Positions 1-64,000 of a DNA stretch of 64,000 bases are shown piece by piece; position 1 is the stretch's first letter, and each line of letters opens with the position of its first letter. The translations under genes and the position numbers were made by a program. Source of the DNA: a virus. The stretch is from positions 1 to 64,000 of the IMG/VR virus record IMGVR_UViG_3300043427_003273; one strand, written 5' to 3'. The notes under the pieces were generated by a model. That model worked only from the letters and a program-made list of their open reading frames with translations, was not told the DNA's origin and searched no databases.

Positions 1-7127: not shown

Positions 7128-7156
7128 TTTAAGTAAATACCGTTCATAATAGTTAT

Positions 7157-7180
7157 AAAAAAAGGAGGCTAATGCCTCCC
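7157..7180 (-). terminator. intrinsic terminator
   Basis: GGAGGC-ATTA-GCCTCC-T7. Confidence 0.8.
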
Positions 7181-7205
7181 CGTATTAAGAATTATTGATA
7201 TATTA

Positions 7206-8423
7206 TCACTTGTCTGGTGTATGTTGCATCATTGTATCCATCATTTTGATACCACGATTTTCCTTTTTCTTGCTTTCTGGATCGGTTTTTCCAGCAGAAG
7301 AACCCATTAATTTTCCAGCCTTTGCCGTTACCTTATGTGTAGGAAATTCTTTATAGTCTTCAATGATACTATCTCTCCACTCTTCACTCATGTTTGCCAT
7401 AATAATTAAAGCATCTTCATTTGTATTCGCATACCCTTCAGCAACCAAATACTCAAGAATATAATCAAACAAGTCATCTCTATCTTCTACTTGTTCTGCA
7501 ATAATTTCTTCGGCAAGAAACTCAAAGTTCTCTGCAATTTCACCAACTTCAAAATCAGTTAATCCTTCCATAATCTCATATGCTTCTTCATAAGTCTCGG
7601 CCAGACCTTTATCAATGATATCTTCAAGCATCAATGCTGCAATAATTGCATATTCTTCCCCAAGTCTCTTAGAAAGTCTCTGATTATGCTGAGCAGATTT
7701 CATTGAATAATTACCCTTATTCAATGGTTTTCCAGATTTTGTAGATGATGCTGGAGGTAATGCATTTTTAATTGCTTCCTTCGCAGCAGACTTTATGCTC
7801 TTACCAACAACCTCTTTGCGTCCAGAACCTTCACCTCTATATGGCTTTGGTTCTCTCTTCGTCTCTACCTTTTGTGGTTCTGCCTTTTTAGGTTCAACCT
7901 TTGCAGCTGCTTTTGAAGCAAGTTCAGATCCCTTGCGAAGACCCTTAGCAAGTGCGGATCTTCCCTTATTGAAAAGTTCTTTTCCTTTTGAAAGAATTCC
8001 TTTTACTGCCTTTTTAGCAGCAGCCTTAACTGCTGGTGCCTTTTCTCTTACCTTTGAAACTACTGCTTTACCTGCTTTTTTAGCAGCATCTTTAATTTCT
8101 GGTGCCTTTTCTTTTGCCTTAGCAACTGCTGCTTTGCCAACTCTCTTTGCAGCAGATTTTACTCTATCCATCCTTTCTGCTCTTCTCTTAGCATCAGGAT
8201 CTTCAGTATCATGTCCGTATGTTACCTTTGCTTCCTCAATATATTCAACACACTCATCAATATCAAATGATTCTTCTGAAATTACTTCTTCTACAATTTC
8301 ATCAAGTTCATTGTCACTTAATTCATCAATAATTTCATAATTCTCTTTCACATGAAGAACTTCTTCTCTAAGATCTTCATCATATACTGCAGAGTATGCT
8401 TCAGTAAGTTTTTTATAATCCAT
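7206..8423 (-). CDS. charge-segregated late protein, putative internal head protein
   Basis: Acidic helical blocks flanking a K/A-rich histone-like core; late promoter upstream. Confidence 0.75.
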   Translation of the reverse strand: MDYKKLTEAYSAVYDEDLREEVLHVKENYEIIDELSDNELDEIVEEVISEESFDIDECVEYIEEAKVTYGHDTEDPDAKRRAERMDRVKSAAKRVGKAAVAKAKEKAPEIKDAAKKAGKAVVSKVREKAPAVKAAAKKAVKGILSKGKELFNKGRSALAKGLRKGSELASKAAAKVEPKKAEPQKVETKREPKPYRGEGSGRKEVVGKSIKSAAKEAIKNALPPASSTKSGKPLNKGNYSMKSAQHNQRLSKRLGEEYAIIAALMLEDIIDKGLAETYEEAYEIMEGLTDFEVGEIAENFEFLAEEIIAEQVEDRDDLFDYILEYLVAEGYANTNEDALIIMANMSEEWRDSIIEDYKEFPTHKVTAKAGKLMGSSAGKTDPESKKKENRGIKMMDTMMQHTPDK

Positions 8424-8447
8424 ATCCGTATTTAAAGAATTTATAGA

Positions 8448-8477
8448 TATTTATAAAAAAAGGGGAGTTGCCTCCCC
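8448..8477 (-). terminator. nrdB terminator whose T-tract runs into late promoter TATAAATA (8448-8455)
   Basis: GGGGAG-GCAA-CTCCCC-TTTTTTTATAAATA. Confidence 0.85.
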
Positions 8478-8482
8478 GTTTA

Positions 8483-9661
8483 TCAAAGTTTAAATCCAGC
8501 AAGAGAATCTTTTTTGAAATCTTGCTTAATTCCACCAACTACATAAGATTCAACTTCCGTTTCTTGTGGAGCAACTTGAAGTCCTTTTGAAGAAATCCAA
8601 TGCTGTGTCCAAGGAAGTGGATTATTATTTGCAGAAATGTCATAGACTGGTTTAAGTCCAATTGATTTCATACGACGGTTAGCAATCCATTCTACGTATT
8701 GCTGAAGAAGTTTATCATTAAGTCCAATCATGCTGCCGTCCTTAAATAGATAATCTGCCCATTTCTTTTCTTCATTCACAGCACGATCAAACATTGCATA
8801 GACCCATTCTTCCTCTTCTTTAGCAATTTGCTTCATCTCTAAGTCATCACCCTCTCTCCACTTATTCAGAATATTCTGAGTAATAGCAAGATGTTGATTT
8901 TCATCTCTTGCAATCAAAGAAATAATCTTTGCAGATCCTTCCATCAACTTGAGTTCACCAAATGCGAAAGAACAAGCAAATGAAACATAGAAACGAATAC
9001 CTTCAAGAATATTGACGTTTGCAATTGCCCTATAAAGTTTTCTTTTTAATTCTCTCCTATCGATTTTTCCAGCAATATGACCCTCTCTCGCAAGTTCCCA
9101 CATTGTTCCAGCATCATACTGATGTGCGTGATTGATAAAATCATCATAAGATTCCGTAACACTCTTAGCACGTTCCAGAATACGTTGATCCGTAATGATT
9201 TTATCAAATACTTCGGACGGATCTGAATAGATATTCTTGATAATATATGTGTATGAACGTGAGTGGATCATTTCCATGAAACCCCATACTTCCATACATG
9301 CTTCCAATTCAGGAAGTGAGCAATAAGGAATGAATGCCATACCAGGACCACGACCCTGAACAGAATCAAGCATAATCTGATACTTAAGATTAGAAGTATA
9401 GATGTGTTTCTGCTCGGGACGAAGGGTTTGGTAATCTCCACGATCCTTCTGGAGAGACACCTCTTCAGGTCTCCAGAAGTATCCAAGTTGTTGAGTAGTT
9501 AGTTTATCAAAGATGGGATATTTGTATGAATCATATCTCTGAATTCCAAGTGGTTGACCAAAGAACATGGGTTGTTTTTTGGTATCAACTTGTTCGGTAT
9601 TAAAAACAGTTGCTCCTCTAATTGAGGTCTCATTTTCAGAAACTTTGAAATCGTACTGCAT
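8483..9661 (-). CDS. nrdB: ribonucleotide reductase class Ia beta subunit
   Basis: FWRPEEV, DSVQGR, EMIHSRSY, LEGIRFYVSFA, RDENQH, VAPQETE; start uncertain (ORF extends to 9712). Confidence 0.96.
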   Translation of the reverse strand: MQYDFKVSENETSIRGATVFNTEQVDTKKQPMFFGQPLGIQRYDSYKYPIFDKLTTQQLGYFWRPEEVSLQKDRGDYQTLRPEQKHIYTSNLKYQIMLDSVQGRGPGMAFIPYCSLPELEACMEVWGFMEMIHSRSYTYIIKNIYSDPSEVFDKIITDQRILERAKSVTESYDDFINHAHQYDAGTMWELAREGHIAGKIDRRELKRKLYRAIANVNILEGIRFYVSFACSFAFGELKLMEGSAKIISLIARDENQHLAITQNILNKWREGDDLEMKQIAKEEEEWVYAMFDRAVNEEKKWADYLFKDGSMIGLNDKLLQQYVEWIANRRMKSIGLKPVYDISANNNPLPWTQHWISSKGLQVAPQETEVESYVVGGIKQDFKKDSLAGFKL

Positions 9662-9699
9662 TTCCTTTTCCTCGTTTGTTAGAATTTGATTTAACATAA

Positions 9700-11994
9700 T
9701 TAGATTTTGCAACTTTCACAATCTTCTTCAATAGAAAGAAGTTCATCAAGTAAAGATCCCAGTGTTTCTTGCTTTTCTTCTACTTCATCAGTTTTTAAAT
9801 CATGAGTATTTTGATAATACGATGTTTTCCACCCATACTTATATGTTGTCAAGAAATCATTAACAATCACCGAAGTGGGAACTTCATTGTCATCATAATT
9901 TTCTGGGTTGTATGACCAGTTACCTGAAATTGCTTGGTCAAAATATTTTTGCATCATAGCAACAACATTAATATAACCACGATTGGAATCCATTTCCCAG
10001 AGAAGAGTGTAATTATTTTTAAGACTTCCATATTGAGGGACAATCTGCTTAAGTGGACCTTTCTTCGATTTTTTAACGGACAAGTAATCCCGTGGAGGTT
10101 CGATTCCATTGGTTGCGTTTGACACAACGGAACTGCTCTCCGATGGCATCTGTGCGGACAATGTTGAGTGCCTGAGACCGTGAGCCAAGATGGATGCTCT
10201 AAGATTTTCCCAATCATGTTGCAATGGAATAGAAGAAATTTCGTCTACGTCTGTCTTATAAGTGTCAATAGGAAGAATACCATCCGAATACTTAGTACGA
10301 CCAAAGTATTCACAATGTCCTTTTTCCTTAGCAATTTGATTGGATGCTTTCAGAAGATAGTATTGGAATGATTCAGACAGTCCATTTACAGCATCCCATG
10401 CCTCCTGAGAGTCGTATTTGAATCCAAGTTTAGCAAGGTAGTGAGCAAGACCAATGAAACCGATTCCAAGGGATCTACGTGCCTTTGTAGCAATTTCAGC
10501 AACCTTAACTGGATACTGCTGATAATCAATCAATTCCTCAAGACCACGAACCGAAAGGTCACAGAGATCTTCAAGTTCTTCATCCGACTTCACTTTACCA
10601 ACATTAATTGCAGATAGAATACAAAGTGCAATTTCACCACTCGTATCATCAATGTGCTGAATTGGATATGTTGGAAGAGTAATTTCTTGACACAAATTGC
10701 TCATCTCAATTTTATCCTTAAAGGATGAATGAGTATTGCAATGGTCAATATTCATAATGTAGATACGACCCGTTTCAGCACGTTCTTTGAGGAGGCTAAG
10801 AATAAGTTCCTGTGCTTTAATACTTTTCGACGGAATGGACGAATTGTTCTCATATTGAACGTATAAATCGTCAAATGCGTCTGTTCCGAAAGAATCATAA
10901 AGTCCAGGTACATCATGTGGGGAGAAAAGTGTGATTTCACCGTCCTGAATAAATCTTTCGTAGAAGAGTTTGCTGATTTGAATACTATAGTCAAGTTTGC
11001 GAACACGATTATCCTCCGTACCCTTATTATTCTTAAGAACCAGAATGTCTTCTATTTCTTGGTGCCAGATTGGGAAGTGGACAGTCGCTGATCCACCTCG
11101 GATGCCATTTTGAGTGCAGCATCGGACAGTTGCTTCAAACTTTTTGAGGAAAGGGACAACACCAGTGTGTTGAACTTCTCCACCTCGGATCTTACTGTTG
11201 ATGCCCCTGATTCGACCTGCGTTGATACCAATTCCTGCTCTTTGAGCAACATACCTGCCAATTGCCATATCAGAGCTGAAGATGCTGTCAAGGGTGTCAT
11301 CAACATCAACAAGAACGCAACTCGCAAATTGTCGCAGTGGGGTTCTAACACCCGCCATGATTGGTGTAGGAATGTTGATTTTGTGTTTTGAGATTGCGTC
11401 ATAGTACCTCTTAACGTATGACATACGGGTTTCCTTTGGATACTCTGCAAAGATAGTCAGAGCAATCATGATATACATGAACTGAGGAGTTTCATAAACA
11501 CCTCCACCACTTCTATCCTGAACCAAATATTTATCAACTACTTGACGAAGACCTGCATAAGTAAATAAAAAATCACGATCATGATCAATGTAGTTATTTG
11601 CTTTCTGAATTTCTTCCTTTGAATATTTGGTAAAAATATCTGCATCATATACTTCAGAACTCACACAGTTGTAGATGTGCGTTTCAAGATCGGGAAGTTC
11701 CTTCATTCTTCCGTAAATCTGCTTGCGAACAGAAAACAGAAGAAGACGAGCGGCAACATATTGATAATTTGGATGGTCCAAATCAATTAAGTCACTTGCA
11801 CTACGAATTAGAATTTCTTGAATTTCTTGTGTGGAAATTCCATCATAAAATTGAATACCAGAAGTCATTTCTACCTGACTTGCAGAAACTCCTGAGAGAC
11901 CTTTACATGCCTCATCAACCATAAGATGCATTTTATCCAGATCAAGAGATTCAATTTTTCCATTTCTCTTGATAACTTTGGTTCCGTTGCTCAT
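9700..11994 (-). CDS. nrdA: ribonucleotide reductase class Ia alpha subunit
   Basis: ATP cone, RQFASC, SNLCQEI, MPSESSS, KTSYY, C-terminal CESC. Confidence 0.97.
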   Translation of the reverse strand: MSNGTKVIKRNGKIESLDLDKMHLMVDEACKGLSGVSASQVEMTSGIQFYDGISTQEIQEILIRSASDLIDLDHPNYQYVAARLLLFSVRKQIYGRMKELPDLETHIYNCVSSEVYDADIFTKYSKEEIQKANNYIDHDRDFLFTYAGLRQVVDKYLVQDRSGGGVYETPQFMYIMIALTIFAEYPKETRMSYVKRYYDAISKHKINIPTPIMAGVRTPLRQFASCVLVDVDDTLDSIFSSDMAIGRYVAQRAGIGINAGRIRGINSKIRGGEVQHTGVVPFLKKFEATVRCCTQNGIRGGSATVHFPIWHQEIEDILVLKNNKGTEDNRVRKLDYSIQISKLFYERFIQDGEITLFSPHDVPGLYDSFGTDAFDDLYVQYENNSSIPSKSIKAQELILSLLKERAETGRIYIMNIDHCNTHSSFKDKIEMSNLCQEITLPTYPIQHIDDTSGEIALCILSAINVGKVKSDEELEDLCDLSVRGLEELIDYQQYPVKVAEIATKARRSLGIGFIGLAHYLAKLGFKYDSQEAWDAVNGLSESFQYYLLKASNQIAKEKGHCEYFGRTKYSDGILPIDTYKTDVDEISSIPLQHDWENLRASILAHGLRHSTLSAQMPSESSSVVSNATNGIEPPRDYLSVKKSKKGPLKQIVPQYGSLKNNYTLLWEMDSNRGYINVVAMMQKYFDQAISGNWSYNPENYDDNEVPTSVIVNDFLTTYKYGWKTSYYQNTHDLKTDEVEEKQETLGSLLDELLSIEEDCESCKI

Positions 11995-12959
11995 ATTTTT
12001 TTCCAATTGATAAACTTAAGTTTTGCTTCTAATCCTTGATAAGTACTACATTCTACCATATTCTGAACATTCAGTCCAGATAAAACCATATCATTAATGT
12101 CCTTTTCTTCAACTCCAGTGTCCCATATTACTACTTTGTCTCCCCTATCGATTGTTTTGGAGATTCTGTTGACGATTTCTCGATTGCGTGGTTCGTTATC
12201 ATAAATGTAAACAACACTGCTCCAACCAAACGAGCTAATATCAATATCGGCCCCACACATAGCAACAGAGTTTTTGATAAAGGTCGAGTCGAAAGGTCCT
12301 TCAGTAATGTAAATTGTTTCATCTGAATTTACTTCATCAAGTCCGTAAATTTTTGGTGCATCTTCGTCCAACATAATGGTAATATATTTTACCTGACTTG
12401 GACCGATAGCTCTCCCCTGAAATCCAATCAATTTCTTATTATAGAAAAGTGGTATTATAATTCTTTCTTCATCATAATTTGTATTATCAAAAGTTTCTTG
12501 AAGAGAATTAGTCCACTTTTTAAAATTGGGGGTGTAATAAAATTTATATGGGTTTAAATTTCTACTTTTTAGATATTCATTTGCCCTATCATTTTCAGAT
12601 GCTTTCGGAAGGTCTATAGTTTCACGAAACTCTGGTTTTTTAAATTCAAACTTGGGATCTTCTGTTTGGAAATTTTTTCCACTTACTCCCTTTTTATATT
12701 TTTCAAAAACATATTGCTTATGAATATTTGGATCAATATCCTTTAAAAAATTATTAAAGGACATATTAACCCCACAATTATGGCACTTGTAATTTGTATT
12801 ATTTTTGATTTGATAAAGATATCCCCTTGCCTTGTTTCTATTCCTCTGAGAATCTCCACAAATAGGACAACGAAAATTATAAAGATTATTTTTTACCTTT
12901 TTAAATTTTTGAAACTTAAACCCAATCAAATTGATGTATTTGACATCAATGAAATCCAT
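11991..12959 (-). CDS. gp61: DNA primase (T4 gp61)
   Basis: CPICGDS...CHNC zinc finger, TEGPFDS TOPRIM motif, YDNEPRN, KDIND. Confidence 0.95.
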   Translation of the reverse strand: MDFIDVKYINLIGFKFQKFKKVKNNLYNFRCPICGDSQRNRNKARGYLYQIKNNTNYKCHNCGVNMSFNNFLKDIDPNIHKQYVFEKYKKGVSGKNFQTEDPKFEFKKPEFRETIDLPKASENDRANEYLKSRNLNPYKFYYTPNFKKWTNSLQETFDNTNYDEERIIIPLFYNKKLIGFQGRAIGPSQVKYITIMLDEDAPKIYGLDEVNSDETIYITEGPFDSTFIKNSVAMCGADIDISSFGWSSVVYIYDNEPRNREIVNRISKTIDRGDKVVIWDTGVEEKDINDMVLSGLNVQNMVECSTYQGLEAKLKFINWKKI

Positions 12960-12982
12960 AAAAAAAGTCCATATCTCTGGAC

Positions 12983-13011
12983 ATTCTACACGACTGGACG
13001 ATCCCTGTCAA
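12983..13011 (-). promoter_or_regulatory. sigma70-type promoter for primase-nrdAB
   Basis: TTGACA-N17-TAGAAT. Confidence 0.8.
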
Positions 13012-13137
13012 TCAACTCCTTTCGATACAACAGGATGAAATGATGGATGTCCACTTAACTACAGAATTAGTAAATTTTTGAAGATAATATGTTGATACTT
13101 TATTATTATCTTTTATTTTTAAATATTCTTTTTTCAT
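13012..13137 (-). CDS. micro-ORF, 41 aa (not in ORF track)
   Basis: MKKEYLKIKDNNKVSTYYLQKFTNSVVKWTSIISSCCIERS, downstream of AATAAATA. Confidence 0.5.
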   Translation of the reverse strand: MKKEYLKIKDNNKVSTYYLQKFTNSVVKWTSIISSCCIERS

Positions 13138-13169
13138 CGGAACTGACGCCCGAGATTTAATAGTATTTA

Positions 13170-13631
13170 TTACTTCTTCGTCTCTATTCTGTAGTTTGGT
13201 TGATTATCTGGTGTCAAAATATCTACAACCATACCAGATTGAGAAAATACAAAACTTATAATAATTACTGCGCCAGCAATTATCCAACGAAACTTAATAA
13301 GGTCTTCTATTTTGAGTTCTAATTTTTGAATTCTTTCTACGACTGCCTTATGATCATCTTTATTCTCCACTTTCAATTCATCAAGTTGTTTGGCAAAATT
13401 TTCATCATTCTTGATTGTCTGATCAATTCTTTCATCATGCTTACTGAGAATTGTAGCAATCTTATTATTTGCTTCAGATATTTTATCCACAGCTACTTCT
13501 AATTTATCCATCATTTGTCTAGATAAATCTTCGTAAATGTTGAATTTTGCTTCTAAAACATCTAATTTTGATAAATCTGATCTTCTTAGTTGAAATGGTG
13601 ACATCTTACATACCACTATTTTGTACGTCAC
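13170..13631 (-). CDS. coiled-coil protein with C-terminal TM helix
   Basis: Heptad-like pattern then KFRWIIAGAVIIISFVF; start may be 13604. Confidence 0.75.
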   Translation of the reverse strand: MTYKIVVCKMSPFQLRRSDLSKLDVLEAKFNIYEDLSRQMMDKLEVAVDKISEANNKIATILSKHDERIDQTIKNDENFAKQLDELKVENKDDHKAVVERIQKLELKIEDLIKFRWIIAGAVIIISFVFSQSGMVVDILTPDNQPNYRIETKK

Positions 13632-13653
13632 GCATTCATCCTTTTGTTATTAA

Positions 13654-13857
13654 TTATTTATTTTTTAAATTTTTTACCCAACTCTTATAATTGTTAGGAA
13701 CTTTACGAAAATCAATATTTCCTTTTTTTTTATTTCTGAATCCTAACAAAGGATCAAACCCAGCAGTTGGTCCTTGTGCTGGAGATGATCCAGTAAAACC
13801 TCCAGCACCAACAACCATATTTTCTTTTATTATTTGTATAATCTTTTCTAGTGTCAT
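13654..13857 (-). CDS. small hypothetical late protein
   Basis: IKENM..GAGGFTG...GPTAGFDP; ATGA coupling with the upstream gene. Confidence 0.7.
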   Translation of the reverse strand: MTLEKIIQIIKENMVVGAGGFTGSSPAQGPTAGFDPLLGFRNKKKGNIDFRKVPNNYKSWVKNLKNK

Positions 13858-14234
13858 TGATCTGCTAGTTCCTTTAATTGTCGCATACATTCAAAATCAA
13901 TAGGAATATTATGAATGTAACATTTTGGAGTTGGTGGAAGTCTATTGAGAAATACAATGATTGTTTTCATTGCTGGCCAAAGAACCTCTTCAACTTTATA
14001 AAATAACATTGGAGTTGTAGCTTCTCCAAAAATATTATAAAGAACAATAAAATGGTTGATGAGTAGATTGCATTTCAATTCACCATCTTTTTTATATCTT
14101 TTTAAAAGACGTTTTATATATTTAAAATGATTCAAATCTTTATAAAAATCCTCTTCAGTAACTGCCTGAGGATTTTCATAATTTTTTATCGCAAACAGTA
14201 AAAAATTGCTTTCATCTAACTCATCAAATAACAT
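13854..14234 (-). CDS. conserved T4-like hypothetical protein
   Basis: FLLFAIKNYENP...DLNHFKYIKRLL...LLINHFIVLYNIFG. Confidence 0.85.
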   Translation of the reverse strand: MLFDELDESNFLLFAIKNYENPQAVTEEDFYKDLNHFKYIKRLLKRYKKDGELKCNLLINHFIVLYNIFGEATTPMLFYKVEEVLWPAMKTIIVFLNRLPPTPKCYIHNIPIDFECMRQLKELADQ

Positions 14235-14248
14235 ATTTTATTACACTA

Positions 14249-14788
14249 TCATGCAAGTGGATTATTATCATAAATTGGAGCATTGCCTGTCGTAATTCCA
14301 GACATAGCTACTAATGTTTCTTTCTTAACTCTTAATTGACCGTGACAATCTACATAAGTTGTTACACCAACCCACCCAGAATGTGTTAATTCATATTGTG
14401 TTTTATCTGCAGCAGCAGTTCCACCTTCGGCAACACCATATACAAAAGTGTCTGCATCAGGACCTACAGGATTTGAGGCTTGACTGTAATAAGCATCAAA
14501 AGTTGTATATTTTGGAAGTTCACTAATTGTAAAGTCTGTTCCAGCAATTGCAACTCCACTCAATCCAGCAGTAGATGCAATTGAAAGTTGCTGAGTAGAT
14601 GCAATTGAAACAATCACAGCATCTCCAATGTAGACACCATCTCTTCTTCCAAATCTAATTACATCACCAGTTTTTGCAGATCCAACTGCACCGAAATTAG
14701 TTAACCATCCAGTTACTACTAAAGTAGAATAATTACAGGTTACAAGTCCTGCAGATGTTACATTATCATTATTACCCCAGAGTGCCAT
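14249..14788 (-). CDS. virion structural protein
   Basis: MALWG start; HSGWVGVTTYVD.HG.LRVK.ETLVAMS; TATAAATA upstream. Confidence 0.8.
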   Translation of the reverse strand: MALWGNNDNVTSAGLVTCNYSTLVVTGWLTNFGAVGSAKTGDVIRFGRRDGVYIGDAVIVSIASTQQLSIASTAGLSGVAIAGTDFTISELPKYTTFDAYYSQASNPVGPDADTFVYGVAEGGTAAADKTQYELTHSGWVGVTTYVDCHGQLRVKKETLVAMSGITTGNAPIYDNNPLA

Positions 14789-14823
14789 GTTTCTTCTTCC
14801 GTAATTTTTAGAATCTATAAAGA

Positions 14824-14864
14824 TATTTATAAAAAATGGGGAGTCAAATATTAATCTCCCCATT
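14824..14864 (-). terminator. terminator fused to late promoter TATAAATA (14824-14831)
   Basis: AATGGGGAG...CTCCCCATT-TTTTATAAATA. Confidence 0.75.
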
Positions 14865-14890
14865 AAAGTATTCTTTATATTTATATTTTA

Positions 14891-15082
14891 TCAGTCGTTT
14901 GGTGTTGGGTCGTTTCCACCTTTGTCTTTGAGGAAATCTTTACCTTTCAACAATAAGAATGAAAGAATTCCATTTGCCTTTATAGCTGGAACAGCACCAA
15001 GAAATTCTGAAAGGATCAGAAGAATCGTTGCTACGGCAGCTTCATTTGCCATTACCCAAGCCCAGATTGCAGCTACTGACAT
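14891..15082 (-). CDS. small membrane protein, possibly holin-like
   Basis: Hydrophobic helices, LSEFLG..P.IKANGI, charged C-terminus, AGGAGG RBS, late box upstream. Confidence 0.6.
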   Translation of the reverse strand: MSVAAIWAWVMANEAAVATILLILSEFLGAVPAIKANGILSFLLLKGKDFLKDKGGNDPTPND

Positions 15083-15132
15083 AATTTACCTCCTAAGATT
15101 TAAGTCATTACAACCAACTTTATTTATCAAAA

Positions 15133-15269
15133 TTAATCGTTAAGAGGGATACCCGCATTTAACTGCTTTAACTTTGCTTGCAATTGGCTTTTTTGAATGG
15201 ATACAAGTTTTTTCTTAGTAGGATCTACTTTTTGAGGTTTAATTTGCGGAGGACTTAAAGTTTTTTTTT
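15133..15269 (-). other. putative -1 frameshift or slippage site (A9) and 42-aa extension frame
   Basis: GAT AAA AAA AAA CTT TAA; the -1 frame is open to TAA at 15133 and closed just upstream by TGA TAA. Confidence 0.55.
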
Positions 15270-17612
15270 ATCACTTTCAACTTCTTCATTTTTTGCCTTC
15301 CAAGCAGTAGCATAAGCAATAGATTTTTCCTTTTGCGTCAATCCACCTTTTTTAGCATATCCCTTTTTGATATGCTTAACCATTCTTTCAAACTTTGCAC
15401 CTGGAGGTGCTTTTTCTTCAAGATCAACTTCCTCTTTATATCCCTTTGCCTTTTCTACTCCCTTTGCAGGAACGCAATTTGGAACTTCACGACCACCTTT
15501 TTTCTTCATTCCAACTTGAGTGTATCCTTTCCAGCAGGGGTCTTCTTCAGCAAGAAACATTTCCTCCACCATAAAGTTCGATTCAAATACTAAGAAAATA
15601 GCATTTTCATCGAGTTCAACTTCTTCAAGTAATGCTTCCATCCACTCTTCAAATTCTTCCCTCTTATATGCCCTTGGACTTGATGCTGCACTTCCTCCTT
15701 TTGCCCATGCCTTATCGGTTTCTGCATTTCCAGACCATGGATCTCTTTCCGTTGTGTTTGGCTTTTTAATTGGAGTAGATGGTTTCTTTCTTTGTGGAGT
15801 ATAGGGTGAATCTCCCGACTTCCCACTTGCCATTGCAGCACGATGGGCATCCATTCTTTGCTTAGCAAGTTGCTGCCTTTCGGAAGGTTTGGGAGTAAGG
15901 AGTCCTCTTAAAGCACTTCCAATTCCTTCATTAAGATCTTCTGGAAGATAAGTATCAATTAAATACTCTTCAGAATATTCATTTACATCATAACCTTCAG
16001 AAATTAATTCATTAATCCAAAGATCATAATCTTCTCTCATTTTCTTAATAAATGTTCCTGCAGCACGACCCGCTGCCTGAGCATTTGTCTTTCCAGCAAC
16101 TTTAGCACCAAGACCTGCTCCTGCTGCTCCTGCTGCCGCAACTGCAGTTTTAGCAACTCCTTTTTTTAACTTTTGTCCTGCCTCACTTTTACCAAACTCC
16201 TGTCCAGCACGATGAACTGCCTTTGCAGCACCCACAGCAGCACCAGCAGCAGTTCCAGCAGCTCTTGCAACTCTTCTTTCATGCTCCTTCCCAACTTCCC
16301 TTGCAGTTTGCCATGACTGCTTTAAATGTCCAATAATACCCTTCTTAACTTCTTTCTTAGTTCCTTCGGAGGACTTATTGGATGCTGGTGCTTGTGATGA
16401 TTTTGCGTTTTCAATACTTTTTTCAGTTTTTGCTTTTTTCAATCCAGAAGAAACCTTTGCTTTCTCAGATTGACTCTTAAGTGCTGCAGTCATTCCAGAT
16501 GGTTTTTCGGAAGATGCAGATGCTTCTGCTTCTCTTCTTTTTTCCTTTTCACCACGAAGACGCTTAATTGCTGCAGTTTTTGCACCACCTTTTAATGATC
16601 CAACATCCTTTCCAGATTTTGTAGTTGGTTCAATACGTCCACTTCTTCTTGCTTCATCAAGATCAAGAATATAATCAACAAACTCATCTACACCAATATC
16701 TTCGATAAGAATATTGATTCCATTTTCATTCAAACCTTCAGCATAAAAATATTCTGTTGCAAAGTCAGCAACTTCTTCAATATAATTTTCACCAAGATCT
16801 ACAGATTCTACAAGTTCTGCACCAAGAACGTGTGCAATTTCTTCTGTCTTAATTTCTGGATTTACAGTTACTTTATTATTAACAGTTTTTTCCTTAATTT
16901 GCTTTTCTTTTTCCTTTATAGCATTCATTTTATCAGTAACTTCACGAATTTCTTCTCTCCATGAAGAGAATGATTCTTTTTTAGTTCCCCTTTTTGACAT
17001 TGCCTTTTTAACTGCATTGTCCTTGACTCCAGCATACTCATGACCATCTGGTTCTACAGTGCCATCCTTATCCTTATCACCTACAGTATTCTTTCCAGTT
17101 GCTGGACCATACTTCTTCTCATACTTTTCACCAGCACCATCATAAGGACTTCCGTGCTTAGTAACTGTCGTCACTATTCCTTTTTGCTGTAAACCATGTC
17201 TTTTTTTACGATCCTTTTCACTGCTTGGATCAAATTTTTTAACGTATGGTTTTTCTCCTGTTTTTCTACTTCTTGGATCAACTCTCAAATAATGCTTACC
17301 TGCTTCTGCTTCTTCCTTCACAGGTCCACCAGAAGCACCAAGACCCAATTTTTCTCTGACTGCTGCCTTCTCATTGGCAGGCATAGAAGTATGGGACATA
17401 TATTGAGAATATGCCTGATCTACACCAATTTCTTCTCTTCTTGCACGATATCTAATATCATAAACAGCCTGCCTAATTCTTTTAGCAGATTGATCTCCCA
17501 ATGCTGGTGCTCCACCTTTTGCTTCACCACCACCATCTTCTTTTTTTCCTAATTGAGGTTCCATCTCAGTGAGATAGGACTCATAAAGATCTTTTGCGAT
17601 ATGGGATAACAT
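15255..17612 (-). CDS. large modular late protein, putative internal head polyprotein
   Basis: Alternating basic modules and acidic linkers; DPCWKGYTQVGMKKKGGREVPNCVP module; TATAAATA upstream. Confidence 0.8.
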   Translation of the reverse strand: MLSHIAKDLYESYLTEMEPQLGKKEDGGGEAKGGAPALGDQSAKRIRQAVYDIRYRARREEIGVDQAYSQYMSHTSMPANEKAAVREKLGLGASGGPVKEEAEAGKHYLRVDPRSRKTGEKPYVKKFDPSSEKDRKKRHGLQQKGIVTTVTKHGSPYDGAGEKYEKKYGPATGKNTVGDKDKDGTVEPDGHEYAGVKDNAVKKAMSKRGTKKESFSSWREEIREVTDKMNAIKEKEKQIKEKTVNNKVTVNPEIKTEEIAHVLGAELVESVDLGENYIEEVADFATEYFYAEGLNENGINILIEDIGVDEFVDYILDLDEARRSGRIEPTTKSGKDVGSLKGGAKTAAIKRLRGEKEKRREAEASASSEKPSGMTAALKSQSEKAKVSSGLKKAKTEKSIENAKSSQAPASNKSSEGTKKEVKKGIIGHLKQSWQTAREVGKEHERRVARAAGTAAGAAVGAAKAVHRAGQEFGKSEAGQKLKKGVAKTAVAAAGAAGAGLGAKVAGKTNAQAAGRAAGTFIKKMREDYDLWINELISEGYDVNEYSEEYLIDTYLPEDLNEGIGSALRGLLTPKPSERQQLAKQRMDAHRAAMASGKSGDSPYTPQRKKPSTPIKKPNTTERDPWSGNAETDKAWAKGGSAASSPRAYKREEFEEWMEALLEEVELDENAIFLVFESNFMVEEMFLAEEDPCWKGYTQVGMKKKGGREVPNCVPAKGVEKAKGYKEEVDLEEKAPPGAKFERMVKHIKKGYAKKGGLTQKEKSIAYATAWKAKNEEVESDKKKL

Positions 17613-17640
17613 GTTATTTTTTAATTATTTTCCTTGTATT

Positions 17641-17648
17641 TATTTATA
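17641..17648 (-). promoter_or_regulatory. T4-type late promoter
   Basis: TATAAATA about 30 nt upstream of the start at 17612. Confidence 0.8.
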
Positions 17649-17659
17649 ATTTTTTGCGA

Positions 17660-18997
17660 TTAATAAATTTCTCTCCATCTTATGGATACTCCAACGTTGG
17701 CAACGTCCGTTCCAAGATTTGTTACACGAACTGAAAAAATTTCAGAATCGGTAGAATCGTAATTTTGAGATAAGAAATTTTTCTTTGAAGAAGGTCCACT
17801 TGATACATCTACAGATGTTGCCGTTGGTTTTTGAGAATTTTGACTTTCTCCTGCAGCATATCCACCCATAAAATCTTCAAAATACGTCAAACTGATTCCA
17901 GTTGCACTTTCATTAAATTCAACAACAGATTCCGTATTCTCAGAAACCCAAGTGCCAGTTGAATTGATGCCAACGGAACTTCTCAATTTTACAACTTCAT
18001 ATTTTACATTAGACCCACTACTGAATACAGAAACATCTTCAAGTTTTACAGTTGCTCTATTTGGGTATCCTTTGAATGAATTTTTAAGTCGAATCGCAAT
18101 AATGGGAATTGCAGATCCAATTCCAACGTTTCGTAAGTTTGTTGTATGGGAAAATTCTCTACCTGCCTCTGTATATCCACCTTCACTCATTACAGTGGAA
18201 CAAATTTGAATGAAAGATCCACCAATACCTATTTGTGTTCCTACATTTCTGACCTCACATCTTACTGGGAGGTTAGGATTAGACATATAAACTGTTGGGA
18301 GGTGATTTGCATTATAAAATTCATGAGCAAGAATATTATAACCATCAATAGCAAATCCACAACGAACTCTACCTACACCCAACCACTCAAAGTCGGTCAT
18401 GAATAATTGAGTTTTGGTGATGTCTAAATTAAATCTTGATGGACCATTTCCGTCTAATGTATCCTTATTCCATTGAGATTGCGGAACTCTTCTCTCTGAT
18501 GCAATACCAGACACATTAGATCTAATTACAAAACTCAAAGTTCCATCTGGTGCTTGCTCAAAGAAAATTCCATCTCTATCATCAAAATATCCAGTTCTCT
18601 TATAAACGTTTTGCTGTACTGCACCAAAGTTAATAGTGGAATAAATTACCTGTGATTTTCCAGGCATGTAGTGATGATATCTCTTTGTCTGGTGAATGCA
18701 GTAACCATTAGTACTAATACCAGAATTTAAAATTGCTGCAGCTTGGTTGACATCAAAAATAACAGTTGCTCCAGTACCAACCTTAACATCTATAAAATCT
18801 GGGTCAATAGCATAAAGGTGCTTATAATCCCCAAGAGTATAGGGTTGCGATGTTCTTAATCTACCAAAAGAATCCGCAGAAAATCCTTGACCAAGATCTT
18901 CATAGATTTCTCCATACTTATTAGCCCTCATATAAACTTCAAAGAGGGATCTTTCTTGATTCAAATAATCTTGTTGGTTTTTATTCCAAATTCCCAT
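17660..18997 (-). CDS. virion structural protein
   Basis: DSFGRLRTSQP, YMPGKSQ, DFEWLGVGRVRCGF; beta-rich. Confidence 0.75.
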   Translation of the reverse strand: MGIWNKNQQDYLNQERSLFEVYMRANKYGEIYEDLGQGFSADSFGRLRTSQPYTLGDYKHLYAIDPDFIDVKVGTGATVIFDVNQAAAILNSGISTNGYCIHQTKRYHHYMPGKSQVIYSTINFGAVQQNVYKRTGYFDDRDGIFFEQAPDGTLSFVIRSNVSGIASERRVPQSQWNKDTLDGNGPSRFNLDITKTQLFMTDFEWLGVGRVRCGFAIDGYNILAHEFYNANHLPTVYMSNPNLPVRCEVRNVGTQIGIGGSFIQICSTVMSEGGYTEAGREFSHTTNLRNVGIGSAIPIIAIRLKNSFKGYPNRATVKLEDVSVFSSGSNVKYEVVKLRSSVGINSTGTWVSENTESVVEFNESATGISLTYFEDFMGGYAAGESQNSQKPTATSVDVSSGPSSKKNFLSQNYDSTDSEIFSVRVTNLGTDVANVGVSIRWREIY

Positions 18998-19000
18998 AAC

Positions 19001-19318
19001 TTATAACCACTCCAATTTCCCTGGATGATATCTCTTGGTACTTGAAATGTTTACGTCTGTTTTTTGAGTTGCTGGATAAATCTGATGGACAATTGCTCCA
19101 GGATATTCGGTCTGTAATCTTTCTGCCAAATCCAATTTAGATGGCATTCCATTTGACACCAATTCCAATCTATAGATGCTACCTTCCCAAACAAAGTCAG
19201 CAACATACTCTTCACCGACAGATCTTGTTTCAGGTTCAGAACTGTTGATATAGAGATTTCCATTAAAATCTCCAGCAATATTTACAGCTTCAGAAATAAA
19301 TTGCTGATAGGATTTCAT
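19001..19318 (-). CDS. putative internal head protein with capsid-targeting-like N-terminus
   Basis: MKSYQQFISE compared with T4 IPII/IPIII MKTYQEFIAE. Confidence 0.7.
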   Translation of the reverse strand: MKSYQQFISEAVNIAGDFNGNLYINSSEPETRSVGEEYVADFVWEGSIYRLELVSNGMPSKLDLAERLQTEYPGAIVHQIYPATQKTDVNISSTKRYHPGKLEWL

Positions 19319-19905
19319 TTGTTATCTGCCTTCTTTGCTTTGTACTTATTTATGAAATTTCTAATATTCTTTACTCCCATCAACCCCATAACATATTCTC
19401 TATGAGAATCAGTTCCAACCAATCTTTGATCAGCAGGAACACCAGAAACGTTAGTCCACTCGATGACATCATGAATCCATGGTTTGAACATTCGATCATC
19501 TTCAGTGACACAAATTAAATAATTTGTACCTCTACGAATAATTTTTCCAATCATCCCGTTTGATGTGCTTTCAATCCAGTCGCCTTCCAAAAATATTTCT
19601 TTTGCAATATATCTTTCTCTTATTTCTTTAATGTACTCTTCAGTTTTAAGTGGATTGTTTGGCTTATGATCAGAAGCAACATCATTAGGATTACGAATTC
19701 CTCTTACTTGCTTCGGATCCTTCTTCCCTACTTGCTGACCTTGATTATAAAACTTTAAATTTCCACCGTTTGTTTTTGCTACAAATTCTCCAGATTTTTT
19801 TCCATACCACCCACCATGTCCATCACCTACCAAATCCAATCTCTTTGCATGGAATTTTGCAAGTGAAAATTTTGCTTCTGTTTGAAAGTTGGAGAATTTT
19901 TTCAT
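19315..19905 (-). CDS. relative of the cyanophage cytidyltransferase gene lacking the catalytic domain
   Basis: LVGDGHGGWY...GEFVAKT N-module and GKIIRRGTNYLICVTED C-module; no HxGH motif. Confidence 0.65.
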   Translation of the reverse strand: MKKFSNFQTEAKFSLAKFHAKRLDLVGDGHGGWYGKKSGEFVAKTNGGNLKFYNQGQQVGKKDPKQVRGIRNPNDVASDHKPNNPLKTEEYIKEIRERYIAKEIFLEGDWIESTSNGMIGKIIRRGTNYLICVTEDDRMFKPWIHDVIEWTNVSGVPADQRLVGTDSHREYVMGLMGVKNIRNFINKYKAKKADNK

Positions 19906-20412
19906 TTATATTTTTAACAATAACTTAGTGTTTATTGACAAAACAATATCTAATTCATCTCTATCTATTTTATAGAAATTACTTAGGACTCTACCATCCT
20001 TTCCATTGTATTGTCGTATCATTCCAAGATGATGATTATAACCAAAAAATCTTCCTTTTTCTAATCTTGTGATTGTAGAAACAGGATGCATATCATAAAT
20101 TAAATTTGGTGTCTTTGCAACATATATGAAAGTAAATGTATCTCCAGGTTTTGGATACCCATACTTCCTATCATCCAAAATATCAATCAATTTATACATG
20201 TTATTTTGTGGTGTCTCCAAAAAAGAATTTTTTTGAAGTTCTATCAACCTTTCCATAATATTGGAAGGTTGAGGATTATTCTCTTCAGAATCTATTTCGC
20301 CAATAAATTCATTTATGCTTTTTTCAATATCCGTAGTTCTGGTATCACCTATATCATAAGAATCATCAGATTCATCAAAAATATCAAACCAAGGTTCTTG
20401 AAAGGTTGGCAT
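19906..20412 (-). CDS. hypothetical protein, C-domain resembling DNA end protector-like proteins
   Basis: PGDTFTFIY.AKTP...YD.HP...FFGYNHH. Confidence 0.6.
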   Translation of the reverse strand: MPTFQEPWFDIFDESDDSYDIGDTRTTDIEKSINEFIGEIDSEENNPQPSNIMERLIELQKNSFLETPQNNMYKLIDILDDRKYGYPKPGDTFTFIYVAKTPNLIYDMHPVSTITRLEKGRFFGYNHHLGMIRQYNGKDGRVLSNFYKIDRDELDIVLSINTKLLLKI

Positions 20413-20416
20413 AAAA

Positions 20417-20447
20417 CAAAAACCCTTTCTACTATTTAGAAAGGGTT
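20417..20447 (-). terminator. hairpin/terminator containing a CTAAATA late box
   Basis: AACCCTTTCTA-AATAG-TAGAAAGGGTT followed by Ts. Confidence 0.7.
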
Positions 20448-20464
20448 AAATGTGAATATATTAT

Positions 20465-20980
20465 TTATAGATCACCTTCTTTGCGATTTTCGGAATAATG
20501 AACATCAAACTCACCTCCAGGATAACGTGCTTTCAGTTTTTCCACATTCATTTCCATAAGTTCATCAAAGTTAGTATCAAGTGCCATACATGCTTGAGCA
20601 ACATACCAAAGAATATCCCCAAGTTCACGTTTCAAATGAAATACATTATCTTCACTATATGGCTTTCCTTGAAAAACCATTTTTTTAACAACCTCAGTAA
20701 ATTCACCCGCCTCAGCACTCATTCCAAGTGATGCAGTAAGTAATTTGGGGACATTTGCATCACTTACTTCAAGTTCAGTAAGTCGTTTGAGAAGGGTTGC
20801 AAAGTCAGTACTTTCTGCACTTGTTACTGCATCAACAAATTCAATATATCGTTTTTGATCTACTTTATCTTGACTCATTGTAAATTTAATAGATTGATCA
20901 GATTGTACTTCTTTTGTAATTGTAATATTAGATTCTGGAATAGGACCACCTTGTTGAATTGCTGCTGTGTTCATTGGCAT
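20465..20980 (-). CDS. mazG: MazG nucleotide pyrophosphohydrolase
   Basis: GMSAEAGEFTEVVKK, ELGDILWY, NVEKLKARYP. Confidence 0.93.
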   Translation of the reverse strand: MPMNTAAIQQGGPIPESNITITKEVQSDQSIKFTMSQDKVDQKRYIEFVDAVTSAESTDFATLLKRLTELEVSDANVPKLLTASLGMSAEAGEFTEVVKKMVFQGKPYSEDNVFHLKRELGDILWYVAQACMALDTNFDELMEMNVEKLKARYPGGEFDVHYSENRKEGDL

Positions 20981-20983
20981 AGT

Positions 20984-21313
20984 TTATTCTCCTTTAAATT
21001 CTTTTAGATCACTTTGTTGAAGTTTTTTAATTTTATCAATCATCCATTTCTCTTGATTTTCTTTATAGGGTGTTGTGTCAATTGGAATATGAACAACCCC
21101 AATTGTAGGAAGTTGTTTTGGAACTTCAATATCAACAACTTGCCCCATAAGAAAATTATTCCTAGTGATAGTTCTATTACTAGGATCAAAAGATACCATC
21201 ATAAGAGCATCTTCGTTTTCTGCACAATCGCAAATTTTTCTTCCAGTTTTAGTTTCAATGACTGAAAAATAATCTTCAGATTTATACATTTTATTCAAAA
21301 CTAAATCCTCCAA
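20984..21313 (-). CDS. hypothetical protein
   Basis: YFSVIETKTGRKICDC; start may be the internal MYKS. Confidence 0.7.
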   Translation of the reverse strand: MEDLVLNKMYKSEDYFSVIETKTGRKICDCAENEDALMMVSFDPSNRTITRNNFLMGQVVDIEVPKQLPTIGVVHIPIDTTPYKENQEKWMIDKIKKLQQSDLKEFKGE

Positions 21314-22676
21314 ATTTATTTTTCATTGCTGAGACTGTTTTTTCTTTGTATTCATATTCTTCATCATGTCCAGCATCATGAATTTCATTTTGAGCGGATT
21401 GCTCTACATCATAAAGCCTCATTTTAGATCTGTCAATGCCAAGCATAAATTTCTTATACCAACCTTTATCATTATCTCGATTTTTAAGTTGCTTAACTGT
21501 TATCTGCCCCAACTCTTCCAACTCATCACTACTAATAAGGGCAAACATAAGATCAGCAGTAGCAGGAAGACCAAAAGATTCAGAAGTGTCGGTAAGTTCA
21601 GGATCAGAACTACCATAACCAGAACGAGTAGTTTGCGTGGCAGACACAACAGGTACGCAGAACTCGCAGGCAAGTCCTCGTATTTCTTCAGCAATTGCTT
21701 TAACTAATGTATAAGTATTCACGTTACTTCCTGCTTTATACCGAGAAGAAGCACAAATATTAAGATAATCAATAAAAATAATATCTGGGTGAAATGATTT
21801 TTTAAGTTCCAAATCATTGAGAAGTGATCTAAAATGTCCAGAATGTGCAGATGCAGTTGGATATTCTTTGATTATAAGAGTTCCCCGAGTTTTTTTAGCA
21901 AGACTATTAACCTTGTTTTCAAAAACAGATTTTGGAAGTTCCTTTAAGTCTTGAATTGGAACATTCAAAAGATTTGCGTCAATTCTTTCAGCAATTTTCT
22001 CTTCTGCCATTTCCATTGTAATGTAGAGAACGTTCCGTCCTTGGAGCAACACGGAGCTAGCAAAATGGCACATGAATAGAGATTTGCCGACACCTGTACC
22101 AGCAAGTGCGACAGTAAGAGTCTTTGGAGATAGACCACCTTTTGTAATTTTGTCAAAATATTCAAGATCGAATGGGATTTTTTGTTCTTTTCTGTGATGA
22201 AATTCATATCGTTGCTCATAATCTTCTAAGTAATCATGTCCAATGTGGTTATCAAAACTAACTGCTAACGCATCTTGAACAATCGATGGAATTGAATCCC
22301 TATTTTTCCCCCCCTCAGATTCATAAAGAGATACAGTTTCCATGATTGCCAAGTACAAGGCACGATCTTTACACCATTTTTCAGAGGTGTCAACAAGCCA
22401 TTCAAATTCAACTGGAACATCCTCAAGTGTATTGATAAAATGAACAATTGAATTAAATTGATCTTGACTTAGATCTGTTCTTGATTCAATTTCCACAGTA
22501 GCAATTTCTTTACTGGGAAGACAATTATACTCATCAACAAAAGACTTAATTGTAGAAAAAAGAACTTTTTGAGTTTCATCTTGAAAATATTCTTCCTTTA
22601 TAAAAGGAATTACTTTTCTTAAAAATTCTTCATTAAAAAGCAAATTTCTTAAAATTAAGTATTCAATCTTTTCCAT
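21291..22676 (-). CDS. gp41: replicative helicase (T4 gp41)
   Basis: AGTGVGKS, IIKEYPT, FIDYLNIC, SESFGLPATAD. Confidence 0.96.
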   Translation of the reverse strand: MEKIEYLILRNLLFNEEFLRKVIPFIKEEYFQDETQKVLFSTIKSFVDEYNCLPSKEIATVEIESRTDLSQDQFNSIVHFINTLEDVPVEFEWLVDTSEKWCKDRALYLAIMETVSLYESEGGKNRDSIPSIVQDALAVSFDNHIGHDYLEDYEQRYEFHHRKEQKIPFDLEYFDKITKGGLSPKTLTVALAGTGVGKSLFMCHFASSVLLQGRNVLYITMEMAEEKIAERIDANLLNVPIQDLKELPKSVFENKVNSLAKKTRGTLIIKEYPTASAHSGHFRSLLNDLELKKSFHPDIIFIDYLNICASSRYKAGSNVNTYTLVKAIAEEIRGLACEFCVPVVSATQTTRSGYGSSDPELTDTSESFGLPATADLMFALISSDELEELGQITVKQLKNRDNDKGWYKKFMLGIDRSKMRLYDVEQSAQNEIHDAGHDEEYEYKEKTVSAMKNKFGGFSFE

Positions 22677-23221
22677 TAATAATAGTGCAAATAAGTTGAC
22701 ATGATGTATTTTTTACCAGTTTTAACTGGTGATCCTTTATGTGGATATTGCCATGTAGGTGGAAAAATAATTAATGATCCAGGTTTAGGACTAATAATTA
22801 AATCGTGTTCTGGAAAAATAGTTTCTCCTCCAGTAAAATCATCGTTTAAATAATAAAGAAAAGCCAATAATCGAACTGAAGATTCTTGGTCCGTGACATC
22901 AACATGAAGATCGAATCTATCCCTCAAGACTGAATCATAGCACTTTATCCGAAATTCTTCAAGGCATATTTCTTCTGGAAAATATTTTGAAAACTCTGGA
23001 AATTTACTTTCATAGTACTCCAAATGATTTACTATGGTATTTGAAATAGGAGCAACCAAATGATTTAAAGTTTCACTAACGTTTAATTGAGTAAAATTTG
23101 GTGCTCCATTATTTTCTATTCTTTGCTTACCATTAGTTTTTTCAAATAATTCTATTAATTTTTTACATGTTTTCGGTGAAATTGCATCATCTATAGTTAA
23201 AATAAAATCTTTAACTTCCAT
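22676..23221 (-). CDS. 2OG-Fe(II) oxygenase
   Basis: LHVD, YLNDDFTGGET, FPPTWQYPH, KYI. Confidence 0.9.
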   Translation of the reverse strand: MEVKDFILTIDDAISPKTCKKLIELFEKTNGKQRIENNGAPNFTQLNVSETLNHLVAPISNTIVNHLEYYESKFPEFSKYFPEEICLEEFRIKCYDSVLRDRFDLHVDVTDQESSVRLLAFLYYLNDDFTGGETIFPEHDLIISPKPGSLIIFPPTWQYPHKGSPVKTGKKYIMSTYLHYY

Positions 23222-24215
23222 AAGAAAACTCTTTTTGTGCAATCTCATCTAAAGCTTGCATTACTTCAGTAGTAAAATATTCTTCAGGATTTGCAAGAAT
23301 CTGCTTTGCATAAATTTTCTTGCCATTCATTTCATATCGGCCTGCTACATTTTTCCAGAGTCCACCAAGTTCACCAAGTTCCAAAAGACCGTAATAACGA
23401 TCAAGGCCGCGCTCATCATAATACAAACGGACTTCAACATCTTTATTCTCCTTACTTAAACGCGACTTAGCAGTCTTTGCCTTAATAATGTTTCCAATGA
23501 CTTCTGTTCCATCCTTCTCTTTTTTCTTGCTGAGATATATGATGGAAGAGGCAGCATACTTAAGACCACTACCACCACCCATCTCTTTAGTAGGAACGTA
23601 AGCACCAATGACATCGTAGGTATGATTCGTAACGATCATGGGAATGTTTGCCTGACCAAGTTTGAGGGTGAGCATACGGAAAGCACCCTTAATCAGTTGA
23701 GATTTGGTCATGTCCCGAACTTCTTTATCGTTCAGAGCATCATTAATCTCTTTGCTGGTTGAAAGCATACCCAGAGAGTCTAACACAAACATGCAAGGAC
23801 TGCGTTCCCCTTCAGGTTTCTTCATATACATATCAACTGCCTTGAGTGCCTTGCCACGGAACTCCTCAACAGTTACGACATTGACGACCACCAAACGAGT
23901 TGTGTCAACTCCACGGGAATCTAATAAAGATTTAGTAATAGCAGCTTCAGTATCAAAGTAGAGACAATAACCATTGGGGTTATTATCAAGGAAATTCTTA
24001 ACAACGGCGAGGCTGAAGAAAGTTTTTCCAGTAGAAGACTCTCCAGCAATAGCAGTAATCTTATTGCCAGAGACACCACCAAAAATGCTACCTGAAACCA
24101 GTGCGTTAAAAATATACGAACCCGTGTCAACATAATTTTCAGTTTCATCAATCTCAGAGGCAAGTTGCGTATACTCACCTCCAATTTCTTTTACAATATC
24201 TTTAAGAAAATCCAT
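23211..24215 (-). CDS. uvsX: RecA-like recombinase UvsX
   Basis: AGESSTGKT, LDSLGML, MGGGSGLKYAAS. Confidence 0.95.
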   Translation of the reverse strand: MDFLKDIVKEIGGEYTQLASEIDETENYVDTGSYIFNALVSGSIFGGVSGNKITAIAGESSTGKTFFSLAVVKNFLDNNPNGYCLYFDTEAAITKSLLDSRGVDTTRLVVVNVVTVEEFRGKALKAVDMYMKKPEGERSPCMFVLDSLGMLSTSKEINDALNDKEVRDMTKSQLIKGAFRMLTLKLGQANIPMIVTNHTYDVIGAYVPTKEMGGGSGLKYAASSIIYLSKKKEKDGTEVIGNIIKAKTAKSRLSKENKDVEVRLYYDERGLDRYYGLLELGELGGLWKNVAGRYEMNGKKIYAKQILANPEEYFTTEVMQALDEIAQKEFSYGS

Positions 24216-24216
24216 T

Positions 24217-24345
24217 TTATTTTTCCTTTTTATTCAAAACATTAAATTTATATGACCACAGTTTAGCATATAGTTGTGGATTACTACTTTTTATTCCACT
24301 CATGATCATTTCAAGTTCATTTTCCGTTATTGGCAATTTGATCAT
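24217..24345 (-). CDS. micro-ORF, 42 aa (not in ORF track)
   Basis: MIKLPITENELEMIMSGIKSSNPQLYAKLWSYKFNVLNKKEK; ATGA overlap with the gp43 stop; ends just before uvsX. Confidence 0.65.
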   Translation of the reverse strand: MIKLPITENELEMIMSGIKSSNPQLYAKLWSYKFNVLNKKEK

Positions 24346-26849
24346 ACAAAAAAATCCTCCAATGAAGCTGTTTTTTCATGTTCCCATCCAATAGCATTGA
24401 GAATAATTTTAAGAGGTTCAAGAAATCCTTTTTCAAATTGAAGATCATAATCTATAAATTTATTTAATCCCAATTCTTTAGGAAAATCTTGAATGAAAGA
24501 AATCACATTTTCATAAATTGGATTTGGCAATTTAAGATAACAATACTTAATCTTTTCTCCGTTTTGGATAGTAGAATATTTATTTGTCAAATTATTTTGT
24601 TTAATGTGGTGATTAAAAAGAAGTGCTCCTCTCACATGAATTGGACATCCCTTTCCAGTATTTTTTAAATAAATTGTAGAAGATGATCTCCATTTAACAA
24701 CATCAGTTACAGATTTGGGGAAAGAAATTTCTTCTGGAGAATAATTTTTAAACTCCTTTCTTGATTTTTCAATAAAATCAATAACGTCATCTTCAGTGCC
24801 ACTCATCAAAATTTTAAAAGACTCCTTTAACATTTTTCTACAAGGAGCAGGAGTTGATGATTTGATTGCTTCAATTCCTTTAATTTTAAGTTTCGGTTCT
24901 TTATATTGAACACCTTCACTATTCCAAACACTCAAAATATATCTTTTTTTAGCAGTCCAAATTCCACGTTCAGCAATACATTCACGTTTCATGATCATTT
25001 TCTGATCATAAGCATTCACATAGTTAGCCAATTCTTGGTAAGAACTTTCAATATACTTTTCAAGTTCCACTTGACAGATCTTATCAAGGAACGAAACAAC
25101 GCTTTGAGTAGTTTTCTCTCTTCCCTTGAATATAGTTTCAACCAAACTACCCATGTTAACATAAAGAGAATCGGTATCAGAAGCAATAACATAATCCACC
25201 TCATTTGTTTTAAGAACCTTATTCAGATAAGAATTCATCTTATTCATAATCCACTGAATAGAGACTTGTCCAGACAGTGTAATTGCTTCAGCATTTGCCA
25301 GTTTAAAATAACGAAAATACTGATTACCGATGGCACCATAAGCGGAGTTAAGTTGAATCTTACGTGCCATCTGAATATTATTGCATCGAGCAACTTCTTT
25401 CAGTAACTCTTTCTTTTTTGTTTTTTCATACTCTTGCTCTGCAATAAGCATCTTCTTTTTGAAGATTACACGTTCATTATAGATCTTCTCCATGAGTTCA
25501 GGAAGAAATCCACGAACATCTTTGCGATACATTGCCCCGTTTGGACAAACAGAATAATCTTTATAGTTTTCAAAATCAATCTGTTGATTTAAGATCTTTT
25601 CAACATTTGCAGTTGGATGTCTTTCTTCCAAGAGGGTTTCTGGGGAAATGTTATATTGCATGATGAGGTGAGGATAAAGACTATTAAGGTCAAAACTGAC
25701 CACCCAATCATACACCCCAGGAATCGGTTCTTTAACATAAGCACCCGCATACTTTTCATCCTTAGAAACATTTTCCTTTGGAGGAATCACAATGTTTCGT
25801 TTCTTCAAGTAATTGTAAATAATGCTGTCCCACATACGAACTTGATAAAAGACATCGACAAAGTTTACTTTTGCGTCAAATGCCATCGTTACAGCAAGTT
25901 CAATGAGTTTCATCTTGTCTTCCAAACGGTCAACAAGTTCTACGTCCTTGATGTTGTATTCTACAAACTTTTGCCACCCTTGAGTATAAAATTCTTTGAA
26001 AGTATCAAACTCAGAGTGATCGAGTTTTTTCTGACCAAGTTCTACTTCAGCAATGTAATCAAGACGGTAAGATTCCTGTGCGGAATAAGTGAACTTTTTA
26101 TAGAGAGCAAGATAGTCTAATTGAGTCAAACCACCAACGTCATAAGTAATCTGTTCCCTATTATTGACAAATACTTTATTTTCACTTACAAGACCCCAAG
26201 GTGAAAAACTTTTCATTCGTTTCTCACCAAGGACTCTTGCAAGTCGTCCACAAATATATGGAATATCGTAAAACTCAATATTCCATCCAGTGACTACTTC
26301 TGGAATATTATTTTCCCAGTAATAAAGAAATTTGACCAGAAGATCATGCTCACTATCGCATCGAATATATTTTACATTATCCTGTTTATTATTAAATGGA
26401 CCATTCCCCCAAGTAATAATTTCCTTAGTAGTATAATCCTGAATTGTAATCAAAAGAATTTCTTCGATACAATCTTTGGGATCTGGAAATCCATTCTCTG
26501 AAGCAACTTCAATATCAATGGTATAAAGTTTAATTTTACTAATATCAAACTTAATTTCATCCTCTGGATACTTGTCAGAAATGTACTGATAGATATATCT
26601 ATCATTTCCATAGATTTTAAAATTATCTACATCGGCATATTTTTTATAAAATTCTCTGCAGTCTTTTACAGATCCAGGTTTAATTTCTTGAACATACTCA
26701 CCTTCAAGAGTTTTATACTTTGTTTTTTTATTTGATTTTATAAAAAGGGTTGGAGAATACTCCTCCTTAAACATTACTTGTTTTCCATTTTCATAACCAC
26801 GAACGAGAAATTGATTCCCGATCATTTGCACATTGGTATAAAATCTCAT
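24342..26849 (-). CDS. gp43: family B DNA polymerase (T4 gp43)
   Basis: DIE exonuclease motif, SFDLNSLYP, KIQLNSAYG, SDTDS, KKRY. Confidence 0.98.
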   Translation of the reverse strand: MRFYTNVQMIGNQFLVRGYENGKQVMFKEEYSPTLFIKSNKKTKYKTLEGEYVQEIKPGSVKDCREFYKKYADVDNFKIYGNDRYIYQYISDKYPEDEIKFDISKIKLYTIDIEVASENGFPDPKDCIEEILLITIQDYTTKEIITWGNGPFNNKQDNVKYIRCDSEHDLLVKFLYYWENNIPEVVTGWNIEFYDIPYICGRLARVLGEKRMKSFSPWGLVSENKVFVNNREQITYDVGGLTQLDYLALYKKFTYSAQESYRLDYIAEVELGQKKLDHSEFDTFKEFYTQGWQKFVEYNIKDVELVDRLEDKMKLIELAVTMAFDAKVNFVDVFYQVRMWDSIIYNYLKKRNIVIPPKENVSKDEKYAGAYVKEPIPGVYDWVVSFDLNSLYPHLIMQYNISPETLLEERHPTANVEKILNQQIDFENYKDYSVCPNGAMYRKDVRGFLPELMEKIYNERVIFKKKMLIAEQEYEKTKKKELLKEVARCNNIQMARKIQLNSAYGAIGNQYFRYFKLANAEAITLSGQVSIQWIMNKMNSYLNKVLKTNEVDYVIASDTDSLYVNMGSLVETIFKGREKTTQSVVSFLDKICQVELEKYIESSYQELANYVNAYDQKMIMKRECIAERGIWTAKKRYILSVWNSEGVQYKEPKLKIKGIEAIKSSTPAPCRKMLKESFKILMSGTEDDVIDFIEKSRKEFKNYSPEEISFPKSVTDVVKWRSSSTIYLKNTGKGCPIHVRGALLFNHHIKQNNLTNKYSTIQNGEKIKYCYLKLPNPIYENVISFIQDFPKELGLNKFIDYDLQFEKGFLEPLKIILNAIGWEHEKTASLEDFFV

Positions 26850-27133
26850 TTAGTAAGTTCTTCGTATTTTTCCAGTAATGTTGCTCTTGGTTTAAAAAGA
26901 GTTAAGATTTTATCGGAATGAATGTCAAAATATGATGTTCCTGGAGAAACATAATCCTTCATCCATAGAGAAATTTCCATACTTTCTTGATCCACAAAAT
27001 ATGGATTTGTTAGTCTACAATCTGGTTCTCCAAGTTCGGATGCTTTTTGTTCTATTTCAGATATTAGAAGTTGATTATTCACCAACAATATCATCGTTAT
27101 TGTCTTCGATTCCTGTTGCTGTTCCTGTTCCAT
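26846..27133 (-). CDS. Sm-like domain protein (putative)
   Basis: LLISEIE...GEPDCRLTNPY...WM...ILTL.KP...L.EKY. Confidence 0.6.
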   Translation of the reverse strand: MEQEQQQESKTITMILLVNNQLLISEIEQKASELGEPDCRLTNPYFVDQESMEISLWMKDYVSPGTSYFDIHSDKILTLFKPRATLLEKYEELTK

Positions 27134-27437
27134 TTTTCAATACCTGAGTTTCATACATTTCTTTGAGATCATCCGTAGGTTCCACTAAAGTAACGACCCA
27201 ATCTTTATAAATTTCTACAGTCGTGTCTTTAGTAAGAGCTGGCCAAGGATAAAGAGAAACACTCATTTGATTCTCTTTTGATTCTTCATCTGGATTAGTA
27301 ACACGAAATTCGCCATTGATAACCACCTGGCATGGTTTAATTAACTGATATTTAATCAGTTCTTCTCCAGAAAACATTCCCATCATTTCGGAAATTATTT
27401 GTTCTCCAGATTTGAGTAACGCAATTTTAACTGTCAT
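27075..27437 (-). CDS. Sm-like domain protein (putative)
   Basis: VKIALLKSGEQII...PWP...VVTLVEP...LKEMY. Confidence 0.65.
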   Translation of the reverse strand: MTVKIALLKSGEQIISEMMGMFSGEELIKYQLIKPCQVVINGEFRVTNPDEESKENQMSVSLYPWPALTKDTTVEIYKDWVVTLVEPTDDLKEMYETQVLKNGTGTATGIEDNNDDIVGE

Positions 27438-27462
27438 GATTTTTTTCTATGTCTCCATTCTT

Positions 27463-27491
27463 ATTTTACCAAGAAAAAAGAGGGGTGTCAA
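27463..27491 (-). promoter_or_regulatory. sigma70-type promoter overlapping a terminator
   Basis: TTGACA-N17-TAAAAT. Confidence 0.75.
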
Positions 27492-27515
27492 CTGGATTTT
27501 GCCAGTCTCCCCTCT
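27474..27515 (-). terminator. intrinsic terminator after hsp20
   Basis: AGAGGGG..ACTGG-CAAAAT-CCAGT..CCCCTCT-TTTTT. Confidence 0.7.
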
Positions 27516-27555
27516 GCGGCGCCGACAACGTTTGTCGGGGGTAGCCCAATATTAT

Positions 27556-27993
27556 TTATAGATAATCTTTTCGTTTATGAGATTCTGGGACAATTTTACC
27601 AAGAACAATACTCAATAATCCATCCTCAAATTCAACTGATCTAACTTCCGTGTCATCTGCGAGAGTCCAAGATCTGGTGAAAGATCGTTGCGCCAATCCT
27701 TTGTGTACGTAGGTGGACTCCGTTTCCTTGTCTTCTTTTTGCCCTTCCACAAAGAGCTTTCCGTCTTGCGTGTAAACATAGACTTCTTTCTTTTTAAATC
27801 CTGCGAGTGCGATTTCCAAACGTGATTCGACATTGCTTACTGTAACTAAGTTATATGGGGGATAATTTGAAGTTGTTTCATGAAGATTCCAGAATCTATC
27901 AAAAAAATAATCATCAAAACCAATACCATATCGATTAATCCTATCCATAAGAGTAGGAAAATCGGACACAGTGTATCGTGCGAGATTAGTCAT
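27556..27993 (-). CDS. hsp20: small heat shock protein
   Basis: YPPYN, EIALAGF, HKGLAQRSFTR, FEDGLLSI; AAGGAG RBS before MTNL. Confidence 0.95.
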   Translation of the reverse strand: MTNLARYTVSDFPTLMDRINRYGIGFDDYFFDRFWNLHETTSNYPPYNLVTVSNVESRLEIALAGFKKKEVYVYTQDGKLFVEGQKEDKETESTYVHKGLAQRSFTRSWTLADDTEVRSVEFEDGLLSIVLGKIVPESHKRKDYL

Positions 27994-28068
27994 TATAGTA
28001 GCTCCTTTTAAAGCGAGTTTGTGTTTTGTGGACCCCGAAGGCATCCATTAATAATTTATAATAGAAAC

Positions 28069-28097
28069 AAAAAAAATGGGGGTGTTGAAACCCCCAA
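28069..28097 (-). terminator. intrinsic terminator after regA
   Basis: TGGGGG-TTTCAACA-CCCCCA-T8. Confidence 0.75.
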
Positions 28098-28101
28098 TTA
28101 T

Positions 28102-28539
28102 TCATTCGGTTACTACCCGTTTTTTAACACCAATATTGTATTTTTGCTCAAGAATCCAATCATTCTTTTCTTTATAAGCAATAACTTTGATTTGATTCAA
28201 AGGTGCAATGTCCATTACTTTATCTTCGTTTACGACTTCAATTAATCCCCAATCGGAAAGGAGTCGAATAATTCTGTTTCTGCGTTGAACATCATTCACA
28301 GTAAGATTTGCATGTTTGCCATCAAGAGCAAACAGTTCTTTAAAGTGAGTGATGTAATATCTTCCCTGCTTGTGAAGAATGTGAGCACTTTGATATAGCT
28401 TTTTTTCCTTTCTGGATGCTACACCAATTCTCGTAAGTGTTTCCCTTACTTTCAAGAAATCGTCTGGTTCCCTAAGGGTAACTTCCACCATCATATCGGG
28501 AGACCAATTTACTTGAGGTTCAATAGTTTGCGTTGTCAT
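28102..28539 (-). CDS. regA: translational repressor RegA
   Basis: PDDFLKVRETLTRIG, HILHKQG.YYI.HFKE. Confidence 0.96.
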   Translation of the reverse strand: MTTQTIEPQVNWSPDMMVEVTLREPDDFLKVRETLTRIGVASRKEKKLYQSAHILHKQGRYYITHFKELFALDGKHANLTVNDVQRRNRIIRLLSDWGLIEVVNEDKVMDIAPLNQIKVIAYKEKNDWILEQKYNIGVKKRVVTE

Positions 28540-28919
28540 TTTGTTCCACCAGTATCAAGTCGTTGTTTAATCCAATTAATTTGATCATTTCTAAGGATTT
28601 TTAGAGCCTGGGATGCCTTCTCATTACTATAACCATAGTATTGTTTAACACATTCCAAATCTTTTACACTATCCTTACGGAGCCAGGGAGAAAATCTCTT
28701 CTTTTTCCTCAAAGTATTTAGCAGAAAAGAATATTGCATATCTTTATCTAAGTCAGAATACTTATTCAATTCGTTGACAAAAAGAACGCAATCCATATGT
28801 CCAGAAAGACATCGATTAATAATGTATGGATTATATTCTTTTTTCAGAGATGGATCTTCGTCCATCAAATTCTTTTTTGAAAAATTAATTGAATTTAACC
28901 AATCTTTAAGTTCAATCAT
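28536..28919 (-). CDS. gp62: clamp loader small subunit (gp62)
   Basis: YIINRCLS, QYSFLLN, YYGYSNEKA; T4 synteny. Confidence 0.9.
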   Translation of the reverse strand: MIELKDWLNSINFSKKNLMDEDPSLKKEYNPYIINRCLSGHMDCVLFVNELNKYSDLDKDMQYSFLLNTLRKKKRFSPWLRKDSVKDLECVKQYYGYSNEKASQALKILRNDQINWIKQRLDTGGTK

Positions 28920-29805
28920 AAAGTAATTTTTCCAATGGATTTCTTTCTTCTTTCATATAATTGGTCACAAGCAATTCAGTCTTAACATTATCATCAGTTC
29001 CCTTTTCACCTCTATGAGCCATAGAATACCTCAGTTTCCATTCTTTGCATTCATAGTTTTTATAGAGATCCAAAAGTCTATCGTTAAGATTATAAGTAAT
29101 CATAAACTTATGAGGACAATCATAAACATCTTCGGCAAATTTGATGTGATCAAATCCCTTGTGCATTTCTCTATTTTTTCCGTAGAGAAAATCTTTAATA
29201 TCATATGGTGGATCTAAGAAAACAAATACATTTTCACCATCAGAGTTCATAACTTCCGAATAATCAATGTTTGTGATTTTCCAATTTTTAATCAATTCAG
29301 AAAATTTTTTTATTTTTTTAGCACCAATCATAGAAAAATTTGAATTTGCCGCAGTTACTGAGAAAGTACTGTTTTCAGTAAGTCCAGAGTAACTACACTT
29401 ATTCATAATAAAAAAAGCAACTGCTTTTTCTAAATTGTTATAACTATCAATTTCAGTTTGATACTTATTGAATAATTCTTTGGCAAATTTATCTTTTTCT
29501 TCTTGAGTTCCTTTATCAAGCATATTTTGCTTTTCTTCTTTTACTCTTTCGGAAAGATCATTTCCTCGATCACGAAGTTGAATCCAAAAGTTGTATAGAG
29601 GAACATAAAGATCGTTAATCCAAATAGGAACACCTGGATGTGCCTGTGCAGTATAGATTGCCATAGAACCACCACCAATAAATGGTTCACGGTATTCTTT
29701 AAAAAATATAGGATACCATTGAGAGAGTGTTTTTACAGCTTTTGATTTACCACCAGGATATCTTAAAGGAGTCTTTAATGGATACTGTATCGTCATATCA
29801 AACAA
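28912..29805 (-). CDS. DNA adenine methyltransferase (Dam/D12 class)
   Basis: LRYPGGKS, EPFIGGGS, FLDPPY. Confidence 0.92.
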   Translation of the reverse strand: MFDMTIQYPLKTPLRYPGGKSKAVKTLSQWYPIFFKEYREPFIGGGSMAIYTAQAHPGVPIWINDLYVPLYNFWIQLRDRGNDLSERVKEEKQNMLDKGTQEEKDKFAKELFNKYQTEIDSYNNLEKAVAFFIMNKCSYSGLTENSTFSVTAANSNFSMIGAKKIKKFSELIKNWKITNIDYSEVMNSDGENVFVFLDPPYDIKDFLYGKNREMHKGFDHIKFAEDVYDCPHKFMITYNLNDRLLDLYKNYECKEWKLRYSMAHRGEKGTDDNVKTELLVTNYMKEERNPLEKLLYD

Positions 29806-30091
29806 TCAATTTTTTATTCGGGGTCATAAGTTTACTGCCAAACATTTGATTGTATTGTTCGACAATGCCTTCATCTGGATCTGCAGTATAGATTATAAAA
29901 TTTCGTGATACCTGAATTTCTTGCTTCTCCTTGCTCAAAAGAGGAGACCAAGGTGCAAATCCGATCTTTCCCATTTCAGATGGAAAAGCAACAATAGGAT
30001 TCTTGAATTCCAGATAAGTATCTGTTTCTTCTACAATATTTGTAATTACATCTTCGCCAGTGGAAAGACGAACCAATTTTACATTTAACAT
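29798..30091 (-). CDS. Sm-like domain protein
   Basis: VKLVRLSTGEDVI...NPIV...GFAPWSP...YNQMFGS. Confidence 0.7.
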   Translation of the reverse strand: MLNVKLVRLSTGEDVITNIVEETDTYLEFKNPIVAFPSEMGKIGFAPWSPLLSKEKQEIQVSRNFIIYTADPDEGIVEQYNQMFGSKLMTPNKKLIV

Positions 30092-30100
30092 TTTAAAACC

Positions 30101-31048
30101 TCATTTGAACTCACATTCTACCATGATTTCAGTCAATGCCGCAAGAAGATTAATTTCTTGGTCAGCAACAAAAGCAGATTGATATTGATATTTTGCAATG
30201 ATCAAAATTGCTGCTGGAACTGTATTTGGAGTTAGATATTGATAGCAGGCATCATAAATCTTACGAAGAATAATTCCAGAATCATTATCAAGATTAGAAA
30301 CCACCCATTTACGAACATCATTAAACTTCTTTTCTTTAAGATTTTTAACCAGTTCATCTACAGCAATATCAGAAAACATTGCAAGGATTCCAGTGTCAAT
30401 TTTACCACTGACAGAATACCTTTGGCATTCATTCAGAATCCTTCTCCAATCTGGGAAGTGACTATTTATGACTTGGACTAAAACTCTATCATCATATTCA
30501 ATCAAGTTTTGGTCCAAGATTGTTTTCAATCGTTCCATAAACTGGACTGCAAGTTTTGCCTTTTCCTTACCTTTGATGGAAAAATCAATAACTGCACATC
30601 GACTATGAAGTGGTTCAAGAATCTTATTCTTATAGTTGCAAGTAAAGATAAACCTACAGTTATTACTAAACTGCTCGATGTTTGCCCTCAGAAGAAGTTG
30701 AACATCGTTTCCTGTATTGTCAGCCTCATCAATAATAATAACCTTATGCTTGGCATCTGATGTCATAGAAACCGTGGAAGCAAAATTCTTTGCCTGATTT
30801 CTTACGGTATCAAGAAATCTTCCTTCATCAGATCCATTGATGTAATAATAATCAACTCCCAGTTCTTCACACAATGCCTTTGCTACTGTGGTTTTACCTA
30901 CACCAGGAGGTCCAGAGAGAAGCAAGTGAGGAATTTCACCCTTCTCCACAAATTGCTTAAATGATTCTTTTGTCTTTTCAGGAAGAATACATTCATCAAT
31001 AGTTTTGGGTCGATATTGCTCAACCCAAAGAAAATCAGTTTTGTTCAT
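30101..31048 (-). CDS. gp44: clamp loader large subunit (gp44)
   Basis: WVEQYRP, GPPGVGKT, IIDEAD, SRC. Confidence 0.96.
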   Translation of the reverse strand: MNKTDFLWVEQYRPKTIDECILPEKTKESFKQFVEKGEIPHLLLSGPPGVGKTTVAKALCEELGVDYYYINGSDEGRFLDTVRNQAKNFASTVSMTSDAKHKVIIIDEADNTGNDVQLLLRANIEQFSNNCRFIFTCNYKNKILEPLHSRCAVIDFSIKGKEKAKLAVQFMERLKTILDQNLIEYDDRVLVQVINSHFPDWRRILNECQRYSVSGKIDTGILAMFSDIAVDELVKNLKEKKFNDVRKWVVSNLDNDSGIILRKIYDACYQYLTPNTVPAAILIIAKYQYQSAFVADQEINLLAALTEIMVECEFK

Positions 31049-31051
31049 AAT

Positions 31052-31564
31052 TTAGATCCATTCAGGTTTACGTTCTGGCATACGAAGATAATTAGATGCA
31101 ACCCAAGGTTTGGATGCGATATACATCTTGTAAGCAGTAAAAGTGTCAATGCTTGTGTCAAGTTTATACTCATCTGGCATAGCACGGGTAAATTCGGTTA
31201 CTTCAGTGATCTTCCCCTTAGGAAATAGATAATAAGCATCTACGAGTGTCTTGTAGCAGGAATGGGTTTTACCATAACGAAGGGAATATTCATCACAGAG
31301 ATTCATTCCATGTTTGATCAACCAGTAGGCATTATGGATACTTTCCAGTGCCCATTTAGTGCATGGGTGATTGCGAAATGCTCCTTTTTCAGTTTTGTAG
31401 GGTGTGTCATCGGACTTGTACAGTTGACCATACCCATGTCCCCATTTATCGGATGCAACGATAGAGAGCATTTGACAGCATTCCAGAGGCATCTTAACAA
31501 TATGCTTGTCAGGCAAACAGATAGCAGATTCTGCTGGCCAAGGAGAAGTCACAAAAATGTTCAT
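31052..31564 (-). CDS. pyrimidine-dimer DNA glycosylase family protein (DenV-related)
   Basis: MNIF...DKHIVKMPLE..QMLS, NHPCTKW, AMPD. Confidence 0.75.
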   Translation of the reverse strand: MNIFVTSPWPAESAICLPDKHIVKMPLECCQMLSIVASDKWGHGYGQLYKSDDTPYKTEKGAFRNHPCTKWALESIHNAYWLIKHGMNLCDEYSLRYGKTHSCYKTLVDAYYLFPKGKITEVTEFTRAMPDEYKLDTSIDTFTAYKMYIASKPWVASNYLRMPERKPEWI

Positions 31565-31779
31565 AATGAAAGTTCAATGATTTTAGAGGCATCGATGACT
31601 GAAAAGAATGCTTCCAGACCAACTACGTCCCATGCTCGTATCTTAACAGCAAATGGGATCATTGCCAAGTTCCCAATCAGTCGTGCAGTGCATCCAAATT
31701 TAACATCAACATAAAGAATAAGGAAGTATCCCACTATGAGTAGAATACTTCCCAAAATTCTAAGGACCGTAGATGTCAT
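31561..31779 (-). CDS. small multi-pass membrane protein
   Basis: Three hydrophobic segments; ATGA overlaps on both sides. Confidence 0.7.
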   Translation of the reverse strand: MTSTVLRILGSILLIVGYFLILYVDVKFGCTARLIGNLAMIPFAVKIRAWDVVGLEAFFSVIDASKIIELSL

Positions 31780-32441
31780 TCAAAAACTGAATCTGGTTCA
31801 AGGGCAACAAAATAAATTAAAGGAATATCTTTACTTTTAAATCTTGCTAGATTTTGTTTTGAAATAATAATTTCATATGACCCTGAAAGGATCTTAATAT
31901 TTTCAACCTTAAAGTTAAAGGTAAATTGAGAACTAGTTTCACCAACAATGATAGAAAAATCATTGGAAGTATCATTTTTTTTATCTCTTACTACCAGTTT
32001 AACTACTCCAGATTCACCAATTACAGACAAATCTGGAAGTTGATAAATTTTAGCAGCTTTAACAAGTTTATCAAGTTGAACCGTAGTTACCTCAAATTTA
32101 ACATCTTCACTTTTCAAAGCAAGAGATTTATCTGGAGGTGTAACGATTACGTTTTGATCGGCAAAGAAAAACTTGGACCTTGTTTTTCCCTCTTTAATTA
32201 CCACATAACCGTCATTGTCAAAATCAAGATCTGCATTTTTATGAAGATCCAATCCGTTCAAAAATTGAGGAAGATCATAGATGCCAAAATCTTTTGGAAA
32301 CTCTTCTTCAATTTCAGCCTCTGCAAAGATGTTTTTCATAACAGAAATAGTCCGAAGATTATTTCCACTTCTAAACAAAATAGACTGATTAATATTTGAA
32401 AAGTTTTTAAGAATTGTAATTGTTTTTTCAGAAAGTTTCAT
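31776..32441 (-). CDS. gp45: sliding clamp (gp45)
   Basis: MKLS.KT..ILKNFS.IN, FGIYDL.QFL, ALEPDS. Confidence 0.95.
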   Translation of the reverse strand: MKLSEKTITILKNFSNINQSILFRSGNNLRTISVMKNIFAEAEIEEEFPKDFGIYDLPQFLNGLDLHKNADLDFDNDGYVVIKEGKTRSKFFFADQNVIVTPPDKSLALKSEDVKFEVTTVQLDKLVKAAKIYQLPDLSVIGESGVVKLVVRDKKNDTSNDFSIIVGETSSQFTFNFKVENIKILSGSYEIIISKQNLARFKSKDIPLIYFVALEPDSVFE

Positions 32442-32979
32442 ACCGATCATTAACGTTTGTGTGGAATCCTGCGAAGTTGTACATAAGAATACCATAATGG
32501 ATAATCTTTAATGCGTCAAGCTTTGAAAAACCATTCTTTTTTCCAAACCTTGCTGAATATTTAATAAGATTATCTCTACAAAAAGGAACTCCATCACCAA
32601 TTGCTTCAATAATATCGAGAACCTGAACTTTAGATTCTTCCGATGTGTAATGTTGATGATAGGTACTTTTAATATATTCTTCAGCAGCCTTTAAAGTCTT
32701 ACCTTCATTAAATTTCCAAAAGTGTTCTTCTTTATTTTTTTCTTGGAAATTATATTTATTTTCAGGAATAGCAGTATTTTCTCCCTGTAAATTTTCAGAA
32801 GGATCTTGAATAATCAATTCTGGCATATTTGGATTCAAATTTGCCCACTGTGGTGGAGTTGAATAACATTCTGCACACCCAGATTCATCTGCATTAGATT
32901 GCTCCAAAAGAGCCCTAAGTTCTTCTGGAAGTTTTATGGGACTAGAAGAGTAATCCATCATTTTAGTTTTCTCACTCAT
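32428..32979 (-). CDS. DUF3310-like protein
   Basis: HY...DIIEAIG...FCRDNLIKYSARFGKK...DALKIIHY. Confidence 0.7.
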   Translation of the reverse strand: MSEKTKMMDYSSSPIKLPEELRALLEQSNADESGCAECYSTPPQWANLNPNMPELIIQDPSENLQGENTAIPENKYNFQEKNKEEHFWKFNEGKTLKAAEEYIKSTYHQHYTSEESKVQVLDIIEAIGDGVPFCRDNLIKYSARFGKKNGFSKLDALKIIHYGILMYNFAGFHTNVNDRYETF

Positions 32980-33025
32980 TTCAAAAATTTATTTAATTAA
33001 AACAAGGCTTGTTTAACCCTTTATC

Positions 33026-33054
33026 ATGATAACACATAAACAAGCCTGTGTCAA
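33026..33054 (-). promoter_or_regulatory. sigma70-type promoter of the replisome operon
   Basis: TTGACA-N17-TATCAT. Confidence 0.75.
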
Positions 33055-33062
33055 AAGGACCT

Positions 33063-34772
33063 TTACCTTGGAATCGAAAACCCTTTAATCTTTTCAAATT
33101 TTATTACACTTTCAAATCTATCTTCCATACCAACTTTATGGGAGATTATAAAAATATTTGAATCTTTAACAATATACCTGATAATCTTAATGAATTCTTC
33201 CGTTCCATTCCCATCAAGAGAACTATCAAATACTTCATCCATGATTAGAAGGTTCGTATTTGTAGAGTTCTTAAACTTAGCAATTTCCCTCCAAGTAAAA
33301 AGAAGCGCTAAATCAATCCTCTGCCTTTCTCCTTCACTGAAAGATCCATAAGTAAAATCCTCATGAATGGGAGATTGAATTGTTTCATTAAACTCTTCAT
33401 CAAGAGAAAAATTAATATAGAAGTCCATCATTTGCAAGTATCTATTTACTTGCTGATTGATAAATGGTAAGTATTTTTTAATTATGGTTGTTTTTACACC
33501 AGAGTCTTTTAAAAGACCATAGCAAAAATCGTAGTATGAAATTGTTTTCTTCTTTTCGGACAATTCTTCAAAGACGTTATTTAATTTTTCTTTGAATTGA
33601 GCTAACTTCTCATGTTCAATATTCTCGTTTTCCAGGTTATTGGTAATTCTTTGAATTTCCTTTTCAAGATCTCCGATTCGTTTTTGGAATCCAGAGATTC
33701 TAAGATTATTTTGAGAAATTTCATGCGTTAGGTTAGTGACTTCTTTTGAAATTTTAAGAAAATGACTTTCTCTAATTTCTTCATCACGAATTGTCTGCTC
33801 AAGTTCTTCATAACCAGATTGCAGTTCTTTTGCCTTGTTTATGGCATCACTAATTCTATTTAATCTAAAAGATTCTTCTATATTTTGTGTGCAGGTAGGG
33901 CATACCGAATTATTACGGAAAAACTCATGCTCTTCAGTAATCGTTGCTACTTTTTGGGAGAGTTTCCCTTTGATCGAAGCAAGTTTTTTTAACTTATCTT
34001 TGGAACTAGATAAATCTTCCAGTTCTTTCGTGTATGAAAATATTTCTTCTTCGTACTTATTATTATATCCAAAGCAAACGTCCACTTGACTATTGATCAA
34101 ATTTATTTCTTTTTTGTTTTCTTTTATTTTAGTTTCACCTTCGTTTTGAATCTTTTGGATAAAATCTTCTTGCATTTCTACTTTATCCTTTAAAGAATCT
34201 TTTTTCAATTCCAAAGTTTTAACATCTTCTTTAATAGATTTAATTTTTTCCTTAACTAATGAATTCATAGTAGAAAAAACTTTAATATCCAAAAGATCTT
34301 CAATAACCTCTCTTCTACTTGAAGCATTCAATTGCATAAATGGAACAAAATTACTACTGCCAATAATCACAACTTGAGTGAATGTTTTGTAGTTCATTTT
34401 AAGAACTGTTTGCTCAAGCCATTTCTGCTGATCTGTAGACGAAGATTGTTGATCTAATTGAGTTCCGTTTCTTTCTATTACAAAAATGGAAGGTTTAATT
34501 CCTCTAATAATTTTCCAAGATACAGTTCCAATTTGAAATTCAATTTCAACAACACAGTCTTTTTCATTTGTAGAATTAATCAATTGAGATTTATTAATTC
34601 CACGAAATGATTTACCAAATAAAACAAAAGTAAGGGCATCCAAAAGAGTACTTTTTCCAGCACCATTTTGTCCAATTATAAGAGTTGTTTTATCTTTTAT
34701 CAGATCAATCTCAGTAAATTGATTTCCTGTACTGAGAAAATTCTTCCATTTAATTTTTTCAAATAAAATCAT
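33063..34772 (-). CDS. gp46: recombination endonuclease subunit, Rad50/SbcC-like (gp46)
   Basis: GQNGAGKS, CPTC zinc hook, FSEGE, DEVFD, SH. Confidence 0.96.
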   Translation of the reverse strand: MILFEKIKWKNFLSTGNQFTEIDLIKDKTTLIIGQNGAGKSTLLDALTFVLFGKSFRGINKSQLINSTNEKDCVVEIEFQIGTVSWKIIRGIKPSIFVIERNGTQLDQQSSSTDQQKWLEQTVLKMNYKTFTQVVIIGSSNFVPFMQLNASSRREVIEDLLDIKVFSTMNSLVKEKIKSIKEDVKTLELKKDSLKDKVEMQEDFIQKIQNEGETKIKENKKEINLINSQVDVCFGYNNKYEEEIFSYTKELEDLSSSKDKLKKLASIKGKLSQKVATITEEHEFFRNNSVCPTCTQNIEESFRLNRISDAINKAKELQSGYEELEQTIRDEEIRESHFLKISKEVTNLTHEISQNNLRISGFQKRIGDLEKEIQRITNNLENENIEHEKLAQFKEKLNNVFEELSEKKKTISYYDFCYGLLKDSGVKTTIIKKYLPFINQQVNRYLQMMDFYINFSLDEEFNETIQSPIHEDFTYGSFSEGERQRIDLALLFTWREIAKFKNSTNTNLLIMDEVFDSSLDGNGTEEFIKIIRYIVKDSNIFIISHKVGMEDRFESVIKFEKIKGFSIPR

Positions 34773-35034
34773 TATCTTCTTCTGGCGGAATTACAAAATC
34801 ATATTCAGTGAAAACGGAATATTCATATCCATGCTGTTTGCAAGCAGATATTATCGTATCATCATCAACTTCAATTACATTCATGGTAGGATATCCCCTT
34901 TGCTCTTCTAACATCATAGCAAATCTCATTGCATCATCTTCTTCTTCAAAAATGTATAGTACATGATCACCATCTTCATTAGATACAGAATAAGCTCCTG
35001 CCTCTTCTTTTCCATCAATAGTAATAATATACAT
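34759..35034 (-). CDS. acidic hypothetical protein
   Basis: LYIFEEEDDA.RFA.ML; lies between gp47 and gp46. Confidence 0.8.
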   Translation of the reverse strand: MYIITIDGKEEAGAYSVSNEDGDHVLYIFEEEDDAMRFAMMLEEQRGYPTMNVIEVDDDTIISACKQHGYEYSVFTEYDFVIPPEEDNDFI

Positions 35035-35035
35035 C

Positions 35036-36076
35036 TTAAACCATTTCGCAGGATTCCTGATAGAGATCTTTTATAATATTTTTAAGTATTGATTTGTCCA
35101 TATTAGTTTCAGATTCCTGAATATATCTATCTAAAATACAAATTGTATTTTCCGATTCGATCTCTTCAAATTCTTCTGAAATATCAAATTCAAAATTTTC
35201 TATTATTTTAACTTCAGATACATTTGAAGAATATAATTTATCTAAAAATTTTTCAAAATTAAGTTGATTGGATTTAGTTTTAACAACTACTTTAACAATT
35301 TTATTTTCATAATTTGAAAAATTAAATCCTTCAATTGGAGTATCCTCGTAATTAACGATTTCAAAAATATTATAAGGATTATCTACATGAACATGTTCAA
35401 GGGTTTCTGTATCTAAAATAGTAAATCCCCTTGTATCATTTACATCTGTCCAATAAATTTCATAAGGATTTCCCAAATAATAAATTCTTCCATCAGTAGA
35501 TCTAGTGTGATAGTGTCCCGAATAAACACGTTTAAACTTTTCAAATAGTTTGCTTTCTAAACCATGCTCCATGATGATTTGTCGATTAACTCTAAATCCT
35601 GCAAATTCAAGGTGGCCCATCACACATTTACATGTGGTCTTTTTAATATGATCTAAAGTTTTTTTCTCATTTTCTTCATTAATCCAAGGCAACAATAAAA
35701 CTTTAAGATTTTCAAGTTTAATTTCTGTCGGATCGGAATAAATTTTAACGTTTGAGTATTCTCTCAAAAGTAGATCAACTGCATTAACTTGATTTGTATT
35801 TTTATAATAAGCAGTATGATTTCCAACGATAGTATGAACTTGAATGCCCATTTCACTGAGTCGATCATAATAGTGATTTTTTGCCCAGGAAAGTGCAGAG
35901 AAATCTATTCCCTTTCGACTATCAAAAGTATCACCCATATCAACTACAGTAGTGATACTTTCTTCTTCCAATTTGGGGAAAAAAATATTATTATAAAAAT
36001 TTAAAAAATGATCATGAAATAATTTGGAATTTTTTCTTGCTCCAAAATGTTGATCAGTAATAATTGCTACTTTCAT
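35036..36076 (-). CDS. gp47: recombination endonuclease subunit, Mre11/SbcD-like (gp47)
   Basis: TDQHFG, GDTFD, GNH, GHLE, SGHYH. Confidence 0.96.
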   Translation of the reverse strand: MKVAIITDQHFGARKNSKLFHDHFLNFYNNIFFPKLEEESITTVVDMGDTFDSRKGIDFSALSWAKNHYYDRLSEMGIQVHTIVGNHTAYYKNTNQVNAVDLLLREYSNVKIYSDPTEIKLENLKVLLLPWINEENEKKTLDHIKKTTCKCVMGHLEFAGFRVNRQIIMEHGLESKLFEKFKRVYSGHYHTRSTDGRIYYLGNPYEIYWTDVNDTRGFTILDTETLEHVHVDNPYNIFEIVNYEDTPIEGFNFSNYENKIVKVVVKTKSNQLNFEKFLDKLYSSNVSEVKIIENFEFDISEEFEEIESENTICILDRYIQESETNMDKSILKNIIKDLYQESCEMV

Positions 36077-36580
36077 TCAGTTGCGAAGTTTGGAGTGAAC
36101 AGAGTCTTTGATCGAATTATAGTCGCTGTAGTTAACTCCGTCAATACTTGAGTCGTCATGAAACACTTCATCATATCCAGTGCGTTCAAGAATTTTATTT
36201 TTAATCTCTAACTGACGTTTTTCTCTTTGAATTCTTCTCAAAAATGCATAGTGAATAATCTGAGTAAAATATGCAAATGGATTTGTTGATTTTTCTGGAT
36301 TAAAATTGTGAATATATTGGACACAATTTTCAATGCCGTCAGAAATCATATCATCCTTAAAGATATAATTGACAAAATTGGGTTTAAAGGATAAATGAGT
36401 TGCGATCTTTAAAAAACACTCGCCAATATAATTTGTTATCTGTGGTTTTGGATCTCCCCTTTCCTCTGCTTCAACAATTCGTCTTTTATACTCCACTAAA
36501 GCTTCCAGAAAATCTTTATTATTTACATAATGTATAGATTTTTTTCTTTTGTTAGTCATTGAATCTACAGAAATTACCAT
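36077..36580 (-). CDS. gp55: late sigma factor (gp55)
   Basis: HYVNNKDF, DMISDGIENC, NPFAYFTQI. Confidence 0.96.
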   Translation of the reverse strand: MVISVDSMTNKRKKSIHYVNNKDFLEALVEYKRRIVEAEERGDPKPQITNYIGECFLKIATHLSFKPNFVNYIFKDDMISDGIENCVQYIHNFNPEKSTNPFAYFTQIIHYAFLRRIQREKRQLEIKNKILERTGYDEVFHDDSSIDGVNYSDYNSIKDSVHSKLRN

Positions 36581-36606
36581 AAAAATATTTGATATAATAT
36601 GTAGAC

Positions 36607-36635
36607 ATTATAACATTTTATAGTCAATTACACAA
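36607..36635 (-). promoter_or_regulatory. putative gp55 promoter
   Basis: TTGTGT-N17-TATAAT, with TG upstream of the -10. Confidence 0.55.
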
Positions 36636-36639
36636 CAAC

Positions 36640-36669
36640 TTGACAAGACCCCCAAAAAATGTCTATAAT
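36640..36669 (+). promoter_or_regulatory. putative antisense sigma70 promoter
   Basis: TTGACA-N18-TATAAT on the plus strand. Confidence 0.5.
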
Positions 36670-36709
36670 GGGTTTGTCACCTTTTGAGATAATTATATTC
36701 TATTAATAC

Positions 36710-37099
36710 TTAGTATTTTTTATATATTTTTTCCAATAAAACTTTAGCATCATTTATGTTACTGATATAACCCATCTTTCTAGTAACATTAATCTTATTA
36801 TTTTTTATATTATTAAAACTTTTAACAAAAGATTGATGTATTTTTATAATTTCAATATCATTTGTTTCAGATATTGTAATTACCTTTTCCATGTTTAAGA
36901 TGAACATGTCTTCTTTTGTTGTTTTTATCCATGGTTCAACTTTATATCCAGTCATTCCATTTCTAGATTTTACTTCGGTAAGAGTAATTGGATTTGTAAT
37001 TAATAAATTAATACTGCCATTTTCTTCACATGGCATTACTCTTGCGAATATTTCTTCCCCACTAATTAATTTTATTGAAGCATAAAAATCATCTTCCAT
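36710..37099 (-). CDS. Sm-like domain protein (putative)
   Basis: YASIKLISGEEIF...NPI...PWI. Confidence 0.65.
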   Translation of the reverse strand: MEDDFYASIKLISGEEIFARVMPCEENGSINLLITNPITLTEVKSRNGMTGYKVEPWIKTTKEDMFILNMEKVITISETNDIEIIKIHQSFVKSFNNIKNNKINVTRKMGYISNINDAKVLLEKIYKKY

Positions 37100-37100
37100 G

Positions 37101-38567
37101 CTAACTTCCTCCGATATTAATTGGTATTATTTCATAGTTAAAATCTTCTTCGACGTAAATTTTAATTCTTTCTATAAAATGATTTAATGTATAATTTTTT
37201 CTTGAATTGTATGTAGTGTCATCTGCAATATCATACAGGGTTGCTTTATCTTTATTTTTACCCTTTCTTAAAACCCTTCCAATGCTTTGAAGATTTCTTA
37301 TTCTAGATTTACTAGGTGATGCAAAGATTATATTATGGAGTCTTTTTATAGAAATTCCAGTACTAAAAACTCCATAAGAAGCAACAATTATTGCATTATC
37401 TTCTTTTTCGGTAATTTGCCGTATTGCTTCTCTTTCTTCAGCATCAACTCCACCATGAACAAAGAAGACTTTTCTATTATCTTCTTTACGACTATTTATT
37501 AAATCAAATAATATCTGCCCATGAGTTTCTACTCTAGAAAATAATACAAGAGTATTTCCTTTTAAACTCAATGCAAGATTTCTTATAAATTTATTTCTTT
37601 TATCATTTGTGATAAGAAATTGAATTTCATCTTCATAAGTATCAAATTTTTGAGGTTTATGTTTAAGAAGTAAGCAATTAATGTCCAACTGAGATGCTCT
37701 TCCCTTTTCAATCATCTCAGATGTTCCAATAGTTTTATATTGTGGACCAAATAATCCACAAACAACCCATTCATGAGTATTACTTCCAGATAAAGTTCCA
37801 GTAAATCCAAATCTATATTTTGCATTATGGCACTTTTTCATAATATCAATTAAAGATTTAGATTTAGCAGTATGAGCTTCATCTACAATCACACAGTCAT
37901 AATTTTCAAAGAAACTCTTCGGTAAAGTATATAAAGATTGCCATGTAGAAAGAGTAACGGGCATATCTGTATGCTTTTCTCTGCCAGAATAAATTAAATG
38001 GCAATTATTTTCAGCATCCCATCCATAGTCACTGAAGTCATTAAACATTTGACGAACAAGTGATGTAGTTGGAAAAACAATAAGAATCTTTTTTCCCTTT
38101 GCGACATAATATCTTATGATTGAATAAATCATAAGAGATTTGCCCGATGCAGTTGGACTTAATATGAGTTTTCTATTGTATCTCAGGCACTCATAGACAC
38201 CGTTTATTTGATAGTCATATGGATCATGACTACAAATAGATTTCATGTACTCTGTAACCCCTTCTGGGCATATCTCCTCATTTACTTCAAAGGGAAGTCC
38301 ATAATACTTGTTTTCCTTAAAAGTATAATCATAATTATACGTTTTTAGTTTAGCAACAACTTTATCCAGAAGACCAGCATACACTTCTCCAGTATGCGTA
38401 CTTAATAATCTAATTTTTCCATCCCAATGTTTATTTCTCATATGTGGCATAAACTTTGCCCCTTCTACATCAAATGTAAAATGAGGTTCAAGTTCATACA
38501 AAACATGAGGTTCACATTCTAATTTAATGTAAACCTCATTCTTTTTAGTGATTGCCACATCAGTCAT
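37101..38567 (-). CDS. uvsW: UvsW DNA helicase
   Basis: SPTASGKS, DEAH, TGT, QSIGRVLR. Confidence 0.95.
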   Translation of the reverse strand: MTDVAITKKNEVYIKLECEPHVLYELEPHFTFDVEGAKFMPHMRNKHWDGKIRLLSTHTGEVYAGLLDKVVAKLKTYNYDYTFKENKYYGLPFEVNEEICPEGVTEYMKSICSHDPYDYQINGVYECLRYNRKLILSPTASGKSLMIYSIIRYYVAKGKKILIVFPTTSLVRQMFNDFSDYGWDAENNCHLIYSGREKHTDMPVTLSTWQSLYTLPKSFFENYDCVIVDEAHTAKSKSLIDIMKKCHNAKYRFGFTGTLSGSNTHEWVVCGLFGPQYKTIGTSEMIEKGRASQLDINCLLLKHKPQKFDTYEDEIQFLITNDKRNKFIRNLALSLKGNTLVLFSRVETHGQILFDLINSRKEDNRKVFFVHGGVDAEEREAIRQITEKEDNAIIVASYGVFSTGISIKRLHNIIFASPSKSRIRNLQSIGRVLRKGKNKDKATLYDIADDTTYNSRKNYTLNHFIERIKIYVEEDFNYEIIPINIGGS

Positions 38568-38600
38568 AAAGTATTGCTATAACTGATATATTTAGTTTTA

Positions 38601-39038
38601 TTACCCCAACCCACTCATAAATTTTTGATACTCGATTGCATTTTTAATTTGATAAGTGCGATTGTGAATTGTCTTAATTATGTCTTCAAGATAACGAAGC
38701 ATAATATCATAGTATTCTACTTTGAGTGAAACTTGAGCAAGTGTTTCATCCGCATCCAAATATTGCCGTAGAGTATCTTTGTCACGGATTTTTTTAGGGA
38801 ATGGATTCTCCACATACTCATCAGGATCTGCTTTTCCAGAATAATACTCATGGCGGTCTTTTCTCACACTTCTTTTTTTATTTTCTGCGTTTGTTCTGAG
38901 AATTGTTACTTTATTGTATAAATCAAAATATTTTGCATGTAACACTGGAATATTTAAAGATTCCGTGTGAAGATTATCTATATCTATTTTTGAATCTTTT
39001 TCCCACATCGATTGTATAATATCTAAGTCAATTGCCAC
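38601..39038 (-). CDS. uvsY: UvsY recombination mediator
   Basis: IP.LHAKY, YYSGKA, RTYQIKNAIE. Confidence 0.9.
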   Translation of the reverse strand: MAIDLDIIQSMWEKDSKIDIDNLHTESLNIPVLHAKYFDLYNKVTILRTNAENKKRSVRKDRHEYYSGKADPDEYVENPFPKKIRDKDTLRQYLDADETLAQVSLKVEYYDIMLRYLEDIIKTIHNRTYQIKNAIEYQKFMSGLG

Positions 39039-39044
39039 AATAAT

Positions 39045-39617
39045 TTAACTCCATCTTTTTGGTAAATGATTTCCTTTATCATCAGTAATATTATACATCA
39101 TATACTTAAAACTTACTGTAGATGTAAAATATTCCTCACTAGTATTTGTAGCATCAAATTGAAGTTCTGATAATCTATATGGAAACATTCTTCTAAAAAT
39201 AACTTGATAGTTTACATTCAAATTGCTGTTCAATATAAACAATGTTCCATCAGAATATAGATTCATTTCACCACCACTATTCACAGAATAATTATTAGGA
39301 TCTGTTTGATAGTCATATATTTGAGCTAAAGACTCTGGAAATCCAAGACCCCTCATCCAGTTTTGTATTTCCATATAGTTTTGAAGATCTTCATCTACAA
39401 TAAAATCCAACTCAAAATCTTCAAAAACCATATTGTCTCCAGGGACTGGAATTGGATTTGTCAGATATTGGGAATGATTTGCAACTCCTAAAGTTATTCC
39501 TGGAATTACTGCCTTATTTGCTAAAAATGATGTCTTGGGGGCACGACTTAAACTAAATCTAAAGCCAGTACTTGAAAGATAATTTCTATTTTCTAGTTGC
39601 CCTCTTCTAGTTGCCAT
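39045..39617 (-). CDS. gp3: tail completion/sheath stabilizer (gp3)
   Basis: IPGITLG, FIVDEDL.NY.EI.NW, FP..LS; synteny. Confidence 0.88.
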   Translation of the reverse strand: MATRRGQLENRNYLSSTGFRFSLSRAPKTSFLANKAVIPGITLGVANHSQYLTNPIPVPGDNMVFEDFELDFIVDEDLQNYMEIQNWMRGLGFPESLAQIYDYQTDPNNYSVNSGGEMNLYSDGTLFILNSNLNVNYQVIFRRMFPYRLSELQFDATNTSEEYFTSTVSFKYMMYNITDDKGNHLPKRWS

Positions 39618-39651
39618 TGATAATTTTTTTCTTTCTTATCAGACTATTTAT

Positions 39652-39738
39652 TTAAGAATAGGCATTTGCTAGTCCCCAATAAACAAATAATCCGATAGAT
39701 GCAAAAAGAATGATTGCATTAATAAGAACCCTTGTCAT
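39652..39738 (-). CDS. 28-aa single-TM microprotein (not in ORF track)
   Basis: MTRVLINAIILFASIGLFVYWGLANAYS, downstream of TATAAAT. Confidence 0.55.
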   Translation of the reverse strand: MTRVLINAIILFASIGLFVYWGLANAYS

Positions 39739-39775
39739 TATACGCATTTATACTCATTGGTATAATTTTATGTAT

Positions 39776-39804
39776 AAAAAAAGACCCCCCAAATGGGAGG
39801 TCTT
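39776..39804 (-). terminator. gp23 terminator
   Basis: AAGACCTCCC-ATTT-GGGGGGTCTT-T5. Confidence 0.85.
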
Positions 39805-39827
39805 GTATGAGAACCGTGACAATTAAA

Positions 39828-41270
39828 TCACATGAGGTTCTTAACTTGTACTCTTCTGTAGTAACGATTGCTGTTCGTTCTCATACGTCCCAGACCTTGA
39901 TCAGTACCCTCTGCGAATGGGTTTGCAACCATTCCATAACGGGTCTTAAATCCGATTTTTGGCTGGAAGGTATTCTCTCCAACTGCACGTACCATCTGCA
40001 GAGGTACGTATGGGCAATAGAAGAGTCCTGCGTCATAAGGTGAAGAACCCTTATAACCAACAACATAATACTGAGTTGCAGCATTATTTGCGGAATATGG
40101 GTCAATATAAACGCGGAATTTGCCCATCAGAACACCAGCAAAGGTGTTGCCAGTGTCATCAACGTTCAGGTTTGCGTTGAGTGCTGGGGTGTAGTCAAGT
40201 ACTCCTGCCATGGTCAGTGCCGAAGCAACGTCAGCAGAGCACATGATTACATTGCCCTTTCCTCTACGAGTTCTTTGTGCAATCTGGTTCGCATCTCTTT
40301 CGATTTGGAACAGAAGACCCTTGAACTTCTCAACTGACCAACGACCGTTGGAGTCAATATCAAGGTCAAATACACCTTGAGTTGAAACATTGAGAGTTGC
40401 GCCTTGCTCAGCAACCTTATAGATGGTTCTGATTACTTCACGGTTGATTTCAGCAAGAATCTCGGTTGAGAGAATGTTTGCTAATTCCGCTTCAGCATTC
40501 AGACCATGGATTGCCTTCAGGTCTTGTGCAAGCTCAAGGCTGTATTCTGCCTTCAGTGCTCTTGACTTGGCTTCAACAAGAATCTTCTCGATTGAGAATG
40601 CCATCTCGTTGAACTGATTTCCACCAGCAGCACCAAGTGCTTCTGATTCGTCAGTACGCATACCTTGTCCAACTTTGTAATCAAGTTGGCTTGCAGTTGC
40701 GGTTGGGTTCAGCAGACCTGGATTTGCTCCAGTTCCTTGTGCTGTAGTACCCATACCAACCACTGCACCTTCACCCTGAGTTCCAGTGACATCTGCTGCC
40801 CATGCATTGTCAGAGTTGAATTGATCTCCTTGTCCAGAGAATGCGGTATCTGGCTCGTTGAACAGTGCTTCTGTTCCCGACTGATCGTTGTAACGTGATC
40901 TCATTGCAAAGATCAGTCCAGTAGGGCCGTTCATTGGCTGAACACCAGCAAGATCATAGGCAACCAGATTAGGCATTGAACGTCTAATCAGTGAGATCAG
41001 AACTGGATCAAAACCTGCAACTGGGCCTGCTGGATTGGTATCTCCAGAGAAACCTGCACCGTATCCACCAGCACCAGTGTTAGTGTTTACAGTTGGGGTT
41101 TCGGTGAGAAGACCACCGTTTTGGAAAGCTGATTGCTCTCTTAAAAATTTTTCTTGATTTTCTAACAGGACTGCGGTTACTGCTCTTCTATGTGAATCCC
41201 TGATTGGATCGCATCCTTCGTGATTCAGAAGAGGTGCCCACTTTTCCTGCAGTGCTTCTGATTGAAACAT
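39828..41270 (-). CDS. gp23: major capsid protein (gp23)
   Basis: VQPMNGPTGLIFAMR, ELAQDLKAIHG, FQPKIGFKTRYG. Confidence 0.98.
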   Translation of the reverse strand: MFQSEALQEKWAPLLNHEGCDPIRDSHRRAVTAVLLENQEKFLREQSAFQNGGLLTETPTVNTNTGAGGYGAGFSGDTNPAGPVAGFDPVLISLIRRSMPNLVAYDLAGVQPMNGPTGLIFAMRSRYNDQSGTEALFNEPDTAFSGQGDQFNSDNAWAADVTGTQGEGAVVGMGTTAQGTGANPGLLNPTATASQLDYKVGQGMRTDESEALGAAGGNQFNEMAFSIEKILVEAKSRALKAEYSLELAQDLKAIHGLNAEAELANILSTEILAEINREVIRTIYKVAEQGATLNVSTQGVFDLDIDSNGRWSVEKFKGLLFQIERDANQIAQRTRRGKGNVIMCSADVASALTMAGVLDYTPALNANLNVDDTGNTFAGVLMGKFRVYIDPYSANNAATQYYVVGYKGSSPYDAGLFYCPYVPLQMVRAVGENTFQPKIGFKTRYGMVANPFAEGTDQGLGRMRTNSNRYYRRVQVKNLM

Positions 41271-41320
41271 TGCTTTTACCTTTTACTAAAGTGCGTTTTT
41301 TTGTTTGATTAATATTAAAT

Positions 41321-42577
41321 TCAGTTTTTTGCAACTGATGAAAGAGTTCTCAGATATGCTTCCATTGTTTGTGAATGGAATTCGGGGGTAGAATCTACTC
41401 CTTCTGAGAGTGTTTCAGATGTTGCTTTTGGAGATGCCGTCTTTGAAGGGAAATATGATTCCTTCAATGTCTCCAGTTTTTCACGATATTGTGATTCACT
41501 TTCAAACTCAACACTCTCGGCAAGTGAAGCGAGCTTTTCTTTCTGAGAAAGTGCAAGACCCTCAGTTACATTGTCAAAGATTCCTCCAGCAACCGACTCT
41601 GCGAGACGCTTGTTAAGGGAAACATTCTTCTCAATTTGCTCGTTGAGTTTTGTCTCCATGTCATCAAGTTTTTCTACCATACTCTCAAGTACATCATATT
41701 TCTCTTCAGGGATTTCTACATAATGTTCTTCAAAAAGACCCTTCATTCCTTGAATAAAGGATTCTGTCATTTCTGTTCTAAGTCCTTGCTCAACTGCAAG
41801 GGCATTTTCTTCTAACCATTCCTGAGCAACATACTCAAGATATGCATCAAGTCTTTCTTCAAGAATAGACTTGATTTCGGTGACTTCTTCTACAAGTCTC
41901 TCTTCGTATTGAGATTCAAGAGATTCACGAACTTCCGAAACTTTTGAACGAAGAGCTGCTTCAAAAATAATTTTTGCTTTCTCTTGGAACTCTTCGGAGA
42001 GTTCTTCACCTTCAAGAAGAGCATTGACATCTTCTTCGATATCAAACTCTTCTTTCTTTACCTCATCCTCATCCTGATCATCTTCGTCATCTTCTTTCTT
42101 GGACTTCTTCTTAGACTCTTTTGAATCTTCTTTTTCGTCCTCTTTTGAATCCTCTTCTTCTTCCTTCTCTGCCTCAACAATTACTTCATCATATTCGTCT
42201 TCCAGATCCTCTTCTTCTTTAACTGGTTTTGCCATTTTCTTCATGGACTCACCAGCACTACGAGAAACTGTAGAACCTCCTGTAGTTGCATAAGCAGGGG
42301 CCTTTTTCATTCCTTCTGCTGCCTTTGATCCTTTATTTACTACATCCTTAACTTGCTTTAAAGGAGCAGCTGCATCTCCAAGCTTTGCAGAATCATCATC
42401 TGATCTATAATTTTCTGGTGTTGGTCCACCAAGATCTGCCCAACTTGTTGTTTGACCATCTGGAATTCCAGTAGTCAATTTATGCATTGGTTCAGCTGCT
42501 TTTGAACCAGCATTGACAGCAGTTTTGGATTGTGTAGTGCCTACTTCCATTTCCTGTAAATTTTTACCACGGGACAT
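41321..42577 (-). CDS. gp22: prohead core scaffold (gp22)
   Basis: Acidic coiled coil, KIIFEAA, YLEYVAQEWLEEN; synteny. Confidence 0.93.
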   Translation of the reverse strand: MSRGKNLQEMEVGTTQSKTAVNAGSKAAEPMHKLTTGIPDGQTTSWADLGGPTPENYRSDDDSAKLGDAAAPLKQVKDVVNKGSKAAEGMKKAPAYATTGGSTVSRSAGESMKKMAKPVKEEEDLEDEYDEVIVEAEKEEEEDSKEDEKEDSKESKKKSKKEDDEDDQDEDEVKKEEFDIEEDVNALLEGEELSEEFQEKAKIIFEAALRSKVSEVRESLESQYEERLVEEVTEIKSILEERLDAYLEYVAQEWLEENALAVEQGLRTEMTESFIQGMKGLFEEHYVEIPEEKYDVLESMVEKLDDMETKLNEQIEKNVSLNKRLAESVAGGIFDNVTEGLALSQKEKLASLAESVEFESESQYREKLETLKESYFPSKTASPKATSETLSEGVDSTPEFHSQTMEAYLRTLSSVAKN

Positions 42578-42617
42578 TTGAACTCTCCGTTAAACTATAT
42601 TAGTAAATAACTATATT

Positions 42618-42625
42618 TATTTATA
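42618..42625 (-). promoter_or_regulatory. T4-type late promoter
   Basis: TATAAATA upstream of gp22. Confidence 0.8.
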
Positions 42626-42635
42626 AATTAATTAA

Positions 42636-43280
42636 TTACAACGAATTTAAAAACTCGTTGAAAAGATTAAGTTTATGCTCTTCCAGAGCACGTTGTTCTA
42701 CAAATCTTTCGACTCTATTTTTGAGAACATGTACTTTTTGTTCTAGAATTCCATTACTCCAGACCCACTCCACTCCTTCCATAATTCCATTTACAAAAGC
42801 ATCTGGGGCTGAAGGATCTGCAACAATATCTGCTGCAGTTGCTAACATAAAATCGTCATTAACGAGTTTTACGCCATTTTTTTCTATAAGAGAACCAACT
42901 CCCCTTGAAGAAACGCCAAGTTTTACACCTTCTCCAATTAAAGAAGATGCGATTTTTCCCATTGGAGTATCGAGGATTTTTGCTTTTCCTACAAAGTTAG
43001 TTCCATCTTCTTTCAAAGATGTAATCATGTGTGAAACTCTATCCAGGTTTACTGTTGGTCCATCTGGATGTCCAAGTTCTCCCAGAGCACGACCCTTTTG
43101 AATATAATTTTCATTGTATCTTTGTACTTCTCTTTGCAGAGTTTCCATTGGATACATACGACCATTACGATTTTTTATATTTGCTTGGAGAAAAGTCCCT
43201 TCAATATGAAGAGATTTTTTCCCACCTTTGCTTTCAGTAATAAAATTTACTGATTCTATTTCTTCTGTGATTAGTTTCAT
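42636..43280 (-). CDS. gp21: prohead protease (gp21)
   Basis: NRNGR.YP, GELGHP, GVSSRG.GS, DPSAPDA. Confidence 0.96.
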   Translation of the reverse strand: MKLITEEIESVNFITESKGGKKSLHIEGTFLQANIKNRNGRMYPMETLQREVQRYNENYIQKGRALGELGHPDGPTVNLDRVSHMITSLKEDGTNFVGKAKILDTPMGKIASSLIGEGVKLGVSSRGVGSLIEKNGVKLVNDDFMLATAADIVADPSAPDAFVNGIMEGVEWVWSNGILEQKVHVLKNRVERFVEQRALEEHKLNLFNEFLNSL

Positions 43281-43284
43281 GAGA

Positions 43285-43560
43285 TTAGTTAGTAAATCCT
43301 ACTTTTGCTCCCAAGACAGCAGCATTAGCTGCAAGAATGCAATGGGATGATTGTTTTTGTAAATATTCTGTAGTTCCTCTCATAAGAGTGAAAGATCCAA
43401 TTCCTGGACCACTTTGAGATTCAACAACAGTAATAAGATAATCACTAGAGGTAGAAGTGTTGACTAATCTAACGACAGTTGCTTCACTAAAACTGGTTGC
43501 TGTTCCAGTTGTAGTTGGTAAAGCTGCTTCTGAACCAAGAACTTTAACTCTGTAAGCCAT
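43285..43560 (-). CDS. hypothetical late protein
   Basis: ATVVRLVN...GSFTL; TATAAATA at 43574-43581. Confidence 0.8.
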   Translation of the reverse strand: MAYRVKVLGSEAALPTTTGTATSFSEATVVRLVNTSTSSDYLITVVESQSGPGIGSFTLMRGTTEYLQKQSSHCILAANAAVLGAKVGFTN

Positions 43561-43597
43561 TATTATAAGACACTATTTATATTAATATTTATCAAAT

Positions 43598-43759
43598 TTA
43601 ATCTTCATCAACTTGTGGTGGATTGAAAAAAGAATTTGCTATTTGTGGTCTTAAAGAATCAATCTTTTCTGCAGTCTTTGCAAAAAGAGCATCTTTAATT
43701 GCATCACTAATATCTGATGCGGATGAATCATTTGTAATTAAATCAACAATTTGTTCCAT
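43598..43759 (-). CDS. small prohead core protein at the gp67-like position, 53 aa (not in ORF track)
   Basis: MEQIVDLITNDSSASDISDAIKDALFAKTAEKIDSLRPQIANSFF..., directly after the portal gene. Confidence 0.7.
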   Translation of the reverse strand: MEQIVDLITNDSSASDISDAIKDALFAKTAEKIDSLRPQIANSFFNPPQVDED

Positions 43760-43791
43760 AATAGTTATTGTATACTTTTGATATTTATGTA

Positions 43792-45504
43792 TTATCTTTT
43801 ATTTGGTACGTTTTTTATTGTTGGAGACTTTGGAGGTTCTGCGGCATTTGAATTAAAATCTGGTGATTTCGTATCTAAAGGAACAGAACCAGAAGCACCA
43901 TTTATTGCATCACTTCCTGTTGGAAGTGGAAGTCCAGTTTCTGGATCAATAGGAGCATTTGGATCAGGAATAATCCCCTTTTCTATCTCTTTTTTAATTT
44001 TTTGATCTTCTTCTACTATCTCTTGATCAGTCTGACGAAGAATTTTATTTCTAATATATTCTTGAGAGAAGTATCTTCCAACATATGGCTCTGCAGTTGC
44101 TGCGAGATTTAATCTTTCAGTAAGAAGTTCTGCGTCTTTCAGCTCTGAGAAATGATTATCATACAGGAAATCGTATTGAATATGCTCTGACATTATATCC
44201 CAATCTTCGGGAGTAATGACATTCTTAAGAATTAATTGAGTCTTTAATAAATCATTGAAAAGATTTGCAAATCTTTTTCTTAAACGACCAACAAATTTGG
44301 TAAATTTAAGTTCGTCTCTCAAAATTTCAGAAGATCTTCCAAGATTAAATCCTCCTTCTCCTTCCATTCTTGATGGTGGAACGTTCAGGGATCTATAAAG
44401 TTTAGCCTGGAAATACTTAATATCTGTAATTTCACCAAGATTTTGTCCACCTGGAAGAGTTGAAATCTCTGTTCCTCTTCCACCTTCTCTTCTTGGAAGC
44501 CAAAAATCTTCAAGCATTGCCATGAATTTTTTGTCATCACGTATTTCTCCAGTAGAAGAATCATAAACCATCTTATTACGATAACGCATCATAACGTCAC
44601 GAAGATATTGCTCTGCTTTCATTTTTGGCAGATTGCCAACATCAATATAGAAAATTCTACGTTCTGGTGCTCTTGATAATCTGTAAATAACAAGAGAATC
44701 CTCAATCATACGAAGTTGATTAAGAGATTTAATTGCTTTATTGAGATATGAAAGTGTAGTTCCTTTATTCCTATCTACTAAACCAGATGTGCAATATGCT
44801 ATTGCATCTCTTGCAATTTTAATTCCTGCTTTTGCTGTGGACCCAATATTTGCTGGATTTCCTGGTCCTACTGGATAAGTAGATCTTGGACTATAAAGAA
44901 AAAATTCTTCAATTTCTGGAAAATTAAAGTTCATTGGATCTTCTTCAGAAGATTTCCCCATTGGTTGAACTTGTGTTCCGTTATTTTTTTTCTTCTTTTC
45001 TTGCCTAACATAACGGATTTTCATAGAGTCTATGTATCTTAACTCTTGAATTCCATCTTGAGGATTCTTTAAATCTATTACTTTATGATAAAAAATTCTA
45101 CCGTCTATATACCAGTTTCTGTATATTTCGTGGCATTTTTTATCAAAATCTAAAAGTGATAATATGAATTTAAATTCTTCTCTAATTTTTTTCTTAATAC
45201 CATCACTTGCATTAAGATTTGAAAGTTCTATTTGAACAGGACTGTCGTTAGAATCAGATACTATTGCTTCATTTACAATATCTTCGATGGCACTGTCAAC
45301 CTCTGGATGCAATGCCATCTCTCGATATTTTTTAATCAATTCAAATTCATTACGATAAACGCCTTCTATATCTACATAAGAACCAAAAAAACCACTAGTT
45401 AAATAATGGTCAACCCCGTCCTCGTGATTAACGGGAACGGGGGACAATGCAGATTTAGGTAATTTATCTTCGTCGTCAATAGAAAAACCGAACAATTTAG
45501 ACAT
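43792..45504 (-). CDS. gp20: portal protein (gp20)
   Basis: YRLSRAPERRIFYIDVGNLP, EDFWLPRREGGRGTEI. Confidence 0.98.
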   Translation of the reverse strand: MSKLFGFSIDDEDKLPKSALSPVPVNHEDGVDHYLTSGFFGSYVDIEGVYRNEFELIKKYREMALHPEVDSAIEDIVNEAIVSDSNDSPVQIELSNLNASDGIKKKIREEFKFILSLLDFDKKCHEIYRNWYIDGRIFYHKVIDLKNPQDGIQELRYIDSMKIRYVRQEKKKKNNGTQVQPMGKSSEEDPMNFNFPEIEEFFLYSPRSTYPVGPGNPANIGSTAKAGIKIARDAIAYCTSGLVDRNKGTTLSYLNKAIKSLNQLRMIEDSLVIYRLSRAPERRIFYIDVGNLPKMKAEQYLRDVMMRYRNKMVYDSSTGEIRDDKKFMAMLEDFWLPRREGGRGTEISTLPGGQNLGEITDIKYFQAKLYRSLNVPPSRMEGEGGFNLGRSSEILRDELKFTKFVGRLRKRFANLFNDLLKTQLILKNVITPEDWDIMSEHIQYDFLYDNHFSELKDAELLTERLNLAATAEPYVGRYFSQEYIRNKILRQTDQEIVEEDQKIKKEIEKGIIPDPNAPIDPETGLPLPTGSDAINGASGSVPLDTKSPDFNSNAAEPPKSPTIKNVPNKR

Positions 45505-45546
45505 TATTAAAAGTATCTTGGATTTTCTATTATTTATGTAGTTAAA

Positions 45547-46254
45547 TCAGATGACGTTATCGTTAGGAGCTTGAGATCCTGTAACTTCTCCACCTTCTTG
45601 GTCGTCAATTTCAAACCAGTTGACCTGGAATTCTACGGTGAATTCCTCAATCGTATCTCCAGTGTCATAAGAAAGATCAATCTGGGAAACATTAGTTGGG
45701 AAGATATCGTGAAGTTTGTATGCTCTCAAGATTCTGGACTGGAATGTTCCACCATTGTATGGAGGTGCTGCCTGACCAAGATCTGCATTTCCGTCAACAA
45801 CGTTTGTACCATTTCTTTGGTTGGATCTTCCAAGTTGCCATACAATCGCATCAGTCATATAAGACTGAGGATTAACAGCACCTGAAGCATTATCCAATTT
45901 GGAAATGTGGTTCATCCATTGCTCAAATGCATGTCTGAGGTTGAAGTCCTCATCGTTAATGATGGTGACTGTCCAAGTATCAAAGGTGCGGTCTCCAGCA
46001 ACTTTTAAAATACGTCCTCTAAAAGGAACATCAATTGGTGCAACGTTTGATGCTGGCAGAGCTGCTGACTTGCAAAGGAATTTGAAGTCATCTTGATCTG
46101 CATTTGTCCAATATTGTACAATATTTGTTGGGAAAGCTGGGATTGAGACCTCAAATAAATTGGGTCTCGCACCACCACCACGGAGCTTATTTTTAAAGTC
46201 CGTAATATTCTTTAGTCTTGGTCTGTTGTCGGTTGCATTAAATGCGCTTGCCAT
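45547..46254 (-). CDS. gp19: tail tube protein (gp19)
   Basis: GGARPNLFEV, GDRTFDTWTVT, IEEFTVEF. Confidence 0.95.
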   Translation of the reverse strand: MASAFNATDNRPRLKNITDFKNKLRGGGARPNLFEVSIPAFPTNIVQYWTNADQDDFKFLCKSAALPASNVAPIDVPFRGRILKVAGDRTFDTWTVTIINDEDFNLRHAFEQWMNHISKLDNASGAVNPQSYMTDAIVWQLGRSNQRNGTNVVDGNADLGQAAPPYNGGTFQSRILRAYKLHDIFPTNVSQIDLSYDTGDTIEEFTVEFQVNWFEIDDQEGGEVTGSQAPNDNVI

Positions 46255-46295
46255 TTGTTTTTTCCTCCGTTGGGGTTATTAGTTCAATTTATTCA

Positions 46296-48953
46296 TTAAA
46301 CAGTTCCAGCAACTTCACCGAAACTTACTCCAGTTCTTGTAGCAACGAAGGTCAGTGTCACATAATTAATGGATTTAGTTGGCTTCAAGTAGATATCTGC
46401 TCTAAATTCATTGTTGTCAATGATATCTGGAGTGTTATTTGTCTCATTACATACAATCAGATAACCATAAAGTCCTCTCTTAGCTTGAATTTCGGCAAGG
46501 AAAGGATCGACAACAGCAACAAAGTTTGATCTTGTGATGTCGTCATTCAGTTCAAAGAGTTGTGCGTCTGCAAGTCTTTGCAGTGACTGTTCAATATAAA
46601 GGAACAATCTACGAACATTAATTCTATCAAATGCTGATGCATATCCAAGTGCCGTCTTATCTCCAAACAGAAGTGTTCCAAGTCCATTTTGAGTAATAAC
46701 TGGGTTCACTCTTGCAACGTAGAGTCTATCTCTTTGTGCTTTAGTTGGATTATAAGCCAGTTTGACAGCATTATTCAAAATTCCTCTTTGCTGTCCAGCA
46801 GGAGAGAACCAAGGATATGATTCGATTGATGTTCTTACCATCAATCCTGCAATGTCTCCATTACATGGAATATATCTAAATGCATTATTGAATCTATCAT
46901 AAGTGTACTTATATCCAGAGTCAAATACTGCATAAGAAGATGATGAAAGTGTGCTAAAGAACTCTACAACGTTGTCAGTAATGTCATCAGTACTGAGGAA
47001 TGAGAGTCCATCTCCAAGAACGTCTGTTCTATGTGGAGAAATGCAAGCAATGCAGTCCTTTCTATCTTCAGCAATCGCAATCAGGTTTTGTGCCTTTGCT
47101 TGCGACTCAAGCTTCTCTTCTAATCCAGGACCCATCAACAGGTAATCAATTGCAATTTCATCTGGATCTGCAAAGAGATCGTATGCGTTGAGAAGTTCGC
47201 CAAGGGTTGCTTTAAGACTTCCAGTGACGGTTGTTTCACTCAGAGTTACGGTTGAAGCATTTGCACTTGCTGTGATTGCTACAGCTTGTTCTGCTGTTGC
47301 TCCAGCGGTTGTTGCAGCAACTACAGGAGTATAGTCCTTACCACCTGAAAGTCTGAATACCTTAGTTCCATAAACAGAGAAGGTTTTTTCTCTTCCAGGT
47401 TGATTCCAGAGTCCATCTGTTAATGAAATTGGAGTTAATCCACCAGCAAATGTTCCATCTACAGATGGATAGAATCCAGATGCAACAACAGTCTCATTGT
47501 TTGAAATATCAGATGGATTATCACCGACAAAGATATATGTTGAATACTGTCCAACAAAATCCTTCCAGAAAATTCTTTGTGGAGGATTAACGGCAGAAAT
47601 TGCATCTACTGCCTTTGAGAGGAATGTATGCTTTTCAACAAGATTTCCTTTAATTCCAGTGATTGTTCCGAGGTCATCAAACAATGCGATGTGAATAGCA
47701 TCGTTTCTTCCTTTTCTGTCAGCAACCCATTGGGTTGTTGATGGCTTGGAAGCAATCGATTTCCAAAGAATATTTCCAGTTTCAAGAGTAATTACTTGCT
47801 CATTATACCAATCTTTAACTTGATTTCCTTGAGTGATATTGCATGTTGCAACACCAACTCCACTATTGTTACTAAAAACAAGTTGTGTATTTGGTTTGAA
47901 GGATGCGTGTCTTGATCTGTTTTTGTACTCAATTCCTTCTTCTACACCAGCAGCAGAAACTTTAGATGTAACTCTTACATCAACTGTACCAAGAGCTGCA
48001 TCAACTCCTGTTACGATTCCCTTAAGATATCCATCTTCGGTGAAGAATCCACCACCCGCATCATTTCTTCCTGTTCTTCTAACAGGTCTTCTTACCTGAT
48101 CGAGAGTTACAGTTACAGCATATCCAACTTGAATGTTTCCAGCTGCAGTAGTGCCGACTTCCAGAATTTGGTCAGCCTTATCATCAATGATTGCAATTGC
48201 TAATCCGTTTGACCATGTTCCTGGGTTCTTTCCTGCAAAGATATAAGGAACTACGTCTCCAGAAGTTGAATTGTAATCATCAAAATTTTTAATTTTCAGA
48301 GTATCATCTGCAGTAACGAATGGTTCAGAATCTGCAGTTACAGATCCAACTTGAATAAGAACTGGAGTATCTCCAGCAGGATTTCCAAAAATGATATCAT
48401 TAATATAGATTTCTTCAGCAGCTACATACCCACTTCCTGGGTTAACGACTGAAAGTGATGCAACAGATCCTGTGGTTCCGAGACCCACAGTAATAATTAA
48501 TCCACTACCAGCAGCAGAGTTGGTAGTATATCCATATCCAGTTGTGTTTCCGATCGCAATTTCACCTAAAGTGAATGATTGCGAAACAAGTGTTCTTGCA
48601 CTATCATCTGTACCACCAGCAATTGTAAGATCAATTGCTTCGCCAGTTGACTGTGTTCTTGTGCTTGAGTTTACAATGGTATCTCCATCGGTTCTTACAA
48701 CCTTGATGATACCACCATAAGATAAGAAAGAAGATGCAGTCATCCAATACTCATATTGGGCATCTGCACTTGAGGGTTTTCCAAATACTTGGATAAGTTC
48801 TTCTTCTGTTTCAATAGTAACAGGATCTTCTACGGGTCCTTTTACAAATGGACCAGCAATAGCACCGATGTTATCTACGATGTTGTCAACTCTTCCTACC
48901 GTTAAATCAACTTCCCTGATTAATACACCAGGAGATAATTGAGGAGTCGCCAT
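46296..48953 (-). CDS. gp18: tail sheath protein (gp18)
   Basis: SPGVLIREVD, PWFSPAG, FDRINVRRLF. Confidence 0.96.
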   Translation of the reverse strand: MATPQLSPGVLIREVDLTVGRVDNIVDNIGAIAGPFVKGPVEDPVTIETEEELIQVFGKPSSADAQYEYWMTASSFLSYGGIIKVVRTDGDTIVNSSTRTQSTGEAIDLTIAGGTDDSARTLVSQSFTLGEIAIGNTTGYGYTTNSAAGSGLIITVGLGTTGSVASLSVVNPGSGYVAAEEIYINDIIFGNPAGDTPVLIQVGSVTADSEPFVTADDTLKIKNFDDYNSTSGDVVPYIFAGKNPGTWSNGLAIAIIDDKADQILEVGTTAAGNIQVGYAVTVTLDQVRRPVRRTGRNDAGGGFFTEDGYLKGIVTGVDAALGTVDVRVTSKVSAAGVEEGIEYKNRSRHASFKPNTQLVFSNNSGVGVATCNITQGNQVKDWYNEQVITLETGNILWKSIASKPSTTQWVADRKGRNDAIHIALFDDLGTITGIKGNLVEKHTFLSKAVDAISAVNPPQRIFWKDFVGQYSTYIFVGDNPSDISNNETVVASGFYPSVDGTFAGGLTPISLTDGLWNQPGREKTFSVYGTKVFRLSGGKDYTPVVAATTAGATAEQAVAITASANASTVTLSETTVTGSLKATLGELLNAYDLFADPDEIAIDYLLMGPGLEEKLESQAKAQNLIAIAEDRKDCIACISPHRTDVLGDGLSFLSTDDITDNVVEFFSTLSSSSYAVFDSGYKYTYDRFNNAFRYIPCNGDIAGLMVRTSIESYPWFSPAGQQRGILNNAVKLAYNPTKAQRDRLYVARVNPVITQNGLGTLLFGDKTALGYASAFDRINVRRLFLYIEQSLQRLADAQLFELNDDITRSNFVAVVDPFLAEIQAKRGLYGYLIVCNETNNTPDIIDNNEFRADIYLKPTKSINYVTLTFVATRTGVSFGEVAGTV

Positions 48954-49016
48954 TTTTTTCTCCTAAGACTCAGTTTATCTACAAAATATTTATTAAAATT
49001 ACTTTTTTCAGAAGAA

Positions 49017-50672
49017 CTAACTTATATAATCCCACATATATGCCATATCGCCATATTCATCCACATGCCACCTATCTCCTGTATTATCTACAAAAGACCT
49101 CTCATCACTAACTCCATCAGTTATAAAACCAAATGGAGACATATCTTGTTCTATTTGGTTTTTTTGTTCTTCATATAATCTTTTTCTAATGTCTTGATCA
49201 GTTAATTCTTTAAAATAATCTTGTTGTATTAGCCAGGAATAAATTACAAGACACATTACAAGATCATCATTTCTCCCTTCCTCAGCTTCAAATGAATTAT
49301 TTTTTTGAATAAATGTTGTCAATTCTGAAATAGTATCAAAATCTGAAATAAAAAGTTTATCTTCTTCAATTAATGCCTTTAAATTTAAACAACCAACTTT
49401 TTTGGTTGCTTTAGACATTTTAACTCCCAATTGACACTTTTTCCCAGAAAAACCTTGACCTAAAACTTGTCCTGCTCTTCCTCTCATTGAAGACATAAGA
49501 ACGTTTTCGTATTCAAGGTCATAATGAAGACCCGCTGCTACTTGATCTCCAACATCGTTTACTTCACATAAAACATATGCTTTATTATAATTTATGGCAA
49601 CTTCCTTTATTGTTTGAGGAAAAACTATTGGCCTAATTTGATTATTTTTATATTTTGCTACTAATCTATGAGGAAATTGAGATATATCAATAACTGTAAA
49701 CGCGGAGTAGTCTTTTTCAACTCCTCTTGCAACGTCAACTGTTATAACATAACTATGATCTTCTTGTGGATATTCATAGACATCCAATCCGTTATGGGAT
49801 TTTGATGGAGTATCAAATACAAGTGTATTTAATTTTGCTCCAGATATTAAGGTATCAGTAGATCCAAGAAACTGACATTCAAATTCTTGTCTCCACTGAG
49901 ACTCTGAGGTATTTGCAATTGTAGTTGCTTTAAATTTCTCATCTCTTCCAGGAACATCAGTCCAATGAACTTCTGTGGGAACATAACTATTTTTCTTTTT
50001 CTGAGCATCATCCCAAAGTTTATAAAAATGATTCATTCCAAATGGAGTAGAAACAATTATAACTTTTGATGATTGTCCAGAAGTAATAGTAGGATATACT
50101 GAACTGAAAAAATTATCTGCAACAGTATTTGGAACAAATGCAAATTCGTCCAAAAAGATAATATTGAAAGTGCTTCCTCGTACTGATGATGCTGATGTCG
50201 AAGCAGCAAAAATCCTTGATTTATTTTCTAATTCTAAAGAACCTTTATTCCAAGATAAAACTCCCTGCTGTAACCATTTTGGAAGATTCTCATATCCTGT
50301 TTGCAATCTTTGAAGAAGATCTCTTGCGGTATTTGCTTTGTTTGCAAGAATTGCAATATTCACATTATCATTAAAAATTGCATAATGCAATAAGAATGCA
50401 CAAACTGTAGTGGATTTACCAGACTGACGAGGTAGTTTGCATATATTAAAACGATTGTCATGAAATCGTTTAATCATTTTCTTTTGAAAGGGATACATTT
50501 TAAAAGGTTGCAATCCCTTGTCAATAGTTACAATTTGAACATAATGTTCTGCAAAATAAAGAGGATCATCATAACATTTTATGATCTCATCAATCTGCTC
50601 TTGAGTATATTCAATTGATATATTTGCTTTTTTTAGTAACGGATTACCAAGATAATGTTCGTCATTACTCAT
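49017..50672 (-). CDS. gp17: terminase large subunit (gp17)
   Basis: PRQSGKST, LDEFAF, STP.G.NHFY, DDLVM. Confidence 0.97.
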   Translation of the reverse strand: MSNDEHYLGNPLLKKANISIEYTQEQIDEIIKCYDDPLYFAEHYVQIVTIDKGLQPFKMYPFQKKMIKRFHDNRFNICKLPRQSGKSTTVCAFLLHYAIFNDNVNIAILANKANTARDLLQRLQTGYENLPKWLQQGVLSWNKGSLELENKSRIFAASTSASSVRGSTFNIIFLDEFAFVPNTVADNFFSSVYPTITSGQSSKVIIVSTPFGMNHFYKLWDDAQKKKNSYVPTEVHWTDVPGRDEKFKATTIANTSESQWRQEFECQFLGSTDTLISGAKLNTLVFDTPSKSHNGLDVYEYPQEDHSYVITVDVARGVEKDYSAFTVIDISQFPHRLVAKYKNNQIRPIVFPQTIKEVAINYNKAYVLCEVNDVGDQVAAGLHYDLEYENVLMSSMRGRAGQVLGQGFSGKKCQLGVKMSKATKKVGCLNLKALIEEDKLFISDFDTISELTTFIQKNNSFEAEEGRNDDLVMCLVIYSWLIQQDYFKELTDQDIRKRLYEEQKNQIEQDMSPFGFITDGVSDERSFVDNTGDRWHVDEYGDMAYMWDYIS

Positions 50673-50680
50673 AGATTAAC

Positions 50681-52084
50681 TCACCATTTTACTTTATCTG
50701 CCCAATAAGCTGCCGACATTTTTCCTTTTGCAATATTTTTTGCATGTCTTGATTTAAATCTTTCACGACGATTTGCATATTCTTCAGACTCTCCTTTTTT
50801 CTTTGGAGATCCTTTTACTCCAAGTTGACCAAATCGAATAAGTTTTTCTTTTCCATTTTCACATGCTTTTACCACATGAGATTTACCTTGCTCACCAGAC
50901 CCATGTGATTGAGACTTTGGTTTGTTGCAAGGCATTTCAGACTTTTTTGCTTCATCTATTTCAACCTCTTCACCAATTGACTTGTTATTTAAGAGATAAT
51001 TTTTTGATGGACTATTAGAAATTTGAATAAATGGTTCTCCAGGATTTAATTCTGCAATCTTATATGCAACTACTCTTGCATCTGGATATATTTTTTGAAC
51101 TTCAAAGGTTACTTCTGCTCTAGATGGAAGTTTTAATTGTGGGAAGAACATTTGAACATAATAATATTTTCCTCTCCATGAAAGAGTTACTGCAACAATA
51201 TTTCCAGATTGAGCTTTTATTCTTGTTGCTTCAGATACATTCTTTTTTGACTCAACTTTTTTCAATTTTGTGTAGTAATCAGGAACCTCATCTAAATGTT
51301 GAAGTGCGGTAATTTTTGCTGAAGTTTTATTTGATGTATGCTCTCCTTCAACTTTAATTCCCATTTCAAGTTGTTTTTTAATTGATTCTAAAGAAACCCC
51401 GTGTTTTTTGGCAATTTCTTCTGGTGATTTATATGACTGGACAGGACCCTTTGGATCCTTTTCTTCACTCATGGGACATGCTTTTTTGCCATGAACTGCA
51501 CATGATTCTCCTTTTTTTGTGTGACTACATTTTTCCTTTGATTTTGTCCCATCTACATTTTTTCCAATACCAACTTCAGTTGGTTTCTTTGACTGCCCTG
51601 GGACATCAAATCCTTTTGGAAGAGGCTTACATGCTTTATCAGTGTTGCACCAATACATTCCCTTCCCACACTTCTCTTCACCAAGAATTTTTTCCACCAA
51701 AGATACTTCTTCTTTTTTTACTGATGGTAATGATACAGATGCTGCTTTTTTCTTTTGAAGTTCTACTGCCTTTGGTCCAAGTTGTTTTGCTGCATCTGGA
51801 GTTAAAGCTCCAGCTCCAGAAGATTTTTTAATTGCAAAACTTGGATTTTTTGATTCATCCAAACCTTCATCACTTTGAAGATACTCTGCTACGGTATCAA
51901 TAAAATCTGCTGCTCTTGTAATCTTTGATTGAACCCAAGCTGGAAGTTGATGATCTTTTGATTTTATAACTTTACGAAGTTTTTCAATAGATCTTTCAAT
52001 TTGATCGAATTCAACATTTGCCATGTATCCTTCGTCATCTTTTCTTTTTCCAGAAGCAATTTCTTTATGATCTTCGTTTAACAT
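50681..52084 (-). CDS. modular hypothetical protein, putative internal head polyprotein
   Basis: String of small domains (LPAWVQSKIT; GIKVEGEH...HLDEVPDYYTKL; RFKSRH...SAAYWA) joined by xxE linkers. Confidence 0.75.
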   Translation of the reverse strand: MLNEDHKEIASGKRKDDEGYMANVEFDQIERSIEKLRKVIKSKDHQLPAWVQSKITRAADFIDTVAEYLQSDEGLDESKNPSFAIKKSSGAGALTPDAAKQLGPKAVELQKKKAASVSLPSVKKEEVSLVEKILGEEKCGKGMYWCNTDKACKPLPKGFDVPGQSKKPTEVGIGKNVDGTKSKEKCSHTKKGESCAVHGKKACPMSEEKDPKGPVQSYKSPEEIAKKHGVSLESIKKQLEMGIKVEGEHTSNKTSAKITALQHLDEVPDYYTKLKKVESKKNVSEATRIKAQSGNIVAVTLSWRGKYYYVQMFFPQLKLPSRAEVTFEVQKIYPDARVVAYKIAELNPGEPFIQISNSPSKNYLLNNKSIGEEVEIDEAKKSEMPCNKPKSQSHGSGEQGKSHVVKACENGKEKLIRFGQLGVKGSPKKKGESEEYANRRERFKSRHAKNIAKGKMSAAYWADKVKW

Positions 52085-52109
52085 GAGTGTTTTGAGAATC
52101 TATATAATT

Positions 52110-52568
52110 TTATTTATCATCTAGATTATTTTTTTGAGATTTAATAAATTTTGTAAGTTCTGCTGTTGAACCAATAAACAATGAATTGTTTACAGTAGAT
52201 GGTCCTTTTATTTCCTTCACTTCTTCTATTTCTTTTAATTTTTTCTGTAAATCTAAAAGTTTTTCGGTTGCATCTGCAACATTTTTGATTAATTGTCCAG
52301 TAACCTCATATGCTCTTGGCGATTCTGTTTCTTGTGCTAACTCTAATGCGCCATTAATTGCTTCTTGACCTTTTTCAATAATTGAGTATATATTGGATCT
52401 ACTATATTTGTAATCTTTTTCTATATCCTTTTTTATATCCAAAATTTCATTATCAAATCTTTGTGTTTTCTCAATATCAACTACATATGAAACTTCTGAT
52501 TTAGAAATTTCACTATTTGGCTCTAAATTAAAAATAGAATCTAATTTTTGTTCGTTCATACAATTCAA
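52110..52568 (-). CDS. gp16: terminase small subunit (gp16)
   Basis: DY.YSR, SPRAYEV, FIGSTAEL. Confidence 0.9.
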   Translation of the reverse strand: MNCMNEQKLDSIFNLEPNSEISKSEVSYVVDIEKTQRFDNEILDIKKDIEKDYKYSRSNIYSIIEKGQEAINGALELAQETESPRAYEVTGQLIKNVADATEKLLDLQKKLKEIEEVKEIKGPSTVNNSLFIGSTAELTKFIKSQKNNLDDK

Positions 52569-53584
52569 GTTAATTTGCCATCAAACCCAAAATCATCTCC
52601 AAGTTCAATTAAGTTATTATCTGCTTCAACAACTTTTTGAACTTCTGTTCCAGAAACGTGAGGTGTAATTTTTGTTTTATAACTACCTCTAACAACAGAT
52701 ACGGTTTTCTTTTCAGAATCTATTTTGGAAACTTTCAATGATTCATTATCTATTGTTATTATGGAATTTAATTGTATATTAGACACATCATTTACAAATA
52801 ACATTGTGTCATTTAAAGTAACGTCTTTTACTAAGTAAGCAACTCCAAAATCAGAATAACTTTTTGTGGCAGTTGGGGTTACGGAATAAGTTGCGTCTCT
52901 CAATATAGCATCTGGATTATTTGATGTAGATCCAGCAACAAATCCAATTGTGGATTTTCTAATGACACTATCAGAGACATCCTTAACTGGACCAAATAAG
53001 TAAGTTTTTGCAGTAAATGTTATTGTGTATATTAAAGCCCTTCTTGTGTCATAATTGCCTTCATAATCATCTTGCATAGTTATACTTTCAATTTGAAAAG
53101 GAACATCCTTTTTTTCACCCAAAGTATCTAGTAAATCTATAGTTAATGTATATGCTGGTTGAAAATATGGTAATATTTGTTCTATTATTTGTAAAGAGTC
53201 ATCATTAATCTTTGACAAAATATTTAACTCAAACGACATATTGTAAGGAACAGGCATAAAAGCTTTACGACGACCTTGAGGATTTGCTGGATCTTTTACC
53301 GTAAAGTATTCCGTTGTTGTTATTTTCCTATCCGAATCATAAGTCAATCCATTAAACTCAAAAGACATTCTTGGTAATGTAATTTGAACTGGATTATTGA
53401 GGTCTTTTGGAGCCTCATTAAGTCTAGCTAAGAATTTTTGTCTTGGCCCATAAGCAATTGGAACTTTTACCGAAGATACAACATTTCCATTAGTATCTGT
53501 TTTTTTGAGGTATATATTATTGAATAGAGTTCCAAATCCAATAACAGTTCTTCTTAAAATTTCGTGGTAAAAGTAATCAAACAT
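52565..53584 (-). CDS. gp15: tail terminator/sheath stabilizer (gp15)
   Basis: FGTLFNNI, LPRMSFE, QIIEQILPYFQP. Confidence 0.93.
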   Translation of the reverse strand: MFDYFYHEILRRTVIGFGTLFNNIYLKKTDTNGNVVSSVKVPIAYGPRQKFLARLNEAPKDLNNPVQITLPRMSFEFNGLTYDSDRKITTTEYFTVKDPANPQGRRKAFMPVPYNMSFELNILSKINDDSLQIIEQILPYFQPAYTLTIDLLDTLGEKKDVPFQIESITMQDDYEGNYDTRRALIYTITFTAKTYLFGPVKDVSDSVIRKSTIGFVAGSTSNNPDAILRDATYSVTPTATKSYSDFGVAYLVKDVTLNDTMLFVNDVSNIQLNSIITIDNESLKVSKIDSEKKTVSVVRGSYKTKITPHVSGTEVQKVVEADNNLIELGDDFGFDGKLT

Positions 53585-53595
53585 TTTTTATTTAC

Positions 53596-55035
53596 CTATG
53601 GTGTCCCAAATGGGTTAGTTTCTGAAAAATCTAGTATTTGATTTGCTTCATTTTGAATATCAAAATTGTCTGCATACTTATCTTCTTTATTTTCTTTATC
53701 CTGAGAATCCCCGAGATTATCAGTATTTATAATTCTCACTGGATAACTTGCCCCAGAAGTTTGCCCAACTAAGACATCTCCATCAACAAATTTACCACTA
53801 AGATTACCAACTTCAAGAATGTACGAAAGAATATTCCATCTTTTTACTCTGGCAGTTGTGCTACTTATTGTTCCAACCACCACTTCATTGAATAGATAAG
53901 TTCCTATTCCAGCATTGACTGGATTTCCAAAAACAATTTGAGGTACAGAAACATAATTTTTTCCAGCATCTGTAATATAAATTGCTGATATAGATCCTGT
54001 TGGAGTTAATCTTACCGTTGCTGCAGCTGAAATTGTAGTTCCTCCTCCAACAAAAGTAACAGATGGTCTGATAACATAACCAGATCCAGCATTTGTAAGT
54101 GTGATTACTCCAACTATGCCATTAGCAAGATATGCTTTTGCAGTCGCTCCTTGTCCACCACCTTCCAAAATAGCCACAGATGGAACTTGAGTATATCCAT
54201 ATCCAGTATCGATCAAATCAATTTTAGAAACTTTTGAAAGATTTGGATTTGGTTCACAGAAGTCTGGAAGGTTTTTTTGTAATGTTGCTGTTCCAATAGC
54301 ATTTCTTCCTCCTGCAATAAATGTAGGATATCCAGATCCTGCTGGTGCTGAAGAAATGGCAACAATTGGGTTTTCCGTATAACTACGACCCATGTTAGTA
54401 ACTTCTATATACCTGACACCAGAATTTACAATACCAGTAATAGCAGTTGCAGTTATTCCCACTCCCACCATCTGTAGTGTTTGTATATAACCTTCGTCTA
54501 TTAAATTGTCATCAACATATTCATATCCTGTATCGACAACTTCTCCTGCCTCATATCTGTAAAGTTCACACTTTAATTCATAAGTATAATTTCCTTTTAA
54601 TGGATAAAATGGTTGCTCATGCTCAACAAATTTTATTTCAAATAACCTATCTCCCAAAGGAAACCAAATTAAATCTCCTTCCTTTGGCCTATCTGGAAGT
54701 TTTATATCTGGAAGTTTTTCTATTAATGGAGTGATGTAAGTTTCAAATCTTTCTCTTGATATTGTCAAAGAAAGATCATCCATATCTTGGAGACCAAATT
54801 TTGACAAGATTGTTCCTTGTCCACCATACCCCTCATAATCATTAACATAAGCTTCTAGAGGATAGGCATTTCCAAATTCCGAATTTACAACCTCTTTCAT
54901 GATTGTATTTTCTTTTTTGAAAATTCTAGGTATATAATAAACCTCAACACCATACATTCTTAGTTGCTCATTAACTAAGTCTTGTATTAATCCTTGCTCG
55001 GATTTTGTGCCGTTAAGAAAAAATGGGTTTAACAT
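53596..55035 (-). CDS. gp14: neck protein (gp14)
   Basis: YG.EVYYIPR, PKEGDLI, DFSETNPFG. Confidence 0.92.
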   Translation of the reverse strand: MLNPFFLNGTKSEQGLIQDLVNEQLRMYGVEVYYIPRIFKKENTIMKEVVNSEFGNAYPLEAYVNDYEGYGGQGTILSKFGLQDMDDLSLTISRERFETYITPLIEKLPDIKLPDRPKEGDLIWFPLGDRLFEIKFVEHEQPFYPLKGNYTYELKCELYRYEAGEVVDTGYEYVDDNLIDEGYIQTLQMVGVGITATAITGIVNSGVRYIEVTNMGRSYTENPIVAISSAPAGSGYPTFIAGGRNAIGTATLQKNLPDFCEPNPNLSKVSKIDLIDTGYGYTQVPSVAILEGGGQGATAKAYLANGIVGVITLTNAGSGYVIRPSVTFVGGGTTISAAATVRLTPTGSISAIYITDAGKNYVSVPQIVFGNPVNAGIGTYLFNEVVVGTISSTTARVKRWNILSYILEVGNLSGKFVDGDVLVGQTSGASYPVRIINTDNLGDSQDKENKEDKYADNFDIQNEANQILDFSETNPFGTP

Positions 55036-55036
55036 A

Positions 55037-55855
55037 TTATCCTATCATATCTAATGGTGGAAGTTCGTATGTGGAGGACATTTTTTCCATTAAAGCATCA
55101 ATTTCTCTTTGAGCATCTTCATACAACTGTCTTCCATTAAACTCCAATCCACCTGGAAGTTTAACTCCTTGAAATTTCATTAAGTTTTGTCCCCATTGTC
55201 TTTTTATCAAAGAAGTTGTGTATTGCTTTAAAAAATTATCATTCCAAACTTTTGTATACTCTGAAGGATCCATTAATCTATCGCAATCTATTATTAAATA
55301 ATTATCTGGTTTTAATGATTTCCAATCGACATCCAAATATAATCTTCCTTGTCTTTTATTAAATCGTATTTGTTTTTCTGTTGTCAAAAGCCAATTAATA
55401 TCTTCAAGATATGTTTTTGTCATTGCGTATGTCAAAAGATCCAATGACCCCCAATGATAAACATCATTTAAAAACAATTGATATCTAATACTGAACAAAC
55501 CTGCCGATAATGTATTATCACCTTCAAATTTAAATATTTTTCTTACTCCTAAGACATGGGGAGGCAATTGTATATAATTAGCATTTTCATAATAGTTATA
55601 ATTTCCAACACTAATTGTACTTATTCCTGGTCCAGTTGGAGGTTTTGAAGTTCCTCTATCAATATCTGCTTGCGATAATTTGTACTTCAAAAAAGTAGAA
55701 TAAGAACCATCATAACATCTTTCATTAAAAAGTTGTAATGCATCATCTACCAAGTCTTCAATTTGTTCTTCTGCTACGTTAATTTCAAGAACTGGCGCTC
55801 CAAGTTTTCTTAAGCAATAATCAATAAATTCTTGTCTTGTTGAAGGTTGTGCCAT
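55037..55855 (-). CDS. gp13: neck protein (gp13)
   Basis: LRKLGAPVLEINV, KRQWGQNL.KF, LPGG. Confidence 0.94.
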   Translation of the reverse strand: MAQPSTRQEFIDYCLRKLGAPVLEINVAEEQIEDLVDDALQLFNERCYDGSYSTFLKYKLSQADIDRGTSKPPTGPGISTISVGNYNYYENANYIQLPPHVLGVRKIFKFEGDNTLSAGLFSIRYQLFLNDVYHWGSLDLLTYAMTKTYLEDINWLLTTEKQIRFNKRQGRLYLDVDWKSLKPDNYLIIDCDRLMDPSEYTKVWNDNFLKQYTTSLIKRQWGQNLMKFQGVKLPGGLEFNGRQLYEDAQREIDALMEKMSSTYELPPLDMIG

Positions 55856-55879
55856 GTCTTTGAATTGGATTAAAAATAT

Positions 55880-56119
55880 TTATTTTGATAATAAAGATTT
55901 TAATAAGTCTTTTATTTCGTTTAAATTATCTTTCATTTCAGTTACATCACTTTCTAATTTTTTAATTCTATTGATTTCATTATATTTTCTTTTATAATTT
56001 TCAATATAAGTTCTATATTCAGATTCGTTCACATTTATAATTCCAGTATTTTGACTATCCCTAACCAAATTTGGGTTTCCTTGAACTTCAATAAATTCAT
56101 GAGAATCATTATTTTTCAT
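55880..56119 (-). CDS. small coiled-coil hypothetical protein
   Basis: VQGNPNLVRD...IIN then a coiled coil; upstream of gp13. Confidence 0.75.
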   Translation of the reverse strand: MKNNDSHEFIEVQGNPNLVRDSQNTGIINVNESEYRTYIENYKRKYNEINRIKKLESDVTEMKDNLNEIKDLLKSLLSK

Positions 56120-56123
56120 ATCA

Positions 56124-59100
56124 TTAAATTGATGGTTTAAGTGTTGCAATTCCTCTCAAATCTTTTATTAAAGGTGGTTGAGCTTGATTCTTGGAGGCCA
56201 AAATAATTTTTATAGCAAATCCAGTGAATTCTGAAAGATTATCTACAGTATATTCATAATCACTGTATTCAAGTCCAACAGAAAATGTATCCTCAGAATC
56301 GGCAGATCCATCATTCTTCGATGCATCTATTACTCTTTTTATTCCAGAAGAATCTACTTCATAATTTGAGAATCCTGGGAATGGTTCAAAATTTGGATTT
56401 CCAAATGGCGCATCTTTCCTGAAAAGTTTATATAAAACTCTAATATCATTATCTTGATTTCTAGATGCTTTTAAGAATACTTTGAGAGAATTTGCAGGAA
56501 GTTTTAAAGTTATTGGCTTTGTAATATAAACTGCTTCATGGAGGTCATCACCACCTCTAATATATTCAACATCACCGAATGTAGAATCTTTTCCAACTCC
56601 CGCAGGTGCATTAATGAGATTTGAGGTTAGTATTACACTAGTTGTAACATCATCAATTACTGGAGATACTCTACTATCTTCTGTTGTTAAAGTAATTTCC
56701 ATAGAAAGACTTCTATTTCCAGGAACATCACTAATATTTCTTTCTTCATTTACAGTAGAAGCAACTAATCTAGGAGTTGGGAAAGATATTGGTTGATCAA
56801 GTGAAATATCAACATATCCTTGATCTTCAAATGAAGATTCATTTCCATCAATACTTGTTGCACTAAATGTACGAACCTTTGCACTTATATTTGTTCTTGC
56901 AAGTTTAATAGTGGCAAAATTTGGTGTCAAAATTTCATATTGAACATTTGTAGAAACAATTGGACCAGAATCTCCAAGTATAGATGTGCTATTAAAAATA
57001 ACATCATTTCCAATATTTGAACCTATTGTTGTATTTGGATCTACATTATTGTCAGTATCACCTGGTGGAATTTTAATATAGAATGAATTTAAAGATATTG
57101 GATGAGTGTTCGTATCAATTGATGCTAAATTATGTACTTTATTAATTCTTCTTAAAGAGACTCCATTAAATTCATACCTGTAAACTGGAACGCCAACATT
57201 ATACGACTGGGATTCTGTTCCATCAACTTTTCTTATCACAGTTTGAGAACCTCCTCCCAAAGAAGTTCCTGTATAAGTTGTATATCCAACTATTTCATTT
57301 CCAATAATTACATAACCAGGATTTATATTAGTAACTGGAGTGCCTTCAAAGGTTTCAAATCCACTAGTATTCCCAATATTGATTAAAGTAGTCTCAGTAG
57401 ATGATACGGATTCTGCCAATAAACTATTTGGCTCATCTTCTTCTGGTCTAATGTTGCTAATTCTTACATAATTTTGAGTTGAATGCATTCCATGATTTAC
57501 AACATTGAGTAGTAAATGCTGACCATCGTAGATTGGGTTTTGATCTACAATTTCAACGATTGATTCTGATTCCGTTACATAAGTACCGATCCCACTTTGT
57601 GGTATATAGTAAATAGGCAATGAGTTAAACAAGGTTCCACTTAAAGAACCAGGACTTTTAACAATATTATCTAATATTAAAGTGTTTCTAATTGAAATTG
57701 AATTTACAGTAAATTCCCCACCAAATCCAACATCAGTTCCTATTGATGGAATAGTCAATTGATCTCCAGATTGATATCCATATCCACCACTAGTTATATT
57801 TGCATAAGAAATAACACCATTATTTACAGTAATATCGGCAAAAGCACCTTTTCCAGATCCAGTTACAGATATCAAAGATACATTGTTAAATGTATATGTT
57901 CCAGATGTTGGAGTATATCCTATTCCTGGATTTGAAACAGTAATTCCAATGCCAGATGCTATACTTCCCCCAATTCCAATTAATTTTGAAGTAGATTGTC
58001 CTTGTTGATATATTGTAACTCCTGGTAAGACATCTGGTTTGAAATTTTCAGTACCTTGAACTTTTACTACTGCCCTTTTTGATAAGCATGTTATTTGATT
58101 TTCACCCAAAACAGTAACTTTATTATTTTTCAAAGAAAGTTTAGGATTGTAATATCTAACAACGCCGCTATTAACAAAATCTGCCCTATAAAGTTTATAC
58201 TTTAAATCTTCTAATTGAGATGGAGTCCAAGTCGTTCCATTTTGAGATTTAAACAAACTCCCCAGAGTTGGCTGAGATCCTATTTTTATATTGGTTAAAA
58301 TGTCATTTTCACCAAGTCTTGAAATAAACACTCTATAATTGGAACTATTCGACTGCAAAACTACAGAATATTCATTGCTCACTTCACTTGCAATAGGAGC
58401 TCCTCTAACTTCTTGAGCCTGTGGACCAGAAAGATATACTGGAGATGCAAATCTAAATCTTGTTGGTAAAGTCCCATCAATTGATGTATTAATTTCTGAA
58501 GGATCCAGAGTAACTTCTGAGAAAGGTAAAACGGTATTTGTAGGAGTTCCATTTTCCATTGTACGAATCTGTAAAGTTACTGGAATAGACTCGTCAATAG
58601 TTTCAAAATAAACATCAACACCCGTTAAGAATATTCCAGTTTCGTCTTTAACATAAAACGACTGTGCCAATGGATCTCTAACTTCCCATCTAGTTGTCAA
58701 TCTATCTTCTCTTCCCTGAATTCTTGTATTAGTAATTGCAGTTGTATTCGTTGTTGTATTTGTTATAGTTGTTGTGTTGACATTTCTAGATGGTCTAATA
58801 ATTATATTTCTTGTTGTTAAAATATTTCTTTGCGTCACATTCGTAGTAGAAGAAGAAGTAAAATCTTCTTCCGCAGAACTTTCATTTGTAACGTTCTGAT
58901 CTCCAGACGAAAGTTCGGAAAGTGATGGAGTATCAATGATTGTAAATGTATTTTCTCCATTAATCCACTGTGGATTTCCAGTAACCTTTGAATCTGGAAT
59001 ATACAATGATCCGATTAATCTTCCAGTATTATCAGAAACTAATCTTGAATTTGTAATTCTTGCAACTGCTCCAGAAGTTTTCCCAATGATTCTCATATTA

Positions 59101-62100
59101 ATAGCAATTTCACCATAAAAATCAACTTCGGATGATAATTGCAAAGATCTTGTATCAACATTAATATAATCAGATGCTTCAGTATAATTTTCTGGTGGAG
59201 CACTTTGTCTATATGGAATTAATTTAAATGTTTCTGTTGGATTTGCAAAGGGACCAGTTTTATGGTTTGGATTACATGCTCTAAATCTAATCTTTTTAGA
59301 TGTGAAGTGAGGATCACTTTCTATTGTTTCTCCAATTTGGAATTTTCCAGAAATCATTTCTATTTCAAGAAGTTTTGGAATAATATACTTATTAACATCA
59401 ATTCCTTCAAAGAATGAATAAAATCTTGTTCTTGGTCGCAATCCTTTAACATCAAATTCAATATTTCTACTTCTTAAAAATCTAGTTGGCTCGGTGAAGT
59501 TTGAAATATTTTCTTCAACAGTTGTTTCTTCTCTAATTTCTGGTGGTATAGTAGTTCTTACAGTGTTACTTTCAGAAACTACCGATGTAGTTATGGATTC
59601 AGTAACTCTCGTAATGTCTGGAGATCCTGGAGCATAGTTGAGGAAAATAGCTTGATTTGGTGTTCTTTGACGAATTTGAGTTATATAAGAATCCGCAACA
59701 TCCCTGGGAAGAATTCTAGAGAGCCAATTTATGTCAGCTTCTGTAATTCCCCACTTATAAGCTCTAAATTGTACAGCTTGCCTACCATTAACATTTACGA
59801 CAGTTGTGGAAAGACCTCTTGTGTTATATCTGAAAGATTCTACCCAATTAGCGTTTCTCCAATTGCGATTTCCTCTGGCCCATCCAGCTCTTCTCCAAAA
59901 ACTCCCATTAGAAGTAATCCATCTTCTTCTCCAAATACCTCTTTGTGTAACAACTTCGTTTCTAAAAACAACCTGATTTCTAATTACATTACGAGTAACT
60001 GATACATTGATATCTGGTTCTTGGGGTAAATTTGTAGTTCTTGTGTTAAAACTTTGATTTACAATTTCTCTTTCTTCAATCCAAGTATCACTTGGGGGGT
60101 TAAGTTGTATAGAACCAGACCAATACTTGACCAAAAATGGAGTTACACTTTCAGTTCTAGTAGCATAAGGTTGATTGAAATATTCAAGATCTTGATAATT
60201 TAATGTTATTAAATCTCCAGTTTTTCTTATCCCGTCAGATCCAAGATCTGACACATAATCATGATCCTTTGTTGGATCAAATGTTTCTCCAACTCCAGAA
60301 ATAACCTCAGATCCCAACTGCATATCGAGTGAAGTTGTATAATGAGTTGGTCTTAAAACATTTAATTGATCATCGATAGATACTTTATAATCTGGATCTT
60401 CTTCATTATGTAAATTTGTATTTTTGAATGTATCCACAAAAAATCCGCACTTAAACCGCTCCAATCCAGTATCTGCATCTTTTATACTTAAATTTTCGGT
60501 TTTAGTTTCTAATGTTGTTAATATAGTAAATTCTTCTAATCTTTTAATTCTATCTTCAAGAAGAGAAATATCTTGCATGGTATATTTTCTGTGCCTCTCA
60601 ACACTCACTTCAATGTTTTGAACATTAAAAACATATGGAGGAAGATTTACTTTAGCAATTTCTAATGAATTGTCTGGAACATCTGGCTCAATAGGACGTA
60701 TTCCAGGTGTGCCTTGAATAATTGAAAAAGTTCCGTCAGAATTCAGTACAACTTTATCAATTCTTCCAACGTAGTATTTGTAGCAAACTTGAATATTTTC
60801 TCCTGGAGCTAAAATATATTTTGAATATTGTCCATCTGCAGACAACTCTCTAGATGAAAATTCAAATGGTGATTTATGAGATGAAAGATTATATTTAGAT
60901 ACTCTTGGTCTTAAATCCAAATAATCACTAACTCTATTATCATTATAAATTGGTATATCATGCTTAAAGTTATTTTCGGAATAACTATTAGCAGTAAAAA
61001 TTTCTCCAGTGTCTGATGAATCTACGGAATAATGTTGGAAAACAACCTTTAATGATTTTTTAGGCTCCTCAACATTTTTCTTTCTAATCAATTTTCCATA
61101 ATTATAATATGATGATGTTTGTCCATTATCAAGATCAAAATTTTGAGTAATATTTCTATCTCCCAAAGATATTGAATTGATATTAGTTCTTAATGAAGAT
61201 TCTTTTGCTATTAAAACCTCACCATTTTCAAATGTTTTAGAATTTAAATAAACAAATTCCAAAACATTCGTGTCAACTTTACTGACCAATAAGGCAGCAG
61301 CTCCACTTGTTTCTCCTATGAGATTTTCTCCAACAATATAGCTCTGTGCATTAGATCCAGTAATTTGAAGACTTGGTAAAGTAGCATCATTTTCGTTACT
61401 AGATTCAAATACACCTATTACTCTAACAACATCTGGAATATTCAAACATATTTCTTTATCTTGTATTCTAGTTCCATAAATTAAACTATATGTTAAACCA
61501 TCATTAAATGTTGTTTGACCTATTCCAGCATATGGATATTTTGATCTCTTAATGTTTAAAACTTCTGCTTTATTGAATTTTTTAATTTTTGAATTTAATG
61601 TAGTATTAGTGATAGTGGCAATAACATCAGCAGATCCAATTGTCTGAGATAGATCAACAAATGTTGCTGTTTTACCAGAAGAATCTATGCTAAATTTATC
61701 AAATCTAATTGATTCTTTATTTCCATTTGAATATGTTATAACATACCTATCTTCATCAAATTCAGCAAAGAAAAGATCTTCTTCCGATGGACTAATAGTA
61801 ATTGAAAGTTGATTTCCACTTACTGGAACATTTTTAAATAATCTTCTTTGAGTTATTAAATTGTTTTCAATGTTTATTGACGAAATATTAATGTTACTTA
61901 ATTTTGTTAGTAAAGATTCACTATCTGGAGAACCATAAATTGATGCAGAAACTTTTTGAATATTAGTAACTTGATCATCTGAATTGGTAGTATTAACACC
62001 ACCAGAAATATAATTTGTTACAGTGGCTATTCCAGTTACAGTAAATGATTTTCCTTCTGGATCAATTGTTAAAACTTTATTGTAAGTTGGAATTTGAGTT

Positions 62101-64000
62101 CCATCTAAACCTTCTGGAGCTCTAGTATAATTCCAAAGAATTATATCATTTTCCTTTAGATTTTCAGTTATTCTTCCGAATGATATTGAAGATATTGTTG
62201 ATATTCCATTGTATGCCGCACTTACAGTAAAAAGAGTTCCAGATGGAGCTAAAGATGCTTTTTTATCTAGTATTAAATCTGCATTAAAAGTTGAAATTCC
62301 AGAATTTGAGTAAACAGATTTTACATCATTAAGATCATATTCTATTACATTTTTAATTACTCTTCCTTGTTCTATTCCATTAATTATAACTCTTTCGTTT
62401 TTTAAGAATTTTCCATTAACTTCATATAATCTTATTGTTGAAATTCCAACCAATCCAGAATCCAATTTTGTCCAAACTGCAGATGTTGGTCCAGAATAAT
62501 AGTTTTCTGCAGTTACTCCAGATAGAGTAAAAACATTTTGATTTATGATAGTATCAACAGTAAAATTGCCATTGTAATTTGAATTACTTGAATTTTCAAT
62601 ATAAATGTCTTCCCCTCCAACTAATCCATGATTAGTTGCATTAATTCTTGCAATTTCAGTACTTTCCGTAAAATTTCCAAATCCAGAAGGATTGTCAAAT
62701 AAATCCGATGGCTGATCTCCACCAATCCCTTCATTAATGTCAATTACAATTCCTTGTCCAGCATCTGCTAAAGCTGTAGTTCCCAATCCAACTACTGGAA
62801 TAACTACATTACTTACCGATAAAACCGTAAATTTTCCTGCAGTTTGATAGTCTAGCTGTTCTTCACCAGTTCCATTAATATAAATTTTTTCTCCAGGACT
62901 CAAATTATGATTTGTTGGGGTAGTTATTGTTGCTATTCCAATTGGAGAGAAAAAGGCACTTTCTATTCCAACTGTATTAAATGTTGCCGAAGTTATATCT
63001 ACTAATGGTGAAAAATCTAAAGCATGTGCAGTTGCTCCAGATTTTGCGCCTTGAAAATGTGAGGGTTTAAATACTGGTATAGATTTTTCAAAATTTAGAA
63101 CCGTGTATGTTTGAATATCAAACAATCTAAGATGCATTCTACTTAAATTATCTTTATATTCACTCTCTGGAACATAATCATAAACTCTTGCAACTCCAAT
63201 TGTAGTTCCAGAAGCAACTGACCTATTTAAACCAAGTCTATCTGTCATTAAACTTATAACTGCATCTGTTCCCAATCCTACAGATGGAGATCCAAAAGTA
63301 TTATTGAGAACAAATAATGTGCCAGCATTATAAGAAATTACTTCTTTTTTGCAAGTATCTGAAGTTCTTGGTTTTGGAGCATCTAAAAGTCTTGCTGATA
63401 TGGTTTCTACAGTGTATCCACCAATGTATGCTTTTCCTGGTCCAATTTGATAAACTATTTTGTCTTCGGATGGAGTATTTCCAGATACAGTTGTTTGATT
63501 GCTAAAATAAACACCGTTATTCAAAATGCCATCATTAAGACTATCCCTCACATAAACAGTAAATGGCTTTACAAAAAAGTCACCACTTACATCAGCAATA
63601 ACTTTAGCGGATTCAGTCTTTGCCGCAAGAACTGGCTTTATTTCAGAAATATTTGTTCTGGGAAATTGAGGAATTCCATCAACTACTCTCATTATTTCCA
63701 CAAATCCATCAATTTCAATATCATCCAATTCTTTTTTTGCAAGAATTAATTCCAATTTAAGTCGGTCTGCCCCAGGTGCTGTATAATTGGTAAAACTTCT
63801 TGCATTGTCAAATAAAGAATCATCTTCATCTGATGTAACTATTCTTTCTATAATATCAAACCCAATTTTATATGAAGGATTTGTATTATATTGCTCAAGG
63901 ACTAAAGATTGTCCCAATATGTTTGCAAATATGCCCCTAACAAAACATACTCCATCAGAAATAGATACTGAAGATGCCTTTGAATTGCAATTTATTGAAA
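56124..64000 (-). CDS. giant virion structural protein (DUF4815/VrlC-like), 5' end outside window
   Basis: APGADRLK, RFKCGFFVD.F, DPLAQSF, SLFKSQNG.TW; frame stays open to the window edge. Confidence 0.85.
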   Translation of the reverse strand, partial: SINCNSKASSVSISDGVCFVRGIFANILGQSLVLEQYNTNPSYKIGFDIIERIVTSDEDDSLFDNARSFTNYTAPGADRLKLELILAKKELDDIEIDGFVEIMRVVDGIPQFPRTNISEIKPVLAAKTESAKVIADVSGDFFVKPFTVYVRDSLNDGILNNGVYFSNQTTVSGNTPSEDKIVYQIGPGKAYIGGYTVETISARLLDAPKPRTSDTCKKEVISYNAGTLFVLNNTFGSPSVGLGTDAVISLMTDRLGLNRSVASGTTIGVARVYDYVPESEYKDNLSRMHLRLFDIQTYTVLNFEKSIPVFKPSHFQGAKSGATAHALDFSPLVDITSATFNTVGIESAFFSPIGIATITTPTNHNLSPGEKIYINGTGEEQLDYQTAGKFTVLSVSNVVIPVVGLGTTALADAGQGIVIDINEGIGGDQPSDLFDNPSGFGNFTESTEIARINATNHGLVGGEDIYIENSSNSNYNGNFTVDTIINQNVFTLSGVTAENYYSGPTSAVWTKLDSGLVGISTIRLYEVNGKFLKNERVIINGIEQGRVIKNVIEYDLNDVKSVYSNSGISTFNADLILDKKASLAPSGTLFTVSAAYNGISTISSISFGRITENLKENDIILWNYTRAPEGLDGTQIPTYNKVLTIDPEGKSFTVTGIATVTNYISGGVNTTNSDDQVTNIQKVSASIYGSPDSESLLTKLSNINISSINIENNLITQRRLFKNVPVSGNQLSITISPSEEDLFFAEFDEDRYVITYSNGNKESIRFDKFSIDSSGKTATFVDLSQTIGSADVIATITNTTLNSKIKKFNKAEVLNIKRSKYPYAGIGQTTFNDGLTYSLIYGTRIQDKEICLNIPDVVRVIGVFESSNENDATLPSLQITGSNAQSYIVGENLIGETSGAAALLVSKVDTNVLEFVYLNSKTFENGEVLIAKESSLRTNINSISLGDRNITQNFDLDNGQTSSYYNYGKLIRKKNVEEPKKSLKVVFQHYSVDSSDTGEIFTANSYSENNFKHDIPIYNDNRVSDYLDLRPRVSKYNLSSHKSPFEFSSRELSADGQYSKYILAPGENIQVCYKYYVGRIDKVVLNSDGTFSIIQGTPGIRPIEPDVPDNSLEIAKVNLPPYVFNVQNIEVSVERHRKYTMQDISLLEDRIKRLEEFTILTTLETKTENLSIKDADTGLERFKCGFFVDTFKNTNLHNEEDPDYKVSIDDQLNVLRPTHYTTSLDMQLGSEVISGVGETFDPTKDHDYVSDLGSDGIRKTGDLITLNYQDLEYFNQPYATRTESVTPFLVKYWSGSIQLNPPSDTWIEEREIVNQSFNTRTTNLPQEPDINVSVTRNVIRNQVVFRNEVVTQRGIWRRRWITSNGSFWRRAGWARGNRNWRNANWVESFRYNTRGLSTTVVNVNGRQAVQFRAYKWGITEADINWLSRILPRDVADSYITQIRQRTPNQAIFLNYAPGSPDITRVTESITTSVVSESNTVRTTIPPEIREETTVEENISNFTEPTRFLRSRNIEFDVKGLRPRTRFYSFFEGIDVNKYIIPKLLEIEMISGKFQIGETIESDPHFTSKKIRFRACNPNHKTGPFANPTETFKLIPYRQSAPPENYTEASDYINVDTRSLQLSSEVDFYGEIAINMRIIGKTSGAVARITNSRLVSDNTGRLIGSLYIPDSKVTGNPQWINGENTFTIIDTPSLSELSSGDQNVTNESSAEEDFTSSSTTNVTQRNILTTRNIIIRPSRNVNTTTITNTTTNTTAITNTRIQGREDRLTTRWEVRDPLAQSFYVKDETGIFLTGVDVYFETIDESIPVTLQIRTMENGTPTNTVLPFSEVTLDPSEINTSIDGTLPTRFRFASPVYLSGPQAQEVRGAPIASEVSNEYSVVLQSNSSNYRVFISRLGENDILTNIKIGSQPTLGSLFKSQNGTTWTPSQLEDLKYKLYRADFVNSGVVRYYNPKLSLKNNKVTVLGENQITCLSKRAVVKVQGTENFKPDVLPGVTIYQQGQSTSKLIGIGGSIASGIGITVSNPGIGYTPTSGTYTFNNVSLISVTGSGKGAFADITVNNGVISYANITSGGYGYQSGDQLTIPSIGTDVGFGGEFTVNSISIRNTLILDNIVKSPGSLSGTLFNSLPIYYIPQSGIGTYVTESESIVEIVDQNPIYDGQHLLLNVVNHGMHSTQNYVRISNIRPEEDEPNSLLAESVSSTETTLINIGNTSGFETFEGTPVTNINPGYVIIGNEIVGYTTYTGTSLGGGSQTVIRKVDGTESQSYNVGVPVYRYEFNGVSLRRINKVHNLASIDTNTHPISLNSFYIKIPPGDTDNNVDPNTTIGSNIGNDVIFNSTSILGDSGPIVSTNVQYEILTPNFATIKLARTNISAKVRTFSATSIDGNESSFEDQGYVDISLDQPISFPTPRLVASTVNEERNISDVPGNRSLSMEITLTTEDSRVSPVIDDVTTSVILTSNLINAPAGVGKDSTFGDVEYIRGGDDLHEAVYITKPITLKLPANSLKVFLKASRNQDNDIRVLYKLFRKDAPFGNPNFEPFPGFSNYEVDSSGIKRVIDASKNDGSADSEDTFSVGLEYSDYEYTVDNLSEFTGFAIKIILASKNQAQPPLIKDLRGIATLKPSI

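Follow-up and report, generated by a model that had tools for sequence, protein, structure and literature searches.

We describe a gene end in an uncultured T4-like lake phage at which a run of nine A's may give rise to two forms of one protein. The gene encodes a 785-aa modular ('cassette') protein, P0001, that is probably virion-associated, and its end is followed in the -1 frame by a start-less tail of 42 codons that is probably real coding sequence. It is hypothesized that a minority of the protein acquires this tail through slippage at the run and that two-form expression is kept by selection, an explanation that we place first and hold at an even balance of belief. The locus is a plausible, though unproven, new case of a known recoding trick. 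The window analysed is a stretch of 64,000 nucleotides (positions 1 to 64,000 of IMG/VR record IMGVR_UViG_3300043427_003273).

Structure of the gene end

The P0001 gene lies on the minus strand at 15255..17612 and, by the ORF list and its translation, ends in the 0 frame in ...NEEVESDKKKL-stop. Its 3' end reads GAT AAA AAA AAA CTT TAA. The nine A's (15261..15269, minus strand) form three AAA lysine codons with an in-frame A_AAA_AAA heptamer, the proposed slippage site, and the 0-frame stop TAA (15255..15257, minus strand) follows one codon, CTT, past the run. The -1 frame is closed by TGA TAA (15268..15273, minus strand), which overlaps the first two A's of the run; after these stops it reads AAA AAA ACT and continues through 42 sense codons with neither ATG nor GTG (15136..15261, minus strand), encoding a Pro-rich stretch, one predicted helix and the end IPLND, to a TAA at 15133..15135 (minus strand). 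Coordinates and translation agree with the sequence-only reading, which had noted the A9 run with its in-frame heptamer and had described a -1 frame giving a 42-aa tail, shut before the run by TGA TAA and lacking an ATG. Because the -1 frame is shut just before the run and the 0 frame one codon after it, a productive shift is possible only within the nine A's. A separate small gene in the tail frame was ruled out, there being no ATG or GTG and a sole TTG that would give 16 aa.

Four bases past the tail stop lies a T4-type late-promoter-like box, GATAAATA (15121..15128, minus strand). It serves the next gene (14891..15082, minus strand), which has AGGAGG upstream, encodes a 63-aa hydrophobic protein conserved in L001 and in the related genome L003, and ends the unit. 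The box at the matching place in L003 is TATAAATA, and the window and L003 are near-identical from the late box onward. The earlier statement that the tail fills the gap is accurate in that the tail stops 4 nt before the box, but it is a weak argument, since the 172-nt gap stands at only about the 88th percentile of this genome's gaps. A search of the gap's coding strand for an intrinsic terminator gave a negative result. The frequency of open -1 frames past stops was uninformative as a test, since the next gene often sits in the -1 frame.

Long A-runs are avoided elsewhere in the genome. In its 100.9 kb there are two A/T runs of at least 9, namely the A9 run at the gene end and another A9 run (13723-13731) that is read through in frame. 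Among the Lys-Lys-Lys windows of ORFs of at least 100 aa, 1 of 19 is all-AAA (6.6 expected), and this one is the run at the gene end; the other windows give 0 of 18, with about 6 expected. In the 91-kb L003 record, the sole run of at least 9 is an A10 inside the corresponding linker, which is in frame and has stops within two codons in both other frames.

The 'internal head protein' label given to P0001 by the sequence-only reading was not borne out: the protein matches only PHROG families of unknown function, and it is the neighbouring genes that match virion-protein families. The gene on its upstream side (17660..18997), for instance, matches phrog_1645 (virion structural protein). Neither P0001 nor its last 131 aa had a Pfam match. 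DUF6321 (PF19846) is annotated on the tblastn homologues H28 and H29, and precomputed PF19846 matches occur on many homologues, with P0001 itself having no Pfam match.

Probable coding character of the tail and its relatives

Gene-like codon usage, linker motifs in the same order as in relatives and the same position together make the tail coding-like. The codon-usage posterior of the tail frame is 0.975, and a score at least as high as the tail's was reached by 88% of true 42-codon coding windows versus 10.5% of stop-free off-frame windows. For about 22 of the 42 codons a single step would create a stop, and no stop has arisen at any of them. An earlier proposal had described the tail as a Pro linker plus an amphipathic helix. 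Structure prediction supports a single helix (residues 14-36, pLDDT about 90) after a Pro-rich stretch; the amphipathic part fell away, as the hydrophobic moment was matched by 26% of shuffles and is not significant.

In-frame C-terminal linkers occur in the relatives P0002 (from L003/L008; 91% identical to P0001), P0004 and P0123. After ...NEEV, all three continue in frame as DP..KKK-LV...G-K-LPLD, and the window tail reads DP-T-KKK-LV...G-IPLND, matching this linker in order and place; its position and motifs also correspond to the L009 tail. With a profile of the relatives' tails, the window tail ranked 3rd of 2718 six-frame genome peptides, with an E value of 1.4 over the whole genome, corresponding to about 5e-4 if a single peptide is named beforehand, and Smith-Waterman scoring against shuffles gave p 0.015. 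Taken on sequence alone, the similarity to relatives is weak, since BLASTP found no match for the tail and the profile E value is 1.4 genome-wide. The window and L003 were read by frames across the indel, where MAFFT misaligned them. The window tail has diverged far from that of L003 between near-identical flanks and is still coding-like, and neutral decay would rarely leave such a tail open.

Further close relatives are few in the collections searched. A tblastn comparison of the tail, suggested by the sequence-only reading for cyanomyophage genomes, returned no match at E <=10 in 50,697 phage records, and a search with the in-frame linker of P0002 returned only P0002's own cluster. A metagenome scan for relatives gave only L008, which is the L003 sequence over the stretch read, and L009; two scans of genome contigs found no relative. 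Scans of IMG/VR with the family profile, the downstream promoter/SD 30-mer, the tail motif and the degenerate AYATAWKAKNEEV pattern returned no further close relative, and an IMG/VR pattern scan for A8 or longer plus CTTTAA hit unrelated genes only.

Recurrence of the gene end

The A9 end appears reproducible and old. An identical 785-aa protein is found on four contigs, and four further distinct relatives from JGI and Logan assemblies, read as proteins (P0003, P0005/P0122 and P0127), end in DKKKL-stop. The frame shift appears old because this truncated state stands on backbones 82-92% identical to P0001 and no in-frame version of the window tail was found among 5.8 billion proteins.

Other relatives vary at such tracts. 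P0008 terminates in the +1 frame relative to the window, implying an A8 tract at the site of the A9 run; an A8 would place the tail out of reach of a -1 event and counts against a fixed programme. In a sister lineage it is another A-run that puts the tail out of frame. Two of its proteins, P0125 (L009, A9) and P0006 (A10), are identical over 833/833 residues and neither reads into the tail, which looks like tract instability or decay and not like a fixed programme. The out-of-frame tail of this lineage shares with L003 ten identical residues kept across four synonymous codon changes.

Proposed route of slippage

The signals of ribosomal frameshifting are largely missing from the gene end. The downstream pseudoknot proposed earlier (CTTTAA/TTAAAG, CCGCA/TGCGG) is absent: the 63-83 nt past the A9 run fold with an MFE of -2.8 kcal/mol (z 0.0 to 0.6), and the whole 151 nt gives z -0.37. 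No SD-like (GGAGG-like) element lies in the 30 nt upstream of the run, and an Rfam search at E <=1 returned one chance snoRNA and no match to RF00382. Compared with a dnaX-type cassette, the locus has the in-frame X_XXY_YYZ heptamer (as A_AAA_AAA) and no stem-loop or pseudoknot 5-9 nt downstream. The A9 run itself is of the kind associated with transcriptional slippage, namely an A/T run of about 9 or more on the sense strand. The dnaX analogy of the sequence-only reading is therefore kept in one half, A9 being a known slippage substrate, and dropped in the other, the ribosomal signal, for which hairpin, SD-like element and Rfam match are all absent. A_AAA_AAA is far less shift-prone than A_AAA_AAG in E. 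coli, and runs of 9 A/T support efficient slippage by bacterial RNA polymerase in Thermus dnaX (PMC5009743). Slippage by RNA polymerase is thus likelier than ribosomal slippage, given this weak heptamer and the lack of a hairpin, pseudoknot or SD-like element.

The genome is T4-like by its major head protein, portal, sheath, terminase and gp43-type polymerase, and its late boxes are of the TATAAATA type. T4-type phages use the host core RNA polymerase. With T4-type late boxes in a T4-like genome, the transcribing enzyme would be the bacterial RNA polymerase of the host.

The proposed sequence of events is as follows. The gene as written in the DNA would give the tail-less 785-aa protein, and the 126 nt past the stop would represent the second part of a C-terminal linker/tail cassette that is in frame in some relatives. 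We infer that some of the late transcripts gain one A through slippage of the host RNA polymerase on the A9 run; an A10 transcript would encode an 827-aa form (...DKKKK-TLSPP...). A smaller share may come from ribosomes that slip by -1, unassisted, on the A_AAA_AAA beside the stop, yielding an 826-aa form (...DKKK-TLSPP...). The major short form and the minor form with the Pro-rich stretch and helix would both be kept by selection.

Programmed transcriptional slippage sites are known in Thermus dnaX, Shigella spa13/mxiE and tssM. The closest likeness is to tssM of C. rodentium and Y. pseudotuberculosis, where a poly-A run just before the stop of a gene for a structural machine leaves the genome-encoded product short and A's added in the transcript lead to a C-terminal extension; in C. 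rodentium, two length variants, both needed, arise from an A11 run that precedes the stop (PMC4256274). The tssM case differs in its A11 run, its large essential extension domain and its experimental demonstration of both forms and their ratio, whereas the window has A9 and a 42-aa tail known here from sequence. In Thermus thermophilus dnaX, as proposed here, A9 and a bacterial multi-subunit RNA polymerase give mixed mRNAs and two protein lengths (PMC5009743), but there it is the long form that is encoded in frame and shortened by slippage, the reverse of the window. The in-frame A10 of L003, with immediate stops in both other frames, resembles the Thermus layout. The E. coli dnaX/IS3-type cassette (A_AAA_AAG, SD-like element and hairpin; RF00382) shares with the window a Lys-codon heptamer near the end of a short ORF and a -1 extension, and differs in that the window has A_AAA_AAA and lacks the hairpin, the SD-like element and an Rfam match.

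If slippage does add the tail, part of a phage protein escapes standard annotation, and a T4-like phage would need only a run of nine A's to fix the proportion in which two forms of a protein, probably virion-associated, are made. This would also provide a simple handle on the role of optional end modules.

Alternative explanations

A serious rival, which we consider possible though rather unlikely, is that DKKKL-stop is a complete, functional short end, that the 42 codons are the remnant of a longer ancestral tail and that any slippage product is noise. The family is highly labile at the gene's 3' end, with at least six end types that do not track backbone identity; by this comparison, end types recombine freely between backbones, and DKKKL-stop may be just one complete end among several. 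Several lineages have clearly lost the long ...SRFD or ...RLR tails, P0124 carries a frameshifting deletion within the preceding module, and P0006 and P0125 differ solely in tract length. An A9 run at the last codons of a gene is nearly cost-free, so that its presence needs no selection, and the size of the gap is unremarkable. Against a remnant, the shift appears old, yet the near-stop codons have all stayed open, gene-like codon usage persists, dead DNA is usually deleted from dense phage genomes, and the sister lineage's out-of-frame tail conserves residues over synonymous changes. If the tail is a relic only, the locus records the fast reshuffling and breakage of these gene ends at homopolymers.

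Heritable switching of tract length is improbable. Here, replication slippage would lengthen A9 to A10 or shorten it to A8 in some of the phages, as a DNA-level on/off device like a contingency locus. The A9 and A10 of the otherwise identical P0125 and P0006, the A8 implied by P0008 and the in-frame A10 of L003, closed within two codons in both other frames, are the kinds of alleles that this would produce. However, no collection searched holds an in-frame allele of the window tail, four contigs give the same 785-aa product, and assembly noise could account for the differences in tract length.

Indel errors classically fall in homopolymers, and with an A10 the 54 nt that the window has beyond L003 would make up exactly 18 codons of one continuous 827-aa ORF. 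An assembly or sequencing error is nevertheless very probably not the explanation: the 785-aa protein was called identically on 4 contigs, four further distinct relatives share its end, the 18-mer at the gene end recurs unchanged in a distant relative (L091), with a -1 module after it, the genome's other A9 run is read through in frame, and the collections searched contain no in-frame version. That the tail is an ordinary intergenic spacer with the next gene's promoter, stop-free in one frame by luck, is likewise very unlikely, for although a random frame stays open over 42 codons at about 4% (arithmetic from base composition), the gap lies only at the 88th percentile and BLAST finds no significant similarity, codon usage is gene-like in precisely the tail frame, the motifs are collinear with relatives' tails at the same position, and the limits of this frame coincide exactly with the run at its opening and the promoter at its close.

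Gene ends of distant relatives

Similar arrangements occur further afield. L091, a distant mosaic relative with the same gene neighbourhood, carries the 18-mer GAT-A9-CTT-TAA and, after it, a 115-aa module in the -1 frame; this module has its own ATG in a TAATG overlap, which counts against recoding. In its kin L099 and L101 the corresponding position holds A_AAA_AAG and a stop, with the same module in -1, the canonical form of the E. coli dnaX/IS3-type heptamer, and L101 adds an 8-bp hairpin 5 nt downstream. As a doubtful extension of the slippage explanation, long A-tracts may act as a 'terminal linker' throughout the family of cassette polyproteins in freshwater T4-like phages. Lying after the last fixed module and before an optional tail or module, and moving between backbones by recombination, they would tune the share of a virion protein that carries the extra piece, through polymerase or ribosome slippage together with heritable tract change (A8, A9, A10). 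The cultured marine cyanophages S-H9-1 and S-WAM2 have an L091-type module that is continued in frame and lacks an A-run, which counts against the slippage explanation, and in both an annotated 'structural protein' comes next.

Gene end and downstream frame

The source record, an IMG/VR virus of 100.9 kb, carries T4-like myovirus genes for a major head protein, portal, tail sheath, large terminase, gp43-type DNA polymerase, helicases and NrdA. The gene under study (15255..17612, minus strand) encodes a 785-aa protein, P0001. It is preceded by a match to phrog_1645 (virion structural protein) and followed by genes for two proteins, one hydrophobic and 63 aa long, the other of 204 aa. Relatives share this order, as do the cultured cyanophages S-H9-1 and S-WAM2. 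P0001 has no match to Pfam, its PHROG matches are families of unknown function only, and its last module is one annotated DUF6321 in other records. A 2597-aa ORF lies elsewhere on the minus strand, at 56124..63917.

Reading of the sequence and translation of the -1 frame showed the gene end and open frame of the sequence-only reading to be right to the base. The last codons of the gene are GAT AAA AAA AAA CTT TAA, and the nine A's occupy 15261-15269 (minus strand). In the -1 frame, TGA TAA overlaps the first bases of the run and closes that frame, so that a productive frame change is confined to the inside of the run. Beyond this point the -1 frame holds a tail of 42 codons (15136-15261, minus strand), free of ATG and GTG and closed by TAA at 15133-15135 (minus strand). 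The element GATAAATA begins four bases past that stop, and L003, a related 91-kb phage record, has TATAAATA at the same position.

Coding character of the tail

Three lines of support, namely codon usage, relatives and statistics, indicate that the tail is probably coding sequence. Frame-specific codon tables, for which 56 long ORFs of this phage served as the training set, assign the tail frame a posterior of 0.975, a score reached or exceeded by 88% of true 42-codon coding windows but by only 10.5% of stop-free off-frame windows. P0002, the 923-aa protein of L003 and locus L008, is 91% identical to P0001 and, like the relatives P0123 and P0004, continues in frame past ...NEEV through a linker with DP at its start, then KKK-LV and lastly G-K-LPLD, with longer tails beyond. 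The window tail has DP, KKK-LV and G-IPLND, which match this linker in order and place. The flanks of the window and L003 are about 90% identical upstream and nearly 100% downstream; between EEV and DP the window exceeds L003 by 53 bases, and an A10 run would make this surplus a full 18 codons.

Similarity of the tail to those of relatives is weak when judged by sequence alone. BLASTP returned no match between them, Smith-Waterman alignment against shuffles gave p 0.015, and a profile of the relatives' tails ranked the window tail third among 2718 six-frame peptides (E 1.4 genome-wide; about 5e-4 if one peptide is named in advance). The tail had been described as a Pro linker plus an amphipathic helix; AlphaFold2, run on the tail alone, predicted an extended Pro-rich start followed by one helix (residues 14-36), but the hydrophobic moment was not significant.

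Long A runs in the phage and its relatives

In the genome 70% of Lys codons are AAA. ORFs of at least 100 aa contain 19 KKK windows, of which this one alone is all-AAA (6.6 expected). All-AAA Lys triplets are strongly avoided in the long ORFs of this phage, which suggests selection against slippery runs. A caveat is that so close to the end of a gene a long run comes at little cost, and positive selection need not be invoked for it here. L003 has a single A/T run of 9 or more, an in-frame A10 within this linker of its 923-aa protein (L003:5364-5373 = L008:2604-2613), where both alternative frames stop within two codons. Slippage there would yield a tail-less form, and the layout resembles that of Thermus dnaX.

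Candidate mechanism

The proposed dnaX-type ribosomal signal was not borne out, as the site lacks the structural features that define such a cassette. No RNA structure was found in the 63-83 nt past the run (MFE -2.8 kcal/mol, z about 0), z was -0.37 over the entire 151 nt, and both short complementary pairs of the suggested pseudoknot were absent from any favoured fold. Searches found no SD-like element upstream of the run, no Rfam match and no terminator on the coding strand. In E. coli, A_AAA_AAA is far less shift-prone than A_AAA_AAG, and bacterial RNA polymerase slips efficiently on runs of nine A or T (review PMC5009743); an A11 run before a stop gives two required length variants (PMC4256274). 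The homopolymer typical of transcriptional slippage sites is present in the window. Because fold, SD-like element and Rfam match are missing, A_AAA_AAA is weakly shift-prone and nine-A runs slip efficiently, the favoured route would be transcriptional slippage on A9, with one A added to give an 827-aa product. Ribosomal -1 slippage would instead give an 826-aa product, and the one-Lys difference at the junction would be distinguishable by mass spectrometry.

Alternative readings and 3'-end variability

We give roughly even odds that the tail belongs to a selected isoform made by slippage. If real, this would be a further case of homopolymer slippage giving a C-terminally extended isoform, an already known phenomenon. 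A relic is possible, though clearly less probable. The window tail, though far diverged from that of L003, has an open and coding-like frame to this day, truncation is common to several backbones, and no in-frame version of the tail occurs among 5.8 billion proteins; together these points make continued expression by way of slippage the likelier reading, ahead of a remnant long dead.

A fixed slippage programme is opposed by the variability of 3' ends among relatives. P0008 stops in the window's +1 frame, which implies A8. In a sister lineage, L009/P0125 and P0006 share 833 identical residues, but the tract is A9 in the former and A10 in the latter, and neither reads into its own tail; P0124, with 792 residues identical to this lineage, is frameshifted by a deletion farther upstream, inside the DUF6321-like module. 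P0127 and P0007 are 98% identical with different ends, and P0005 ends in DKKKL-stop whereas P0123, 94% identical to it, continues in frame into a long tail. Backbone similarity does not predict the end type, which argues against a fixed programme, and the 3' ends are therefore swapped as cassettes. The sister-lineage tail, out of frame, is nevertheless open and conserved, keeping LVKQGKLPLD as in L003 despite four synonymous codon changes, and ends two codons past PLD, much like the window tail. Switching of tract length at the DNA level, with A9 and A10 on otherwise identical proteins, is an improbable account of the window. Assembly error at the run is very unlikely, because four contigs carry exactly this 785-aa protein, DKKKL-stop recurs in P0003, P0005/P0122 and P0127 (82-92% identical overall, linker lengths differing), and the one further run of at least nine in the genome, an A9 at 13723-13731 (minus strand) in the middle of a small ORF (13654..13890), reads through in frame as ...FRN-KKK-GNI.... 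Equally slim are the chances of a frame open by accident.

Taken as a set, L009:2651-2738, P0006, P0125 and P0124 represent one genotype (792-833 identical residues) on three contigs with three 3' states: A9, A10 and a frameshifting deletion. L009 also has a strong ten-base-pair hairpin (2679-2702) from 19 nt past the A-run (-18.2 kcal/mol for a 71-nt stretch, z -4.0), which may serve as a stimulator of frameshifting or as a terminator-like element. Across P0001-P0013 and P0122-P0129 there are at least six C-terminal ends (DKKKL, NKKKH, LKKK/LKKNS, AKNK, ...RNPRLR and ...SRFD), independent of backbone identity, and several stop directly after a Lys triplet.

Similar ends in distant relatives

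An exact 18-mer search of IMG/VR (GAT-A9-CTT-TAA) identified L091, a distant mosaic relative with the same neighbourhood and one module in common (E 6e-5). Its ORF of 479 aa closes with ...GEEVDKKKL-stop on an identical A9, and a 115-aa module follows in the -1 frame, also with its own ATG in a TAATG overlap. In L099 and L101, which have the same module, the upstream polyprotein ends there with A_AAA_AAG and a stop, once more with the module in -1; in L101 a hairpin of 8 bp lies 5 nt past A_AAA_AAG (-17 kcal/mol, z -2.3). All three loci (L091:12180-12544, L099:1477-1510, L101:1489-1510) show ...GEEV-x-KK(K)-stop with A9 or A_AAA_AAG, then a widespread CNKPK...HGSG module of roughly 90 aa in -1. 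Most of the 80 loci retrieved carry this module as a gene by itself.
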